Assembly (NCBI GenBank): GCA_017938725.1
Contig: JAGBAW010000026.1
Location: 9,014 to 73,013, forward strand
DNA length: 64,000 nt
Reading direction: 5' to 3'
Source: Bacilli bacterium
GTDB lineage: Bacteria; Bacillota_I; Bacilli_A; RF39; UBA660
A program made the position numbers and the translations under genes. Positions 1 to 64,000 of the stretch are shown here, piece after piece. Positions within the stretch are counted from its first letter, which is position 1. Each line of letters begins with the position of its first letter. Under the pieces are notes generated by a model. It saw nothing but the letters and a program-made list of their open reading frames with translations, made no database searches and was not told the DNA's origin.

Positions 1-216
1 ATATGTGATGAACCTACTGGTAATCTAGATCCAGATACATCACTTGAAATAATGAAAGTATTAGAAGTAATTAATAATTTAGGAACAACTGTTATAGTTG
101 TAACACATGATAGGGATATAGTTAATAAAATGAAGAAGAGGGTAATATTACTTGATAAAGGTAGACTAAAAAAAGATTTTGAGAAAGGAACTTATGATAA
201 AAATGAAAAACATTAG
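1..216 (+). CDS. ftsE: Cell-division ABC transporter ATPase FtsE, C-terminal part (5' end lies outside the window)
   Basis: Frame-1 translation ICDEPTGNLDPD...VTHDRD shows the Walker-B DEPT motif and H-loop of an ABC ATPase. The ftsX gene follows and overlaps it. Confidence 0.8.
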   Translation: MCDEPTGNLDPDTSLEIMKVLEVINNLGTTVIVVTHDRDIVNKMKKRVILLDKGRLKKDFEKGTYDKNEKH

Positions 217-1102
217 AATTTTATTAAAAAATATTAGAGATGGTCTTAAAAATATAGTAAGAAATTTTAGTTTATCACTAGCATCCATATCATGTATAAC
301 CGTAACTCTTCTTATAGTGGCAGTTTCTATGATAGGTTCATATAACGTAGAAAATTTTACTAAAGTTATTAGAGATGACTTTACTATAGTGGTTTATATG
401 AATAATGATTTAGACGAGGATAAGGAATCAAAAATAAAGGATGAAATAGAAAAATTATCAAATATAGAATCAATAGAGTATAATTCTAAAAAAGAAATTG
501 CAGAAAATATGAAAAAAGAATCTGAGATATTTAATACAATAATATCATCATGGTCAGAGTCTGAAAATCCATTATATGATACATATTTGGTGAAGGTTAA
601 GGATTCTGAAAAAATATCAAATGCTGCGAAAAGAATAAAAAAAATAGATGGTGTTGTTATGGTTAAATATGGAGAGGGTATGATAGAGTCATTATTATCA
701 ATATTTAATATAATTGAGAAAATATTGATTATTACTGTTCTTTCACTTATAATAGTAACAGCCTTTCTAATAATAAATACCATAAAGATAACAATATTTT
801 CAAGACAAGAAGAAATAGAAATAAAAAGATTAGTAGGTGCATCTAATTTCTCAATTAAACAACCATTTGTAATAGAGGGATTATTTATAGGATTGATTGG
901 TTCAATTATTCCAGTAATATCAACAATATATGGATATTCAACATTATATGAGAAAACAGGCGGTGTATTATTTTCAAAATTCATAACATTAGTTAAACCA
1001 TTCCCATTTGTATTTATAGTATCATTTGTTTTAATTGTTATAGGTATTGTTGTTGGTATGATTGGTAGTAGTAGAGCAGTAAGGAAGTATTTAAAAATAT
1101 GA
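194..1102 (+). CDS. ftsX: Cell-division permease FtsX
   Basis: 4-TM permease with a large extracytoplasmic loop, encoded directly after ftsE. The ATG at 194 sits after a GAGAAAGGAA ribosome-binding site; the ORF track starts at TTG 179. Confidence 0.75.
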   Translation: MIKMKNIRILLKNIRDGLKNIVRNFSLSLASISCITVTLLIVAVSMIGSYNVENFTKVIRDDFTIVVYMNNDLDEDKESKIKDEIEKLSNIESIEYNSKKEIAENMKKESEIFNTIISSWSESENPLYDTYLVKVKDSEKISNAAKRIKKIDGVVMVKYGEGMIESLLSIFNIIEKILIITVLSLIIVTAFLIINTIKITIFSRQEEIEIKRLVGASNFSIKQPFVIEGLFIGLIGSIIPVISTIYGYSTLYEKTGGVLFSKFITLVKPFPFVFIVSFVLIVIGIVVGMIGSSRAVRKYLKI

Positions 1103-2283
1103 TTAGATATTTAAGATTATTATTTATTGTAATGTTTATATTTGTTTTATTTCCTATTAGTGCAAATGCTAAAACACTCGGCCAGTTAAAACAAGAATAT
1201 GATGCTCTAGAAAAAAAATATAGTTCTACTGGCAGTAGTATAAAGGCAACTGAATCAGAAATAGCATCTGCAAAGGCGAGGATTGAAAGCATATATACTG
1301 AGCTTGATCAAGCCCAGAAAGAAATACAATCAATAACAAATGAAATATCAAAGTTAAATGAATCAATTTTTGAAAAAGATAAACAGACGAAAGAGTTAAT
1401 GAAATTTTTTCAAGTTTCTCAAGGTGAATCTACATATTTGGAATATATATTTTCGGCAGATAGTATAACAGATTTTATATATAGAATAACTATTACGGAG
1501 CAATTATCAAAATATAATGATAAACTTATTGATGAGATGAATTCGATGATTGAGAAAAATAATAAGAATATTGAAAATTTACATGTTAAAGAAGAATCAT
1601 TAAAAAAGTTACAGGAGGAATTAGGAAACAAATTAGTAGTATTATCATCAGAGAGAGAAAGTTTATATGACGAATATTCTTCATTAGAAGAGGATATAAA
1701 GAACTCTAAAACAATAATAGATTATTATATAAAGGCTGGTTGTACCGAAAATCAAGATATTTCAAGTTGTGCAAAAGAACAACTTCCACCAGGAACTAAA
1801 TTTTGGAGACCAGTTACCGCAGGATGTATAACCAGTAATTTCGGTCTTAGAGTAGATCCATTTCAAGGTGTTTATAGAACTCATTCAGGTATGGATATTG
1901 CATGTCGTAGCCTAAGTGGTGGCAAAATATATTCAATTTCAGACGGACAAGTAGTAACTATAAACAATGTAGATCGTGGTGGTTACGGTAAATACATAAT
2001 TATACATCATAGAGTAAATGGACAAAATTATTCATCATTATATGGACATTTAGAGGCTATATATGTATCTAAAGGGGATATAGTTAATAAAGATACAGTC
2101 ATTGGATATATGGGTAGTACTGGTAGAAGCACTGGACCGCATTTACATTTAAATGTATGCCATGGATTAAATAGTTGTATGTCAACATCTGTCCTTACAA
2201 ATCCAAGGAATTATATTAATTTTCCATTCTATGATGGAATACACTATTCATATTTCTATGATAGAACATCCTACTATAAATAA
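1099..2283 (+). CDS. M23 family metallopeptidase with an N-terminal coiled-coil, an FtsEX-associated EnvC/PcsB-like hydrolase
   Basis: Signal peptide and a long coiled-coil, then M23 motifs HSGMDIA, GGYGKYIIIHH and GSTGRSTGPHLHL. Its start overlaps the ftsX stop. Confidence 0.8.
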   Translation: MIRYLRLLFIVMFIFVLFPISANAKTLGQLKQEYDALEKKYSSTGSSIKATESEIASAKARIESIYTELDQAQKEIQSITNEISKLNESIFEKDKQTKELMKFFQVSQGESTYLEYIFSADSITDFIYRITITEQLSKYNDKLIDEMNSMIEKNNKNIENLHVKEESLKKLQEELGNKLVVLSSERESLYDEYSSLEEDIKNSKTIIDYYIKAGCTENQDISSCAKEQLPPGTKFWRPVTAGCITSNFGLRVDPFQGVYRTHSGMDIACRSLSGGKIYSISDGQVVTINNVDRGGYGKYIIIHHRVNGQNYSSLYGHLEAIYVSKGDIVNKDTVIGYMGSTGRSTGPHLHLNVCHGLNSCMSTSVLTNPRNYINFPFYDGIHYSYFYDRTSYYK

Positions 2284-2316
2284 AACAGTTAGAATTTAAT
2301 ATCTAACTGTTTTTTT
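2284..2316. terminator. Bidirectional rho-independent terminator between convergent genes
   Basis: Hairpin aacagttag-N10-ctaactgtt followed by a T-run. Confidence 0.5.
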
Positions 2317-2677
2317 ACTTATTATATATATTATAAAATTCACTAATAATTAGTAATACTATTATGAGTTTGCGATGTTTAGCAAGTATCGTATTAATTT
2401 TTTTAAAAGTATTATTTGATTTATTTATTATATCATTAATAAGTAGGGTAAACATATATAATAAAAAAATAAAAAGAGGAATACTAAGTATATTATAATA
2501 AAACGCTTTGGTGATGTTTAACTTAAATATTTCTAAGAATGCCCTTGTAAGCCCACATCCAGGGCAAGGTAGTTTAAATAACAATTTAAAAAAGCATGGT
2601 ATATGGCAATATATTAATACTAAAAATATTATTATAATAAAAAAAATAAATATATATAATTTATTTTTCTTAATCAA
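2315..2677 (-). CDS. DUF2752-like small membrane protein with a CPGCG motif
   Basis: Multi-TM protein of 120 aa carrying CPGCGLTRAF. Confidence 0.45.
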   Translation of the reverse strand: MIKKNKLYIFIFFIIIIFLVLIYCHIPCFFKLLFKLPCPGCGLTRAFLEIFKLNITKAFYYNILSIPLFIFLLYMFTLLINDIINKSNNTFKKINTILAKHRKLIIVLLIISEFYNIYNK

Positions 2678-3020
2678 CTAGCCTATTTCCTTGAGCATCA
2701 GTATTAATACTACCTGTTAATATTAATATACCTTCTATTAATCCCCAAATAGCAGATACAAACGACAAAAGACCACAAGTTAGAACAGTAATTAATAATT
2801 GCCCAACAGCCTTACCAGTATATCCTAAATAAAAGTTATGTACCCCAAAAGCTCCTAGAAATATACCTAAAAGTCCAGCTGCAATTTTTGATTTAGGATT
2901 ATTAATATTATTTGTATTATTAACTACTTCGGTATTTTGACTAGTACCATTTCCACAATTACTGCAGAAAGTATCATCGTCTTTTAATTCAGTACCACAT
3001 TTTTGACAAAATTTAGCCAT
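2670..3020 (-). CDS. Zinc-ribbon plus TM2-domain membrane protein
   Basis: N-terminal CQKCG...CSNCG zinc ribbon and a C-terminal GVHNFYLGYTGKA TM2-type motif. Confidence 0.55.
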   Translation of the reverse strand: MAKFCQKCGTELKDDDTFCSNCGNGTSQNTEVVNNTNNINNPKSKIAAGLLGIFLGAFGVHNFYLGYTGKAVGQLLITVLTCGLLSFVSAIWGLIEGILILTGSINTDAQGNRLVD

Positions 3021-3242
3021 TTAAAACACCTCCATTAAAATAATAATAACATAAATTAAATATAAAATAAAGTATATTTTTTAAAAAATTATATGTTTGA
3101 ATATCATACAAAATTATTATAAATATAATAGGCCCAAAACCATAAAAATATAAAAAAGAGTTATTTTAACGCTAAATATATAAGTATAATTTACTTATTT
3201 TTTAAATTTTATGCTATAATATCTACTCAAAGAGGTAGTATA

Positions 3243-4049
3243 ATGATAAATTTGCAACATATTAAGGATATAATTCGTACCCTTTTTGAATTAGAAATCA
3301 TATTAGGTAAGTATAAAATAGGTGATGGTTCGGATATACTTAATTTTAAGGATTTGAAACTACTAAGTATTGAGGGACATGAATATATAGTATTTTTATA
3401 TAATAATAGAGTTATTAAAATTCATAGAAATCACCTACAAAGTATTTATGCATTAAATGAAGAAAATGTTTTATCACTAATAGGTATTCCCACAAAGAGA
3501 ATTCTAATGCCAACTGATCCATTATATAATTTAAATAAAAACATTGTTGGATATGTTATGGTGCCAGTATTTCAAACAGGGAAGAATATATATGAAGAAT
3601 CAATGGATAGCTTTTTAAATGAAATTAATATTATTTATTGTGATATGAATATATTGAATGAAGAATTGGTGTTATTAAAAGATATACATCCCGGTAATGC
3701 AATATTTAATGGTAAAATATATATAGTTGATTCTGGAAGATATGTAAATGCTAATGTATTACTTTCTCCATATATTGATTTAGATAATAAAAATATAAAA
3801 ATGGTCGTTAAAGATAATAATATTGATGAAATAAACAGCTTTCTATATAGGTATATTATGAATTGTATTTTAAGTAATTTAGGTAAATCAACCAAAATAT
3901 CATGCTTAATGAAAGTCAAAAAGTATTTTGAAACTAAGTCATCTGAAATGGGTACAACACGTTATATTGATATTGTAGAACATGAATGTAATAGAAATAT
4001 GACAGTAATAGAATATGCTAAGACTTTAAAAAATATCATTGATATATGA
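3243..4049 (+). CDS. Short protein-kinase-like fold protein, APH/CotS-like phosphotransferase family
   Basis: Catalytic-loop-like LKDIHPGNAI followed by IVDSG (a DFG-equivalent), and an upstream VIKIH lysine strand. Only 268 aa. Confidence 0.4.
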   Translation: MINLQHIKDIIRTLFELEIILGKYKIGDGSDILNFKDLKLLSIEGHEYIVFLYNNRVIKIHRNHLQSIYALNEENVLSLIGIPTKRILMPTDPLYNLNKNIVGYVMVPVFQTGKNIYEESMDSFLNEINIIYCDMNILNEELVLLKDIHPGNAIFNGKIYIVDSGRYVNANVLLSPYIDLDNKNIKMVVKDNNIDEINSFLYRYIMNCILSNLGKSTKISCLMKVKKYFETKSSEMGTTRYIDIVEHECNRNMTVIEYAKTLKNIIDI

Positions 4050-4169
4050 TAGTATGTTAGATAAAAAAAGGTAATTTTAATTGCCTTTTTAATGTAGCAA
4101 ATATATTTTATAAAAAGGTTATATTTCACTATGATATAGCATTGAATAACATAGGAGGAATATACCTAT

Positions 4170-4895
4170 ATGAACAAATATCAAAAAAAATATTACGAAA
4201 TTCAAAATGAAAGTATTAATAATTTAAAAAATATATCAAAGTTTGTTATGAAAGATTTAGAATTAATTACATCAACAAAATTTGTGATTGATAAACTAGA
4301 TGATATCAATAAAATTTTCTATTTATTAGGAACTAAATATGCTAGATATCTTTATCCCATTTTAGAAAAATATAATTATAATTATCATGCTGAATTACAA
4401 TATATAATTGCCAATTTATGTTATTATCCAGAAAATGAATTTGATAATTTTAAATCATTTAAATCATTGATATCAATAAATAGAATAGAAAATGGTTATC
4501 AACTTGAAACTCAATTTGGGGATGCAAGGGTATACATAGCAAATAGACTTATACCTGATTTATCGTATTATACAGTATATGGGGAAAGTCATCAGTGCTG
4601 TGAAAGCTTTATGTGTGATTACAAAAATGTAAGTGCAAGCACATGTCTAATCGATGATCCATTTTCAAAAAAACATTATCATTCTTTAATCAATAGCGAA
4701 GATAATATTATTGATTTATCGCATAATGCTTTTATGCACTTTGGTGATTATAATAAAATATTTGCTCCACAAATATTAAATACAGTATCAACGGAAGAAA
4801 TAATGGCTGAAGCTAAGAAAATTTATAGCAAAGAAAATCTAGGTAAAGATAAGGGATTATTACTTTGTTTAGCATTAGAAAAACAGATAAAGTAA
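4170..4895 (+). CDS. Hypothetical protein with an HQCCESFMCDY Cys/His cluster
   Basis: ORF of 241 aa with a GGAGGA ribosome-binding site. No family recognised. Confidence 0.45.
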   Translation: MNKYQKKYYEIQNESINNLKNISKFVMKDLELITSTKFVIDKLDDINKIFYLLGTKYARYLYPILEKYNYNYHAELQYIIANLCYYPENEFDNFKSFKSLISINRIENGYQLETQFGDARVYIANRLIPDLSYYTVYGESHQCCESFMCDYKNVSASTCLIDDPFSKKHYHSLINSEDNIIDLSHNAFMHFGDYNKIFAPQILNTVSTEEIMAEAKKIYSKENLGKDKGLLLCLALEKQIK

Positions 4896-4936
4896 ATATA
4901 AATGAAAAAATAATAGCAATAGAAGTAAATTTGTTC

Positions 4937-4965
4937 TTGACATATAATGTAGCACGTGCTAAAAT
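4937..4965 (+). promoter_or_regulatory. Sigma-A-type promoter TTGACA-N17-TAAAAT with an embedded palindromic operator TAGCACGTGCTA
   Basis: Exact TTGACA at 4937-4942 and TAAAAT at 4960-4965, with a 17-nt spacer. The perfect 12-bp palindrome at 4950-4961 overlaps the -10. The ribosome-binding site and ATG of ORF 4987 follow. Confidence 0.5.
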
Positions 4966-4986
4966 TAATGTTAAGGAGGTAATATT

Positions 4987-5478
4987 ATGAATATAATAAA
5001 TGATATCCGTGAGAAACAAAGTCAATTAATATTAATGATTAATTCAACATTTGATGATATTATAAGAAATATTGAGTCTATACAAGATGATGAAAGAAGA
5101 AATGTAAGGGAATATGCTAGTATATATCCAATAACAAACACATCAGGATTTAAGGGAAAAAAGCCTATTTCAGTAACATTTGGTAATGTAACTAAGACTA
5201 CACCAACATGGAAGTCAGTAGTTGAATTCATATTAAAAGAGGTATTAAATGATCCAGTAATGAAGGAGAGAATATCATCTTTATGTGATATAGTTCTAGG
5301 TCGCACACGTAAAAGATTATCTTCAAGTGATGAAAATATGCGTAGTCCATTAAAGCTAGATGAAAATTTATTTATTGAGACCCATTATGATACAGAAACT
5401 CTTATGAATCTATTACTTCAAATTTTAAATGGCATCTCATATGATTATAGCCAAATTAAAATTTCTATAAAAAATTAA
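4987..5478 (+). CDS. Hypothetical protein, 163 aa
   Basis: AAGGAGG ribosome-binding site and an ATG. No recognisable motifs. Confidence 0.5.
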   Translation: MNIINDIREKQSQLILMINSTFDDIIRNIESIQDDERRNVREYASIYPITNTSGFKGKKPISVTFGNVTKTTPTWKSVVEFILKEVLNDPVMKERISSLCDIVLGRTRKRLSSSDENMRSPLKLDENLFIETHYDTETLMNLLLQILNGISYDYSQIKISIKN

Positions 5479-5855
5479 CTTTTTTAAAAACAAATTATAG
5501 GATTTAATTCCGTTAAATAGAGCAGAATTAAAATTAACGAAGTAGAATATAATTGTTTTACCACGACATCCAATAATTGAAGGAATTATTTCAATGTGAT
5601 TGGAATGATTATATAAGATAAAGATAGTGTATCATATCGCTTTATAAAAGATGTTGACGTTTTAATTATCGTTATCTATTTTGGTGGAACAGGTCATAAA
5701 AAAAGTAATTATTCATAGGTAAGTATAAAAAATGTACTTACCTTGTTTTAATATTGTAAAAGGGTTATAATAATATATAAGTTTTGTGTTATTTAGTATT
5801 ATATAATATTGTTTATTTTTAAAGCATATAAAAGGTCACAAGAAAGGGGAAAATT

Positions 5856-7808
5856 ATGTTCAAATTAGTATCAAAATATAAACCATCTGGTGATCAGCCA
5901 GAAGCAATAGATGAGTTAGTTCAGGGCCTTAATAATGGAAAAAGAGATCAAGTTTTATTAGGTGCAACAGGAACTGGAAAAACTTTTACTATTGCAAATG
6001 TAATAGAGAGGGTTAATAAACCAACTTTAGTTTTAGCACACAATAAAACTCTAGCAGGACAACTCTATGCAGAGTTTAAAGAATTATTTCCAGAAAATAG
6101 AGTAGAATACTTTGTCTCATATTATGATTATTATCAACCTGAAGCCTATGTTCCATCTAGTGATACATTCATAGAAAAAGATGCATCGATTAATGACGAA
6201 ATAGACGAATTAAGACATAGTGCAACCTCTGCCCTTATCTCTAGAGATGATGTTATAGTAGTAGCATCTGTATCATGCATATATGGTCTTGGTGAGAAGG
6301 AAGAATATGAAAACAAAACACTATCTTTAAAGGTAGGAGATGTAATTGATAGAGATGAAATACTAAAAAAACTAGTTGATATGTTGTATGAAAGAAATAA
6401 TATGGATTTAGTTCGTGGTACATTTAGAACAAAGGGTGATACTATTGAAATAGTACCTGCATATTCTAGAACTAATGCATATAGAATTGATTTATTTGGT
6501 GATGAAGTAGAAAAATTAATTGAGTTTGATACTACTACAGGTGCAGTTATAAATCAAAAGCAAACAATAACTATATTTGCCGCCTCTCACTTTGTAACAA
6601 GTGACGATAAATTAAAACTTGCTGTTAAAAATATTAGGGAAGAATTAAATGATAGACTTAAATATTTTAAAGATAATAACAAATTATTAGAGCTACAGAG
6701 ATTAGAGCAAAGGACAAATTATGATTTAGAAATGCTTTCTGAAACAGGATTTTGTAAAGGAATAGAAAATTATAGTAGACATCTTGCATTTAAAAAATCA
6801 GGTGAAGCTCCTACTACACTTATTGACTTTTTTCCTAAAGACTTTCTACTTGTTATAGATGAATCTCATGTAACTCTTCCACAAGTTCGTGCGATGTATA
6901 ATGGTGATAGAATGAGAAAAACAACCCTTGTTGAGTATGGTTTTCGTCTTCCAAGTGCACTTGATAATAGACCATTAAAATTTGATGAATTTGAAAGAAA
7001 GATAAATCAGGTAATATATGTTTCAGCAACACCAGGAGATTATGAACTTGATAAAACTCATGGTGAAATAGTAGAGCAAATAATAAGACCAACAGGTCTT
7101 CTTGATCCAACAATTGAGGTTAAACCATCATTAAATCAAATAGATGATTTAATAGAGCAAATTCAAAATAGGATTTCTAAAAATGAAAGAACACTTGTTA
7201 CAACCCTTACAATAAGAATGAGTGAGGAGCTAACAAATTATTTAAAAAATGTAGATATAAAAGTGGCGTATCTTCATAATGAAATTAAAACTTTAGAAAG
7301 AATGGAAATAGTAAGAGATTTAAGATTAGGCAAATATGATGTTGTTGTTGGTGTTAATTTGCTTAGAGAAGGTATAGATATTCCAGAAGTATCTTTAATT
7401 GCAATATTGGATGCTGATAAGCAAGGCTTCCTTCGAAGTGAGCGAAGTTTAATTCAGACAATCGGAAGAGCGGCAAGAAACTCAAATGGGCATGTAATTA
7501 TGTATGCAGATTCTATTAGTGATGCCATGGATAAAGCTATTAAAGAAACACAAAGAAGAAGATGTATTCAAAGTAAATATAATGAAGAAAATAATATTAT
7601 TCCAAAAACAATTATAAAGGATATAAGAGATGTAATCAAAAATACAGACTCTAATAAGGATGAAAAAATAACAAAAACGTATAGCAAGAAAGAAAAACAA
7701 AAGATAATGGATAAAATAGAAAAAGAAATGATGGAAGCTGCTAAAGGATTAGATTTTGAAAGGGCAACCGAACTTAGAGACATCTTATTTGAAATGAAAA
7801 TGGAATAA
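5856..7808 (+). CDS. uvrB: Excinuclease ABC subunit B
   Basis: GATGTGKT P-loop, helicase motifs, and the C-terminal UVR domain [12 protein letters not shown]. Confidence 0.95.
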
Positions 7809-7818
7809 TATAAAAAAA

Positions 7819-8343
7819 TTAATTCTCATAAATTAATTTTTTTCTTTTGCTAATATTATAAAGTGAGTTTAAAATACCTTTTCCATTTTCTTTTTCATCT
7901 ATAATAGTATATTCAACATCATTGCCAAAGTCCTTAAATATCTCATTTAATAAATTATTATTAATATTACCATCTACATAATATAAATTTATAAAATTAC
8001 CTTGATTTTTTAGACTATCTACGTATTTAAATACTTCACTTTCCTTACAAAAATCACCTTCATATAATAAAGCTCCACCATTATTAATGTCTTTGTAATA
8101 AACATTACCTAAAAATTGGTTTCCTAGATATATATTTTTTTCCCTTATATAATCTAATATGTTTCTAAAAAAATATGTAAATATATTTTTATTTTCGGTT
8201 TCATCACAAAAACTAATTATTATTTTTTGATCACCTTCTATTTGTGCAATTTCATCTAATTTGTCTAATATTTTTTTAAATTCGTCCCCATCAATTTTCT
8301 CAAAAGTATTATAAATACTCGTAATGAAAAGTAATATTCTCAT
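7819..8343 (-). CDS. Hypothetical protein
   Basis: Starts MRILLFITS after an AGGGGA ribosome-binding site; the ORF track gives a longer form from 8361. No family recognised. Confidence 0.4.
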   Translation of the reverse strand: MRILLFITSIYNTFEKIDGDEFKKILDKLDEIAQIEGDQKIIISFCDETENKNIFTYFFRNILDYIREKNIYLGNQFLGNVYYKDINNGGALLYEGDFCKESEVFKYVDSLKNQGNFINLYYVDGNINNNLLNEIFKDFGNDVEYTIIDEKENGKGILNSLYNISKRKKLIYEN

Positions 8344-8513
8344 AAACATTCCCCTATTCATAATATAGTATTCAAAAACAAAAATAATGACAATTTATAA
8401 ATTAATATGCAAATTATATTAATGAATATAAAGTGTAAAATTTATAGTAATATTATTTATTAATTCAATTTATTTATGTATAATTTATATTAATAGGGTA
8501 GGTGAATTAATAT

Positions 8514-9005
8514 ATGAATAAAATAATCGTTATAATTAATGGAACGGGCGGAAGTGGTAAAGATACATTTGTAGAATTCGTTTCAAAATATAAAAAAATA
8601 TATAATTTTTCATCTGTAGAAAAGGTAAAGGAAATAGCAAATTTAGTAGGTTGGAGCGGTTCAAAAACAGAAAAAGATAGAAAGTTTCTAAGTGATTTAA
8701 AAAAATTAACAACAGATTATAATGATATGTCTTTTACTAGCATTAAAAATGCTGTGGACAAATTTAATAATTCTGATAAAGAGATTATGTTTATACATAT
8801 AAGAGAACCAGAAGAAATAACAAGAGCGGTAAATGAATTTAATGCCAAAACATTACTTATTAGAAAAGAAGGATTAGATTCAATTACTACTAATTATTCA
8901 GATGCTAGTGTTGAAAATTATAATTATGATTATATAATAATAAATACTACTTTAGAAAAATTAGATGAAGCTGCGGAAAAATTTACTAAAAAATTAGGAG
9001 AATAA
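8514..9005 (+). CDS. P-loop kinase of the phage T4 gp1 deoxynucleoside-monophosphate kinase type
   Basis: Atypical Walker A INGTGGSGKDT, matching the GxxxSGKDT pattern of T4 Dnmk. 163 aa. Confidence 0.45.
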   Translation: MNKIIVIINGTGGSGKDTFVEFVSKYKKIYNFSSVEKVKEIANLVGWSGSKTEKDRKFLSDLKKLTTDYNDMSFTSIKNAVDKFNNSDKEIMFIHIREPEEITRAVNEFNAKTLLIRKEGLDSITTNYSDASVENYNYDYIIINTTLEKLDEAAEKFTKKLGE

Positions 9006-9422
9006 AAATATTCTCTTTTTTATGCTTTGTGGAACAATATATTACAATTCTTTTTCAATGGTGCTTTTTTATCACAAGATATTTTAATAAAATTTATTAA
9101 AATATTAAAAGACGTATATTATACATTAAAGATAAACAAAAAATGAAAGTTATTTTCTTAATAGTTATAGTTTAATTGAGGATACATTTGAAATACTGGA
9201 TACATTTATTTTAACAATTAAGCCATCAAAAACGTTTAATCTAGATTATGAATAATATGAACGAAGATAAGGGTAAAGAGATTTTTAAATTATTTGAAAG
9301 CATTATTTCAGAATATTATTAGTCAATATGAGCAAGTTGATAATAAAAGTTATAAGTATATAAAGTAAGGTGAAGTTATAAATTAATTATAACTTTTTAT
9401 TTTTATTGCATAATAATAATGG

Positions 9423-10373
9423 GTGATATATGTGATAGTAAGACTTGGATATGTTGCGATTAGTAAAACTTTAGATAATGTTACTTCATCTAGTACTATA
9501 ACATATACAAATTTTATAAAAAATAATGATTTTAGGAAATTAGACAATATAATTAAATCTAACTTTGAAGATTTAACAAAAATATTAAATTATAATATAA
9601 AAAACAATATACATTTTTATAGGTTAACATCTAAATTAATTCCACTAGCAACTCATAAGGGTGTAGAGTTTGAATACATAAATAAATATAAAAATTATTA
9701 TGAAGAAATATCAAAATTAATAAAAGAAAGTAATATGAGAGTCGATGTACACCCGGATCAGTTTTGTGTACTTAATAGTACTAATAAGGATGTATTTGAA
9801 AATACTATTGAAATACTCAAGTATCATATTAGTGTTTTAAAGGCATTAAAAATAACCAATCCAATTATAGTATTACATGTTGGGAGTAGTGTTTTTGGAA
9901 AAGAAAAATCAATAACTAGATTTATAAATAATTTTAAAAGATTACCTAAGGAAATTCAAAATGCGATAGCACTTGAAAATGATGACAAAATTTATAATGC
10001 AGATGATGTTCTTGCAATTTGTAAAAAATTAAATATACCATTTGTTTTAGATTATCATCATGAAATATGTAATCCATGTATAAATATAGATAATATATTA
10101 AGTGATATATTAAATACATGGAAAGGTATTAATCCAAAAATGCATTTTTCATCTCCTAAGAACAGAACTAAAAAAGACTTTAGATCTCATAATGATTTTA
10201 TATTTAGTGATGATTTTATTTTATTTTTAGAAAAAATAAAAAAATATAATACAGATATTGATATAATGCTTGAGGCAAAAGAAAAGGATAACGCTTTATT
10301 TAAATTAGTTAGAGAACTTAAATATAAAACAAATTATAAGTTTATAGATGAAACAAGTTTTGAAGTTAAATAA
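9423..10373 (+). CDS. uvsE: UV DNA damage endonuclease UvdE/UvsE
   Basis: Family blocks LENDDK, HFSSPK, RSH and MLEAKEKDNAL. N-terminus aligns with UvsE. GTG start. Confidence 0.85.
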   Translation: MIYVIVRLGYVAISKTLDNVTSSSTITYTNFIKNNDFRKLDNIIKSNFEDLTKILNYNIKNNIHFYRLTSKLIPLATHKGVEFEYINKYKNYYEEISKLIKESNMRVDVHPDQFCVLNSTNKDVFENTIEILKYHISVLKALKITNPIIVLHVGSSVFGKEKSITRFINNFKRLPKEIQNAIALENDDKIYNADDVLAICKKLNIPFVLDYHHEICNPCINIDNILSDILNTWKGINPKMHFSSPKNRTKKDFRSHNDFIFSDDFILFLEKIKKYNTDIDIMLEAKEKDNALFKLVRELKYKTNYKFIDETSFEVK

Positions 10374-10435
10374 TTACAAGAAACGACAAAATTCCTCATC
10401 AATTATTATTATAATATTAATTGGGTGAATTATAA

Positions 10436-10699
10436 ATGAAAAAGTATAAGGATAATCTCTATTTGGGTTATAAAAAAATTGATGATATTAAATTTAAGGG
10501 AAAAATAGCAAGAATATATAATGGTTATTATTATAGTATGTTTCTTAAATTTAATGATAAAGCTTTTTTTGATTTAGAAGATAATAGTATTTATCTGAAA
10601 GAACAAATAAAAATTATTAGTAAACTTAAAACGAAAGACAAAGAAATTAGTGAAAGGGGCTTATCAAGAAGATTAGTTTACAAATTAAAAACTCTATGA
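10436..10699 (+). CDS. Hypothetical small protein
   Basis: ORF of 87 aa with a ribosome-binding site. Confidence 0.3.
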   Translation: MKKYKDNLYLGYKKIDDIKFKGKIARIYNGYYYSMFLKFNDKAFFDLEDNSIYLKEQIKIISKLKTKDKEISERGLSRRLVYKLKTL

Positions 10700-10881
10700 T
10701 GATACTTAAATTTATATAAGACAACTATATGTCTTTTTTATATATAAGGAAAGTTCGCCAAAAAAGCGAAAAAATAACACTAGAAATAATCTAGTGCCAT
10801 AGTGTTGAACTTTGTCAACATTCTAAACCCTAGTAATTTTACTAGGGTTTATTATAATATTAAAAACTATATAATAAATAA

Positions 10882-11199
10882 TTATTGTTGTAATTGATTT
10901 AGTGATGTCGATAGCTTGTTATATTCCTCACTAATTTTATTTTGTTCTGCTTTTTCTAAACAGTACCATCCATTTTTAAATGCAAGTTCAAATAAATTTC
11001 TTTGAGACTTTTTAATTTCTAAAAACATTTCGTATATTTTACCAAACAAAACCTCATTACTAGCCTCATTAAGAGCAATTGTCATATTTACACTCATATT
11101 TTTTTCTGTTTCAAGCATATCATTTAGATAATTTTCATCATTCATTTCTATTGTTGCAGGAACTTCAGTTTTAGGATTTTGAACTTTATTATTATTCAT
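10882..11199 (-). CDS. Spore coat protein F-like (Coat_F domain)
   Basis: LNDMLETEKNMSVNMTIALNEASNEVLF...AFKNGWY matches the CotF-family pattern. Confidence 0.65.
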   Translation of the reverse strand: MNNNKVQNPKTEVPATIEMNDENYLNDMLETEKNMSVNMTIALNEASNEVLFGKIYEMFLEIKKSQRNLFELAFKNGWYCLEKAEQNKISEEYNKLSTSLNQLQQ

Positions 11200-11201
11200 A
11201 A

Positions 11202-11411
11202 TTACTTTCCTCCCTCATTTAAAAGATTTAATAGATTTGAAGATATATTTTTATGCATTTCATATATGTTTTCGAGTTCGTTTTTAATCTCTTCACTAGT
11301 TACTTCATTACTATAATGTAGTGCTTTTTTAGCAGCAGTAAAATTCCATTCAAACATATCAGATATATAAGATAAATCTTTTGTTGATATAATGTTGGGA
11401 ACATTGTTCAT
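11202..11411 (-). CDS. Small protein co-transcribed upstream of the CotF-like gene
   Basis: 69 aa, separated from the next gene by 2 nt. Typical two-gene coat cassette. Confidence 0.4.
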   Translation of the reverse strand: MNNVPNIISTKDLSYISDMFEWNFTAAKKALHYSNEVTSEEIKNELENIYEMHKNISSNLLNLLNEGGK

Positions 11412-11496
11412 AATATCATATCCTTTCCAGTAATATTATGAACTTTTATTTTTAAATTATTCATCTATTTGATATAATATAAGTAGGAGATAAATT

Positions 11497-12693
11497 ATGA
11501 AGAAAATTTTAAGATATTTAATATTACTATGTATAAGTTTATTTTGTCTTATAAATGTTAGGGCAGAAGGGATTCAAGATGTTTCATCAAATAATATTAT
11601 TCTTTTAAATCTAAACGATAACAAGGTAATTTATGAAAAAAATGCAGATGAAAGAGTTAATATTGCAAGTTTAACTAAGTTGATGACTATGATTGTTTCA
11701 ATAGAGAATATAAGTGATTTTAATGAAAAAATTTTAATTACTAGTGATATGATAGATAATCTTGCTTATGATTTGTCAAAAGTTGGTTTTAAGAGTGGTG
11801 AAGTTGTAACATATTATGATTTATTATATGGGACGCTTCTAAAATCTGGTGCAGATGCTACTGATATACTAGCTATAAGTATAAGTGAATCTGTAGAAGA
11901 ATTTGTAAAACTAATGAATGAGAAAGCACATGAACTTGGCATGACTAATACAAGTTTTGCCAATACAATTGGAATAGAGCAAGATAATCATTATTCAAGT
12001 GCCAGAGACATTTCGATTCTATTAAAATATGCTTTAAATAATAATATATTTAAAAAAATATTTACCACTGAGCACTACATTTCTACTAATAATAATCATG
12101 ATATGTGTGGACCATTAAAGTACCTAAAGGAATTAGGTATGGATTATGTAAAGGGCGCAAAGACAGGTTATACTGATATAGCAGGACTTTGCTTAGCTAG
12201 CATATCTAATTATAATAATGTAGATTACTTATTAGTAACAATAGGCGCTGATTATAAAAATAGAAAACAACATTTTGAAGATACAAAAACCATATATCAA
12301 TATTATTTTAATAATTATGAATATAAAAAAATATTATCAAAAAATGATGTCTTAATTAAATTAAAAACAATATATGACGATGAATATGAAGTATTAAGTG
12401 ATAAAGATGTGTATGCATATTTAAATAAAAATATTTCATCAAATGATTTAACATATGGATTTGATGGGAAAACACTACTTAACAAAACTATTAAAAAAAA
12501 TAATTATATAGGTAAATATTATATTGAATACAATAACGAGATACTATATAGTAAAAATATAAAATCACCAGTTAGTGTATCAATGAGTTTATCATATTTT
12601 CTTAAACATAATATTTTAATTTTAGGGTTAATATTATTGACATTTATCCTATTTATAATACTTATGAATAAAAAAAGAAATAGCAAGAAATAA
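11497..12693 (+). CDS. D-alanyl-D-alanine carboxypeptidase (S11, PBP5-type) with a C-terminal membrane anchor
   Basis: Signal peptide, an ASLTKLMT SxxK motif and a C-terminal TM segment. Confidence 0.85.
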   Translation: MKKILRYLILLCISLFCLINVRAEGIQDVSSNNIILLNLNDNKVIYEKNADERVNIASLTKLMTMIVSIENISDFNEKILITSDMIDNLAYDLSKVGFKSGEVVTYYDLLYGTLLKSGADATDILAISISESVEEFVKLMNEKAHELGMTNTSFANTIGIEQDNHYSSARDISILLKYALNNNIFKKIFTTEHYISTNNNHDMCGPLKYLKELGMDYVKGAKTGYTDIAGLCLASISNYNNVDYLLVTIGADYKNRKQHFEDTKTIYQYYFNNYEYKKILSKNDVLIKLKTIYDDEYEVLSDKDVYAYLNKNISSNDLTYGFDGKTLLNKTIKKNNYIGKYYIEYNNEILYSKNIKSPVSVSMSLSYFLKHNILILGLILLTFILFIILMNKKRNSKK

Positions 12694-12702
12694 TAATAAT
12701 AG

Positions 12703-13221
12703 GTGAAGAGTATGTATTATTATTTAAACTATTTTTTTATTTTTTCAATACTTGGTCACTTATTAGAAACTATTATATTTACAATATTTGACTGGAATTT
12801 AGAAAGTGGATTTTTATATGGATATTGGACGCCAGTATATGGATTAGGTGCAGTCTTGATATTATTAATATCAAAATTCATATTTAAAAAACTTAATGTA
12901 AACAAATTTTTGGAAATCATTATTTTTTTAATTGTTATAACACTGGTATTAACCTTGATCGAATTTATAGGAGGAAATCTATTAGAGTCTCTATTTAAAA
13001 AGGATTTTTGGAATTATTCAAATCATAAATATCATTATGGTAAATATATTGCGCTTGATATATCCATTATATGGATGATATGTTCTTTAATATTTTTATA
13101 TTTAATAAGACCTTGGATGGATAAAATAATAAATAAAATACCTAAATTTTTTACTAACTTATTTATTGTATTTTTTATTTTAGATTTAATTTTTACAATA
13201 ATTAATAAAGTAAAAATTTAA
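12703..13221 (+). CDS. Integral membrane protein (CmpB/DUF-like)
   Basis: Four or five TM helices; overlaps and follows the carboxypeptidase gene. Confidence 0.4.
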   Translation: MKSMYYYLNYFFIFSILGHLLETIIFTIFDWNLESGFLYGYWTPVYGLGAVLILLISKFIFKKLNVNKFLEIIIFLIVITLVLTLIEFIGGNLLESLFKKDFWNYSNHKYHYGKYIALDISIIWMICSLIFLYLIRPWMDKIINKIPKFFTNLFIVFFILDLIFTIINKVKI

Positions 13222-13501
13222 ATTGTATAAATTCTACTACTTTTCTTTTAAATAAATAAAGCCCTTATGTAAAATAAGGGCTAGATATTTTACCAAAAAA
13301 ATATAATATATGTTGACTAAAAAATAACAAGGTAAAATATCTATAAATATTATACAAGATAAAAATGTTTTTTACTATATTAAAGTTTATAATTTAAAAA
13401 AATAAGTAAAGTAATACGTGTTATTATTGACTAAATTTGTCTAAAAATGTATACTTATATATATAATGGGAAAAATAAAAGAATAGTAGAGGAGTAAAAA
13501 C

Positions 13502-16500
13502 ATGGGTAATAAATTAAAAAAATTAAATAGTTTGCTTTTATTTATGTTCTTAATGTTTCTTTCTACTACAATAGCATATGCAGGATTATCCACGAAACTT
13601 GCGATAACAGCAGAAGCTAAGTTTAGACCAGTAGCAGATATAAGAGTGACAGGTATTAGTTTATCAAGTGTTACTGGTTCCGCAAGGTTACAATATGAAC
13701 CTGAGTATAATGTTAACTCCACAACTACGGGTTTTATACTTCCTGATACTAGTTCAACAATAACATATAAAGTAACTGTTGCTAATAATGGAACTATTGA
13801 TCAAACTATATATAATATGATAACAGCAAGTACAAATAATAATAATGTTTCATATACAATATCAGGTTATAATTTAAAAGATCCTATTCCTTTTAAAAGT
13901 AGTGTAACTTTTTATATAACATTTAAAACAACTTCAGGAAGTAATACTACAATAAATTATAAAATAAACTATGATTTTAGAAAATTATATAAAGTAGAAT
14001 ATGATTCAAATGGTGGAGAAAATGTTCCTGAAAATCAAATGAAATATGAAAATGTTGATTTAACTATTACGAGTGATATACCAACAAAAGAAGGATATAA
14101 ATTTAAAGGATGGAGTGATTCTAAAACAGATGGCACAATAAAATATACACCAGAGAGCAATTACACATTAGATAAGGATATTCTTTTATATGCAGTATGG
14201 GAAATAAATACGTATAAATTAGATTTAAGTTATAATGTAGATGGTACCTGGTATTATGAAGGTTATAATAACAGAATACTTACAGGAATAAAAGTAGATG
14301 GGATAGATAAAGGTTATCTAAATGATTTTGATTTAAATGTCGGATACGGAAAAGAATATGAAATATATGGATTCAAATTAGATGGCGTTAACATACCTTA
14401 TTCAAAAAAATACATAGTAGATGGCACAAATCATTTAAATATATCATTTTATACTATTAATTTTGTTGTTAATAATAACGAGTATGGTGAAGTTGATACT
14501 CAAAATTTAATAGTGTTACCTGGTACAACATTTGAGCCTTTAGCAAGTACATTAACATTATCTGATTCTAGAAAAGTAAAGGCATCATTAAAGAACTTAG
14601 AAGGATATACAACAGAATTTTCAAATTTTACATATAATCCTAATAGTACAACTATAAATTCAAAAACAACAATAACTGCAAATTTTACAAGGAAAATTAA
14701 TCAATATACATTGACTGTTAAACCAAATGGTGGTACATGGGATAATAGCACAAATGACAAGACATTTAAACAAAATTATAATACCACTAGAAAAATCTTA
14801 GTACCAAGCAGTAATGCCTATTATTCAATTAGTTATGATGCAAATGGTGGTACAATATTATCATCAGGTAATATAACGGCGAGTAGAGATTTTACAGGAT
14901 GGTCATTGACTGGTAAGGGAAGTATAACAAAAACTGAACCTCTTTCCTCATCTTTTCAAACATATACTTATGGTGCAAGTGACGATGTATTAACAGCAAA
15001 TTATAATAGTACTGCAAATACTATAACAACAGCAACAGTAAGAAGAAGTCATACAATAACATATAATGCAAATAATACAGGTGCATCGATAGGAAAACTA
15101 AGTGAAAAAATATCAGATGTAATGAATGGTTGGTATACAAAGGCTAGTGGTGGAGAAAAAAGAGCAGAAAATGGAGGAAAATATGCCCCAACAGCAAGTG
15201 AAAAATTATATGCACAGTGGACAAAGGGAACAGTAACACTTCCAACAATAAAAAAGACAGGTTATACATGTTCATTTAATACAAAGGCTGATGGAACAGG
15301 AACAAGTTATGAATCAGGTTCATCAGGTTATTCAATAGACTCTGATACAACTTTATATGGTATTTGTGAAGCAAGTAGTTATAAAATAACTTGGGATAGA
15401 AATTATTTAGATTCAAGTTTATGGACAGATACACATTTAACAAATAGATATAGTTCGTCAGGCACGGCTCCTACAGCTAAAACAACAATAACTGATAATA
15501 CTGTAAAATATGGACAATATATAGAATTTACAATGCCTACAGGAACAAGTAGAGGTCCATATTATCTTAATTCAACTTATTTAACAGCTGGAAGTACATA
15601 CACATGGAGTGTATACGTAAAGGCAAGCTCAGCAAAAACATTGATTATTGGACAAGAACAGGGAGGAACGCAAACTGTAAATGTAACTACGAGTTGGCAA
15701 AAATTAACATATACATTTACGGCAAAAGAATATCAATATAAAGGATTTATATTCTATCTTACATCTGGATCTACATGGAGTGAAGGCGATAAATTATATG
15801 TACATTCATTAGAAATAATGGAAGGAACACCAACCAATACAACATCTACAAAAACATATGGAGCAACATTAGGAACGCTTCCTACACCAGATTCAAGAAT
15901 TGGTTATACATTTAATGGGTGGTTTACATCTGCAACAGGTGGTACTAAAATAAACAGCTCAACAGTTGTAAAAAGTGACTCAACATATTATGCAAAATGG
16001 ACACCTAATACATATGCAATATCGTTAGATAATCAGGACGTAACGACAACAGGTACACAAACAATTTTTGAAAAATACGAAACAGGTATATATTTAGATG
16101 AAAATTTAACACAAGTAATGACTACAAGTACTAATTCAATAAGAAAACCAATAAAAAATGGATATACATTTAAAGGGTATTATACTGGTAAAGATGGTAC
16201 TGGCATTCAAATGATAGATGAAAATGGATATATTACTGGTAATTTAACAAATAATAAATACACATCTAATACAACTTTATATGCATATTGGAAAATTAAT
16301 AAAGTAAATATACAATATGATATGAACGGTGGAAGACTTGGAACTATAAATAATAATGATATATCTACTTCCGGTTCATTGATTACATATCAAGGTACAA
16401 CAATAATACATGCTCTAGATTATGGATCTAAGTTAGGAGAATATGGCCTTTATGATTATAATAATCCAGGATTTATCAACTTGGTTAGAACTGGATATTA

Positions 16501-19294
16501 TATAAATTCAAATTATGTATGGAATAAAAACCCAGATGGTACAGGTAGGTCGTATAATCAGGTTACTCAATATTCTGCAAGTGATTTTTGTGATGCAAGC
16601 TATGGTGATTGTACAATGACTTTATACGCTAATTGGTATCCAAATGCATTAATATTTGATAATCAAACAAAAGATATAACACGTAGTACAAATGCCCAAA
16701 CAATAGAAATAACAGGTGCAAGTAATGGGACAGGAAATTATATATATAGTGAGATATCAGAGAAGAATTCAAGTAATACTGCTACAAATTACATAAGTAT
16801 ATCAGGAACAACAATAACAGTCGCAGCAAATATACCAGCAGATACATATAAATATGTAATAAGAGCAACAGATAGTAATTCAAATGTTACAAAGGATGCA
16901 ACCATTACAATTAAAGTAAATAAGTTAGATAATCCAATTGTTGTAACAGCAACTGATTCAGAATATACTGGTTCTTCACAGCCTCTAGTATCAGTTAAAA
17001 ATGCTCAAGGGAATGTATATTATAGTACTAGTACACAGTTAACAAGTTCAAATTATACAAGTGGTAGTACAACTATTCCAAGTGCTACTAATGGTGGAAC
17101 ATATACAGTTTACTATTATGTTACAGGCAATGATAATTATAATTCTAAATCTGGAAGTGTTGAATCTACAATATCTTATTTAACATATGAAATTAGACTA
17201 GATAATAAGGATGCAACAACACCAGGAACTTCTGTTATATATGGTAGATATGGCGATGGAATATATTTGGATAGTAATTATACAAAACATATGACTTTAA
17301 ATTCAAATCCGATAACAATACCTAAAAGAGAATATAATTTAACCTTAAATTACAATGACGAGTATTCGACAACAAGTGATAACTTAAAAGTAGATTATAC
17401 CTTCCTTGGATATATTAATACTGAAGCATTAGTCACGTACATAGATGGTAATGGATACTTACAAACTATGAATGAGTTTAATGGATTAGATGTTCATAGT
17501 AATGAAGCATTACAAACAGCAACTGTTGAATGGGAATATAATGGAGTAACACTTCCAACAGAAGTAGCAAGATTAGATTATACTTTCCTTGGATGGTATA
17601 CTAATGCGATTGGAGGAACTAAGGTAACTAACTCTACAGAAATTACTGAGGATACTACAATTTATGCTCATTGGATACAAAATCCAGCAATAACTGGTGG
17701 TAGTGATGATTGGACTAATACTTCAAGAACAATATCTGTAGAAGAAAATGGTAGATATGTTACAGATGTCGAAATTACAAAATATCAATATTATAAGTCA
17801 ACAAGTTCTATGTCACTTGTAGGTGGTACTTGGACAGATTGTACTACATCATCTACATCTCAAACATTTACTGATGAGGGAGAATATTATATATTCTTTA
17901 GGTCTGTATCATCACAAGGGTATAGTAATCCATCAAACTCTCAAATTGTAAGAATTGACAAAACAGCGCCAGGAGCTACATCATCAAAAATTAGATACGA
18001 GTCATCAACAGGAAAAGAAGCGCAAAATGATACATGGACAAATAGAACATTATGGTGGGGTGATTTTACCGCAAACGATACATTATCCGGTATAAATCAT
18101 TATGAATATTCAGATGGTTGTACAGGAACTAAGAGCGGAAATTTAGAATCATATACATCTGAAGACGACAAGGTACGTGCATTTTGTATAAGAGCAGTTG
18201 ATAATGCAGGTAACGCTGGAGCTTGGTCAGAACCTTATGTCTTTAAGGTAGATAAAACACCACCAGAAATTGCTCAATCAAAAATTAGATATGATTCATC
18301 AACAGGAGCAGAAAGAACTAATGCCAATACATGGACAAACAAAACGTTATGGTGGGGTGATTTCTTCGCATGGGATAATTATCCTACAGCTGAGAATTAT
18401 GGTGCTGCATCCGGTATAAATCATTATGAATATTCAACTAATTGTACAGGTGAGAAAACCGGTAACCTATCATCAGAATATACATATGATACACAAATTA
18501 ACTGGACTTTCTGTATAAGGGCAGTTGATAATGCAGGTAACGCTGGAGCTTGGTCAGACCCTTATTACTTTAAGATAGATAAAACATCACCAAAAATTCT
18601 TGGTACAATCAAGTATACTACTAAATCATGCTCCTGGTCAGGAAGTTGTACTGTAGCAAATCAAAGTGAGTCTATACTAAATGCAAATACTACTATAAAT
18701 GGATGGAATTCTTTTGATTATGCCGTTGATTGGACAGAAACTATTGATGAAGGTGGTTCAGGTATAAAATCCGTTACATGGTCAATTAATGATGAAGGAG
18801 CTTCCTCATTAACATCGGATACTAAAAAACTTGTTACCGTGGTTAATAAGGGAACAACACCATCTAATTGGACGCAAAACATTTCAACCGCAGGTGCTAG
18901 ATATGCAGAAATCAAGGTTGAGGATAATGCTGGTAATATAAGAAAAGTGTATATTACTACTTATGTCGATAAAGTTAACCCAAAAATAACACTAAAAGCG
19001 TATAAAACTAATACAACGACCCAAGTTAGTTCTGGCACTACATCTGATAAATATCTTTCATTTATTGCTACTACAACTCAGATAGGATTAGGTGGCGGTA
19101 CAATTAAATACTGTGGTTCAAGAACAAGAGGATGCACTCCTAATCTTACTACAACAAGTGGAGCAAGGATTAATAGATGGTATAATGGTGATAATGCTCA
19201 TACTACAGGAACATGGTATGTAAATGCCTGCATAATGGGGAATAATGGAACTATATATTGTGTACCTGAGTTTACAGCAAAGGTAAGCCCTTAG
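13502..19294 (+). CDS. Giant secreted multidomain surface protein with Listeria-Bacteroides (Flg_new) repeats and an MBG-like domain
   Basis: Signal peptide. Repeated GY(T/K)FxGW...GGTK...TLYAxW modules. No LPXTG motif and no C-terminal TM. A TTGACT-N17-TATACT promoter lies at 13428-13456. Confidence 0.8.
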   Translation: MGNKLKKLNSLLLFMFLMFLSTTIAYAGLSTKLAITAEAKFRPVADIRVTGISLSSVTGSARLQYEPEYNVNSTTTGFILPDTSSTITYKVTVANNGTIDQTIYNMITASTNNNNVSYTISGYNLKDPIPFKSSVTFYITFKTTSGSNTTINYKINYDFRKLYKVEYDSNGGENVPENQMKYENVDLTITSDIPTKEGYKFKGWSDSKTDGTIKYTPESNYTLDKDILLYAVWEINTYKLDLSYNVDGTWYYEGYNNRILTGIKVDGIDKGYLNDFDLNVGYGKEYEIYGFKLDGVNIPYSKKYIVDGTNHLNISFYTINFVVNNNEYGEVDTQNLIVLPGTTFEPLASTLTLSDSRKVKASLKNLEGYTTEFSNFTYNPNSTTINSKTTITANFTRKINQYTLTVKPNGGTWDNSTNDKTFKQNYNTTRKILVPSSNAYYSISYDANGGTILSSGNITASRDFTGWSLTGKGSITKTEPLSSSFQTYTYGASDDVLTANYNSTANTITTATVRRSHTITYNANNTGASIGKLSEKISDVMNGWYTKASGGEKRAENGGKYAPTASEKLYAQWTKGTVTLPTIKKTGYTCSFNTKADGTGTSYESGSSGYSIDSDTTLYGICEASSYKITWDRNYLDSSLWTDTHLTNRYSSSGTAPTAKTTITDNTVKYGQYIEFTMPTGTSRGPYYLNSTYLTAGSTYTWSVYVKASSAKTLIIGQEQGGTQTVNVTTSWQKLTYTFTAKEYQYKGFIFYLTSGSTWSEGDKLYVHSLEIMEGTPTNTTSTKTYGATLGTLPTPDSRIGYTFNGWFTSATGGTKINSSTVVKSDSTYYAKWTPNTYAISLDNQDVTTTGTQTIFEKYETGIYLDENLTQVMTTSTNSIRKPIKNGYTFKGYYTGKDGTGIQMIDENGYITGNLTNNKYTSNTTLYAYWKINKVNIQYDMNGGRLGTINNNDISTSGSLITYQGTTIIHALDYGSKLGEYGLYDYNNPGFINLVRTGYYINSNYVWNKNPDGTGRSYNQVTQYSASDFCDASYGDCTMTLYANWYPNALIFDNQTKDITRSTNAQTIEITGASNGTGNYIYSEISEKNSSNTATNYISISGTTITVAANIPADTYKYVIRATDSNSNVTKDATITIKVNKLDNPIVVTATDSEYTGSSQPLVSVKNAQGNVYYSTSTQLTSSNYTSGSTTIPSATNGGTYTVYYYVTGNDNYNSKSGSVESTISYLTYEIRLDNKDATTPGTSVIYGRYGDGIYLDSNYTKHMTLNSNPITIPKREYNLTLNYNDEYSTTSDNLKVDYTFLGYINTEALVTYIDGNGYLQTMNEFNGLDVHSNEALQTATVEWEYNGVTLPTEVARLDYTFLGWYTNAIGGTKVTNSTEITEDTTIYAHWIQNPAITGGSDDWTNTSRTISVEENGRYVTDVEITKYQYYKSTSSMSLVGGTWTDCTTSSTSQTFTDEGEYYIFFRSVSSQGYSNPSNSQIVRIDKTAPGATSSKIRYESSTGKEAQNDTWTNRTLWWGDFTANDTLSGINHYEYSDGCTGTKSGNLESYTSEDDKVRAFCIRAVDNAGNAGAWSEPYVFKVDKTPPEIAQSKIRYDSSTGAERTNANTWTNKTLWWGDFFAWDNYPTAENYGAASGINHYEYSTNCTGEKTGNLSSEYTYDTQINWTFCIRAVDNAGNAGAWSDPYYFKIDKTSPKILGTIKYTTKSCSWSGSCTVANQSESILNANTTINGWNSFDYAVDWTETIDEGGSGIKSVTWSINDEGASSLTSDTKKLVTVVNKGTTPSNWTQNISTAGARYAEIKVEDNAGNIRKVYITTYVDKVNPKITLKAYKTNTTTQVSSGTTSDKYLSFIATTTQIGLGGGTIKYCGSRTRGCTPNLTTTSGARINRWYNGDNAHTTGTWYVNACIMGNNGTIYCVPEFTAKVSP
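17957..18577 (+). repeat. In-frame tandem duplication of about 300 and 330 nt inside the giant gene
   Basis: Two units start with gataaaaca/gacaaaaca. Identical stretches such as agggcagttgataatgcaggtaacgctggagcttggtcaga occur twice. A third unit starts at 18578. Confidence 0.6.
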
Positions 19295-19313
19295 TTTATA
19301 AATAAAAAAATTT

Positions 19314-19345
19314 AACTTATCTCTTTTGAGGTAAGTTATTTTTTG
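19314..19345 (+). terminator. Rho-independent terminator (copy 1 of a duplicated module)
   Basis: Stem aacttatctc / loop tttt / stem gaggtaagtt, followed by a T-run. Confidence 0.55.
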
Positions 19346-19469
19346 TGCAAAAGTTAAATAATTTTATGTTTTAAAAAATAAAATTAATTGTTATATAATA
19401 GGATATATGTTTTTTTACTATAAACAATTTTGAATTTAAGTCATATAAATATTATAGGGAGGAATTAAT

Positions 19470-20390
19470 ATGAGTAATAGTAAACTTGTAAATTATACCG
19501 ATTTAACAACACACTATGGATCAAGAAATGGAACTAAAATTGATAGAATCACGTTACATCATATGGCAGGCAACCTAGCTGTTGAAGCATGTGGTAATGT
19601 ATTTAAGACTAGAGAAGCATCGTCTAATTATGGAATAGATAATGATGAAAGAGTTGGACTATATGTGGACGAGTCAAACAGAGCCTGGTCAACAGCAAAT
19701 CCGTCAAATGATAGAAGGGCAGTTAATATTGAACTTGCAAATGATAGTGGCGCTCCAGATTGGCATGTGTCAGATAAAGTAATTAATAAATGTATTGAAT
19801 TATGTGCTGATATATGTAAGAGAAATGGAATATTAAAGTTAAGTTATGATGGAACAGAAAATGGTAATTTAACTGTGCATAATATGTTTATCTCAACAAC
19901 ATGTCCTGGTCCATACCTTCAAAGTAAACTTTCTTATATTGCTGATGAGGTAAATAAAAAATTAGAAAATTCTGATGATAGGACACCACCTGTGGAAGGG
20001 ATTACAGCAACCATTCAAAATACGCTAAATTCTAGATATGGTTATAATATAGTGGTAGACAATATATATGGCCCTGATACACATAAGCATATGGTAAAAG
20101 CATTACAACATGAATTTAATATTCAACTTGGATCAAAGATAGCGGAAGATGGAATATTTGGTCCAAGAACAAAAAGCTCGTGTCCTGTACTTAGAAGTGG
20201 AATGAAGGGTAATATAACATGGTTAGTACAATCAATGTTAGTAATTAAGGGATATAAATTAGATAAATATGGAATGGATAGTGTATATGGAAATGAGACA
20301 ATTAATGCAATAAAAAAATTTCAAAGTACAGCCAAATTAAGTGTTGATGGATTATGCGGTAAAAATACATTTGAAAAATTATTTAGTTAA
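19470..20390 (+). CDS. N-acetylmuramoyl-L-alanine amidase (PGRP/amidase_2) with two C-terminal peptidoglycan-binding repeats
   Basis: ITLHHMAG amidase_2 start; GIFGPRT and VDGLCGKNT PG_binding_1 repeats. No signal peptide, so endolysin-like. Confidence 0.75.
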   Translation: MSNSKLVNYTDLTTHYGSRNGTKIDRITLHHMAGNLAVEACGNVFKTREASSNYGIDNDERVGLYVDESNRAWSTANPSNDRRAVNIELANDSGAPDWHVSDKVINKCIELCADICKRNGILKLSYDGTENGNLTVHNMFISTTCPGPYLQSKLSYIADEVNKKLENSDDRTPPVEGITATIQNTLNSRYGYNIVVDNIYGPDTHKHMVKALQHEFNIQLGSKIAEDGIFGPRTKSSCPVLRSGMKGNITWLVQSMLVIKGYKLDKYGMDSVYGNETINAIKKFQSTAKLSVDGLCGKNTFEKLFS

Positions 20391-20396
20391 AATAAG

Positions 20397-20427
20397 ACTT
20401 ATCTCTTTTGGGGTAAGTTTTATTTTA
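20397..20427 (+). terminator. Rho-independent terminator (copy 2 of the duplicated module)
   Basis: acttatctc / ttttg / gggtaagtt, then a T-run. Near-identical to 19314-19345. Confidence 0.5.
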
Positions 20428-20591
20428 TCAAAAATATATTAAATTTATATATTCAGGTAAAGAGTTTTGTAAATAATAAAAAATTAATTGTAGAAAATAT
20501 ATAATTAGTATAAAATGAAATGCAAAAATAAAATATTATTGATTTGGCAATAAAAAAATAAAGTGATATCCTTAGAAAAAAGGAGGATATA

Positions 20592-21575
20592 ATGAATAAA
20601 GTCAGATATAAAAAATTAAAACCAGGAGAAATAATACCATTAACATGTGATTTCATGTTTACAGAAATATTTAATAATGAAAAAAATATGGATATAATAG
20701 AAAGTTTTATATCAAGTTACTTTGGAATAGGAATAAAAGATATCAAAGGAAATATAAAAATAATGTCAAGAAATTTAGGGATAGAAAATAAAAAAGAAAA
20801 AAATAAACAAATAGATTTATTATTAGATTATAAAGGAAATAAAATAAACATAGAATTAAATAATGATGGACCAAAAGGAAAAGGAGAAAGAAATATAGTA
20901 TATGCAAGTAAAGTACATTCAAAGAATCTAAAATATGGGGAAAGAAATTATGTAAATATATCAAAAACATTACAAATAAATTTAAACAACTATAGTTGTA
21001 ATGAGGATAGATTGATAGAAAACTATTATCTAAGAAATGAAAAAGGAAAAAAGTTAACAGAAAAGTTACAAATAGACATAGTAGATATGGAAAAAGCAAA
21101 AGATATATGTTATAATGCACATAATGAGAGAGAAAAAAGAATACAAAAATGGTGTTTAGCATTACAATCAAGAACTCTATTAGAATTAAAAAAGAATTTG
21201 GGAGAAGATATAATGAGTAAAGAAACTAAAGAGAAATTAGTAGAAAAAGTAGAAGAGTTAAGTGAAGATGAAGAGCTAATATGTCTATATACAGAATTAA
21301 GTGATAGGGAGTTAACATATAATACAATGTTATATGAAGAAACAGAAAAAGCAAGAGAAATAGCAACTAAGGAAGGTTTAGAGGAAGGAAGAAGGCAAGG
21401 AATCGAGCAGGGTATCGAACAAGGTATTGAGCAAGGTATCGAACAAGGTATTGAACAAGGTGAAAAGAGTAAATCCCTTGATATAGCTAAAAATATGTTA
21501 AAAGAAGATACCGATATTAACTTTATATCAAAAGTTACTGGTTTACCAATTGATCAAATTGAAGCTTTAAAATAA
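20592..21575 (+). CDS. Rpn/YhgA-family PD-(D/E)XK recombination-promoting nuclease / putative transposase
   Basis: N-terminal PD-(D/E)XK-like region IDLLLDYKGNKINIELN and a C-terminal (GIEQ)n tail typical of Rpn proteins. Confidence 0.6.
   Translation: MNKVRYKKLKPGEIIPLTCDFMFTEIFNNEKNMDIIESFISSYFGIGIKDIKGNIKIMSRNLGIENKKEKNKQIDLLLDYKGNKINIELNNDGPKGKGERNIVYASKVHSKNLKYGERNYVNISKTLQINLNNYSCNEDRLIENYYLRNEKGKKLTEKLQIDIVDMEKAKDICYNAHNEREKRIQKWCLALQSRTLLELKKNLGEDIMSKETKEKLVEKVEELSEDEELICLYTELSDRELTYNTMLYEETEKAREIATKEGLEEGRRQGIEQGIEQGIEQGIEQGIEQGEKSKSLDIAKNMLKEDTDINFISKVTGLPIDQIEALK
21399..21458 (+). repeat. Five tandem 12-nt repeats encoding (GIEQ)5
   Basis: ggaatcgagcag ggtatcgaacaa ggtattgagcaa ggtatcgaacaa ggtattgaacaa. 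Confidence 0.7.
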
Positions 21576-21610
21576 GGCTTTAATTATAAAGGTAAACTAT
21601 GTATATTGTT

Positions 21611-22243
21611 CTAATATAACAATTTTATCCTATTTAATTTTGTCTCAATAAAACCTTCTATTTTTAAATTTTTTATTTCTCTCATTAAAGCACTTCTATC
21701 AACTCCTAAATAGTCAGCAAGTTCTGTATAATTAAATTTAAGGTAAAATGATTTAGAAAGATTTTCTTTTTCTTGAATTTTAAAGTATTCAAGAAGTTTT
21801 TCCCTAATTGTTTTTTTTGTTAATATATCTATTCTATTATTCATATTTGATACCTTATGTGCTAGCATTTGGAGCATATTATTAATAACTTCATTGTGGT
21901 ATGGGCAAGATTTCTTGCATCTTTTTATTATGTGGTCATAATCAAATGTAATAACAGTACAATCTGATATAGCAATTACAGATAATTCATCACTATAAGA
22001 AGTAAATACTTCTCCAAATATTGAACCTTTTTCTAATTTTTCTAAGATAATTCTATTACCATTATAATCATTTTTAATTAGATTCGCATTCCCATCGATT
22101 ATTATTCCTATTATATTTGTATTTGCAAGATTTGATATTATAGTTGTATCTTTTTTATAAGCTATAGATTTTGCATTAAAACAATTAAGCATAGACTTTA
22201 CATTTTGTTCGTCAATACCTTTAAATATAGTAATTTCGTTCAT
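21611..22243 (-). CDS. Crp/Fnr family transcriptional regulator
   Basis: cNMP-binding beta-roll (GEVF) and a C-terminal HTH (LADYLGVDRSALMREIKNL). Divergent from nrdD. Confidence 0.75.
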   Translation of the reverse strand: MNEITIFKGIDEQNVKSMLNCFNAKSIAYKKDTTIISNLANTNIIGIIIDGNANLIKNDYNGNRIILEKLEKGSIFGEVFTSYSDELSVIAISDCTVITFDYDHIIKRCKKSCPYHNEVINNMLQMLAHKVSNMNNRIDILTKKTIREKLLEYFKIQEKENLSKSFYLKFNYTELADYLGVDRSALMREIKNLKIEGFIETKLNRIKLLY

Positions 22244-22379
22244 TTATAAGGCCTCCCAACATTTAATTTTTTTAATAAATAAACTAATTTAATTATATTT
22301 CAAAAAAGTTGCAAATGCAACACTATAATTAAAAAAACTTTGATATAATGATAATGTAAAAATAGGAGGAGAAAGTAGT

Positions 22380-24506
22380 ATGAAAGTTGTAAAAAGAGAT
22401 GGTAATACAGTTAATTATGATAGGAGTAAAATAAGAATTGCTATTGAAAAAGCAAATACAGAAGTTGATCCAAAGGAAAGGGCATCATCCAAGCAAATAG
22501 ATAATATTATTAAATATATTGAGGATATGAAAAAGAAAAGAATGCTAGTTGAAGACATTCAGGATGAAATTGAAAAAAAATTAATGGAGTATAAAAAATT
22601 TAATCTTGCAAAGGCTTATATTGTATATAGATATAATAGAGCCTTAATTAGAAAAGCAAATACAACAGATGAGTCAATACTTAGATTAATTAGGAATGAA
22701 AATAAAGAATTAGCGGAGGAAAACTCTAATAAAAATACAATGCTTGCTTCAACTCAAAGAGATTATATTGCGGGAGAAGTATCAAGAGATCTAACAAAAA
22801 GAATTATGCTTCCAGAAAAAATTTCAAAGGCACATGAAGAAGGTGTATTACATTTTCATGATGCAGATTATTTTGTTCAACCAATATTTAATTGTTGTTT
22901 AATTAATATATCAGATATGCTTGATAATGGGACTGTTATGAATGGTAAATTAATTGAAAGTCCAAAATCATTTCAAGTAGCATGTACTGTAACAACACAA
23001 ATAATTGCGGCAGTTGCCTCTAACCAATATGGTGGGCAGTCTGTTGATATGAAACATTTAGGTAAATATTTAAGAAAGAGTTATGAAAAATTCTATAGTA
23101 AAATTGAAAAAAAATACGGTAAAGAATTAAATAAAAAACAAATAGAGGAATTAGCAAAGGATAGACTAAAAGATGAATTATCTGCAGGCGTTCAGACAAT
23201 TCAATATCAAATTAATACATTAATGACCACAAATGGACAATCTCCTTTTGTAACTTTGTTCCTACATCTAGAAGAAGGGGATCCTTATATTGAAGAGAAT
23301 GCAATGATAATTGAAGAGATATTAAGACAAAGACTTCAAGGTATTAAAAACGAAAAAGGAGTATATGTAACACCTGCATTCCCTAAACTTGTATATGTTT
23401 TAGATGAACATAATGCGCTAAAGGGAGGTAAATATGATTATTTAACTAAACTTGCTTGTGAGTGTTCTGCTAAAAGGATGTATCCTGATTATATATCCGC
23501 AAAAAAAATGAGAGAAATTTATGAAGGTAATGTATTTAGTCCAATGGGATGTAGAAGTTTCTTATCTCCATGGAAAGATGAGAAAGGTAATTATAAATGG
23601 GAAGGTAGATTTAATCAAGGTGTAGTATCAATTAATTTACCTCAAATTGGTATATTATCTGAAGGAGATGAAGAAAAGTTCTTTAAAATTTTGGATGAGA
23701 GACTTGAGATTTGTAAAGAAGCTTTAATGTGTAGACATCATGCACTTCTTGGAACGCTGTCTGATACATCTCCAGTACACTGGCAATATGGTGCTATTTC
23801 AAGGCTTAAGAAAGGTGAAAAGATTGATAAGTTATTAAAGGGTGGATATTCAACATTATCATTAGGTTATATAGGCATATATGAGACTACAAAACTTGTA
23901 AAAGGTGTTTCACATACTACTGAAGAAGGAGAAAAATTTGCTCTTAAATTAATGAAATATTTAAGAAAAGCCTGTGATACATGGAAAAAGGAAACTGGAC
24001 TTGGTTTTGCGTTATATGGAACTCCAGCTGAAAGTTTATGCTACAGATTTGCTAGAATAGATAAAGAAAAATTTGGTAGTATAAAAGATATTACTGATAA
24101 AGACTATTATACAAATTCTTATCATGTTGATGTTAGGGAAAAAATTGATGCATTTAGTAAGTTAAAATTTGAAAGCCAATTTCAACCTATATCATCTGGT
24201 GGATGTATATCATATGTTGAAATACCTAACATGCAAAAAAATCTAGATGCATTAGAGGAACTAGTTAAATTTATATATGAAAATATTCAATATGCTGAAT
24301 TTAATACTAAGTCTGATTATTGTCATGTTTGTGGATTTGATGGTGAAATTATAATAAATGATAACAATGAATGGGAATGTCCAAATTGTGGGAATAAAGA
24401 TCATTCAAAGATGAATGTTGCAAGAAGAACCTGTGGATATCTTGGTGAAAACTTCTGGAACGTTGGTAAGACAAAAGAAATAAAGGCTAGGGTAACACAT
24501 TTATAA
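22380..24506 (+). CDS. nrdD: Anaerobic ribonucleoside-triphosphate reductase
   Basis: N-terminal ATP-cone, a C-terminal Zn ribbon (CHVCG...CPNCG) and the glycine-radical motif RRTCGYLG. Confidence 0.95.
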   Translation: MKVVKRDGNTVNYDRSKIRIAIEKANTEVDPKERASSKQIDNIIKYIEDMKKKRMLVEDIQDEIEKKLMEYKKFNLAKAYIVYRYNRALIRKANTTDESILRLIRNENKELAEENSNKNTMLASTQRDYIAGEVSRDLTKRIMLPEKISKAHEEGVLHFHDADYFVQPIFNCCLINISDMLDNGTVMNGKLIESPKSFQVACTVTTQIIAAVASNQYGGQSVDMKHLGKYLRKSYEKFYSKIEKKYGKELNKKQIEELAKDRLKDELSAGVQTIQYQINTLMTTNGQSPFVTLFLHLEEGDPYIEENAMIIEEILRQRLQGIKNEKGVYVTPAFPKLVYVLDEHNALKGGKYDYLTKLACECSAKRMYPDYISAKKMREIYEGNVFSPMGCRSFLSPWKDEKGNYKWEGRFNQGVVSINLPQIGILSEGDEEKFFKILDERLEICKEALMCRHHALLGTLSDTSPVHWQYGAISRLKKGEKIDKLLKGGYSTLSLGYIGIYETTKLVKGVSHTTEEGEKFALKLMKYLRKACDTWKKETGLGFALYGTPAESLCYRFARIDKEKFGSIKDITDKDYYTNSYHVDVREKIDAFSKLKFESQFQPISSGGCISYVEIPNMQKNLDALEELVKFIYENIQYAEFNTKSDYCHVCGFDGEIIINDNNEWECPNCGNKDHSKMNVARRTCGYLGENFWNVGKTKEIKARVTHL

Positions 24507-25036
24507 TGTACTATGCTGATATAAAAAAAGTTGATATAGCAAATGGACCAGGAGTTAGAGTTTCTTTGTTTGTAAGTGGATGTACACATCATTGTAAAGG
24601 GTGCTTTAATGAAGAAGCTTGGGATTTTAAATATGGCAAAGAATTTACTAAAAAAGAGGAAGATTATATAATTGATTTATTATCCAAAGATTATATAGAA
24701 GGTATTACATTTCTTGGAGGAGAGCCATTTGAATATGTTAATCAAAAGGGAATATTGCCATTAATCAGGAGGATAAAGCAAGAACTACCGAATAAAAGCA
24801 TATGGTGTTATTCAGGTTATACATTCGATAAGGATATATTAGGTAACATGTGTAAAAATAATGACGAAACTAAAGAACTTATTTCCTATATTGACGTTCT
24901 TGTAGATGGCAAATTTGTTTTAGAAAAGAAAAATATAAGGTTAAAGTTTAGAGGCTCTGAAAACCAGAGAATAATAGATGTTAAAGAGAGTTTAGCAAAG
25001 AATAAAGTTATACTTTTAGATAAATATATGAATTAA
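24506..25036 (+). CDS. nrdG: Anaerobic RNR activating protein (radical SAM)
   Basis: CTHHCKGCFN cluster. Overlaps the nrdD stop (ATAATG). Confidence 0.9.
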   Translation: MYYADIKKVDIANGPGVRVSLFVSGCTHHCKGCFNEEAWDFKYGKEFTKKEEDYIIDLLSKDYIEGITFLGGEPFEYVNQKGILPLIRRIKQELPNKSIWCYSGYTFDKDILGNMCKNNDETKELISYIDVLVDGKFVLEKKNIRLKFRGSENQRIIDVKESLAKNKVILLDKYMN

Positions 25037-25060
25037 AGAGGGTTTTAAAACTCTTTTTTT
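25035..25060 (+). terminator. Rho-independent terminator after nrdG
   Basis: aaagag-N10-ctcttt followed by T7. Confidence 0.5.
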
Positions 25061-25125
25061 AATTTATATTTACTTTTTTATTAAATAATGATAAAATGTA
25101 TTTAGAATAAAGAGGAGCGAATAAA

Positions 25126-25920
25126 ATGAACGATTTTTTACAAAAAGTAATGACTTTTATAAATGAAAATACATATATTTTAATTGGAATTTGCGTATTT
25201 TTAATCTTGGTTTTAATAGGATATTTAATTGATAATAGTGTTAAATCTAAAAGGGTAAGAAATGATATAAAAAATAAGGATCAAGTTCCAGAAAATATAA
25301 AGAATGAAATAATAGAAGAAGCAAATAAAGAAAAAGTAAATGTATCATCCATTACTAATGAAAAAGATGAGTTAGATTTAGAAACTAGCATATCAAAAAA
25401 GGAAGATCCAATAAGTTTAGAAATAGATGATGTTAATGTTGAAAATAGTGAAAGAGAGATACCCACAAATAATTATGGAATAAATTTAGATAGTAAACTA
25501 AATATACCTATTCAAAATTTGTCATCTAATGATATTACTTCAAATCCAAATATTGATGATATGAGTAATGATTTAATTAGCGAAAACTTAAAACTTGATA
25601 GTAATAAGTACACTAATTCTGTAAATGAGTCAGACCCTGATTTAAATATAATGCTAAAAGAAAATGATAGTAGTAAATTATATAAAAACGATAAAAAACT
25701 ATCAGAAATTTTATCAAAAGCAAATATAGAAGAAAAGAATAATAGTATAGATAGTAATATATTTGATACAGATATTTCAAATATCACGGTTAATAAAGAT
25801 GTAGAAAAAAACAAGGTTGATATAGAATCTAATAATAGTGATGATGAACTTGAAAAAATAATGAAAAAACTTTCTTCAATGAATAATAGCGAAGATGACA
25901 ATTATACTAATATTTTTTAA
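25126..25920 (+). CDS. Membrane-anchored acidic low-complexity protein
   Basis: One TM near the N-terminus, then an S/N/D/E-rich tail. Confidence 0.45.
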   Translation: MNDFLQKVMTFINENTYILIGICVFLILVLIGYLIDNSVKSKRVRNDIKNKDQVPENIKNEIIEEANKEKVNVSSITNEKDELDLETSISKKEDPISLEIDDVNVENSEREIPTNNYGINLDSKLNIPIQNLSSNDITSNPNIDDMSNDLISENLKLDSNKYTNSVNESDPDLNIMLKENDSSKLYKNDKKLSEILSKANIEEKNNSIDSNIFDTDISNITVNKDVEKNKVDIESNNSDDELEKIMKKLSSMNNSEDDNYTNIF

Positions 25921-26010
25921 ATAGAAAGGTTAATCCTTTTTATTTTTTTAAGGTAAATGTATAAAAAAAATATTATTTATGATATAATTTATATTACTGG
26001 GATGTGAGTT

Positions 26011-26709
26011 ATGAATAAACTAAAAATAATAATATTATTCTGTATAATAACACTTCTTTCTGGGTGTTCTGTGCAATATAATTTAAAAATTAATGAGGAT
26101 AATACAATTAATGAAAGTGTTGTAGCAACGGAAAAGACAAGGAGAATGGAATCATATACAAGATTAAAGGATAGACAAGCAGTTATGTATTTATATAATA
26201 TGTTTAAAAGAAAAAATGAAAATATTAATATAAATTATATAAACGAAGATACTAATACAATTGCCACTGCATTTACATCCCATAATGATATTAATGATTA
26301 TGCTAATAAGTTTAAAAGCGATGTGTTTGAAAGCATAAATATTGAGAAAAATGGTGGTGTAATTACTTTTACGGCAAATCAGAGTAAATTATTGGGCGAA
26401 AATTCAGGATATACGTTAGTATATGATGATATTACTATTAATATAGAAATCCCATACGAGGTAACTTATAATAATGCAGATAGTAATTCAGAAAGTGTTT
26501 ATACTTGGAATATAGGAAAAAATAATAACCTGAAGACAATAAAATTCTCGTATAAAGAGGGCTCTATAAAGGAAAAAATTAATGTTAAAATAAATGATAA
26601 AGTATATAATATAAATTATGGTTTAATAGCTATTGGTTCACTAATAACCATAATATTACTTATTGTAATATTTGTTTATATAAAGAATAAAAAGAATAAT
26701 ATTGTTTAG
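26011..26709 (+). CDS. Putative lipoprotein with a C-terminal TM
   Basis: Lipobox LLSGCS and a C-terminal hydrophobic helix. Confidence 0.5.
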   Translation: MNKLKIIILFCIITLLSGCSVQYNLKINEDNTINESVVATEKTRRMESYTRLKDRQAVMYLYNMFKRKNENININYINEDTNTIATAFTSHNDINDYANKFKSDVFESINIEKNGGVITFTANQSKLLGENSGYTLVYDDITINIEIPYEVTYNNADSNSESVYTWNIGKNNNLKTIKFSYKEGSIKEKINVKINDKVYNINYGLIAIGSLITIILLIVIFVYIKNKKNNIV

Positions 26710-26719
26710 GAGGATTAAT

Positions 26720-27541
26720 ATGAATTTAGAAAATTTTTTGACTATATTAAAGAAAATAATAGATATATGCTTAGTATGGATAGTATTTTATTATATTTTA
26801 AAAAACGTAAGAAAAAATGTTAAATTTTCACTTTTGTTTAAAGGAATTTTAGCCATAGCTATTATAAAGTTATTAAGTGATTATATTGGACTTACTACAG
26901 TCGGGTTATTATTTGAGTATATTATTTCTTGGGGTCCACTTGCAATTATAATAATATTTCAACCGGAAATTAGAAATGTATTAGAACAACTTGGTAAATC
27001 ACAACTTTTGGGTAGACATAAAGTATTATCAGTTACAGAAAGAGAAAAATTAGTTTCAGAACTTGGTATAGCAGTAGATTATTTAAGAAGAAATAGAATA
27101 GGTGCTTTAATAGTAATTGAAAGAGATACATCACTTTCTGAATATATTGAAAGAAGCAAAAAACTATATGCAGAAATATCAAATGAATTATTAGTAGCAA
27201 TATTCTTCCCAGATAATCCTCTTCATGATGGTGGGGTAATTATACAGGGGGATAAGATAACTTGCGCAGGTGCAGTATTCCCAACTACTGTAGATATGAA
27301 ATTTAGTAAAAGACTTGGAACAAGACATAGAGCAGCTATTGGTATATCAGAAGAATCAGACTGCCTAGCAATAGTCGTATCAGAAGAAACTGGTAGAGTA
27401 TCACTTGCAATAGGTGGTAAATTAAATTATAATTTATCAGTTGATGAACTAAAATTAATGATATTAGATGAATTGATGCCAAAATCAGATACTTTTGTTG
27501 TAGAAAGTGATGAGGAGGATGAAATAGATGAGATTAATTGA
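26720..27541 (+). CDS. cdaA: Diadenylate cyclase CdaA (DacA)
   Basis: Three N-terminal TMs and DisA_N motifs DGGVII, GAVFP and RLGTRHRAAIG. AGGAGG ribosome-binding site before ATG 26720; the track starts at TTG 26702. Confidence 0.85.
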   Translation: MNLENFLTILKKIIDICLVWIVFYYILKNVRKNVKFSLLFKGILAIAIIKLLSDYIGLTTVGLLFEYIISWGPLAIIIIFQPEIRNVLEQLGKSQLLGRHKVLSVTEREKLVSELGIAVDYLRRNRIGALIVIERDTSLSEYIERSKKLYAEISNELLVAIFFPDNPLHDGGVIIQGDKITCAGAVFPTTVDMKFSKRLGTRHRAAIGISEESDCLAIVVSEETGRVSLAIGGKLNYNLSVDELKLMILDELMPKSDTFVVESDEEDEIDEIN

Positions 27542-28859
27542 AAAAATATTTAAATTTATAGATAAAAAAATAATTGTTCCAATAACTAAATTTTTTGTAT
27601 TTGTTGGTGAAAAAATAAAAATAACTGATAAACCATTAGAAAAGGCATTATCTAAAAAAAGTAGTATGATAATATTGTCATTAGTTTTAGCAGTTATAGT
27701 ATTTTTCATAGTAGATAAACAAAATACAACACTTCTGGAGACTAATGCTGAAGTTATTTATAATGTTCCCCTAACTGCAACGTATAACAATGAAGAATAT
27801 GTTGTAGAAGGATTACCAGAAACCGTTGACATAACATTGATTGGTACAAAGGCTAATTTATATTTAGCAAAACAACTTCCAACCCAAGATGTAACAGTAG
27901 ATTTAAGTGATTTAAAGCCAGGAGTTCATAAAGTTAATTTAAGATATAAACAATCAATAACATCCGTAGAATATAAATTAGATCCATCTGCAGTAACCAT
28001 TGTTGTAAGCACAAAACAGTCAGAGACAAGGAATATTGAGTCAAATATAGTTAATTTAGATAAATTAGATTCAAAACTTGCCATTAATGATTTAAAGCTA
28101 GATTATGATGAAGTAATTATAAAGGGTACAAAGGAAAATTTATCTAAAGTATCTACAATAAAAGCATTAGTAAATGTAAATAACATGGTAGATCCAAAAG
28201 CAGGTACTAATACTTTAAGGGATGTTCCATTAGTAGCATATGATGAAAATGGTGAAAAAATGGATGTTGAAATGGTTCCATCAAAAGTAACTGCTACTAT
28301 AGAAGTTGAATCACCTAGTAAGAGTGTACCTATAGAAGTTGAAGTTAAGGGTAATGTAGTATTTGGTAAGGCTGTAAAAAACATAACTACTAACGTGCAA
28401 AAAGTTACAATTTATGGTAGCTCTGAAACATTAGATAATACAAATAAAATAAAGGTTAGTGTAGATGTCAATAATTTAAAATCTGATAAGGACTATACAA
28501 TAACTATTAAAAAACCATCTGGTATAAGAGAAATTTCAGAAAAGACAATTAATGTTAAAGTTGAACTAGATGATGAAGCAACTACTGAGTTATCTGGTGT
28601 TAAACTTGGATATATTAATTTGGGATCAAACTATACAGTCCAAGCAACAAGTGAAAGTTCTACAGAGGTATCTGTAATACTAAAAGGTGTTGAGTCAATA
28701 ATAAAGGATATTACATCTACTGAAGTAGAAGCCTATGTAGATCTTGAGGGACTTGGTGTTGGAGAACATGAGGTCGAAGTAAAAGTAAAAGGTAATGATT
28801 CAAGGGTTAACTATTCTTCAAAAGTAACAAAAACCAAAATAAAAATCGCTGAAAAATAG
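27528..28859 (+). CDS. cdaR: CdaA regulator CdaR (YbbR-like repeats)
   Basis: N-terminal TM and repeated YbbR-like beta domains. Translationally coupled to cdaA. Confidence 0.7.
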   Translation: MRLIEKIFKFIDKKIIVPITKFFVFVGEKIKITDKPLEKALSKKSSMIILSLVLAVIVFFIVDKQNTTLLETNAEVIYNVPLTATYNNEEYVVEGLPETVDITLIGTKANLYLAKQLPTQDVTVDLSDLKPGVHKVNLRYKQSITSVEYKLDPSAVTIVVSTKQSETRNIESNIVNLDKLDSKLAINDLKLDYDEVIIKGTKENLSKVSTIKALVNVNNMVDPKAGTNTLRDVPLVAYDENGEKMDVEMVPSKVTATIEVESPSKSVPIEVEVKGNVVFGKAVKNITTNVQKVTIYGSSETLDNTNKIKVSVDVNNLKSDKDYTITIKKPSGIREISEKTINVKVELDDEATTELSGVKLGYINLGSNYTVQATSESSTEVSVILKGVESIIKDITSTEVEAYVDLEGLGVGEHEVEVKVKGNDSRVNYSSKVTKTKIKIAEK

Positions 28860-28869
28860 CGATTTTTTG

Positions 28870-28898
28870 TTGACATTATATCGAAAGTTTAGTAAAAT
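28870..28898 (+). promoter_or_regulatory. Sigma-A promoter TTGACA-N17-TAAAAT for rplM-rpsI
   Basis: Exact -35 and a good -10 with a 17-nt spacer. Confidence 0.5.
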
Positions 28899-28919
28899 TT
28901 TAATTGGTACATTTATTAA

Positions 28920-28944
28920 CCCCACATATAGATTAACTGTGGGA
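28920..28944 (+). promoter_or_regulatory. Leader stem-loop upstream of rplM (candidate L13 autoregulatory leader)
   Basis: cccaca...tgtggg hairpin between the promoter and the ribosome-binding site. Confidence 0.3.
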
Positions 28945-28975
28945 AGGTTAATCTATCAAAGAAAGGGAAATATAT

Positions 28976-29407
28976 ATGAAAACATTTATGGCAAAACCAG
29001 CCGAAATTAAACGTAATTGGTATGTTATTGATGCAACAGGTATAAGTTTAGGTCGTGTTGCAACTAAGGCTGCATCTGTATTACGTGGAAAACACAAAGC
29101 AATTTATACACCTAATGTTGATTGTGGAGATTATGTAATAATAATCAATGCTGATAAAGTTAAACTTACAGGAAATAAGCTAGAACAAAAAATGTATTAT
29201 AATCATAGTGGTTATACTGGTGGATTAAGAGAAAGAACTGCTAAAGTAATGCTTGAAAAATATCCTGAAGAAATGATGGAAAGAGCTATTAAGGGAATGC
29301 TTCCTCATAATAGACTTGGTCGTAAAATGGGTAAAAAACTATTTGTATACAGAGATTCTAATCACAAACAGATTGCTCAACAACCAAAAGAAATGAAAGT
29401 AGACTAA
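28976..29407 (+). CDS. rplM: 50S ribosomal protein L13
   Basis: [20 protein letters not shown]. Confidence 0.95.
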
Positions 29408-29418
29408 GGAGGAAAATT

Positions 29419-29835
29419 ATGGCAAATAAAATTTATTATGGAACAGGTCATCGTAAAGCATCTATTGCAAAAGTAAGAATGACATCTGGTAAAGGTAATA
29501 TTACTATAAATGGAAGAGATGTTAATGAATATTTACCATTTCCAACATTAGTTATGGATTTAAAACAACCACTAGAAGCAACTAATACATTAGATAAATT
29601 TGATATTAATGTAGATGTTAAAGGTGGAGGATTCTCAGGACAAACTGGAGCTATTCGTTTAGGTATAACAAGAGCATTATTAGAATATGATAAGAATACT
29701 GACCCTGCATCAGAAACTTCTTTTAGGAGAATTCTAAAAATGAAAGGGTTTATTACCAGAGATTCTAGAGTTAAAGAACGTAAGAAACCGGGCCTTAAAA
29801 AGGCACGTAAAGCACCACAATTTTCAAAACGTTAA
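29419..29835 (+). CDS. rpsI: 30S ribosomal protein S9
   Basis: C-terminus [17 protein letters not shown]. Confidence 0.95.
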
Positions 29836-29844
29836 TATTGCGAG

Positions 29845-29873
29845 AAAAAATATCCTTTACGGATATTTTTTTG
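29845..29873 (+). terminator. Rho-independent terminator after rpsI
   Basis: atatcc-tttac-ggatat plus a T-run. Confidence 0.6.
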
Positions 29874-30137
29874 TTAGAAATTTAATTTATTTTTATCTAA
29901 GTACCCTATCACTATACCATTTGATACAAAATATATTCTATCGTTAAATGGTAGATTGTGAGTATTTAAATAATTTACACATTCCTCAATAATTTTATTT
30001 TGTTTCTTATTTTTTGTATTAATATCATCTGCAAATTCATAATTGTTATCAAGAAATAGGTAAATATATCTACTATTCAAAATTTTAAATCCATTAAACA
30101 TAGTTATCACCATTATTATAATGGTAAATAAATACAT
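29874..30137 (-). CDS. Hypothetical small protein
   Basis: ORF of 75-87 aa upstream of the PLC-like gene on the same strand. Confidence 0.3.
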   Translation of the reverse strand: MYLFTIIIMVITMFNGFKILNSRYIYLFLDNNYEFADDINTKNKKQNKIIEECVNYLNTHNLPFNDRIYFVSNGIVIGYLDKNKLNF

Positions 30138-30147
30138 ATATTATTCA

Positions 30148-31113
30148 TTAAAATTCAAAATATCTATTTTTTGCTTTATCATTACAATCTTTTCCACTTG
30201 AAAAAGAGGTATTTAAAAATATATTATCTAAATTATTTATATCATCATTTTTATATAAAATTTTATTTACATTATTTATAATTTTAAGTGCATTGAAGGT
30301 AGCGATATCATATAATTCTAAAAATGAATAATTATATGTTTCATCTTTATATCTTGGATGACACCATGTTTTTTTATTTAGATTAAGATAATATTCATCA
30401 TTATCTAAATCATATGCATAACTTATTGGAAAAAGTTTACTTGTTTTATCTGAAGTAATTTTATCAATAAGCTTATAGAATTTTAATTTTAATCTAAATG
30501 GATCATATCTAAGTAGTCTATAAGATATCCTCATATTAAATATTCCCTGTTTTAAATACAAAGACATATTATTAAATCCATATGTTTTCTTATATACATG
30601 ATTAACCATTTTACATAAAATTTTAGATACCTTGGTATTAAAACAAAATTTATGTATCTTAAATTTGTTTGGTAATATACCTTCTCTTTTATTTATCATA
30701 TATGCATCAATATAATTTTCCATATTGCTATGTTTAGTATTATACTTATATGTTTCTTTTCTTTTTTTATTAAAAATACCAGATTTATATGTAATATATG
30801 GATGAACTATAGAATCTAATGAATAATGGCATATATAGCCATACAAGAACGATATTATTTCATAATTGTTCTGTAAATCATTATCATATATATAAGTTAT
30901 CATATTTTTAAAAAAATCTCTTGTATTATGCTTATGCATATAATTACCAATTTTCCTTGTTTTGTTAAAATTAGTTATAAAAAAGAAAATATCATGACCC
31001 TGACTATATGTCTTTAAGTTTTCCTTATAATTTGATAGATTTTTTTTGATACTTTCATCCAGTTTGTTATAAACATCACTTGCAAAGTATGCATGAGTAA
31101 TTGTTCCAGCCAT
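30148..31113 (-). CDS. Zinc-dependent phospholipase C family-like protein with no signal peptide
   Basis: N-terminal MAGTITHAYFA (His near the N-terminus), HYSLDSIVHP (HY..D...HP, as in the alpha-toxin Zn site) and HSNMENY (H...E). Confidence 0.5.
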   Translation of the reverse strand: MAGTITHAYFASDVYNKLDESIKKNLSNYKENLKTYSQGHDIFFFITNFNKTRKIGNYMHKHNTRDFFKNMITYIYDNDLQNNYEIISFLYGYICHYSLDSIVHPYITYKSGIFNKKRKETYKYNTKHSNMENYIDAYMINKREGILPNKFKIHKFCFNTKVSKILCKMVNHVYKKTYGFNNMSLYLKQGIFNMRISYRLLRYDPFRLKLKFYKLIDKITSDKTSKLFPISYAYDLDNDEYYLNLNKKTWCHPRYKDETYNYSFLELYDIATFNALKIINNVNKILYKNDDINNLDNIFLNTSFSSGKDCNDKAKNRYFEF

Positions 31114-31287
31114 ATATTTATCACCCTACTAATTATAACAAAATTATATATAATTATAAATACATTAAATTTAGGTGTATAATCGGTATTCTCTTCTTTT
31201 TTTATTTTTATTTACTAAACTATTTAAAAAAAGTATAAATTCTGTTAAAATATAATATAGCAATTAAATATAAGGAAGTGTTAAAGG

Positions 31288-32070
31288 ATGGGTAAAATAA
31301 TATCATTAGTAAATCAAAAGGGGGGTGTAGGTAAAACTACAACTAGTATTAATTTAGCAGCGTCTTTAGGTTTGCTTGGGAAAAAAGTTTTACTAGTAGA
31401 TTTAGATCCCCAAGGTAATACAACCACAGGTGTAGGCATTGAAAAGGGAGATTTAAATGTAAGTATATATGATGCTCTAATAGGAACAATAAAGCCAGAA
31501 GAATCGGTAAAGAAGACTAAGTTTAAAAATCTAAGTATTATTCCATCTACAATTACTTTGGCGGGTATTGATATAGAATTTATGGAAAAGACAAGAGAGG
31601 ATTCAACGTTTTTTAAAGGTTCACAGTTAAAAAGAGTTCTATATGGACTAAGAGATAATTATGATTATGTTTTAATAGATTGTCCACCATCACTTGGAAT
31701 ACTTACAATAAATGCATTAACTGCAAGTGACTCAGTTCTTATACCAGTTCAATGTGAATATTTTGCACTTGAGGGTATAATGCAGCTTTTAAATACAATT
31801 ACTCAGGCTAGAAAAAACCTAAATCCAACACTTGAAATAGAAGGTGTAGTGCTTACTATGCTTGATTCTAGAACTAATTTAGGACTAGAGGTAGTTGAAA
31901 ATGTAAGAGGCTTTTTTAGAGAAAGAGTATATGATACTATAATCCCAAGATTAATAAGATTAACAGAAGCACCAAGCCATGGAAAACCAATAGCAAATTA
32001 TGACCCAACTAGTAGAGGAACTGAAGCATATATTAATTTAGCAAAGGAGGTTATTGCTAGAAATGAATGA
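31288..32070 (+). CDS. soj: Chromosome partitioning ATPase Soj/ParA
   Basis: Deviant Walker A KGGVGKTT. Confidence 0.9.
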   Translation: MGKIISLVNQKGGVGKTTTSINLAASLGLLGKKVLLVDLDPQGNTTTGVGIEKGDLNVSIYDALIGTIKPEESVKKTKFKNLSIIPSTITLAGIDIEFMEKTREDSTFFKGSQLKRVLYGLRDNYDYVLIDCPPSLGILTINALTASDSVLIPVQCEYFALEGIMQLLNTITQARKNLNPTLEIEGVVLTMLDSRTNLGLEVVENVRGFFRERVYDTIIPRLIRLTEAPSHGKPIANYDPTSRGTEAYINLAKEVIARNE

Positions 32071-32944
32071 TAAAAGAAAGGCACTTGGAAAAGGGCTAGA
32101 ACAATTATTTAGTGAGGAAGGTTTAAACTTTCAAGATTTAGAAACTTCTATAGTAGAAGAAGCAAAAAATAGTAATATGGTTGAAGAAATACCATTATCA
32201 GATTTAAGACCAAATCCATATCAACCTAGAAAAAATTTTGATGAAGAGGCATTAAATGAACTTGCAATCTCAATAAAAGAGCATGGTGTATTTCAACCAA
32301 TAATAGTTAAAAAAAGTATTAAAGGTTATGAAATTATTGCAGGTGAGCGAAGATTTAGAGCATCTAAACTAGCAGGGCTTACTACAATTCCCGCAATAGT
32401 TAAAGATTTTACGGATGAAGAAATGATGCAAATTGCACTTCTTGAAAATTTACAAAGGGAAAATTTAACAGCAATTGAGGAAGCAAAAGCATACAAGTCA
32501 ATAATAGAATCAATGAATATTACACAAGATGAACTTGCAAAAAAAGTAGGAAAAAGTAGAAGCCATATAACTAATATACTTGGGCTTTTAAAATTACCAG
32601 TATCAGTTCAAGATATGGTTTTATATAATAAAATTTCGATGGGACATGCTAGAGTTCTAAGTAAACTTGATGATGTAAAAAAACAAGAGGATTTAGCCCA
32701 AAGAGTTATAGATGAAGATCTAAGTGTTAGAAACTTAGAAAATTTAACATCTAATAGCACTCAAAAAATAGTTAATACGTCAAGAAAAAGAACAAATGAT
32801 GAATATAAATATATAGAAACATACCTAAAAGAGAAATTAGGAACAAGTGTTAAAGTAAGTAATGATAAAATATCAATTAAATTCTCAAGTATCCAAGATT
32901 TAAATAGAATATTGGAAATAATGAACATTGATATTGATGAATAA
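32063..32944 (+). CDS. spo0J: Chromosome partitioning protein Spo0J/ParB
   Basis: GERRFRA ParB box and HTH. Overlaps the soj stop. Confidence 0.85.
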   Translation: MNDKRKALGKGLEQLFSEEGLNFQDLETSIVEEAKNSNMVEEIPLSDLRPNPYQPRKNFDEEALNELAISIKEHGVFQPIIVKKSIKGYEIIAGERRFRASKLAGLTTIPAIVKDFTDEEMMQIALLENLQRENLTAIEEAKAYKSIIESMNITQDELAKKVGKSRSHITNILGLLKLPVSVQDMVLYNKISMGHARVLSKLDDVKKQEDLAQRVIDEDLSVRNLENLTSNSTQKIVNTSRKRTNDEYKYIETYLKEKLGTSVKVSNDKISIKFSSIQDLNRILEIMNIDIDE

Positions 32945-32958
32945 TATGGAGGATTATA

Positions 32959-33764
32959 TGAATATATTTGGTATAGAAATATCAGAAAAAATATATTTAC
33001 CAATTTTTATAATAATATGTGCTCTTATATTAGATTTAATTATAAATATAGTATTAAATAATAAAATAAAAATAAGTAAAAATCTAACTAAACATGAACA
33101 AAGAAGTAGAGAAACGGTATTAATATTAATAAAAAATATTATAAAATTCTTAATAATAGTTATAGTTATTTTAAGTATAATGCAGATATTAGGTGTTGAT
33201 ACAAGTGCATTAGTCGCAGGGGCAACTGCAATAAGTTTAGTAATAGGTCTTGCTTTCCAAGATATACTTAAGGACTTTTTAGTGGGTGTGGCAATAATAA
33301 TGGAAAGTCAATTTGCAATCGGAGAAATAGTAGAAATAAATGGATTTAAGGGAGAGGTAATTTCTTTAAATTTAAAAACTACGAGACTTAAATCATATAC
33401 AGGAGAAGTTAGAATAATATCTAATAGGGCAATTAGTGAAGTTACAAATTATAGTTTATGTGATGTTATTGTAAAAATAATTGTATCTGTTTCTTATGAG
33501 GATGATATCAAAAGGACAGAAAAAGTATTAGAAAAATTAGCATCTGAATTAAGTGAATCAATAACTGAATTAAAGGGTGGTATTAATATTAATGGGATAG
33601 ATTCATTATCATCTTCATCAGTTGATTTTCTAATTACTACAAAAACTAGTATTAAAAATGAGCAGATAGTAAAAAGAAAGATGCTCAGAGAAATTAAACT
33701 CGCCTTTGATAAAGAAAATATAAAAATACCATATCCACAAGTTGAGGTGCATTATGAAAAATAA
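32959..33764 (+). CDS. Small-conductance mechanosensitive channel (MscS family)
   Basis: TM helices followed by an MscS beta domain (IISNRAISEVTNYS). Confidence 0.75.
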
Positions 33765-33939
33765 TTATGAAGTAGGAAGTAAGGTAATAATGAAAAAAAG
33801 TCATCCCTGTGGTACAAACTTATGGCTTGTAGTAAGAACAGGCATAGATATAAAGCTACAATGTATAAATTGCGGTAGAACTATAATGATTCCAAGAATG
33901 GAATTTAACAAAAAATTAAAAAAAGTAGTGGAGGAATAA
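33754..33939 (+). CDS. DUF951 family small protein
   Basis: MKKSHPCGTNLW...CINCGR pattern. Typical position near spo0J in Firmicutes. Confidence 0.55.
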   Translation: MKNNYEVGSKVIMKKSHPCGTNLWLVVRTGIDIKLQCINCGRTIMIPRMEFNKKLKKVVEE

Positions 33940-33940
33940 T

Positions 33941-35452
33941 ATGGATAAAGAAAGCAAAAAATCTAGGTTGCATCCTGTTTGGTTTTTTATATTATTAATA
34001 ATTATCACAATAATATTAAGCGCAATTTTATCATTATTTAACTTTCAAGGAACCCAAACAGATATATCACTTGGATCATCTTCTACATCTGTTTTAACAG
34101 TAGAATCACTAATTAGCGAAGATGGTATTAAATTTATAATTTCGGAGTGTGTAAATAACTTTCTTAAATTTGCACCTCTTGGATCATTAATTGTAGGTCT
34201 TATTGGAGTAGGTCTTATGATAAAGGTAGGCTTACTTAAATCAATATTTAGTAAATGTACTAAATTTATTCCAAGAAAGACAATGTTCTTTATATTTTCT
34301 CTACTATGTATAGTGATGGGCTTTAGCTCAGATTTGGCATTTGTTATAATGATACCGATAGCAGCTATATTATTTACAGAGTATAAGCGAAGTCAAGTAA
34401 TTGGAATGACAATGGCCTTTGCATCAGTAGCAGCAGGTTCTAATATTAATCTATTTATAACATCAATAGATTATAGTTTGATAGAACTTGCTAAGCCGGC
34501 AGTTAATTTGATTGATCCTAACTATACATATGGGTATACTGGTAATTTATTCTTTATAGTTATTTCTAGCCTTCTTTTAGCACTATTAATAACAATAATT
34601 ACGGACATATTAAGTAAGACAAGACCTGTCCGAATTGGTAATGATGAATCTGAAATAAGTGAAAAATTAGATAAGAAGGGTCTAAAAAGGGTCTTTATAA
34701 CTCTTGGAATTTTAATAGTAATATTTGTATATTCCATAATTCCTAATTTACCATTATCAGGATTTTTACTTGACTCTAAACAAACACTATATGTTAATAA
34801 ATTGTTTAGCGCAAATGCCCCATTTGTTAATGGTATTTTGTACATAGTATCATTTGCATTTGTATTGTGTGCAATTGTATATGGCATAACAACTAAACAA
34901 ATAAAAAATGAAAAAGATGTAATTAAATATTTATCAAATAGTCTAAATGGATTAGGTGAAATGTTATTACTCTTATTTGTAGCATCACAATTTATATCAT
35001 TGTTTAAATATACAAATATTGGTAATGTTATTACTGTAAATATATTTAATTTAATTGAATCCTCAGGAGTTTCATTCGTAGTATTAATATTATTAGCATT
35101 TTTAGGTATAGCAATTTCAAACATATTTGTCACATCAATATCTACAAAATGGACGCTTTTTGTTCCGGGCCTTATTCCATTATTTATGAAATCTAATATT
35201 ACCCCAGAATTTACAGGCGCTATATTTAGGGTAGCATCTTCAGTAACAAATCTAATATCACCTGTACTTCCTTATTTTGTAATATTCATAGGATTTATCG
35301 GTCTATATAGTAAAAGTGATTTCAATATAAAGAAATGTTATAAATTAATAATGCCATATTTTATATCTATAGCAATATTATGGTTATTTATAATATTTAG
35401 CTTCTATGTATTAAAGGCCCCAATAGGACCAGGTGTATATCCAACTATCTAA
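33941..35452 (+). CDS. AbgT family transporter
   Basis: N-terminus HPVWFFILLII...LSAILS and C-terminus APIGPGVYP align with E. coli AbgT. Confidence 0.65.
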   Translation: MDKESKKSRLHPVWFFILLIIITIILSAILSLFNFQGTQTDISLGSSSTSVLTVESLISEDGIKFIISECVNNFLKFAPLGSLIVGLIGVGLMIKVGLLKSIFSKCTKFIPRKTMFFIFSLLCIVMGFSSDLAFVIMIPIAAILFTEYKRSQVIGMTMAFASVAAGSNINLFITSIDYSLIELAKPAVNLIDPNYTYGYTGNLFFIVISSLLLALLITIITDILSKTRPVRIGNDESEISEKLDKKGLKRVFITLGILIVIFVYSIIPNLPLSGFLLDSKQTLYVNKLFSANAPFVNGILYIVSFAFVLCAIVYGITTKQIKNEKDVIKYLSNSLNGLGEMLLLLFVASQFISLFKYTNIGNVITVNIFNLIESSGVSFVVLILLAFLGIAISNIFVTSISTKWTLFVPGLIPLFMKSNITPEFTGAIFRVASSVTNLISPVLPYFVIFIGFIGLYSKSDFNIKKCYKLIMPYFISIAILWLFIIFSFYVLKAPIGPGVYPTI

Positions 35453-35523
35453 AACAGTCAATTGATTTGATTGTTTTTTTCTTTTACTTAGGTTATAATA
35501 TAACAAGCTCTGGATGTGATTAC

Positions 35524-36000
35524 ATGGGAAATTTAGAATTTAAAATAATTAGCTATAATAGTGAGGAATACTATGATATAAAAATGAAGTTGCACAACTG
35601 GGATAATAAACACACCTATTTTCATACCGAATGTGAAGATGATTTTGAATTAGAAACTTTGCTTTCAAAGCATAAATATTCAGTTGCACTTTATGAATGT
35701 AATAATATAGTTGGATATGGGGAGATTGCTAATTATTATAGTAGTATTTCTGCAAAGAGTAATATATTAACTCCAAATTTGAAAATATCATGTATTATAA
35801 ATCCTCGATATAGAAAAAAGGGTTATGGCAAGATATTACTTGAATACTTAATAATTTTTTGTAAAAGAAAATATGATAACTGCATTCTTGAAGCCGAAAT
35901 ATTAAAGAAAAATAAAGCATGTCTTAAGTTAATAAATGATAATGAATTTAAATTAGTTCAATCTAAGAAAAAGAGTCTAGTTTTTAAAAAGAAATTATAA
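35524..36000 (+). CDS. GNAT family N-acetyltransferase
   Basis: CoA-binding motif RYRKKGYGKILL. Confidence 0.65.
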   Translation: MGNLEFKIISYNSEEYYDIKMKLHNWDNKHTYFHTECEDDFELETLLSKHKYSVALYECNNIVGYGEIANYYSSISAKSNILTPNLKISCIINPRYRKKGYGKILLEYLIIFCKRKYDNCILEAEILKKNKACLKLINDNEFKLVQSKKKSLVFKKKL

Positions 36001-36063
36001 AATATGATTTATTATAATTGTCAATTATGATATACTATAAAAAGAAATGTGTGAGGTGTAAAG

Positions 36064-37161
36064 ATGGGTTTAACAGCAGGAATAGTAGGGCTACCTAATG
36101 TGGGTAAATCTACGTTATTTAATGCAATTACAAAAAAAAATATATTAGCGGCAAATTATCCATTTGCGACAATTGATCCAAATGTAGGAGTTGTAGTAGT
36201 ACCTGATAAAAGACTTGCTAAATTAGAAGAGATGGTACTACCAGAAAACGTTGTACCAACTTCTTTTGAATTTATTGATATTGCGGGGCTCGTAAAGGGT
36301 GCATCAAAAGGGGAAGGTCTTGGTAATAAGTTTTTATCACATATTAGAGAAGTAGATGCTATATGTGAGGTAGTTAGATGTTTTGATGATGAAAATATTA
36401 CACATGTTGAGGGTAATACGGATCCTATTAGAGATATAGAAATAATAAATTTAGAATTAATATTTTCTGACTTAGAGGTTATAAATTCTAGGATAGGAAG
36501 AATAGAGAAAAAAGCAATATCTACTAAAGATAAAGAAGCTTTATTTGAAGTACAATTAATGAAGAAAGTAAAGGATGCTTTAGAAAAAAATATTCCTGCT
36601 AGAAGATTAGAATATACAGAAGATGAAGAAAAAATATTAAAATCATTTAATTTACTTACAAAGAAACCTTTAATATATGTTACAAACGTAAGTGAAGAGG
36701 ATATAAATACAGGTAATATTTACGTTGATAAGGTAAAAGAGTATGCTAGTAAAGAAAATTCTGAAGTAATTATAGTATCAGCTAAAATGGAAAGCGAGCT
36801 TAGTGAATTAAACGAAGAAGATAAAGAAATATTCCTAGAAGAATTAGGTATAAATGAAAGTGGACTTAATAAGTTAATAAATGCTACTTATTCTCTTTTA
36901 GGTCTTGCAACCTATTTTACCGCAGGGCCTAAAGAAGTAAAAGCTTGGACATTTAAAAAAGGTATGAAAGCACCTGCTTGTGCTGGAATAATTCATAGTG
37001 ATTTTGAAAAAGGATTTATAAAAGCAGAAGTAATATCTTTTTCTGATTATGTCTTATATAATGGTGAGAAGGGTGCTAAGGAAAATGGTAAAGTGCGTTT
37101 AGAGGGAAAAGAATATGAAATGCAAGATGGAGATATATGTCTATTTAGATTTAATGTATAA
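36064..37161 (+). CDS. ychF: Ribosome-binding ATPase YchF
   Basis: GLPNVGKST and NxxD motifs plus a TGS domain. Confidence 0.95.
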   Translation: MGLTAGIVGLPNVGKSTLFNAITKKNILAANYPFATIDPNVGVVVVPDKRLAKLEEMVLPENVVPTSFEFIDIAGLVKGASKGEGLGNKFLSHIREVDAICEVVRCFDDENITHVEGNTDPIRDIEIINLELIFSDLEVINSRIGRIEKKAISTKDKEALFEVQLMKKVKDALEKNIPARRLEYTEDEEKILKSFNLLTKKPLIYVTNVSEEDINTGNIYVDKVKEYASKENSEVIIVSAKMESELSELNEEDKEIFLEELGINESGLNKLINATYSLLGLATYFTAGPKEVKAWTFKKGMKAPACAGIIHSDFEKGFIKAEVISFSDYVLYNGEKGAKENGKVRLEGKEYEMQDGDICLFRFNV

Positions 37162-37172
37162 AAAAGAGGTAA

Positions 37173-37484
37173 TTAAAAACCTCTTTTATTTTTTATATAA
37201 AACCATACACCACATGTACCAATTACTAAAGTAAAAACGCTAAAATAAACAAATACATCATTATTTTTTACTTCTTGTTTAATTTTACTATTATTATATT
37301 CAGGTATATCCATTCCATTATAATTACCATTTATAGGTTCATTTTCAAATCCTTTGCTATCAGTAGCAATCGCAATTATTATACTAATAATTAATGGAAT
37401 AAATAATAAAATTATTGTATATTTTATAGCTTTCTTTTTCATATAATCCAATTCCTTTAACAAATAAAAGTATATCACTAACAT
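37173..37484 (-). CDS. Small membrane protein
   Basis: 103 aa with two TM helices. Confidence 0.35.
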   Translation of the reverse strand: MLVIYFYLLKELDYMKKKAIKYTIILLFIPLIISIIIAIATDSKGFENEPINGNYNGMDIPEYNNSKIKQEVKNNDVFVYFSVFTLVIGTCGVWFYIKNKRGF

Positions 37485-37625
37485 ACATAAAAATCAATAA
37501 AATAATTTTACTTTTATTTTATAATTTGTTTACATTTTAATTTGTTTTTGTTATAATACTTGTGCGAGTATTAATTTACTCTCTGCCTAAATATTTAGGC
37601 CATTAGTCCAAAGGGAGGTGTAAAA

Positions 37626-37910
37626 ATGAAATATGAAATTTTATTCATTGTTAGACCAGATTTAGAAGAAAGTGCAATTAAGGATGTTTTCAAAAATTTT
37701 GAGGCAATTTTAGTTGATAATGGAGCTAAAGTTTTAAGCTCTAAAGAACTTGGTCAAAAAGAATTAGCTTATGAAATAAAAAAACATAAAAGTGGATATT
37801 ATTTCTTAATTAATGTTGAATCGGATTCAGATGCAATAAATGAATTTGATAGAAAAGCTACATTAAGTGAAGATGTAATACGTCATATAGTAATAAAATT
37901 AGATAAATAA
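37626..37910 (+). CDS. rpsF: 30S ribosomal protein S6
   Basis: MKYEILFIVRPDLEE. Confidence 0.9.
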   Translation: MKYEILFIVRPDLEESAIKDVFKNFEAILVDNGAKVLSSKELGQKELAYEIKKHKSGYYFLINVESDSDAINEFDRKATLSEDVIRHIVIKLDK

Positions 37911-37933
37911 AAGAAAAGTAGGTGCATTATATT

Positions 37934-38395
37934 ATGAATAAAGTAATGTTAATTGGAAGAATAACAAGAGACCCAGAACTAAGATATACTAGTTCTAATA
38001 TCCCAACTGTTAGATTTACTTTAGCAGTAAATAGACCATTTGGAAACCAAAATGGGGAAAGAGAAACAGATTTTATAAATATTGTTGTTTGGAGAAAGCA
38101 AGCAGAAAACGTAAAAAAATATGTTACAAAAGGAAGTTTGGTTGCTGTTGAAGGTAGAATTCAAACAGGTAGTTACGAAAAGGATGGACAAAGAATTTAT
38201 ACTACAGATGTAGTCGCTGATAATGTTCAATTCTTAGAATCTAAATCACAATCTCAAAATAGAATGCAAGAAGAAGTAACACCAGCTGACTTTGCTTTTA
38301 ATAATGATAGTGCGCAAACAACTGATATGAGTGAAGAAGTATTTGCTGATTTTGGTGATTCAATTGAAATTAGTGATGATGATATAGCATTTTAA
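37934..38395 (+). CDS. ssb: Single-stranded DNA-binding protein
   Basis: [19 protein letters not shown] and an acidic C-terminus DDDIAF. Confidence 0.9.
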
Positions 38396-38417
38396 TATAG
38401 AATAGGAGGTATGAGCT

Positions 38418-38633
38418 TTGGCTGAATACAGAAAGAAAAGAAAAAAAGTATGCCAATTATGTGCTGGTAAAGAATTAGATTATAAAAACGCAGAAGACTT
38501 ACGTAAATATATAAATGAAAAAGGTAAAATATTACCTAGAAGAGTTACTGGTACATGTGCAAAACATCAAAGAATAGTAGCAACTCAAGTAAAAAGGGCA
38601 CGTATGATGGCAATTTTACCATTTACTAAATAG
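38418..38633 (+). CDS. rpsR: 30S ribosomal protein S18
   Basis: TTG start after a GGAGGT ribosome-binding site. C-terminus [20 protein letters not shown]. Confidence 0.85.
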
Positions 38634-38658
38634 AACTTTTATGAAGTGATATAAAAAA

Positions 38659-38689
38659 AGTAAACAGAAAAAAACTGTTTACTTTTTTA
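38659..38689 (+). terminator. Rho-independent terminator after the rpsF-ssb-rpsR operon
   Basis: agtaaacag-a7-ctgtttact plus T6. Confidence 0.65.
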
Positions 38690-38879
38690 TAATGAACATC
38701 AAGATTTTCATAAAGGTCTTTCCTTAAATTTTTAAGACTACTACGCAAATTAAAAATTTCAATAATATTATCAATTATAGTATTTGATAATATATATTCA
38801 TTATTATTTGAATATGATGTATTAAATTTGATATTCGTTTATTATTTAAATTTTTCTTATTTTTTCGTATCCAAGGATT

Positions 38880-39040
38880 ATATAAATCCAGCCTAATTTT
38901 TCATACATTTTATTGATTGACCATATTTCAGCAATATTATATTTTTCACGATATTTACCATTGAGCACTTTACCTTAAAAAAATTCTTGAGAATAACTAT
39001 CTTCTAAATCTTACAAGTATCTTTTTTCATATAAAAATCT
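38880..39040 (-). pseudogene. Possible decayed small ORF in the rpsR-rplI gap
   Basis: The minus strand reads MKKDTCKI*KIVILKNFF, then after a frameshift GKVLNGKYREKYNIAEIWSINKMYEKLGWIY. It is coding-like but interrupted. Confidence 0.2.
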
Positions 39041-39188
39041 CCAAAATATTTTAGTATTTATTATAATACAAAATATGAAAAGGCAAATGATTTTTATTAA
39101 TTATTTTTCTTTGGGCTAATTACTGACATATATCAAAATTTGTTGTATAATATAACTAGCATAATTATTTTGAAAAGAGGTGCCTATT

Positions 39189-39632
39189 ATGAAAGTTATA
39201 TTTTTAAAAGATGTAAGAGGTCAAGGGAAAAAAGACGAAATAAAAGAAGTTAAAGATGGTTATGCAGAAAACTATTTAATAAAAAATGGCTATGCAATAA
39301 AATATACAAATAGAAGTGGAGAAATTTTAAATAATCAAATTTTTACAAGAAAAAAGGAAGAAGAAGAGCTAATAAAAGAATGTGAAAAAATAAAAAAGGA
39401 ACTAGAAAGAATTGAAGTAGTATTTAAAGTAAAAACAGGTAAGGAAGATAAAGTATTTGGTACTATTTCAAGTAAACAAATATCAGAGGAATTAAATAAA
39501 AAAGGTTATAGTATAGATAAGAAAAAGATTATTATAAATAATCAAATTAATACTTTAGGCATAACAATAGTAGATGTAGTTTTACATTCTAAGGTAATTT
39601 GTAAATTAAAAATAAAGTTAATTAAGGAGTAG
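39189..39632 (+). CDS. rplI: 50S ribosomal protein L9
   Basis: [18 protein letters not shown]. Confidence 0.9.
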
Positions 39633-39635
39633 TAT

Positions 39636-40976
39636 ATGGATAAAAGAAATATGCCATACAGTTTAGAAGCTGAACAATCGGTATTAGGATCAGCTTTTTT
39701 ATCTAAGTATGCGCTTCAAAAATTATGTGATGAACTATCTAGAGACGATTTTTATTTAGAATCGCATATGAAAATATATGATGTTTTATCTGAACTTAAT
39801 GAAGAGGGAAAACCTATAGATATAACTATAGTTACTGATAAATTAGAGAAAAATAAAACATTGTCTAGCATAGGGAATATAGAATATTTATTAGAGGTTA
39901 TTAATTCAGTACCAAGTGCATCAAATATTGATTATTATATAAATATAGTACATGAAAAAGCATTACTTAGAAGATTAATTAGTGTTACTAACGATATAGC
40001 AGGAGAGGCTTATTTAGAAAATGGTAATGTTAATGATATATTAGATGGCGCAGAGGCAAAAATATTAAATGTTGTTAAAACAAGAAAATCATCAGAGTTT
40101 CATAAAATTCAAGATGTTGTTTTTAAAGCGCAAGAAAACCTAGAAAAATTATGTAATCAAAAAGGTGAAATTACAGGACTTGCGACTGGTTTTTATGAAA
40201 TAGATAAATTAACTAGTGGACTACACGAAAATGAATTTATAATAATTGCAGCAAGACCTGCGATGGGTAAAACAGCATTTGCACTTAATATTGCGACTAA
40301 TATTGCTAAGACAACAAATAAAGCAGTTGCCTTATTTAACCTTGAAATGAACGCTGAACAATTAGTTACTCGTATGTTTTCATCTCTAGCACAAGTGGAA
40401 GGTACTAAACTTAGAACAGGAAAACTCGATAATAATGATTGGGCCAAATTAAGTGAAGGGATAAGTCAGCTTGCTGATACTAATATATATATTGATGATA
40501 CACCTGGTATTACAATTGGAGATATAAGAAGTAAATGTAGAAGACTTGAAGCATCAAAAGAAGGACTTGGAATAGTTATAATAGATTACTTACAACTTAT
40601 TTCAGGTAGTAACAAATATGCTGGAAATAGGCAACAAGAAGTATCAGAAATATCAAGAGGTCTTAAAATGATGGCTTTGGAACTAGGCGTTCCTGTAATT
40701 GCACTTGCACAGTTATCTCGTGCTGTTGAGGGAAGAGATGATAAAAGACCACTTATGAGTGATTTAAGGGAATCAGGATCTATTGAACAAGATGCAGATA
40801 TAGTAGCATTCCTTTACAGAGATGATTATTATAATAAAGAGGCAAGAATGGAAGGTAATATAAGCATTAGTGAATTTATAGTAGCTAAACATCGTAATGG
40901 CCCAACTGCTACTATAGAACTTTTATTTAAGAAAAATACTAGTACTTTTGCAAATTATAGTAAAGAAGAAGTATAG
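39636..40976 (+). CDS. dnaB: Replicative DNA helicase (DnaB type)
   Basis: Walker A ARPAMGKTAF, and the arginine-finger region SQLSRAVE. Confidence 0.95.
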   Translation: MDKRNMPYSLEAEQSVLGSAFLSKYALQKLCDELSRDDFYLESHMKIYDVLSELNEEGKPIDITIVTDKLEKNKTLSSIGNIEYLLEVINSVPSASNIDYYINIVHEKALLRRLISVTNDIAGEAYLENGNVNDILDGAEAKILNVVKTRKSSEFHKIQDVVFKAQENLEKLCNQKGEITGLATGFYEIDKLTSGLHENEFIIIAARPAMGKTAFALNIATNIAKTTNKAVALFNLEMNAEQLVTRMFSSLAQVEGTKLRTGKLDNNDWAKLSEGISQLADTNIYIDDTPGITIGDIRSKCRRLEASKEGLGIVIIDYLQLISGSNKYAGNRQQEVSEISRGLKMMALELGVPVIALAQLSRAVEGRDDKRPLMSDLRESGSIEQDADIVAFLYRDDYYNKEARMEGNISISEFIVAKHRNGPTATIELLFKKNTSTFANYSKEEV

Positions 40977-40987
40977 GAGGTAACTTT

Positions 40988-42484
40988 GTGGATAATTTTA
41001 AAAAATATATTCCAATTATAATTTCTTTGATAATGTCTTTTATTATAATTGCTATTATAGGATTTACCAGTACTCAAGATAGTAAGATAAAAGAAGTTTA
41101 TAATGTATATTTAGATGGTAAATTACTTGGTTCTATCAATTCAAAAAAATCACTTGAAAAATATATAGACAAAGAACAAAAAGAGTTAAAAGAGGAATTT
41201 AAAGTAGATAAAGTATATATACCTAATGGAATAGATATTGAAAAATGTTTAACACATGATACAAAAATATTATCTGAAAAACAAATATATGAAAAAATAA
41301 AAGAAGAAAAAAGTTTTACCATAAAGGGATATGTAATTAGTATAAAAGACTCTGATAATAATGAAATAAAAGTGAATGTTTTAGATAAAAACATATTTGA
41401 TCAGGCAGTTAATAAAGTACTTACAGTATTTGTAGATTCTAAGGATGTTGATAATTATAAAAATGAAACTCAAAAAGAAATAGAAACAACTGGTAGTATA
41501 ATAGAAAATATTTATATAAACGAAAAAATAACTATAACTGAAAGTTATATATCTACAGATGAGATAATATTTACAGATGTAACTACTTTAACTAAATATC
41601 TATTATTTGGTTCCTTAGATAAAGATGAGGAATATGTTGTTAAGCCAGGTGACACTATTGAAACAGTAGCATTTAATAATAAACTTGGCATTGAAGAATT
41701 TTTAATAGTTAATCCGGAATTTACTAGTAGTAATAATTTACTTAGTGTTGGTCAGAAAGTAAGCATAGCACTTATTGATCCCGTATTTAGTATTGTTGTT
41801 GAAAAACATATTGTTGAAGATTTAGATAAACCTTTTGAAACTGTTGAAAAAGAGGATTCAAGTATGTATGTCGGTACTACGAAAGTTGAGACAGAAGGAA
41901 CAAACGGCGTTCAAAGAGTAACTGAAAAGGTTAAATATATTAATGGAGATCCTCAGCCCGCTATTATTACTAATGTAAGTACCATAACTGAGCCAATAAA
42001 TAAAGTCGTATTAAAGGGTACAAAAACGTATTCAAGTGGTTATAATGGTGGTGGAACTCCTGCGGTAGTATCTGGTAATTATGGATGGCCCACTATATAT
42101 CCTTACATTGTAACTAGTGAGTTTAAATATCGTTGGGGTAGGTTACATGCTGGACTTGATATTTCTGGATGTGGATTTGGTTCTCCAATATACTCAATTG
42201 CCAGTGGGACAGTGACTGACGTTGTAAATAATTGTCCAGGGCAAGGATATTATGGAAGCAGCTGTGGTGGAGGATATGGTAATGTTGTTTATATCAATCA
42301 TGGTAATGGTATGATTGTAAAATATGCACACTTGAATTCGGTAACAGTAAGAGTCGGACAAACAATTTCAAAAGGGCAAGTGGTTGGTACTATGGGGAAT
42401 AGTGGATCATCAACTGGTACGCATTTACACTTTGAAGTAAGAATAAATGGTACAGCAATTAATCCAAGGACGTTATATCGATGA
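40988..42484 (+). CDS. Membrane-anchored LysM plus M23 metallopeptidase
   Basis: N-terminal TM, a LysM domain (VVKPGDTIETVAFNN) and M23 motifs HAGLDIS and GSSTGTHLHFEV. Confidence 0.8.
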   Translation: MDNFKKYIPIIISLIMSFIIIAIIGFTSTQDSKIKEVYNVYLDGKLLGSINSKKSLEKYIDKEQKELKEEFKVDKVYIPNGIDIEKCLTHDTKILSEKQIYEKIKEEKSFTIKGYVISIKDSDNNEIKVNVLDKNIFDQAVNKVLTVFVDSKDVDNYKNETQKEIETTGSIIENIYINEKITITESYISTDEIIFTDVTTLTKYLLFGSLDKDEEYVVKPGDTIETVAFNNKLGIEEFLIVNPEFTSSNNLLSVGQKVSIALIDPVFSIVVEKHIVEDLDKPFETVEKEDSSMYVGTTKVETEGTNGVQRVTEKVKYINGDPQPAIITNVSTITEPINKVVLKGTKTYSSGYNGGGTPAVVSGNYGWPTIYPYIVTSEFKYRWGRLHAGLDISGCGFGSPIYSIASGTVTDVVNNCPGQGYYGSSCGGGYGNVVYINHGNGMIVKYAHLNSVTVRVGQTISKGQVVGTMGNSGSSTGTHLHFEVRINGTAINPRTLYR

Positions 42485-43248
42485 GGGTATGTGTATTATC
42501 AAGTGGTAGTAAAGGAAATTCATGTTTAATTACTACGGAGAAAATAAAATTATTAATTGATATAGGAACAACTTGTGCTTATGTTGAAAAAACATTAAAC
42601 GGATTAAATATCAATCCTACTGAAATAACTCATATATTAATAACACACAACCACGCGGATCATATAAAAGGATTAAAGATATTTATAAAAAAATATAATC
42701 CTATAGTTCATGTTACTGATAAACTGTTAAATGTTCTTAAGGAAGAAGTAGGAAACTTTAAATATGAATTATATGAAGATAGAAAGACGATTATTGAAGA
42801 TTTAGAAATAAATATTATAAAAACATCACATGATGCTGAAGACTCAGTTGGATTCATAATAAAACAAAGTTCTTCATCGATGGTGTATATAACAGATACA
42901 GGATATATAAATAGTAAATATTTTGAAGTACTATCTAATAATAATTTATATATAATGGAAAGCAATCATGATATAAAAATGCTTATGGAGGGACCATATC
43001 CATATTATCTGCAGCAAAGGGTAAGAGGGGATAAAGGACACCTATCAAATAAGCAAGCGAGTGATTATTTATGTAAATTCATAGGCAAAGACACAAAGAA
43101 AATTATATTCGCACATATCAGTGAACATAATAATACAGAAGAAAAAGTACTTGAGACATTCAATGAAACTTTGGAAAAAAATAATATGAATTTTGATAAT
43201 GTAACAATTGCAAGGCAAAATGAATGTACGGAGTTAATAGAAGTATGA
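42481..43248 (+). CDS. MBL-fold metallo-hydrolase (YycJ/WalJ-like)
   Basis: HNHADH motif. Confidence 0.75.
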   Translation: MRVCVLSSGSKGNSCLITTEKIKLLIDIGTTCAYVEKTLNGLNINPTEITHILITHNHADHIKGLKIFIKKYNPIVHVTDKLLNVLKEEVGNFKYELYEDRKTIIEDLEINIIKTSHDAEDSVGFIIKQSSSSMVYITDTGYINSKYFEVLSNNNLYIMESNHDIKMLMEGPYPYYLQQRVRGDKGHLSNKQASDYLCKFIGKDTKKIIFAHISEHNNTEEKVLETFNETLEKNNMNFDNVTIARQNECTELIEV

Positions 43249-43697
43249 TAAAGATAATATGTGTTGGGAAGATAAAAGAAAAATATTTGGTAGATGCTAT
43301 TAAGGAATATTTAAAAAGACTTAGTAAATACACTAAAGTAAATATTATTGAGGTTCCAGATGAAAATTTTGATATTAAAAAAACCTTAATAAAAGAAAAA
43401 GATAGTATTTTAAAATATATCGATGAAAAAGATTATATTATTACACTTGATATAGAAGGAAAAAACATATCAAGCATAGAACTAGCTGAAAAAATAAAAA
43501 ATATTCAAATAAATTATAGCGATATTTGCTTTATAATTGGAGGTTCTTATGGACTTCATAAAGATATAAAGGAAAAAAGTAACTATAGTTTGTCATTTTC
43601 CAAAATGACTTTTCCACATCAATTATTTAGAGTAATGCTTTTAGAACAAATATATAGAACATATAAAATAAACAATAATGAATCATATCATAAGTAA
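43245..43697 (+). CDS. rlmH: 23S rRNA (pseudouridine1915-N3)-methyltransferase RlmH
   Basis: MIKIICVGKIKEKYL, a SPOUT fold, and a GGSYG-like knot. Confidence 0.85.
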   Translation: MIKIICVGKIKEKYLVDAIKEYLKRLSKYTKVNIIEVPDENFDIKKTLIKEKDSILKYIDEKDYIITLDIEGKNISSIELAEKIKNIQINYSDICFIIGGSYGLHKDIKEKSNYSLSFSKMTFPHQLFRVMLLEQIYRTYKINNNESYHK

Positions 43698-43824
43698 CTA
43701 GCATGCGCTAGTTTCTTTTTGATTTAATAGTATTAAAAATAGTATAATGTAATTATATTGTAATAAATTTATTGAATATTTAAAATCTAATAAATAATAT
43801 GGTATAATTAGATAGGTGAAGTAT

Positions 43825-44478
43825 ATGAAATTATTTAATAATGATTGGGATGAAATTTTAAATGATGAAATACATAAAGAGTACTTTTTAAAAATATTAT
43901 ATCAACTTAGGGAACTTTATAAAGTAAAGACTATTTATCCTGAGCAAAAAGATATTTTTAATGCATTCAAACTTCCTTATAAGGATGTAAAGGTAGTAAT
44001 TTTAGGTCAAGATCCATATCATGGCGAGGGAGAAGCTCATGGTTATGCCTTTTCAACACACGCTAAAAAGTTACCACCATCACTTAAAAATATTTATAAA
44101 GAATTATATGATGATTTAAAAATAGAAAAAGATTATAGTAATGGTGATTTAACAGGTTGGCAAAAACAAGGTGTAATGCTTTTAAATACTGGATTAACTG
44201 TAGAAAAAGATAAACCTAATTCACATAAAAATATAGGATGGCATACTTTTACTGATATTGTAATACAAAAGTTAAATGAAAAAGATACCCCTGTTGTATT
44301 TATATTATGGGGAAATAATGCAAGAGAGAAGAAGAAGTATATAACTAATCCAAAACATTTAATTATTGAATCAGCTCATCCATCTCCATTTTCATGTGAT
44401 AAATTTTTTGGTTCAAGACCTTTTTCTAGGACTAATGATTTTTTAGAAAAAAATAATATAAACAAAATAAACTGGTAA
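43825..44478 (+). CDS. ung: Uracil-DNA glycosylase, family 1
   Basis: GQDPYHG and HPSPFS motifs. Confidence 0.9.
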   Translation: MKLFNNDWDEILNDEIHKEYFLKILYQLRELYKVKTIYPEQKDIFNAFKLPYKDVKVVILGQDPYHGEGEAHGYAFSTHAKKLPPSLKNIYKELYDDLKIEKDYSNGDLTGWQKQGVMLLNTGLTVEKDKPNSHKNIGWHTFTDIVIQKLNEKDTPVVFILWGNNAREKKKYITNPKHLIIESAHPSPFSCDKFFGSRPFSRTNDFLEKNNINKINW

Positions 44479-44529
44479 AACTATCTATTCAGTTTTATCT
44501 TTTTTTCATATTATATAGTGGTGAAATAT

Positions 44530-44805
44530 ATGCGAAGTATTAAAGCAAAAGATTTGAAACCACAATATAATATTATAGATATTAGAGGTAGAATTAATTA
44601 TAATAAAGCTCATATATATAATGCTAGAAATATTGATGAAAATAATTTAATAGATATGCCTCATATGTATTTGAAAAAAGACCAAATATATTATATATAT
44701 TGTTCATCTGGCATAAAGAGTAAAAGATGTTGTAAAATGCTAGAGGCACAAGGTTACAATGTTGTAAATGTCGAAGATGGTTTTGAAAATTATAAAACAC
44801 TATAG
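44530..44805 (+). CDS. Rhodanese-like domain protein
   Basis: Active-site CSSGIKS. Confidence 0.65.
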   Translation: MRSIKAKDLKPQYNIIDIRGRINYNKAHIYNARNIDENNLIDMPHMYLKKDQIYYIYCSSGIKSKRCCKMLEAQGYNVVNVEDGFENYKTL

Positions 44806-44819
44806 AAATTTATAGTGTT

Positions 44820-45359
44820 TTATAATTTAAAATCTTTAATATTGTCATCATTCATATCTTTTCCATCAAAAAATGTTTTTTCTTTATATTTTAGTATGTA
44901 CCCAACAATATTATATGGGAAAATTCTTATTAGTCTATTATAATCTGTTATTGTTTCATTATAGAACTTTTTAAACGCTCTTAATGATTCATCAATATCT
45001 TCAATATCATATGTTAATTTAATAACCTCTTCATCTGTTTCAATTTTATCATATTTGCTTTTTACGAAATTTACTTTATTCATTGCATCAATTAGTTTTC
45101 TATCCATTTCGAAACTACTTACATTTTTAATTTTAGTCAAATCATCCACAAGAGTCTTATTAGTTTTAATCTTCTCCTTAATTATATTATTAAGTTTTAA
45201 TATGATATCAAATTTCTCCCTAATTGCATCGTCAATTTTACCTTCAACTTCATTAATTTTTATTATATAGTCTTGAAATTTATTATATATTGTACTATAT
45301 ATAATAAATAACGTAAATATTATTATAATTAATATTATGATTATAATATGTATACTCAT
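44820..45359 (-). CDS. lemA: LemA family protein
   Basis: N-terminal TM, then a LemA helical domain. Confidence 0.7.
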   Translation of the reverse strand: MSIHIIIIILIIIIFTLFIIYSTIYNKFQDYIIKINEVEGKIDDAIREKFDIILKLNNIIKEKIKTNKTLVDDLTKIKNVSSFEMDRKLIDAMNKVNFVKSKYDKIETDEEVIKLTYDIEDIDESLRAFKKFYNETITDYNRLIRIFPYNIVGYILKYKEKTFFDGKDMNDDNIKDFKL

Positions 45360-45404
45360 CTATTCACCTTCTATAATAAAAATTATAGCAAAATAAAAAG
45401 AATA

Positions 45405-45767
45405 TTACAATCCTTTTAAACTGAAATCAGGACTATAATTTATATTCTCTTCAAATTCTACATAGTTTAAATAAATCATCAAAATCATATACCATTTACC
45501 TGTTGATGGGTCACTTATTATTAAATGATCCCTTCCAGCTTGCTCTACGATACCTGTAAATATTTTATCTTTCCATTCTATAGAATCTGGAAATGATACA
45601 TAGAATTTACCATATTTTCCTTTATTTAGTCTTAAAATATTTTCCACATAAGACTGTTCTAAAGGAAATTCAGTAGTACTTACTGTAGGTGCATATTGTT
45701 GATTAGGGTATCCTGCATTAGTTTGATAATTTACATTTGGATAATAGCCATTATTCATATTATTCAT
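45405..45767 (-). CDS. Spore coat protein GerQ-like
   Basis: Q/N/Y-rich N-terminus and NILRLNKGK...WKDKIFTGIVEQAGRDHLIISDPSTGKWYMI, the GerQ pattern. Confidence 0.5.
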   Translation of the reverse strand: MNNMNNGYYPNVNYQTNAGYPNQQYAPTVSTTEFPLEQSYVENILRLNKGKYGKFYVSFPDSIEWKDKIFTGIVEQAGRDHLIISDPSTGKWYMILMIYLNYVEFEENINYSPDFSLKGL

Positions 45768-45840
45768 CCTTTCTTTATAGCATATTCTTTAAAAATATAA
45801 AATATTCATGTATAATTAATAAAAAGGAGAAGTAAGTAGT

Positions 45841-46401
45841 ATGGAAGTAAAAATAGGTGTTTCAAACAGACACATACATTTATCAAGAGAAGATTTGAGT
45901 TTATTATTTGGTGATGATTATAAACTAAATATTATGAAACCATTATCACAAAGAGAAAATTTTTCTTGTGTGGAAGTTGTAAGTATAGAAAATAACGGAA
46001 AGGTAATTAATGATGTTAGAATAGTTGCTCCTTGTAGGGAGAAAACACAATTAGAAATATCGAAAACAGATGCGTACTTTTTAGGAATAAACCCACCATA
46101 TAAAAATTCTGGTGATTTAGATGGCGCACAGGATATTACAATTAGGGGCCCACAAGGTGTAATAAGGAGAAAATGCGCTATTATTGCAAATAGACATATT
46201 CATATGAATAGTAAAGATGCAAGAAAATTAGGATATAAAAATGGTGATATAGTTAAAGTTCAATTATTTGGAATAAAAGGCGGAGTACTTGATAATGTTT
46301 ATATTAGGGTTAGTGATAATTTTAATTTAGAATTACACCTGGATTTAGATGATACAAATGCACATTTATTAAGTAATGGTGATATTGCAAAAATAATATA
46401 A
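45841..46401 (+). CDS. pduL: Phosphate propanoyltransferase PduL-like (phosphotransacylase)
   Basis: Duplicated NRHIH metal-binding motifs (SNRHIHLS and ANRHIHMN). Confidence 0.8.
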   Translation: MEVKIGVSNRHIHLSREDLSLLFGDDYKLNIMKPLSQRENFSCVEVVSIENNGKVINDVRIVAPCREKTQLEISKTDAYFLGINPPYKNSGDLDGAQDITIRGPQGVIRRKCAIIANRHIHMNSKDARKLGYKNGDIVKVQLFGIKGGVLDNVYIRVSDNFNLELHLDLDDTNAHLLSNGDIAKII

Positions 46402-46488
46402 AAATATATTTTAAAATAATGAATTAATCTTTTATTTGTTGTATAATATTATTGTTTAAATTATTTAAACAATATAAGGAGGTATTTT

Positions 46489-47028
46489 ATGAAATTACAA
46501 GGAAGTAAAACAGAAGCAAATTTATTAGCAGCATTTGCTGGAGAAAGTCAAGCTAGAAATAAGTATACTTACTATGCTTCTGTAGCAAAAAAAGAGGGAT
46601 ATGAGCAAATTTCTGCGATTTTTGAGGAAACTGCAGGTAATGAAAAAGAACATGCAAAAATGTGGTTTAAAGAGTTGCATGATGGTAAAATTCCATCAAC
46701 ACTTGAAAATTTAAAAGATGCAGCAGCTGGTGAAAATTATGAGTGGACAGATATGTATGCTACTTTTGCTAAAGAGGCAAGGGAAGAGGGTTTTGACCAT
46801 ATAGCATATTTATTTGAAGAGGTAGGAAAAATTGAAAAACATCATGAAGAGAGATTTATGAAACTAGTTGGTAATATAGAAGATGATATGGTGTTTAAAA
46901 AAGGAGAAGAGACTGTATGGATTTGTCGCAATTGCGGATTTGTATATGTTGGTAAAGAAGCTCCTAAAGTTTGCCCAGTATGCGCACATCCTCAAAGCTT
47001 TTTTGAAGAAAAATCAGAAAACTATTAG
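46489..47028 (+). CDS. Rubrerythrin
   Basis: Ferritin-like diiron ExxH motifs and a C-terminal rubredoxin CxxC...CxxC (CRNCG...CPVC). Confidence 0.85.
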
Positions 47029-47036
47029 GATTTAAT

Positions 47037-47543
47037 TTGAATAATATAGTGTTATTTGAACCTGAAATACCAGGCAATACTGGTAACATTATGAGAACGT
47101 GTGTAGCAACCAATACAAAATTACATTTAATTAAGCCGCTTGGTTTTTCTTTAGATGAAAAATATCTTAAAAGAAGTGCAGTTAATTATATTGAACACCT
47201 TAATTATCAGGTTTATGACAATTATGAGGATTTTGAGTCCAAAAATAAAGGTAAATATTATTTCTTTACTAGATATGGTAAAAAGCCACATACTTCGTTT
47301 GATTATTCGAATAAAAAAGAAGATATTTATTTGATTTTTGGAAAAGAAAGCACGGGTTTGCCAAAAGAAATATTAAAACATAACCTAGAACATTGTATGA
47401 GGATTCCCATGACTGATAAGGTAAGGGCACTAAATTTATCAAATTGTGCGGCAATTGTAATATATGAAGTTTTAAGGCAGCAAGGATATCCAAATTTATT
47501 ATTTAAAGAACCACATAAGAGTGAAGATTTTATTATAGAATAG
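47037..47543 (+). CDS. trmL: tRNA (cytidine/uridine-2'-O-)-methyltransferase TrmL (SpoU class)
   Basis: NIVLFEPEIPGNTGNIMRTC. Confidence 0.8.
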   Translation: MNNIVLFEPEIPGNTGNIMRTCVATNTKLHLIKPLGFSLDEKYLKRSAVNYIEHLNYQVYDNYEDFESKNKGKYYFFTRYGKKPHTSFDYSNKKEDIYLIFGKESTGLPKEILKHNLEHCMRIPMTDKVRALNLSNCAAIVIYEVLRQQGYPNLLFKEPHKSEDFIIE

Positions 47544-47551
47544 GTGATAAC

Positions 47552-47974
47552 ATGAATAAAAAGAAAAACAGAATAATTATTATTATGTTAATTTTAGTCC
47601 TACTTATATTAGGTTTTGTAATAGCATCTTTTATAAAAAGTACACTGGGTTATGGTGAGGAAAGAATTGTTAAAGAATTAACTTCAATGGGCGAAGAAAT
47701 CTATAATGATTATTATTATCCATCAATATCTAGTGAAAAAAGTGAAGAAGATATATCTAATTTTTTAAAAGCATATGAGCGTATAGGACTTAAATTTAAT
47801 CTTAATGAGCTTGAAAAGTATAATAGTAATTTTAAAGAAAAAATATCGAAATTTAAGAATAATAATAAACAATGTAACAAAGATGATACAATGGTAGTAA
47901 TTTATCCTAAATCACCTTATGGTAAAACAGATTACACATTAGAGATTAAACTAGAATGTGGTTTTAAAAATTAG
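47552..47974 (+). CDS. Membrane-anchored hypothetical protein
   Basis: N-terminal TM. 140 aa. Confidence 0.4.
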   Translation: MNKKKNRIIIIMLILVLLILGFVIASFIKSTLGYGEERIVKELTSMGEEIYNDYYYPSISSEKSEEDISNFLKAYERIGLKFNLNELEKYNSNFKEKISKFKNNNKQCNKDDTMVVIYPKSPYGKTDYTLEIKLECGFKN

Positions 47975-48014
47975 GCAATAAAATTAAATATTACAACTTA
48001 GTAACAAAATTAAA

Positions 48015-48043
48015 ATGGAGTAAAAAAATAACTCCATTTTTTT
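48015..48043. terminator. Bidirectional rho-independent terminator
   Basis: atggagt-a9-actccat plus T6, lying between convergent genes. Confidence 0.6.
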
Positions 48044-48077
48044 AATGGGGTTTATTTTAATTTGTCCTAAGTTAAGA

Positions 48078-48887
48078 TTAAAAGATAATAAAAGTTATTA
48101 TTCCTACTATTAAACAATATATTGAAAAATATATTAGTTTACCCTTTTTCATTATATCAATAAATAATTTAGCAGCATAGTATGTTACTATTCCAGCTGC
48201 AATCATACTTACTATATATGGAATTAATAACTCATTTAAATTTCCAGAACTAAATAAATCACTAACACCTAATATCATACTAGCTAGGCTAATAGGAATA
48301 TATAGCATAAATGAATAATTAAGTGCTGTTTCTCTTGTTAAATTTGACTTCATACCACCAACAACAGTAGCGCCACTTCTACTAATACCAGGGAGTAATG
48401 CAACTACTTGAAATAATCCAATTTTTATTGCGTCTTTTATAGTCATATCTTTTTTTTCTTTTTTACCTTTAATGTCTTTTATGATGAATAATAAAATTGA
48501 AGTTATTATAAGCATTAATCCAACTAGTTTTGTAGTAAAATATTCCTCTATAAAGTCCTTTACAAATAAACCAAGTAATGCTGCGGGTATAGTGCCAATA
48601 GCAATTAACCATGCATATTTAAAATTTACCTCATATCTCTTTTCTTTAGTTTTTATATAGCAGAAAAAATCTTTTATAATATTTATTATTTCCTTTCTAT
48701 ATAATACTAATATAGCAACTAATGAACCAAAATTAACAATTATTTCAAAATTCATATCACTTAATACTTCACTATTAAATATAGATTTAAAAATTCTTAG
48801 ATGACCGCTTGAAGATATTGGCAGTGGCTCAGTAAATCCTTGAATAATTCCTAAAATTAAATATTTAAGTAATAACATTTTTTTCAC
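48078..48887 (-). CDS. uppP: Undecaprenyl-diphosphatase
   Basis: PISSSGH and GISRSG motifs. Confidence 0.9.
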   Translation of the reverse strand: MKKMLLLKYLILGIIQGFTEPLPISSSGHLRIFKSIFNSEVLSDMNFEIIVNFGSLVAILVLYRKEIINIIKDFFCYIKTKEKRYEVNFKYAWLIAIGTIPAALLGLFVKDFIEEYFTTKLVGLMLIITSILLFIIKDIKGKKEKKDMTIKDAIKIGLFQVVALLPGISRSGATVVGGMKSNLTRETALNYSFMLYIPISLASMILGVSDLFSSGNLNELLIPYIVSMIAAGIVTYYAAKLFIDIMKKGKLIYFSIYCLIVGIITFIIF

Positions 48888-48940
48888 CTCTTACAATAAT
48901 TATATAATAATTGATTGAAAAAATAAATAAAATTATGTAG

Positions 48941-49171
48941 GTGATAATTTTGTCTTTACGTTTTTTTATCTTTTTATTTGGATTTGGTCTTACTATAATC
49001 GGACTAAGTTATATTATTATTTATTTAAATTTACTTTCAATTGGGTATAATTTTTTTGAATATGTAAATTTTATTATTAGACGTATAGAATGTCTAAATG
49101 TATTTTTTGGTATTACATTAATGATTGCAAGTGGTTTTGTAAAAGGAGGAAAAAATGAATTATATTTATGA
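48941..49171 (+). CDS. Small membrane protein
   Basis: 76 aa with two TM helices. Confidence 0.3.
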   Translation: MIILSLRFFIFLFGFGLTIIGLSYIIIYLNLLSIGYNFFEYVNFIIRRIECLNVFFGITLMIASGFVKGGKNELYL

Positions 49172-49820
49172 TATAACATTAAATTTTAATAAGAATAATC
49201 TATATGAGTTTTATGAATGGAAAGAGGAAGACGATCCCGAATTTGTTTTAAAAATACCTATGTATAAGGTTGATTTAAAAACATTTCTCGATTTAAAAGG
49301 TAATGATATAATTATTGATAAAAAAATACTAGAATCACTTGAAGATAAAACAGAAGTATATACACCTAGTACTATAAGTATAATAAGGTATGCATGTGTA
49401 TTCGCATGCGATGAAAGTACTATTGCAATTGAGTTTGATTCAGATGGGAATAGTTATATGAAAAGTGCATTAAGTATAGAGGAGGAAATTGAGGTCATTG
49501 AATCTTCAAAACTAATTAAATATTCAATATTAGATTATAAGATAAAAAATAAAAATAAAATTAAAAATAAATTTATAACTAGGAATGAAGAGGAAACAGA
49601 AAAATATTTAATTAAAAAATTAGAAAGTATGAAAAAAAATGGTGAGGAATCAAAATTAAAATACATTTTTTATGAGATATATAATGAGAAATTAACAGAT
49701 ATAGATAAAATATATAGTAAATTAATTAATATTGCTAAGAATGATGATAACAAATTTTGCAGGCTAAAAGGGATTTTATATTTAATGGAAAACAAAAAAA
49801 TTATGAGTAATAATTCATAA
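49155..49820 (+). CDS. Hypothetical protein
   Basis: ORF of 221 aa with a GGAGGA ribosome-binding site; overlaps the upstream small ORF. Confidence 0.45.
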   Translation: MNYIYDITLNFNKNNLYEFYEWKEEDDPEFVLKIPMYKVDLKTFLDLKGNDIIIDKKILESLEDKTEVYTPSTISIIRYACVFACDESTIAIEFDSDGNSYMKSALSIEEEIEVIESSKLIKYSILDYKIKNKNKIKNKFITRNEEETEKYLIKKLESMKKNGEESKLKYIFYEIYNEKLTDIDKIYSKLINIAKNDDNKFCRLKGILYLMENKKIMSNNS

Positions 49821-49898
49821 TTTTTTTATTATTTATTGCTTTTCTTATAAAAAAATGGTTTAATTATATTATAGATAATCATAGTATGGAGGATTAAT

Positions 49899-52800
49899 AT
49901 GAATAAGATAAAAGAATTTATTTTAAAATATAAAATTATTTTATTAATAGTTTTATTAGTAATAGCCTCTTTTGGTATATACTTCTTTGCTTCTGCGGAA
50001 GAGGATATATATGCGAATCAAATAGAGGTTACTAATGCTATTAGTAAAATAGTAGATGGCACGCCAAATGAAGATGGTAGTTTTGACCCTAATGATGATG
50101 CAGGTAATGATTCATCAAATAGTAATAAGATAGTTAGAAATTTTGATTCAATTACCTATGATGTATCATATAATCTCAGGTATAAAGAAAGTACTAACTT
50201 GAGCGCAGAAGATCAAAAATTGGATAACATTAGAAATGCTATAATTGATGTACTACTTCCTACATCTATAAGTGCAAATGTTTCTTATGGTGGGAATTCT
50301 GATATAAATCAGGGCCCAAGTAGTGCTAAAGAGGTTACTATAAATGGTATTAATTATAATTATTATATGTTTGAAATTAATGGTATAGATATCTCCTCAC
50401 CAAGGACAAGTAGTATTGTAGTATCAAATATTAATTCAAAAAATAATACTAAAATAGAACCTATTATAAGAGTAAGGGAAAGTACAGATCAATCAGCTGT
50501 TGCAATAGATAATAATACGGATATAAATAATATATCAAAATTAAATGTTGAACCTGTTATTGTATCTGCCAAAGAAAATTATGGCATTAAATTATATCCA
50601 GGGGTTCTAAAAAAGGATTATGATAACGCTACTATTCCTGTTGGTGTTGTTATTTATTTACCAAAGGATCCAAACAAGGGAATTAGAGGAATCGAGGTTC
50701 CAAGTAGTGTAGAATTTAATATGACTATAAATGATACAACAAATAGTTCTTCTATTATCGGTACTCCTACAATTAGTAATTACGATAGTAGCTTATATAC
50801 AATAGATGGACTTCCATCAGCTGATGCTACTAATAATGGTAATGCTGGAATTATAGTAAATGGCAATACATTCACATTAAACTTTACGGAATTAAAGTTC
50901 AGCAATAATGCTGTTTCAATAAATGATGTTGATGTTAACTATTTATCATCAAAGATGGTGCTATTTAATGTTCAAAGGACAACACCAAAAGCAAATATAA
51001 CCTATTCAATAGGTGCAACAAATGGTGTAATAACAAGTAATAATATAGAAATGAATTATAATTATGATCCTTATATTGGTGATTATAAAACAAAAGTTGA
51101 GTTTGTTAATAAAAATGGCTCAATACCAAATCCAGGGGAGGCAACATATTACTTTAATGAAGAATTTGATATAAAAAATACAATTCAATATGGATTTAAT
51201 GGAACTTACTCAGGTGATAATCTTAATGGCTTTGTAAATTATTTAAAAATAGATGAAGATGCAATTGAACTATTAGAGTCTGATAATATTAGTGATGAAA
51301 CAAAGGATTATATAGTTAAGTTCTCTGGTACAGATAGTCCAACTAAGGATAACTATTCAGTTAAGTATGGTGTTGGAAAGTGGGATTCATCATATTTTGA
51401 AATTAGTGGTACATGCCATATATCAAGTAAAGAGGATTTAATGAATTATTATGGTAGTTCATGCGTAAATGATAAAAATATTGTATGGTATGATACTATC
51501 GAAGAAGCAAAGAAAAATGGAAGTATAATACTTATACAATTTGATTATTCTGGTGATTTTTCCGCAGGAACTAGTGCTACATTAACTTTTAAAGCAAGGG
51601 CAAAAAATAATAGTTCAAACGTGGGGAGCACATTTGCTGTAATATCAAAAGGTATTACTACTTGGAATGATAATACATATTATTTATCTGAAACGCCAAT
51701 GCCTTTACTTGATTCTAGTACAGGGGACACAAGTATGTACTACAAAAAGACAGAATATGATGCTAATCACAATATTATAGCGAACACTAATAATCCATCG
51801 GGTAGTTATGGTAATACATTACTAGTTTCTGCATTTAAAGTTGGTTTTGATAGTATTATTACTAAAAATAGTTATGATAGTGAAAAAAGTACAATATATT
51901 CTGGACTAGATGATCCAGTTGAAATAATTTTAACGCCTACACTTTCAACTTATGTGGGGAATAAGATCGAGTCTGTTTCTATAAATGTTGTTTTACCACA
52001 AGGATTAGAATTATATATTAAAAAGGGAGATAAGATTCCTACTATTGATAATGCTGCTCCATCATATAAGACTCTTATGTATAGTTTCACAAGTGATGAA
52101 ATTGCAAAAAATAATGGTAAAATACCAAATCTCATACTTCATGCATATATATCGGTAGGGACTCCTGATAATACAATAGCGGATATAACGGCCGCAATAG
52201 ATGCAGTGGTTAGTAATGGTGATAAAAAATATTCTTCAATTACGTCAATAGATAAAAGAACAATAGGTGCAAGATTAACTTTAAGAAATACAAATAAGAT
52301 TAATGCACTTGGCACAATTAATCAAACTTATATTGATAAAAATGGAGAATTTACATATAAAATGAGGGCATCAAATTTATCAAGTGATGCAGCAACATTA
52401 GAATTATTAAATATACTACCATATTCAGGTGATAGTATTGGGGATGGTTCCAAATTTTCTGGTACATTGTCAGTAGCAATACAAGATGTTTTACCTGAAG
52501 GATATAAGATATATTATACTAGTGATGCGGCAAAGACAATACTTAAAAATGAAATTGATTCATCAGAGATAAAATGGATTGAATGGTCTGATTATAATAC
52601 ATATCGTAAAGATATAACAGCAATAAAAATAGTGTCAACATCACAGATCGCCTCTGGAGGATATTTTGTAAATGATACTGGTTTAACATTAAAAATAAAA
52701 ACTGATGGGAACAAAGAAACTGATATTTATTATAATAATTTCTATATATTAGAAAGAAATGCAAAATTATGTGAAGATGGTTCATCAGATTTACAAACAC

Positions 52801-53861
52801 AGGGCGTAGAATGCGATCCAAATTTAAAAGGAACACTTATATACCCATCTAATACTTCAAATGTATCTGTTTATAATAGAACTATTTCAGGAAAAGTATT
52901 TGAAGATGAAGATTACAATGGATTATATGAAGATGAAAAAAAGCTAAGTAATCAAATAGTTGAACTATATAGGTTAAACAAAGAGGGAGAATTTGACCCT
53001 AATAATCCATTAGATGTAATTAGTGATGCAGATGAAAAAGTATCCAAATCAGATGTAACAACAGATAATAATGGGACATATTTATTTAATTCATTATCAT
53101 CGGGTAGTTATTATGTAAAAGTAACATTTGATTGTGACAAATATTCCGTTACAGATAAAAATAAAACAACAATAGATACCTTAGTTGATACTTCTTCAAT
53201 AGATTCAGACTTTATTGCTATACCTACTGAAAATTCTAATACATGTAGCGCAGTATCAAATATTATTACTTTAAATAATGATAATATAAATGCAAGAAAT
53301 ATTGATTTAGGCTTGAGAATAAAACAAAACTTCGATATAAAAATAAGTAAATATATTACAAACGTTACAATAAACTCTAATAGAGGGACACAATCAATTG
53401 ACTATGATAAGCAAACTAAGGTAAAAATTGACGTAAAAAATCTAAAAAATACGTCATTTAGGGTAACATATAATTTTGAAATAGAAAATACTAAGTATTT
53501 TCCTGGAACTATTGGTACTATAATGGAATCTATACCTGAGGGTATGACATTTGATCCTTCACTTTCAGAAAATGACGGATGGTATGAAACATCAAATGGT
53601 ACATTATATTATGAATATTTATCAAATACATTAATAATGCCTGGAGAAAAATATCATATAAAGATAGTATTAGATCTAGTAACAGATGAAGGTGGAGATT
53701 TTGTAAATATTGTATTGGCTGATGATTTAAGAGTAATGGGATCAGCATCAGATATTATTACTGATACAGAAATTGAAATACTTCCAGATGGAGAAACTGA
53801 AAACCCGGGTGAAGATTCAAATGGAGATACAAATGAAGATGAAGAAGGTGATTTTGAATGA
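49899..53861 (+). CDS. Giant membrane-anchored/secreted surface protein with an SdrD-B/CnaB-type domain
   Basis: N-terminal TM/signal. SGKVFEDEDYNG...NNGTYLFNSLSSGSYYVKV CnaB-like fold. Acidic C-terminus and no sorting signal. Its stop overlaps the next start (ATGA). Confidence 0.7.
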   Translation: MNKIKEFILKYKIILLIVLLVIASFGIYFFASAEEDIYANQIEVTNAISKIVDGTPNEDGSFDPNDDAGNDSSNSNKIVRNFDSITYDVSYNLRYKESTNLSAEDQKLDNIRNAIIDVLLPTSISANVSYGGNSDINQGPSSAKEVTINGINYNYYMFEINGIDISSPRTSSIVVSNINSKNNTKIEPIIRVRESTDQSAVAIDNNTDINNISKLNVEPVIVSAKENYGIKLYPGVLKKDYDNATIPVGVVIYLPKDPNKGIRGIEVPSSVEFNMTINDTTNSSSIIGTPTISNYDSSLYTIDGLPSADATNNGNAGIIVNGNTFTLNFTELKFSNNAVSINDVDVNYLSSKMVLFNVQRTTPKANITYSIGATNGVITSNNIEMNYNYDPYIGDYKTKVEFVNKNGSIPNPGEATYYFNEEFDIKNTIQYGFNGTYSGDNLNGFVNYLKIDEDAIELLESDNISDETKDYIVKFSGTDSPTKDNYSVKYGVGKWDSSYFEISGTCHISSKEDLMNYYGSSCVNDKNIVWYDTIEEAKKNGSIILIQFDYSGDFSAGTSATLTFKARAKNNSSNVGSTFAVISKGITTWNDNTYYLSETPMPLLDSSTGDTSMYYKKTEYDANHNIIANTNNPSGSYGNTLLVSAFKVGFDSIITKNSYDSEKSTIYSGLDDPVEIILTPTLSTYVGNKIESVSINVVLPQGLELYIKKGDKIPTIDNAAPSYKTLMYSFTSDEIAKNNGKIPNLILHAYISVGTPDNTIADITAAIDAVVSNGDKKYSSITSIDKRTIGARLTLRNTNKINALGTINQTYIDKNGEFTYKMRASNLSSDAATLELLNILPYSGDSIGDGSKFSGTLSVAIQDVLPEGYKIYYTSDAAKTILKNEIDSSEIKWIEWSDYNTYRKDITAIKIVSTSQIASGGYFVNDTGLTLKIKTDGNKETDIYYNNFYILERNAKLCEDGSSDLQTQGVECDPNLKGTLIYPSNTSNVSVYNRTISGKVFEDEDYNGLYEDEKKLSNQIVELYRLNKEGEFDPNNPLDVISDADEKVSKSDVTTDNNGTYLFNSLSSGSYYVKVTFDCDKYSVTDKNKTTIDTLVDTSSIDSDFIAIPTENSNTCSAVSNIITLNNDNINARNIDLGLRIKQNFDIKISKYITNVTINSNRGTQSIDYDKQTKVKIDVKNLKNTSFRVTYNFEIENTKYFPGTIGTIMESIPEGMTFDPSLSENDGWYETSNGTLYYEYLSNTLIMPGEKYHIKIVLDLVTDEGGDFVNIVLADDLRVMGSASDIITDTEIEILPDGETENPGEDSNGDTNEDEEGDFE

Positions 53862-56530
53862 AAATAAAAAAATTAAGTAAAATATTTATTATAATAACTT
53901 TCATTTTCCTTCTTCTACCTTTTAAAAATGTAGAAGCTGCAGATGCCACATATCATTATTATTGGCTTAAAACTGCAAATTATATAGACGAGAGCTATAT
54001 AGGAAAAAGTTATACCATTAATGGGGGAACCATTCATATAGAAAAAAATTTTTTGCTTCATGAAGTTAATCAAGGAAATAGTTGGTATCATGGATATTGT
54101 TTACATGCAGGGAAAGTTGTCTTGGGTAATCAACCATTAAAATTATATGAAGGTTTTACGCAATTAAAAAATTCTTCTAACAAGTTATTATCAAAGAGCC
54201 AGCAGATATTACTTAAAAATATAGTTGCTAGTGGATATCAAAATGGGAATAGAAAAGTAAATGGTAGTATACTTGATTCCAGTGCAAGGCATGATGTAGG
54301 TAGACAACAATATAGTTGTAAATCTAAAACCGTATGTGAAAAAATTATAGCCACACAACTATTAGTATGGGAAGCAATGGAAGGGGTAAGAACAAATTAT
54401 AACCCTGATAGTTTAAAAGAAAGTCATAAATCATATTATAACTTTGTAATAAATAATTCTGGAATATATAAACAATATAAGGCTATACTAGATGACGCTA
54501 AAAATTTAACTACCGATGGGAAAATACCTGCGGCATTTGGCAAAACATATACTTTACACTGGATTGATTCTTTAGGAAAATATTCATATTCCTCTTGGAA
54601 TAAAAGTAGTAATAAATATACTAGAGATAGTTTGCCTATAGGTAGTTATAGATATAAAACAGATACAAAGGGTAAAATTTCTCTTAGTATGAATGGAAAT
54701 AATCTTTATATTGATTCATCTGGAGCATTTACTAAAGCAGATAGTTACGATTTGAACTTTTATTTAACAAAGGGTAGTACATTGGATGTTAATAATGAAT
54801 TTAGGTGGTATAAATTTACCAGTGGGTCAGGCTATCAAGATATTTTAATGGGGGATCATAAAGTTGAATTTATGCAATCATTAAAAGTAAAAACAGAAAA
54901 AGGTAAATTTTACATAGCTAAATATTCAAATGATTCTGGCACTATAAAGAAATTAACAGGTGCAGAATTTGAAGTTTATAAATGTAAAAAGAAAGGTAGT
55001 TGTGATAAAAAATCTACTGGAAAAATAGATTTGGGAAGTAATTATTATGGATATTTAGAGATAAATAAGTCAGGTCTATATAGAGTAGTTGAGTCAAAAG
55101 CACCATCTGGATATAATAAAATAAGTGAAGTATATGTAAATTTAAAAATTACAGATGGTGGAAAGGTAGAAATTATATCTGTTGATAGGGGATTGAACTC
55201 TAATGAGAGTATTAAAATTACAAAGGGTGAATCAACAGGCCGTATATATTTATCTATATATAATACTAAGAAATCTTTAGAAATTAAAAAAATTGATGGT
55301 GTAACTGGAAATGCAATAAAAGGTGCAACATTCCAAATAAAAGATTCTAAAGGTAATATATTGAAATTTAATAGAACAAAAGAGGGATACTATGATTACT
55401 CAGCATCTGGCAAAATAGATAAAATAGTAGATAGTAATATGAGTTCATATCATATATCTTTATTACCTGTTGGTTCATATACATTAATAGAAACTGCAGT
55501 GCCTTCTCCATATGTATTGCCAGCTAAACAAACAGATAGAGAAACTTATTTTAAAGTTACTTCTACAAATAGTAATCCATATAGTTATTGTACTTTAAGC
55601 AGTCTTACTAGCAAAAGTTGTATAGGAAATACTAATAATGTTGCAATTAAAGTAAAAAATTATACAACAAAGGTAGTCGTAAATAAAACAGGTAACGAGG
55701 GTGCCAAGTTATCTGGTGTAAAATTTAAACTTTATGATAAATCAAAATCAAAAGAAATAATTTTAAGTTTAAATAATACTGGTTCATATAATTATGTTCA
55801 AAATCAAACAGGAACTACAATTGATTTAGTAACAAACGAAAATGGACAAATAATAATCAATAATTTACCTGAAGGGACATATTACTTAAAAGAAATAGAG
55901 GCAGCATTAGGATATGAAATAGATGAGTCAGTACAGTGGACAGAGATTAAAGTATCTATAAATACTAAATTAAGTAATATATCTCAAATAGGAAAAACAG
56001 AAGTACAAATATCAAATGCTAAAGGTACATTTAATTTCTATAAAATAGATGAAGATGGAAACTATTTAAATTCTGGTAAATTTAAATTACAAGTTTATAA
56101 TGATAATAATGGAAAATATGAAGATGCAGCAGTTAACTACGATAACGAAAAAAATGTATATTCAATTGATAAAACGGGCAAAAGTGATATTTACACATTT
56201 ACTCCAACAAATGGGGTTGTAACATTTGTTAATGTTGATAAAGCTGGTAAGTATAGAATTGTTGAAATTGAAGCACCTGAAGGATTTGTGTTACCATCAT
56301 CTAATGATGCATTTGTTGAATTTTCTGTAAATGGTAATGGCTATATAAATGGTGATTTAACAATGATTAATAAAAAAGTTACTAAAGGTGATGGGAAACA
56401 AGCACAAGCAGAACTTATTATAAATATTCAAACAGGTCAGCAAAGAATTCGATATTTTGTTATTATTGCAGTATTACTTGTAATAATTACAGCACTATTC
56501 ATACTAAAAAATAAATTTAATAAAAAATAG
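53858..56530 (+). CDS. Thioester-domain (TQXA-like) adhesin with four Cna-B/SpaA-type domains and a sortase-B-like sorting signal
   Basis: Signal peptide. Candidate thioester Cys in YHGYCLHAG, with ATQLLVWEA. Four GxxFxVY...G.Y.L.E...P.GY modules. C-terminal NIQTG, then a hydrophobic helix and a KNKFNKK tail. Confidence 0.75.
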   Translation: MKIKKLSKIFIIITFIFLLLPFKNVEAADATYHYYWLKTANYIDESYIGKSYTINGGTIHIEKNFLLHEVNQGNSWYHGYCLHAGKVVLGNQPLKLYEGFTQLKNSSNKLLSKSQQILLKNIVASGYQNGNRKVNGSILDSSARHDVGRQQYSCKSKTVCEKIIATQLLVWEAMEGVRTNYNPDSLKESHKSYYNFVINNSGIYKQYKAILDDAKNLTTDGKIPAAFGKTYTLHWIDSLGKYSYSSWNKSSNKYTRDSLPIGSYRYKTDTKGKISLSMNGNNLYIDSSGAFTKADSYDLNFYLTKGSTLDVNNEFRWYKFTSGSGYQDILMGDHKVEFMQSLKVKTEKGKFYIAKYSNDSGTIKKLTGAEFEVYKCKKKGSCDKKSTGKIDLGSNYYGYLEINKSGLYRVVESKAPSGYNKISEVYVNLKITDGGKVEIISVDRGLNSNESIKITKGESTGRIYLSIYNTKKSLEIKKIDGVTGNAIKGATFQIKDSKGNILKFNRTKEGYYDYSASGKIDKIVDSNMSSYHISLLPVGSYTLIETAVPSPYVLPAKQTDRETYFKVTSTNSNPYSYCTLSSLTSKSCIGNTNNVAIKVKNYTTKVVVNKTGNEGAKLSGVKFKLYDKSKSKEIILSLNNTGSYNYVQNQTGTTIDLVTNENGQIIINNLPEGTYYLKEIEAALGYEIDESVQWTEIKVSINTKLSNISQIGKTEVQISNAKGTFNFYKIDEDGNYLNSGKFKLQVYNDNNGKYEDAAVNYDNEKNVYSIDKTGKSDIYTFTPTNGVVTFVNVDKAGKYRIVEIEAPEGFVLPSSNDAFVEFSVNGNGYINGDLTMINKKVTKGDGKQAQAELIINIQTGQQRIRYFVIIAVLLVIITALFILKNKFNKK

Positions 56531-56615
56531 GAATTATTAATATAATTTCTTTTTTTTATATTTATATGTATAAAAAAAATGATTTTTACCAAATTATTTA
56601 TTGAAGGAGGAAATT

Positions 56616-57281
56616 ATGAAAAAATTTATTGTAGCATTAATGGTTATTTTCTTATCAGCATGTACTTTAGGTGCAGCAGTTACACCAAAACAAAAGGTAT
56701 CTGAATTTTTAGATAAATATAAAAATCAAGATTCAAATATTATTTCTCAATTAGAAGAAACAATCAAAAATGATATTACTAACACTGATTATAGAGATAG
56801 ATATAAAACTTTAATGACTAATCAGTATAAGAATATGGAATATGATATTAAAGAAGAAATAATTGAAGAAGATAATGCTGTAGTAGAGGTAGAAATAACA
56901 GTATATGATTATGCATCTGCTATTAGAAATTCAAATGAATATTTAAATGAACACTCAGATGAATTTTCTAAGGATAAAACAACTGCTAATATTGCTGAAG
57001 ATATAAAAGATACAGCCGAAGATATAAAAGATAATGTAGAAGAAAAAGCAAATGAAGCAAAAGATAACTTAGAATCTGATAATAATACTAATAAAACTGA
57101 TACTACTGGTAATTATGATGAAGATAAGTTTATGGATTATAAATTAAAACAAATGGAAAATGTAACTGATAAAGTAAAATATACTATTGAATTTACTTTA
57201 ACTAAAGTTAATGGAGAATGGCAACTTGATGCATTAAGTAATAGTGATATAGAAAAATTACATGGTATATACACAGGATAA
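56616..57281 (+). CDS. Putative lipoprotein
   Basis: Lipobox LSACT and an acidic repeat (AEDIKD). Confidence 0.5.
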   Translation: MKKFIVALMVIFLSACTLGAAVTPKQKVSEFLDKYKNQDSNIISQLEETIKNDITNTDYRDRYKTLMTNQYKNMEYDIKEEIIEEDNAVVEVEITVYDYASAIRNSNEYLNEHSDEFSKDKTTANIAEDIKDTAEDIKDNVEEKANEAKDNLESDNNTNKTDTTGNYDEDKFMDYKLKQMENVTDKVKYTIEFTLTKVNGEWQLDALSNSDIEKLHGIYTG

Positions 57282-57338
57282 GGACTATTTATAGTCTTTT
57301 TTTTAATTTAACTAATATATTTATATTGAGGTATGCTT

Positions 57339-58352
57339 ATGAAGAAAATTTTAATTTCATTTATATTATTATTTTGTTTTTGCATAAATGCTAATGCTTT
57401 ATCTGTTCCTAGTAACAATGCAATATTAATTGATCAAGATTCAGGAAGAGTATTATATTCAAAGAGTTCTAACAATCCACATTTAATTGCAAGTACTACA
57501 AAAATAATGACTGCAGTTCTTGCAATAGAATCTGGTAAATTAGATGAAATAGTTACTATAAATGAAAGTGTTTTAGAATCTCATGGATCAGGTATTTATG
57601 TATCTGTAGGTGAAAAAATTACTCTTAGAAACTTAGTATATGGCCTACTTTTAAGAAGTGGTAATGATGCCGCTCTTGCAATTGAAGATTATTTAGGGGG
57701 ACATGAGAAATTTGTTAAAGCAATGAATGATAAGGCTATAGAAATTGGCATGAAAAATACTACATTTAATAATGCTAGTGGACTTGATGATGATGAAAAG
57801 GGTAATTATTCAACTTGTTATGACATGGCGATATTAATGAAGTACGCAAATAATTTATATGATTTTAGAGAAATAGATAGTACTAAAAAAATTATTGTTC
57901 AAACAGATATGAAAACATATTCATGGACAAATAAAAATAAATTATTATTTTCATATAAATATGCAACAGGTGGTAAAACCGGCTATACTATAAAAGCCAA
58001 AAGGACACTTGTAACAAGTGCTACGAAAGATAATGTTAATCTAATTGCGGTAACATTTAATGATCCGGATGATTTTGATACACATAAAAAATTATATGAA
58101 TATGGTTTTACTAATTATAGTAATTATCTAATAATAAATAAAGATAGGATAAAAATAAAAAGTGATAAATATAAAAATAGATTATATGTTAAAAATAATT
58201 ACTATTATTTAATGACAAATAATGAGAGGGAAAATATAAATACAAATGTTGTTATGTACGATAAGATGGATAAAGGCACCAGAGAAGTAGGATATATAGA
58301 AGTATTTTATAAAAATAAAAGTGTTCATAAAGAATATGTCTATGCAAAATAA
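57339..58352 (+). CDS. D-alanyl-D-alanine carboxypeptidase (S11)
   Basis: Signal peptide and an ASTTKIMT SxxK motif. Confidence 0.85.
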   Translation: MKKILISFILLFCFCINANALSVPSNNAILIDQDSGRVLYSKSSNNPHLIASTTKIMTAVLAIESGKLDEIVTINESVLESHGSGIYVSVGEKITLRNLVYGLLLRSGNDAALAIEDYLGGHEKFVKAMNDKAIEIGMKNTTFNNASGLDDDEKGNYSTCYDMAILMKYANNLYDFREIDSTKKIIVQTDMKTYSWTNKNKLLFSYKYATGGKTGYTIKAKRTLVTSATKDNVNLIAVTFNDPDDFDTHKKLYEYGFTNYSNYLIINKDRIKIKSDKYKNRLYVKNNYYYLMTNNERENINTNVVMYDKMDKGTREVGYIEVFYKNKSVHKEYVYAK

Positions 58353-58412
58353 TCAATTTGATTATTTTTTCTATTTATGTTATACTTTCTCTCGTAGTTT
58401 GGAGGAATAATT

Positions 58413-59141
58413 ATGTTAAGGTTACAAAAAGCAATTGCGGATTCAGGATTTTGTTCAAGAAGAAAAGCTGAGGAATATATAGTAAAAGGTAAAGTATCAG
58501 TTAATGGTAAAAAAGTTACGGAACTTGGTACAAAAGTATCTGAGAAAGACGAAATAATGGTAGATGGGAATGCCTTATTAAAACAAGATAAAGAATATTA
58601 TGTTTTTTATAAACCAAGAGGTGTAATTTGTTCTACAAATGATGATAAAGGAAGGAAGACAGTATTAGATTTCTTTAATTCAAATAAAAGATTATATCCA
58701 GTAGGTAGACTAGATTATGATACAACAGGTATTATATTTCTTACAAATGATGGTGAGTTTGCAAATATGATGCTTCATCCAAAAAATAATATACCTAAAG
58801 TTTATATAGCTAAATTAAGTGGAGTTATAGATGGTGCAGATATAAAAAAAATAAAAAGTGGTGTAGTTATTGATGAAGTTAAATGTACTCCAGACAGGGT
58901 AAAATTAAAAAGTGTTGATAGAAAAAATAATACATGTATTGTACAAATAACTATTCATGATGGAAGAAATCATGAAATAAAAAAAATATTTGGAAGTGTT
59001 GGACATGAAGTTTTAAAATTAAAAAGGGAATCGATAGGTTTTATTACACTTGACGGTTTAACATCTGGTAAATCAAGAAAATTAACAACTAAAGAGGTTA
59101 AACAATTATATGCTTATGCAAATGATACAAAAAGAGAATAA
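58413..59141 (+). CDS. rluB: Pseudouridine synthase (RsuA/RluB family)
   Basis: S4 domain (RLQKAIADSGFCSRR) and the catalytic GRLDYDTTG. Confidence 0.85.
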   Translation: MLRLQKAIADSGFCSRRKAEEYIVKGKVSVNGKKVTELGTKVSEKDEIMVDGNALLKQDKEYYVFYKPRGVICSTNDDKGRKTVLDFFNSNKRLYPVGRLDYDTTGIIFLTNDGEFANMMLHPKNNIPKVYIAKLSGVIDGADIKKIKSGVVIDEVKCTPDRVKLKSVDRKNNTCIVQITIHDGRNHEIKKIFGSVGHEVLKLKRESIGFITLDGLTSGKSRKLTTKEVKQLYAYANDTKRE

Positions 59142-59162
59142 GGAATATTATTTAATATAATA

Positions 59163-59198
59163 TAAAACTATTTTACAATATATAAAATAGTTTTTATT
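59163..59198. terminator. Bidirectional terminator
   Basis: 11-bp stem aaaactatttt / aaaatagtttt. Confidence 0.55.
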
Positions 59199-59269
59199 TG
59201 TAATAATCATTTTATATAATAGGTGCAAGAATATTAATACTAAAGAATGGGTAAATGGTAAATTCATAC

Positions 59270-60610
59270 TTACTTTGAAAGTGTGGTGCCTGGATAATAA
59301 TGAGATAATATACTTTGGTAGTTATATCCAGCATTTGCCATGCCATTCGCACCATATTGACTCATACCAACACCATGACCATATCCTCTTGTTGTAATAC
59401 TTGCAGTACTATCATTAATTGAAATATCAAAATCTGCACTTCTTAAACCTAATGTTTCTCTTACTTGTTTCCCAGTAAAAGTATAACCAGCAATTGTTAT
59501 TTCTTTAATATTATTTCCGTCTGTATAATTAATAACCTCAATAATTGAATCAGATGATAAATTAATGCCAAGTTTAGATGAGATTGTATTTAAATCCATT
59601 GTTGTTGTCCTTAAATAACTTGATGCAAATTTATCATAATCGGATGTAACACTAACTAAATAAGGATAATAATTACCAAATACATCAAGTGATGATTCCG
59701 TCTTACCATTATTGGTAGAATGATATAAAGCTTCAATATAATTTCCATTATATGCTAGATATTGTCCTTTTGTATATTCCACAGCATTTTTTATTTTATT
59801 ATAATAAGTATTATAAGATGATCCCCACTTACTTTGCATCTGCCCAGCATCAATATAAGCTTGCGTACTAACTGTGTCGGTTAGGGTCTTACCAGTACTT
59901 TTTGCTTTTAACGCATAAGTTCTTGCTAGAATACTTTGAGCTTTCAAGGCCTCCGAATTAAAGGAAGCAGGCATTTCAGCAGCAACTACACCTATTACGT
60001 ATTCTTCTAAATCAATTGTAATAACAGAACCATTACTTCTATGAATAGTAACAGTAGTTCCTGAAATTATTTGATTTGATTGCATACTTGAACTACCTGA
60101 CGTAATTGTACTGTTATTACTTGTAGAAACTTGAGTATTATTGGTTTTAGTTGAACTATTATTTGGTTGTGATTGATTTGAAATAGTAATTTTTTGCGAA
60201 CTTTGATTATTAATTTTAGTTTTTACATTATTAGTACTAGTTGTACTATTAGATTCTTGGCTTTTATTTTCACTTACATTTTCGTTTGAGTTTCCAATTT
60301 GTATTTTATTTTCTTCAGTTTTATTATCTTCCTTAGCAATATACGTTATAGTATTTTTAAAATTTGGAACATATGTAATATTTTCTTTTGTTATACCACT
60401 ATTTATATTAGTAAGTATTATACTTCCAATAATAACTCCACTACAAGTAAGAACTATTTTTCCTTTTTTTAAATCAATTTTCATTTTATTTATATAATCT
60501 TTTATTTCATCAACAATTTTTTTACCTTTTTTAAAAGAACCTCCAAATTCATAATTAACATCTATTTCTAAATATAATATATCATCTTTAATAATATGGC
60601 ATCTAAACAT
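59270..60610 (-). CDS. SpoIID/LytB domain protein
   Basis: N-terminal TM, an S/T/N-rich linker, and a C-terminal SpoIID domain (YHSTNNGKTE, GHGVGMSQYGA). Confidence 0.75.
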   Translation of the reverse strand: MFRCHIIKDDILYLEIDVNYEFGGSFKKGKKIVDEIKDYINKMKIDLKKGKIVLTCSGVIIGSIILTNINSGITKENITYVPNFKNTITYIAKEDNKTEENKIQIGNSNENVSENKSQESNSTTSTNNVKTKINNQSSQKITISNQSQPNNSSTKTNNTQVSTSNNSTITSGSSSMQSNQIISGTTVTIHRSNGSVITIDLEEYVIGVVAAEMPASFNSEALKAQSILARTYALKAKSTGKTLTDTVSTQAYIDAGQMQSKWGSSYNTYYNKIKNAVEYTKGQYLAYNGNYIEALYHSTNNGKTESSLDVFGNYYPYLVSVTSDYDKFASSYLRTTTMDLNTISSKLGINLSSDSIIEVINYTDGNNIKEITIAGYTFTGKQVRETLGLRSADFDISINDSTASITTRGYGHGVGMSQYGANGMANAGYNYQSILSHYYPGTTLSK

Positions 60611-60710
60611 ATAATCACCATTATTAATGTGAACAATTTTTTGTAAAATAAACTTTAAATACTTGTTATTTAAATTATAATATGGTATATTATTAGAGTA
60701 AAAATTTTAT

Positions 60711-60787
60711 GGCGGAATTGGTGAAGTGGTTAACACGGCAGATTGTGGCTCTGTTATGCAAGGGTTCGACTCCCTTATTTCGCCCCA
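60711..60787 (+). tRNA. tRNA-His (anticodon GUG)
   Basis: Hand-folded. G-1 and 7-bp acceptor GCGGAAT/ATTTCGC, discriminator C. D-arm GGTG..CAC. Anticodon stem GCAGA/TCTGT with loop TTGTGGC (GTG). T-arm AAGGG-TTCGACT-CCCTT. Encoded CCA. Confidence 0.85.
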
Positions 60788-60886
60788 TCGATTGAATTTT
60801 ACGCACACCTTTGTGCTAAGATAAAGTAAAAGTTCGTAATACTTGATATTATGGACTTTTTTCTTTGCAAAGGTGGTGAGTTTATA

Positions 60887-61183
60887 ATGAGAATCGTGTC
60901 CATAGAAATTTTAGAATTTCCTTTGTGTATAAAAAGTAAGATATTAAGAATTAAAAATATTACCAAACTAAATATAGAATATATTGCAGGTAAGAATATT
61001 GTATTTAATAACTCTAATTTAGGATTAAAGGAACCACATAAGATTATCATTAGTAATAATACTCAAGGTATCGTTTTACTTTGTTATGATGATGACACTA
61101 ATTTATATGATGAAAATTTATCTAGGACTATTACGATAACTGAATTAACCAACATAGTTGAATACTTATTAAAAGAAAATTAA
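60887..61183 (+). CDS. Hypothetical protein, first ORF of the tRNA-His island
   Basis: About 99 aa from ATG 60887; the track gives 60851. No family recognised. Confidence 0.3.
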   Translation: MRIVSIEILEFPLCIKSKILRIKNITKLNIEYIAGKNIVFNNSNLGLKEPHKIIISNNTQGIVLLCYDDDTNLYDENLSRTITITELTNIVEYLLKEN

Positions 61184-61382
61184 AAAAATTTTAAAATTTA
61201 TTTTTTCCTTTATTTATAAGGGATAAATAGCCGTTTTAAGGGGTGCCTTTCAAACTATTACAAATAATTCCTAACAAAAAAGAATCAAGATTAGATAAAG
61301 AAAGTTTAACATTACTATCAATAAATGCCTAAAATATGATAAAATATATATGTATATATCGGTAACTTTGGAGGTTATAAAT

Positions 61383-62204
61383 ATGAATGAATTATATTCA
61401 ATATGTTGGAATATTACCAATAAATGTAATGAAAATTGTAAATTCTGTTATAGAAAAATATGTGATGATAACTCGTTAGAGGAAAATAAAAAAATATTTG
61501 ATAATATATCTAAGATAAAGATTGATAAAATAACTTTTTCTGGTGGAGAACCATTATTATATGAAGATTTATTTAAATTAGGTGATTATATAAAAAGTAA
61601 GAATCCTGAAATTAAATTATCTTTAACTACTAATGGTCAAATGATAAATGATGACCTATTTAATAAGATAATAAACACATTTGATTGGATTTCGTTTTCT
61701 ATTGATAGTTCAAATACTAATGTTAATGATGAAATTGGTAGAGGTAAAAATCATCTTGAAAAGATAGTAAGTTTATTAGATAAATTTAATAATAAAATAA
61801 AACTAAAGATTAATACAGTTGCTAATAAATACAATATTGATGATTTAGAAAATATTTATAATATAATTTCAAAATATCATATTAGCAGATGGAAGATTTT
61901 TAGGTTCTATCCATTAAGAAAAGGAAAAGAAAATGAAAAGTTATTTTATTTAAATGATTCAGAGTCGCAATTAGTCGAAGACTATGTAACAAGTAAACAA
62001 AAGCATGATTCAAAAATAAAAATTCATTATAATAATTTAAATGAATTTACTACATCATACTTTAACATTTATCCAGATGGTAGTATTGAAAATAGTAAGG
62101 ATGAAGATATCGGAAATTTATTATATGATGATATTTTAAACATTTTAAAAATAAAGAAAAATGACTTAATTAATCATAATTTAAGAAAAAACAATGAATT
62201 ATAA
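61383..62204 (+). CDS. Prokaryotic viperin-like radical SAM enzyme (pVip candidate)
   Basis: TNKCNENCKFCY vs viperin TRQCNYKCGFCF. KITFSGGEPLL vs KINFSGGEPFL. ISFSIDSSNTNVNDEIGRGKNH vs [30 protein letters not shown] vs KINSVIN. RWKIF vs RWKVF. No SPASM cysteines. GGAGGT ribosome-binding site. Confidence 0.65.
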   Translation: MNELYSICWNITNKCNENCKFCYRKICDDNSLEENKKIFDNISKIKIDKITFSGGEPLLYEDLFKLGDYIKSKNPEIKLSLTTNGQMINDDLFNKIINTFDWISFSIDSSNTNVNDEIGRGKNHLEKIVSLLDKFNNKIKLKINTVANKYNIDDLENIYNIISKYHISRWKIFRFYPLRKGKENEKLFYLNDSESQLVEDYVTSKQKHDSKIKIHYNNLNEFTTSYFNIYPDGSIENSKDEDIGNLLYDDILNILKIKKNDLINHNLRKNNEL

Positions 62205-62226
62205 AAAATTCTGTTGTATTAATTTT

Positions 62227-62249
62227 GAGCAAGAGATTGCTCTTTTTTT
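62227..62249 (+). terminator. Rho-independent terminator immediately after the pVip gene
   Basis: gagcaa-gaga-ttgctc plus T7. Confidence 0.6.
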
Positions 62250-62265
62250 GTTGTTTAAATTTAGA

Positions 62266-62463
62266 AAGGAGATGAGTTTTATTAATTATTTCTTTGAAAT
62301 AGTCGTACCACAATTATTAGAGTATTTTAAAGAAAATGCAAAGGATGTTCCTTATTCTTTATTATCAGAAGTATTAATCAATAATAAGAACTATGAAAAA
62401 GAAGTAAAAGAAATGATTGAAAAATCTAATGAAATTAGTAAAAAATATATTAAAAAAAATTAA
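62266..62463 (+). CDS. Doubtful small ORF
   Basis: 65 aa if started at ATG 62266; the track's 89-aa form spans the terminator hairpin. Possibly not a real gene. Confidence 0.2.
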   Translation, partial: KEMSFINYFFEIVVPQLLEYFKENAKDVPYSLLSEVLINNKNYEKEVKEMIEKSNEISKKYIKKN

Positions 62464-62489
62464 ACTGTCAGCGACTACATTAGTGGGTC

Positions 62490-62529
62490 TTAGGGATATT
62501 CCCTAACAAGTAGATGGGTGTGTATACAC
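62490..62529 (+). promoter_or_regulatory. Two perfect palindromes (TTAGGGA-TAT-TCCCTAA and GTGTATACAC) upstream of ORF 62597
   Basis: Read directly at 62490-62506 and 62520-62529. Operator-like. Confidence 0.3.
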
Positions 62530-62596
62530 CATGCTTGATAGATTGAATTTTTATATTACGTAAGTCGTTCTCTAATTTATGAAAGGATAAATTTTT

Positions 62597-63151
62597 ATGA
62601 ATGATGAGTGGATAGAAAGAAAGCAAGTTCAAGATATGTTTTCATTAACAACCAAACAATTTGGAAGAGTTATGAGAAATATAAAGCGAAGACACGAACA
62701 TGATTATTATTTATGGATAAAAAGAGATAAGAATAGTAAATCAAAAATGTATATAAGTCAAGAATGTGTTGATTGGTTAAAAGAAGTTTATTTTAACAAA
62801 GAAGAACATTACTTAACTTCTGAAATCAGGTTTTATAAAAAGAAGATTTTTGATTTAGAAAATGAATTAGGAATAAGTCATAAAAGAAATAAATATGAAT
62901 CTTTTTCATTAAGATTTTTACCTTACTTATATGGTAAAAGTGTAAGTGCTATTCATGTAGCACTTCATAGGATGAAAAAGGTATTTCCTTATTCAATAAC
63001 TTTTGAAGATGATGGTGTTATATGTGTTAAAGAAGAGGGAATTAGATGGTTGTATGAAAATTATTTTAAAAGAGATTATTTAAAAGAATTAGAAGAATAT
63101 AAATGGGAATTAGAAATTAGAAAAAATAATGTGAAGGTCAAGACACACTAA
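62597..63151 (+). CDS. Phage-like putative DNA-binding protein with an internal duplication
   Basis: Basic HTH-like N-terminus (SLTTKQFGRVMRNIKRRH). Duplicated CV.E...WL.E.YF segments. Confidence 0.4.
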   Translation: MNDEWIERKQVQDMFSLTTKQFGRVMRNIKRRHEHDYYLWIKRDKNSKSKMYISQECVDWLKEVYFNKEEHYLTSEIRFYKKKIFDLENELGISHKRNKYESFSLRFLPYLYGKSVSAIHVALHRMKKVFPYSITFEDDGVICVKEEGIRWLYENYFKRDYLKELEEYKWELEIRKNNVKVKTH

Positions 63152-63205
63152 AGTTTATTTGGTATAATATTTATAGTTAAAACTTAATGAAATGAGGTGT
63201 TATTG

Positions 63206-64000
63206 TGAATATTGAGATTATACAAAAAGCATTGTTAGACTGTTACTCAAAAGATTTATGTTATCCTAAAGTTCAAGATGATTGGAATGACAATAATAAA
63301 TGCTTTGGTATGTGTGCAATAACATCTCTAATCATTAATGATTATTTTGGTGGAGAGATTTGTAAAATTCATGTGGATGAAATTAGTCATTATTTTAATT
63401 TAGTAGAAGATAAAATTATAGATTTAACTTCAAGTCAGTTTAATCATGATATAGATTATAAAGATTATCAAATTATAGATAGACAAAAAATATTAACTGA
63501 TGATACTAGGAATAGATATAACATATTAAAGGCAAGATTAATAAAAGCATTATTAAAACAGGTTGATGAAAAAGTATATTCTTGTAAATCATGCAATAAA
63601 TTAGTTGATAAGTTTCCTAATGATGCTACAGTATATCTAGGTAAAGATCAGACAATCATTTTTGTTGGAGAAGCCCCTGCTAATAATGGTTGGAGAAAAA
63701 GTCATAAATTATGGTGTGATATAAATGGTAAAGTTTTACCTAGTGGAGTTGTATTACAAAAATTATTTGATATTATAGATAGAAATATTTTTGAAACTAC
63801 ATTTTTAGAGTCAGTTAAGTGCTATCCATTAGAAAGAAAAAATTTAAAAACTTGTTCTAGTAATTGTAAGAATATAATGTTAGAACAACTAAAAATATTA
63901 AATCCTAAATTAATTATTACTTTAGGAGAATTTCCAACTAGAAATTTACTTAATTTTAAATTCAATAAATTTGCTGATGTAGTTGGCAACATATATGAAG
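63206..64000 (+). CDS. Fusion of a YunG-like Cys-rich domain with a UDG-superfamily (family-4-like) domain; 3' end outside the window
   Basis: N-terminus CFGMCAITSLIINDYFGGEI (YunG-like). C-terminus IIFVGEAPANNGWRKS, SGVVLQKLFD, VKCYPLE, then LIITLGE. This parallels UDG family 4's GEAPG, GRAGQLL, VKCRPP and ALG motifs. GTG start after a GAGGTG ribosome-binding site. Confidence 0.45.

What the first reader, a model, noticed from the sequence alone, without database searches (positions are those of the whole stretch)
61383..62204. Prokaryotic viperin homolog (pVip)
The protein tracks human viperin block by block:
- the CxxxCxxC context TNKCNENCKFCY,
- FSGGEP,
- TNG,
- DSSNTNVNDEIGRGKNH,
- KINTVAN,
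- the viperin-specific RWKIF.

It has no SPASM or twitch cysteines, so it is not a RiPP maturase. The gene is monocistronic, with a promoter-like TTACTA-N17-TATGAT upstream and a clean terminator downstream.
Basis: partly seen in the sequence, partly recalled or inferred. Interest (0 to 1): 0.7.

Follow-up and report, generated by a model that had tools for sequence, protein, structure and literature searches.

The report
Divergent viperin-like radical SAM defence gene
This gene encodes an enzyme clearly related to the antiviral protein viperin and sits in a mobile defence island next to a tRNA gene, but it belongs to a separate sister branch that lacks two hallmark viperin motifs, so its antiviral product may not be the usual one.

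Summary

**For a viperin relative**
- Its best matches are viperin models, not MoaA, NrdG or QueE.
- A confident AlphaFold model superposes best on mouse viperin bound to CTP.

**Against a canonical pVip**
- It scores 158.6 bits on NCBIfam's viperin equivalog (cut-off 180). Canonical pVips score 235-262.
- The S-x-N-[WY]-H motif is replaced by S-I-C-W-N.
- The C-terminal RGGxYxW phosphate clamp is missing. A 2026 preprint reports this clamp to be essential for ddhNTP synthesis.
- The canonical clade separates in 99 of 100 neighbour-joining bootstraps, and the query lies outside it.

**Retained:** the Cys triad, GGEP, the basic residues K49, K142, R169 and K171, Tyr226, and probably the nucleobase-contacting Asn.

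**Context:** a variable island beside tRNA-His. Relatives carry a serine recombinase, often a Mob_Pre relaxase, and candidate defence genes. Several also have phosphohydrolase neighbours.

**Verdict:** a viperin-like, probably antiviral, nucleotide-modifying enzyme. It is a new variant of a known kind, and its product is unproven.

The parts
60712..60787 (+). tRNA-His (GTG). It marks the left border of the variable island that carries the gene.
   Evidence: ARAGORN finds it. Homology between this locus and the related island L004 begins exactly at the tRNA-His in both. A degenerate copy of the tRNA 3' end (TTATTGCCCCA) lies about 5.2 kb downstream, outside the window at L001 14559. The same repeat closes the L004 island.
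60887..61183 (+). Small conserved ORF (98 aa, unknown function), first gene of the island.
   Evidence: It is conserved at 84% DNA identity in L004, where it precedes a serine recombinase. It has no Pfam, PADLOC or PHROG match.
61312..61340 (+). Promoter-like TTACTA-N17-TATGAT. Unproven.
   Evidence: The sequence is present. Promoter-like sites are not enriched over shuffles. Indirect support: the 127 bp upstream of the gene travels with it as one conserved block, L001 9874-10809 matching L004 7872-8809 at 89.6%.
61370..61374 (+). Ribosome-binding site, GGAGG.
   Evidence: Read directly from the sequence, 8 nt before the ATG at 61383.
61383..62204 (+). Viperin-like radical SAM enzyme, 273 aa ('CWNIT' sister clade of canonical viperins).
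   Evidence: Key residues are C15/C19/C22 (cluster), G54-G55-E56 (SAM), K49, K142, R169 and K171 (basic residues invariant in viperins), Y226, N237 and C8 (a family-specific, invariant Cys).
62227..62252 (+). Intrinsic-terminator-like hairpin followed by a T-run.
   Evidence: It is the only such site in 60600-63300 (1 found, 0.2 expected). The stem is weak. In L004 an SDR and an MBL gene lie between the radical SAM stop and this downstream block.
62272..62463 (+). Small ORF of 63 aa (listed as 89 aa from 62194), conserved island gene of unknown function.
   Evidence: An AGGAG site precedes the ATG at 62272, after the terminator. A homologous 75-aa ORF occupies the same position in L004. It matches no family.
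62597..63151 (+). 184-aa conserved island gene of unknown function.
   Evidence: A homologue of 187 aa is present in L004. It has no Pfam, PADLOC or PHROG match.
63205..64000 (+). YunG-UDG fusion protein (298 aa in full), cut by the end of the window.
   Evidence: Pfam gives YunG 6e-32 and UDG 2.6e-12 on the full gene from L001. It is conserved in the L004 island.

Best explanation
The gene encodes a stand-alone viperin-like radical SAM enzyme. It belongs to a large sister clade of the canonical viperins, recognisable by S-x-C-W-[ND]-I-T before the CxxxCxxC triad. It is one cargo gene of a variable, horizontally moving island inserted beside tRNA-His.

**Shown.** It has the radical SAM core (Cys triad, GGE), a viperin-type closed barrel, and the basic residues, Tyr and probably the Asn that are invariant or typical in viperins.

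**Inferred.** The [4Fe-4S] cluster cleaves SAM to a 5'-deoxyadenosyl radical. The radical abstracts a ribose hydrogen from a bound ribonucleotide, and the enzyme releases a modified nucleotide. The product is most likely a 3'-deoxy-3',4'-didehydro-type chain terminator or a close analogue that poisons phage RNA synthesis.

The clade lacks the N-x-H motif and the C-terminal Arg/Tyr phosphate clamp of proven viperins. The exact substrate (phosphorylation state) and product may therefore differ.
For: **Homology and fold**
- Viperin HMMs are by far the best hits.
- The PDB sequence search returns only viperins at 1e-19 to 5e-22, followed by a 12-log gap.
- hhalign of the query clade against canonical pVips gives probability 100%, E 8.6e-60, over 265 aligned columns reaching the C-terminus.
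- The AF2 model has pLDDT 95 and pTM 0.91.
- Its best structural match is mouse viperin with CTP (6Q2P), TM 0.82-0.84 over about 290 columns.

**Conserved residues**
- Of 48 columns at least 90% conserved in canonical viperins, 27 are shared by the query clade. These include K49, K142, N144, R169, W170, K171, R120 and Y226.
- K49, K142 and K171 are invariant within the clade and R169 is nearly so.
- An Asn (N237) sits in the beta-8 loop at or beside the position of the nucleobase-contacting Asn of prokaryotic viperins.

**Context**
- The same island holds PDC-M41A (5e-83) with a DUF5131-like radical SAM partner.
- Related islands carry a KAP NTPase or a PAPS-reductase/DUF4007/BrxC-PglY-type gene cluster that looks like a phosphorothioation or BREX-type system.
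- Homologues sit directly downstream of a serine recombinase, with or without a Mob_Pre relaxase, next to tRNA genes in 5 of about 8 independent contexts.

**Nucleotide link**
- Neighbours in relatives are MBL, HD/HD_3, a Phosphodiest-family enzyme and Nudix proteins.
- A more distant viperin-like gene on an E. coli plasmid is in an operon with a deoxynucleoside kinase and NudI.
Against: - The score is below NCBIfam's curated cut-off (158.6 against 180). There is a clean gap to canonical pVips on two independent HMM sets.
- The query lies outside the canonical clade (99/100 NJ bootstrap).
- The His that is invariant in the canonical sequences analysed is Asn here. The preceding Asn is Cys.
- The RGGxYxW tail is missing. 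Only an Arg (R268) aligns with the clamp Arg, and it is not conserved among homologues below about 60% identity.
- A 2026 preprint reports that replacing the clamp Arg and Tyr with Ala abolishes all ddhNTP formation in the human and a fungal enzyme.
- No nucleotide kinase is adjacent.
- Some deeper relatives lie in contexts that do not look defensive.
- No biochemical or phage-challenge data exist for any member of this clade, as far as the searchable literature shows.
Confidence: 0.55

Rival explanations
1. It is a canonical prokaryotic viperin (pVip). It converts CTP, UTP or GTP to ddhNTP exactly as the characterised pVips do, and the sequence differences are neutral drift in an AT-rich genome.
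For: PADLOC's pVip model matches at 1.4e-48 over 89% of the profile, so automated tools would probably call it pVip. The viperin fold and the basic residues, Tyr and Asn are kept. A natural fungal viperin-like enzyme with Phe at the His position still crystallised with CTP and SAM (PDB 9DFN; 9DFU is its F40H variant). Loss of the His alone is therefore not disqualifying.
Against: Scores are bimodal: 227-265 bits for canonical sequences against no more than 175 for every member of this clade tested. The canonical clade separates at 99/100 with the query outside. The Arg/Tyr clamp reported as essential is absent. The family-specific invariant Cys8-Trp9 points to a constrained difference, not drift.
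Confidence: 0.2
2. The scaffold is the same but the chemistry differs. The enzyme acts on a nucleotide with a different phosphate tail or a nucleotide derivative, or it quenches the substrate radical differently, for example through the invariant Cys8 thiol. The result would be a product other than ddhNTP. In relatives that product may be processed further by the adjacent phosphohydrolase or SDR.
For: The gamma-phosphate clamp is missing and the C-terminal tail varies within the clade. The substitutions N-to-C and H-to-N sit in the active-site strand, and Cys8 is invariant. Recurrent neighbours are phosphohydrolases (MBL, HD_3, HD, Phosphodiest, Nudix) or an SDR, not kinases.
Against: The window copy has no such partner and looks self-sufficient. 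The partner genes are heterogeneous. No direct evidence for any alternative substrate exists. The roles proposed for Cys8 and the SDR are inference from other radical SAM systems, on my own knowledge.
Confidence: 0.2
3. It is not an immune gene. It would be a metabolic or element-benefit radical SAM enzyme (cofactor or nucleotide salvage, or a counter-defence function of the mobile element) that merely shares ancestry with viperin.
For: Some relatives at 41-45% identity sit among housekeeping-like genes: NrdD/NrdG, a Mur ligase, PRPP synthetase, U32 peptidase and ATP-grasp. The neighbouring MBL proteins hit the Anti-Pycsar Apyc1 Pfam family, which is a phage counter-defence fold.
Against: Close homologues (above 60% identity) are patchily distributed at different chromosomal sites, next to recombinase or relaxase modules and candidate defence genes. 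There is no close homologue in phage genomes or viral structure sets. The Apyc1 hit overlaps generic Lactamase_B hits.
Confidence: 0.08
4. It is a MoaA, NrdG or QueE-type enzyme, or a RiPP maturase.
For: It shows generic radical SAM similarity to MoaA (68-70 bits) and NirJ or SPASM maturases (60-88 bits). SkfB and SuiB appear in the fold search at TM 0.77 normalised to the query.
Against: All of these score far below their cut-offs and below the viperin models. There are no Cys beyond residue 27, hence no auxiliary cluster. The SkfB and SuiB matches cover only half of those larger proteins (TMt about 0.5). No precursor peptide, PqqD or molybdopterin genes are nearby.
Confidence: 0.02

Closest known systems
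Canonical prokaryotic viperins (pVips; NCBIfam NF038283 'viperin family antiviral radical SAM protein'; Bernheim et al. 2021)
   Same: They share a single-domain radical SAM enzyme of about 270-300 aa and the CxxxCxxC, GGEP, TNG, SxDS, GRGxNH, KxNT and RWKxF motifs plus the SY tyrosine. Both have the viperin closed-barrel fold and occur as stand-alone genes in defence islands. hhalign gives E 8.6e-60.
   Different: Identity is about 28-30%. The score is below the curated cut-off. The query lies outside the canonical clade (99/100). N-[WY]-H is replaced by C-W-N. KINF becomes KIT/SF. There is no RGGxYxW tail and no kinase partner. The invariant Cys8 is specific to this clade.
Eukaryotic viperin / RSAD2 (mouse 6Q2P; fungal 6B4C, 7N7I, 9DFN)
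   Same: These are the best structural matches (TM 0.77-0.84) and the best PDB sequence matches. The basic residues equivalent to mouse K120, K220, R245 and K247, and Tyr302, are kept (numbering from my own knowledge; conservation).
   Different: Identity is 22-27%. There is no N-terminal amphipathic helix. The C-terminal P-loop or clamp and the terminal Trp are absent. Canonical bacterial pVips are much closer to the eukaryotic enzymes (170-204 bits end to end) than this protein is (72-82 bits, aligning to about residues 195-208).
Ophion OpnA (radical SAM of a three-gene anti-jumbo-phage system; bioRxiv 10.1101/2025.09.30.679545)
   Same: [quoted passage not shown]
   Different: Ophion is a three-gene system (radical SAM, PHP and PRTase) in Gammaproteobacteria. 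Here the gene stands alone in gut Bacilli. Direct sequence relatedness to OpnA was not tested.
MoaA (GTP 3',8-cyclase), the usual outgroup of viperin
   Same: It shares the radical SAM core and acts on a nucleoside triphosphate.
   Different: It scores only 68-70 bits against cut-offs of 284-325 and 8e-4 in the PDB search. This protein has no C-terminal auxiliary-cluster cysteines.

Membership tests
Radical SAM superfamily | CxxxCxxC cluster motif, GGE SAM-binding motif and a partial TIM-barrel core | tested here: met
   C15/C19/C22 and G54-G55-E56 are present. Pfam PF04055 scores 88.1 bits against a cut-off of 29.5. The AF2 model has alternating beta/alpha elements at pLDDT 95.
Viperin / pVip | Best profile match is viperin, not MoaA, NirJ, NrdG or QueE | tested here: met
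   NF038283 scores 158.6 bits against 88 for the next model. PADLOC pVip gives 1.4e-48. The top nine PDB hits are all viperins.
Viperin / pVip | Score at or above the curated equivalog cut-off (NF038283, 180 bits) | tested here: not met
   The query scores 158.6. Seven other clade members score 110-170. Three canonical pVips score 235-262. PADLOC shows the same gap.
Viperin / pVip | Phylogenetic placement inside the clade that holds experimentally validated bacterial, archaeal and eukaryotic viperins | tested here: not met
   In an NJ tree of 146 sequences the canonical bipartition, which includes fungal PDB viperins, has 99/100 bootstrap support. The query is deep in the other part. Limits: the method was NJ only, the outgroup was not monophyletic, and the Bernheim clade references were not available.
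Viperin / pVip | Viperin fold with a C-terminal extension that closes the barrel | tested here: met
   Foldseek's top hits are 6Q2P, 6Q2Q and 7N7H, with TM 0.82-0.84 over about 290 columns.
Viperin / pVip | Basic residues that bind the triphosphate (mouse K120, K220, R245, K247; roles from my own knowledge of 6Q2P) | tested here: met
   K49, K142, R169 and K171 align to columns that are 100% conserved in canonical sequences. They are 98-100% conserved in the query clade.
Viperin / pVip | C-terminal Arg/Tyr clamp (RGGxY, P-loop) on the terminal phosphate, reported essential for all ddhNTP formation | tested here: not met
   The motif is present in every canonical sequence and absent from every member of the query clade. 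Only R268 aligns with the Arg, which is 49% conserved in the clade. The Tyr column holds Glu or a gap. Essentiality is reported in bioRxiv 10.64898/2026.09.10.750538.
Viperin / pVip | N-[WY]-H motif in strand beta-1 before the Cys triad | tested here: not met
   His is 100% conserved in the 12 canonical sequences analysed (one of them, 9DFU, is the engineered F40H variant of a natural Phe enzyme, 9DFN). The query has C8-W9-N10. What the His does could not be verified from the literature held.
Viperin / pVip | Active-site tyrosine (mouse Tyr302, SY motif) and a beta-8 loop Asn that contacts the nucleobase | tested here: inconclusive
   Y226 is conserved (95% of the clade). N237 lies within one or two alignment columns of the canonical Asn, and gap placement is ambiguous. 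The Asn's role is taken from Shomar et al.. No coordinates were available to check the geometry.
Viperin / pVip | Location in defence islands or on mobile elements, with patchy distribution | tested here: met
   PDC-M41A lies in the same island. Relatives carry a KAP NTPase or a PAPS-reductase/DUF4007/BrxC-type cluster. Recombinase or relaxase modules and flanking tRNA genes recur. Only 5 loci were found in 185,579 species genomes.
Viperin / pVip | Produces ddhNTP and protects against phage | not testable with these tools
   This needs LC-MS and plaque assays.
SPASM/twitch RiPP maturases | C-terminal auxiliary Fe-S cluster cysteines and an adjacent precursor peptide or RRE | tested here: not met
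   There is no Cys after residue 27. Scores are 40-72 bits against cut-offs of 340-725. There are no PqqD or peptide genes nearby.

The most novel reading that the evidence does not exclude
The 'CW[ND]IT' proteins form a distinct, uncharacterised branch of viperin-like enzymes. They bind their nucleotide without the canonical gamma-phosphate clamp and carry an invariant active-site-strand Cys in place of Asn-x-His. They would make an antiviral nucleotide analogue different from ddhNTP, or use a substrate that is not a triphosphate. They spread through gut Bacillota as single-gene cargo of tRNA-linked integrative mobilisable elements built on a serine recombinase and a Mob_Pre relaxase. They are often paired with phosphohydrolases instead of kinases.
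Probability: 0.25. Interest if true: 0.7.

Novelty: new variant of a known kind. Interest (0 to 1): 0.45.

Why it matters
Viperins are the best example of an antiviral mechanism shared from bacteria to humans, and their products are natural chain-terminating nucleotides of pharmacological interest.

A large, unstudied sister clade keeps the nucleotide-binding core but has lost the clamp reported to be essential. It has also swapped the N-x-H motif for an invariant Cys. That clade could widen the chemistry of natural antiviral nucleotides. Alternatively, it could show that ddhNTP synthesis tolerates far more active-site variation than is now thought.

There is a practical point too. Permissive tools such as the PADLOC HMMs would probably label these genes pVip, while NCBI's curated model does not. 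Counts of 'viperins' in gut metagenomes therefore depend on an untested assumption.

The link to tRNA-flanked recombinase and relaxase elements suggests how such single-gene defences move between uncultured gut Bacilli.

Tried and rejected
**Rejected hypotheses**
- MoaA, NrdG, QueE or NirJ identity: rejected on profile scores.
- RiPP maturase: rejected. There are no auxiliary Cys and no peptide or RRE genes. The similar-looking 'radical SAM protein' hits on Clostridium and Bacillus plasmids are larger proteins (380-424 aa) in unrelated clusters with PqqD, peptidases and a second radical SAM gene.
- Phage origin: only one weak hit among 50,697 phage records (29.5% identity). The viral structure set gave only generic radical SAM matches.

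**Weak or unsupported evidence**
- Promoter: not above chance.
- The 89-aa ORF overlapping the stop codon as a translationally coupled partner: unlikely, because the terminator-like hairpin lies inside it. An AGGAG-preceded ATG at 62272 gives a 63-aa ORF that matches the 75-aa gene in L004.

**Things that did not work**
- Rooting the tree with five multidomain radical SAM proteins failed, because the outgroup was not monophyletic. I claim only the unrooted statement that the query is not inside the canonical clade.
- The viperin structure papers (Fenwick 2017 and 2020, Lachowicz 2021, Bernheim 2021, Rivera-Serrano 2020) are not held. Residue roles for mouse K120, K220, R245, K247, Y302, N77 and H79 therefore rest on my own knowledge.
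- The afdb50 fold library was unavailable.
- The genome-contig scan with a single sequence returned only 5 close loci.
- Model coordinates are not exposed, so the pocket could not be superposed on 6Q2P.
Full report
**1. The observation**

The ORF runs from an ATG at 61383 to a TAA stop at 62202-62204 on the + strand and encodes 273 aa. A GGAGG site lies 8 nt upstream of the start. Close homologues begin at the same MNELYS.

The only cysteines are C8, C15, C19, C22 and C27, so there is no SPASM or twitch cluster. Pfam gives Radical_SAM at 1e-24.

The quoted promoter, TTACTA-N17-TATGAT at 61312-61340, exists. Promoter-like matches in this AT-rich region are no commoner than in shuffles (27 against 24.0 +/- 4.7). 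The downstream hairpin with a T-run at 62227-62249 is the only terminator-like site in 2.7 kb (1 against 0.2 expected). It is weak.

**2. It is a viperin relative**

- NCBIfam's best model is NF038283, 'viperin family antiviral radical SAM protein', at 158.6 bits. The next is NirJ2 at 88. MoaA scores 68-70 and NrdG 44.
- PADLOC's pVip model gives 1.4e-48.
- Against all PDB sequences the top nine hits are viperins or viperin-like enzymes at 5e-22 to 5.5e-19. A gap to 2e-7 follows, and MoaA is at 8e-4.
- An AlphaFold2 model built on a 53-sequence alignment is confident (pLDDT 95.0, pTM 0.91).
- Its best structural matches are mouse viperin bound to CTP or UTP and the Nematostella and Trichoderma enzymes, with TM 0.77-0.84 over about 290 columns. 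SkfB and SuiB follow, but they cover only half of those larger proteins.

**3. It is not a canonical pVip**

The score of 158.6 is below NF038283's curated cut-off of 180. The homology searches also returned true canonical pVips as remote hits at 27-34% identity: P0113, P0115, P0116, P0119, P0237 and P0251-P0253.

| Test | Canonical pVips | Query and its clade |
|---|---|---|
| NF038283 (cut-off 180) | 235-262 bits | 110-170 bits (seven clade members); query 158.6 |
| PADLOC pVip models | 227-265 bits | no more than 175 bits; query 163.6 |
| Match to eukaryotic PDB viperins | 170-204 bits, end to end | 72-82 bits, aligning to about residues 195-208 |

All canonical sequences carry S-x-N-[WY]-H-x-T before the Cys triad and end in RGGxYxW. 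The query and its whole clade carry S-I-C-W-N-I-T and have no such tail.

I compared columns at least 90% conserved in 12 canonical sequences, which included two fungal PDB enzymes (one of them, 9DFU, an engineered F40H variant). Of 48 such columns, 27 are shared by the query clade and 21 are not.
- **Shared:** C15, N16, C19, F21, C22, K49, GGEP, S80, T83, N84, D101, D108, R120, K142, N144, T145, N151, R169, W170, K171, F173 and Y226.
- **Lost:** the His (Asn here), a Pro before RWK, the G-[EQ]-N loop after it, a Glu and a Met before the SY motif, and the G, Y and W of the tail.

A neighbour-joining tree of 141 sequences puts the canonical sequences, fungal enzymes included, in one clade. The query lies deep inside a large 'CW[ND]IT' radiation. 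With five extra outgroup domains (146 sequences), the canonical bipartition has 99/100 bootstrap support. Rooting failed, so I claim only that the query is not inside the canonical clade.

The radiation is large. The representative library holds 68 clusters at E up to 1e-30 and 2564 at E up to 1e-10.

**4. What the differences may mean**

A 2026 preprint (bioRxiv 10.64898/2026.09.10.750538) describes a highly conserved Arg and Tyr in the C-terminal tail, the RGGxY motif. They hydrogen-bond the terminal phosphate of the NTP. Replacing them with Ala abolished formation of all ddhNTPs in human viperin and in a fungal enzyme.

In the query only R268 aligns with that Arg. The Tyr position is Glu or lies beyond the C-terminus. 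The tail (NHNLRKN) already changes to NNxSKK or NYN in homologues of 55-60% identity.

The role of the His could not be checked in the literature held. PDB titles show that a natural second viperin-like enzyme of Trichoderma virens has Phe there and still binds CTP and SAM (9DFN). Its F40H variant was also made (9DFU). The position is evidently of mechanistic interest, but its loss does not prevent nucleotide binding.

In favour of a nucleotide substrate:
- The four basic residues that I know as triphosphate ligands in mouse viperin (K120, K220, R245, K247) correspond to K49, K142, R169 and K171. These are invariant or nearly so in the clade.
- The Tyr of the SY motif is kept.
- An Asn (N237) lies at or next to the beta-8 loop position where Shomar et al. 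place the nucleobase-contacting Asn of most prokaryotic viperins.

Cys8 and Trp9 are invariant in the clade. That argues for a constrained functional difference and against drift.

**5. Genomic context**

The same protein sequence occurs on a 53-kb metagenomic scaffold, L001, which extends the window by about 8 kb. Related genomes are uncultured gut Bacilli and Erysipelotrichaceae MAGs from human and mouse samples.

A tRNA-His at window 60712-60787 is exactly where homology to a related locus, L004, begins. L004 carries a radical SAM protein 87% identical to the query.

| Locus | Gene order |
|---|---|
| Window / L001 | tRNA-His, 98-aa ORF, radical SAM, 63-aa ORF, 184-aa ORF, YunG-UDG fusion, PDC-M41A (5e-83), DUF5131-like radical SAM, degenerate copy of the tRNA 3' end (TTATTGCCCCA) |
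| L004 | tRNA-His, 97-aa ORF, serine recombinase, radical SAM, SDR, MBL hydrolase, 75-aa ORF, 187-aa ORF, YunG-UDG fusion, KAP NTPase, the same repeat |

The radical SAM gene with 127 bp of upstream DNA is one conserved block (89.6% identity). The window copy lacks the recombinase and the SDR and MBL genes.

In four other loci (L002, L009, L010, L011) the homologue sits directly downstream of a serine recombinase plus a Mob_Pre relaxase. In L002 and L009 a tRNA gene lies just upstream of that module. This is the layout of an integrative mobilisable element. Another relative lies beside a PAPS-reductase/DUF4007/BrxC-PglY-type cluster that resembles a phosphorothioation or BREX-type system.

Immediate neighbours in relatives are often phosphohydrolases:
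- MBL in L002, L003 and L004
- HD_3 in L010
- HD in L020
- a Phosphodiest-family enzyme plus Nudix in L016

A methyltransferase appears in L011, and several loci have no such partner. A more distant viperin-like gene on an E. coli plasmid forms an operon with a deoxynucleoside kinase and NudI.

There is no close relative in phage genomes, plasmids or viral structure predictions. On plasmids, PGAP names the canonical relatives 'viperin family antiviral radical SAM protein' and the others simply 'radical SAM protein'. The nearest named clade member, P0089, is likewise just 'radical SAM protein'.

**6. Interpretation**

The gene most likely encodes a stand-alone, nucleotide-modifying radical SAM enzyme with an antiviral role, carried as one cargo of a tRNA-His-linked variable island.
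- **Shown:** radical SAM motifs, viperin fold, conserved basic, Tyr and Asn residues, and a mobile or defence context.
- **Inferred:** SAM cleavage, hydrogen abstraction from a ribonucleotide, release of a chain-terminating analogue, and phage inhibition.

The clade fails three membership tests for canonical viperins: the curated cut-off, clade placement, and the clamp and N-x-H motifs. I therefore do not file it as a pVip. I describe it as a new variant of the viperin kind. It probably works like a viperin (confidence 0.55). There is a real chance (about 0.2-0.25) that its substrate or product differs.

**7. Literature**

Full-text searches found no paper describing this clade. [quoted passage not shown] Viperin surveys separate in-group from out-group by trees rooted on MoaA and by HMM cut-offs. 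A sister clade such as this one could fall on either side of those thresholds.

**8. Verdict**

Interest is moderate at 0.45. Automated tools would probably already flag the gene as pVip. The specific losses, the invariant Cys and the element architecture make a cheap, decisive experiment worthwhile.

Noticed in passing
window 60712-60787; L001 14559-14569 and L004 14768-14778: tRNA-His marks the left edge of the island. A degenerate copy of the tRNA's 3' half, ending TTATTGCCCCA, lies 5.2 kb (L001) or 9.2 kb (L004) downstream, like an attL/attR pair. A second, partial copy of the about 70-bp right-end sequence lies at L001 15306-15373, which suggests tandem islands.
   Followed up: partly
window 63205-64000 (cut); full gene at L001 11823-12719: A 298-aa fusion of a YunG domain (6e-32) with a uracil-DNA-glycosylase superfamily domain (2.6e-12). 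It is conserved in the related island L004 next to a KAP NTPase. It matches no PADLOC model and may be an uncharacterised island or defence gene.
   Followed up: partly
L001 12822-14469 (just beyond the window end): A two-gene candidate defence system: PDC-M41A (5e-83) followed by a 263-aa radical SAM/DUF5131-like protein (weak PDC-M41B hit; phrog_13321 at 4.8e-20). The island therefore carries two unrelated radical SAM genes.
   Followed up: partly
L002 3456-7103; L009 4346-7939; L010 353-3904; L011 85-3663: A large serine recombinase plus a Mob_Pre relaxase sits immediately upstream of the radical SAM homologue. In L002 and L009 a tRNA gene (Leu, Arg) lies just upstream of that module. This looks like a family of small integrative mobilisable elements whose cargo includes the viperin-like gene.
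   Followed up: partly
L014 4968-6978 (E. coli plasmid NZ_CP027324.1): An operon of a more distant viperin-like radical SAM protein (289 aa, AWR in place of RWK), a deoxynucleoside kinase and the Nudix enzyme NudI, beside an IS600 element on an IncK2/Z conjugative plasmid. PGAP annotates the first gene only as 'radical SAM protein'.
   Followed up: no
window 62597-63151: A 184-aa protein with no family match. It appears to contain two similar segments (…ECVDWLKEVYF… and …EGIRWLYENYF…). It is conserved in L004 between the small ORF and the YunG-UDG gene.
   Followed up: no
L001 15563-16192 (outside the window): A small RelA_SpoT-domain protein (209 aa, 1.2e-31) that also matches the PADLOC candidate PDC-S33 (1e-21). 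It lies just after the second copy of the island-end repeat.
   Followed up: no
window 49899-56530: Two very large adjacent ORFs of 1320 aa and 890 aa. Precomputed Pfam hits are SdrD_B (faint) and SpaA. They are probably cell-surface adhesin or pilin-like proteins upstream of the housekeeping genes for a D-Ala-D-Ala carboxypeptidase, a pseudouridine synthase and SpoIID.
   Followed up: no
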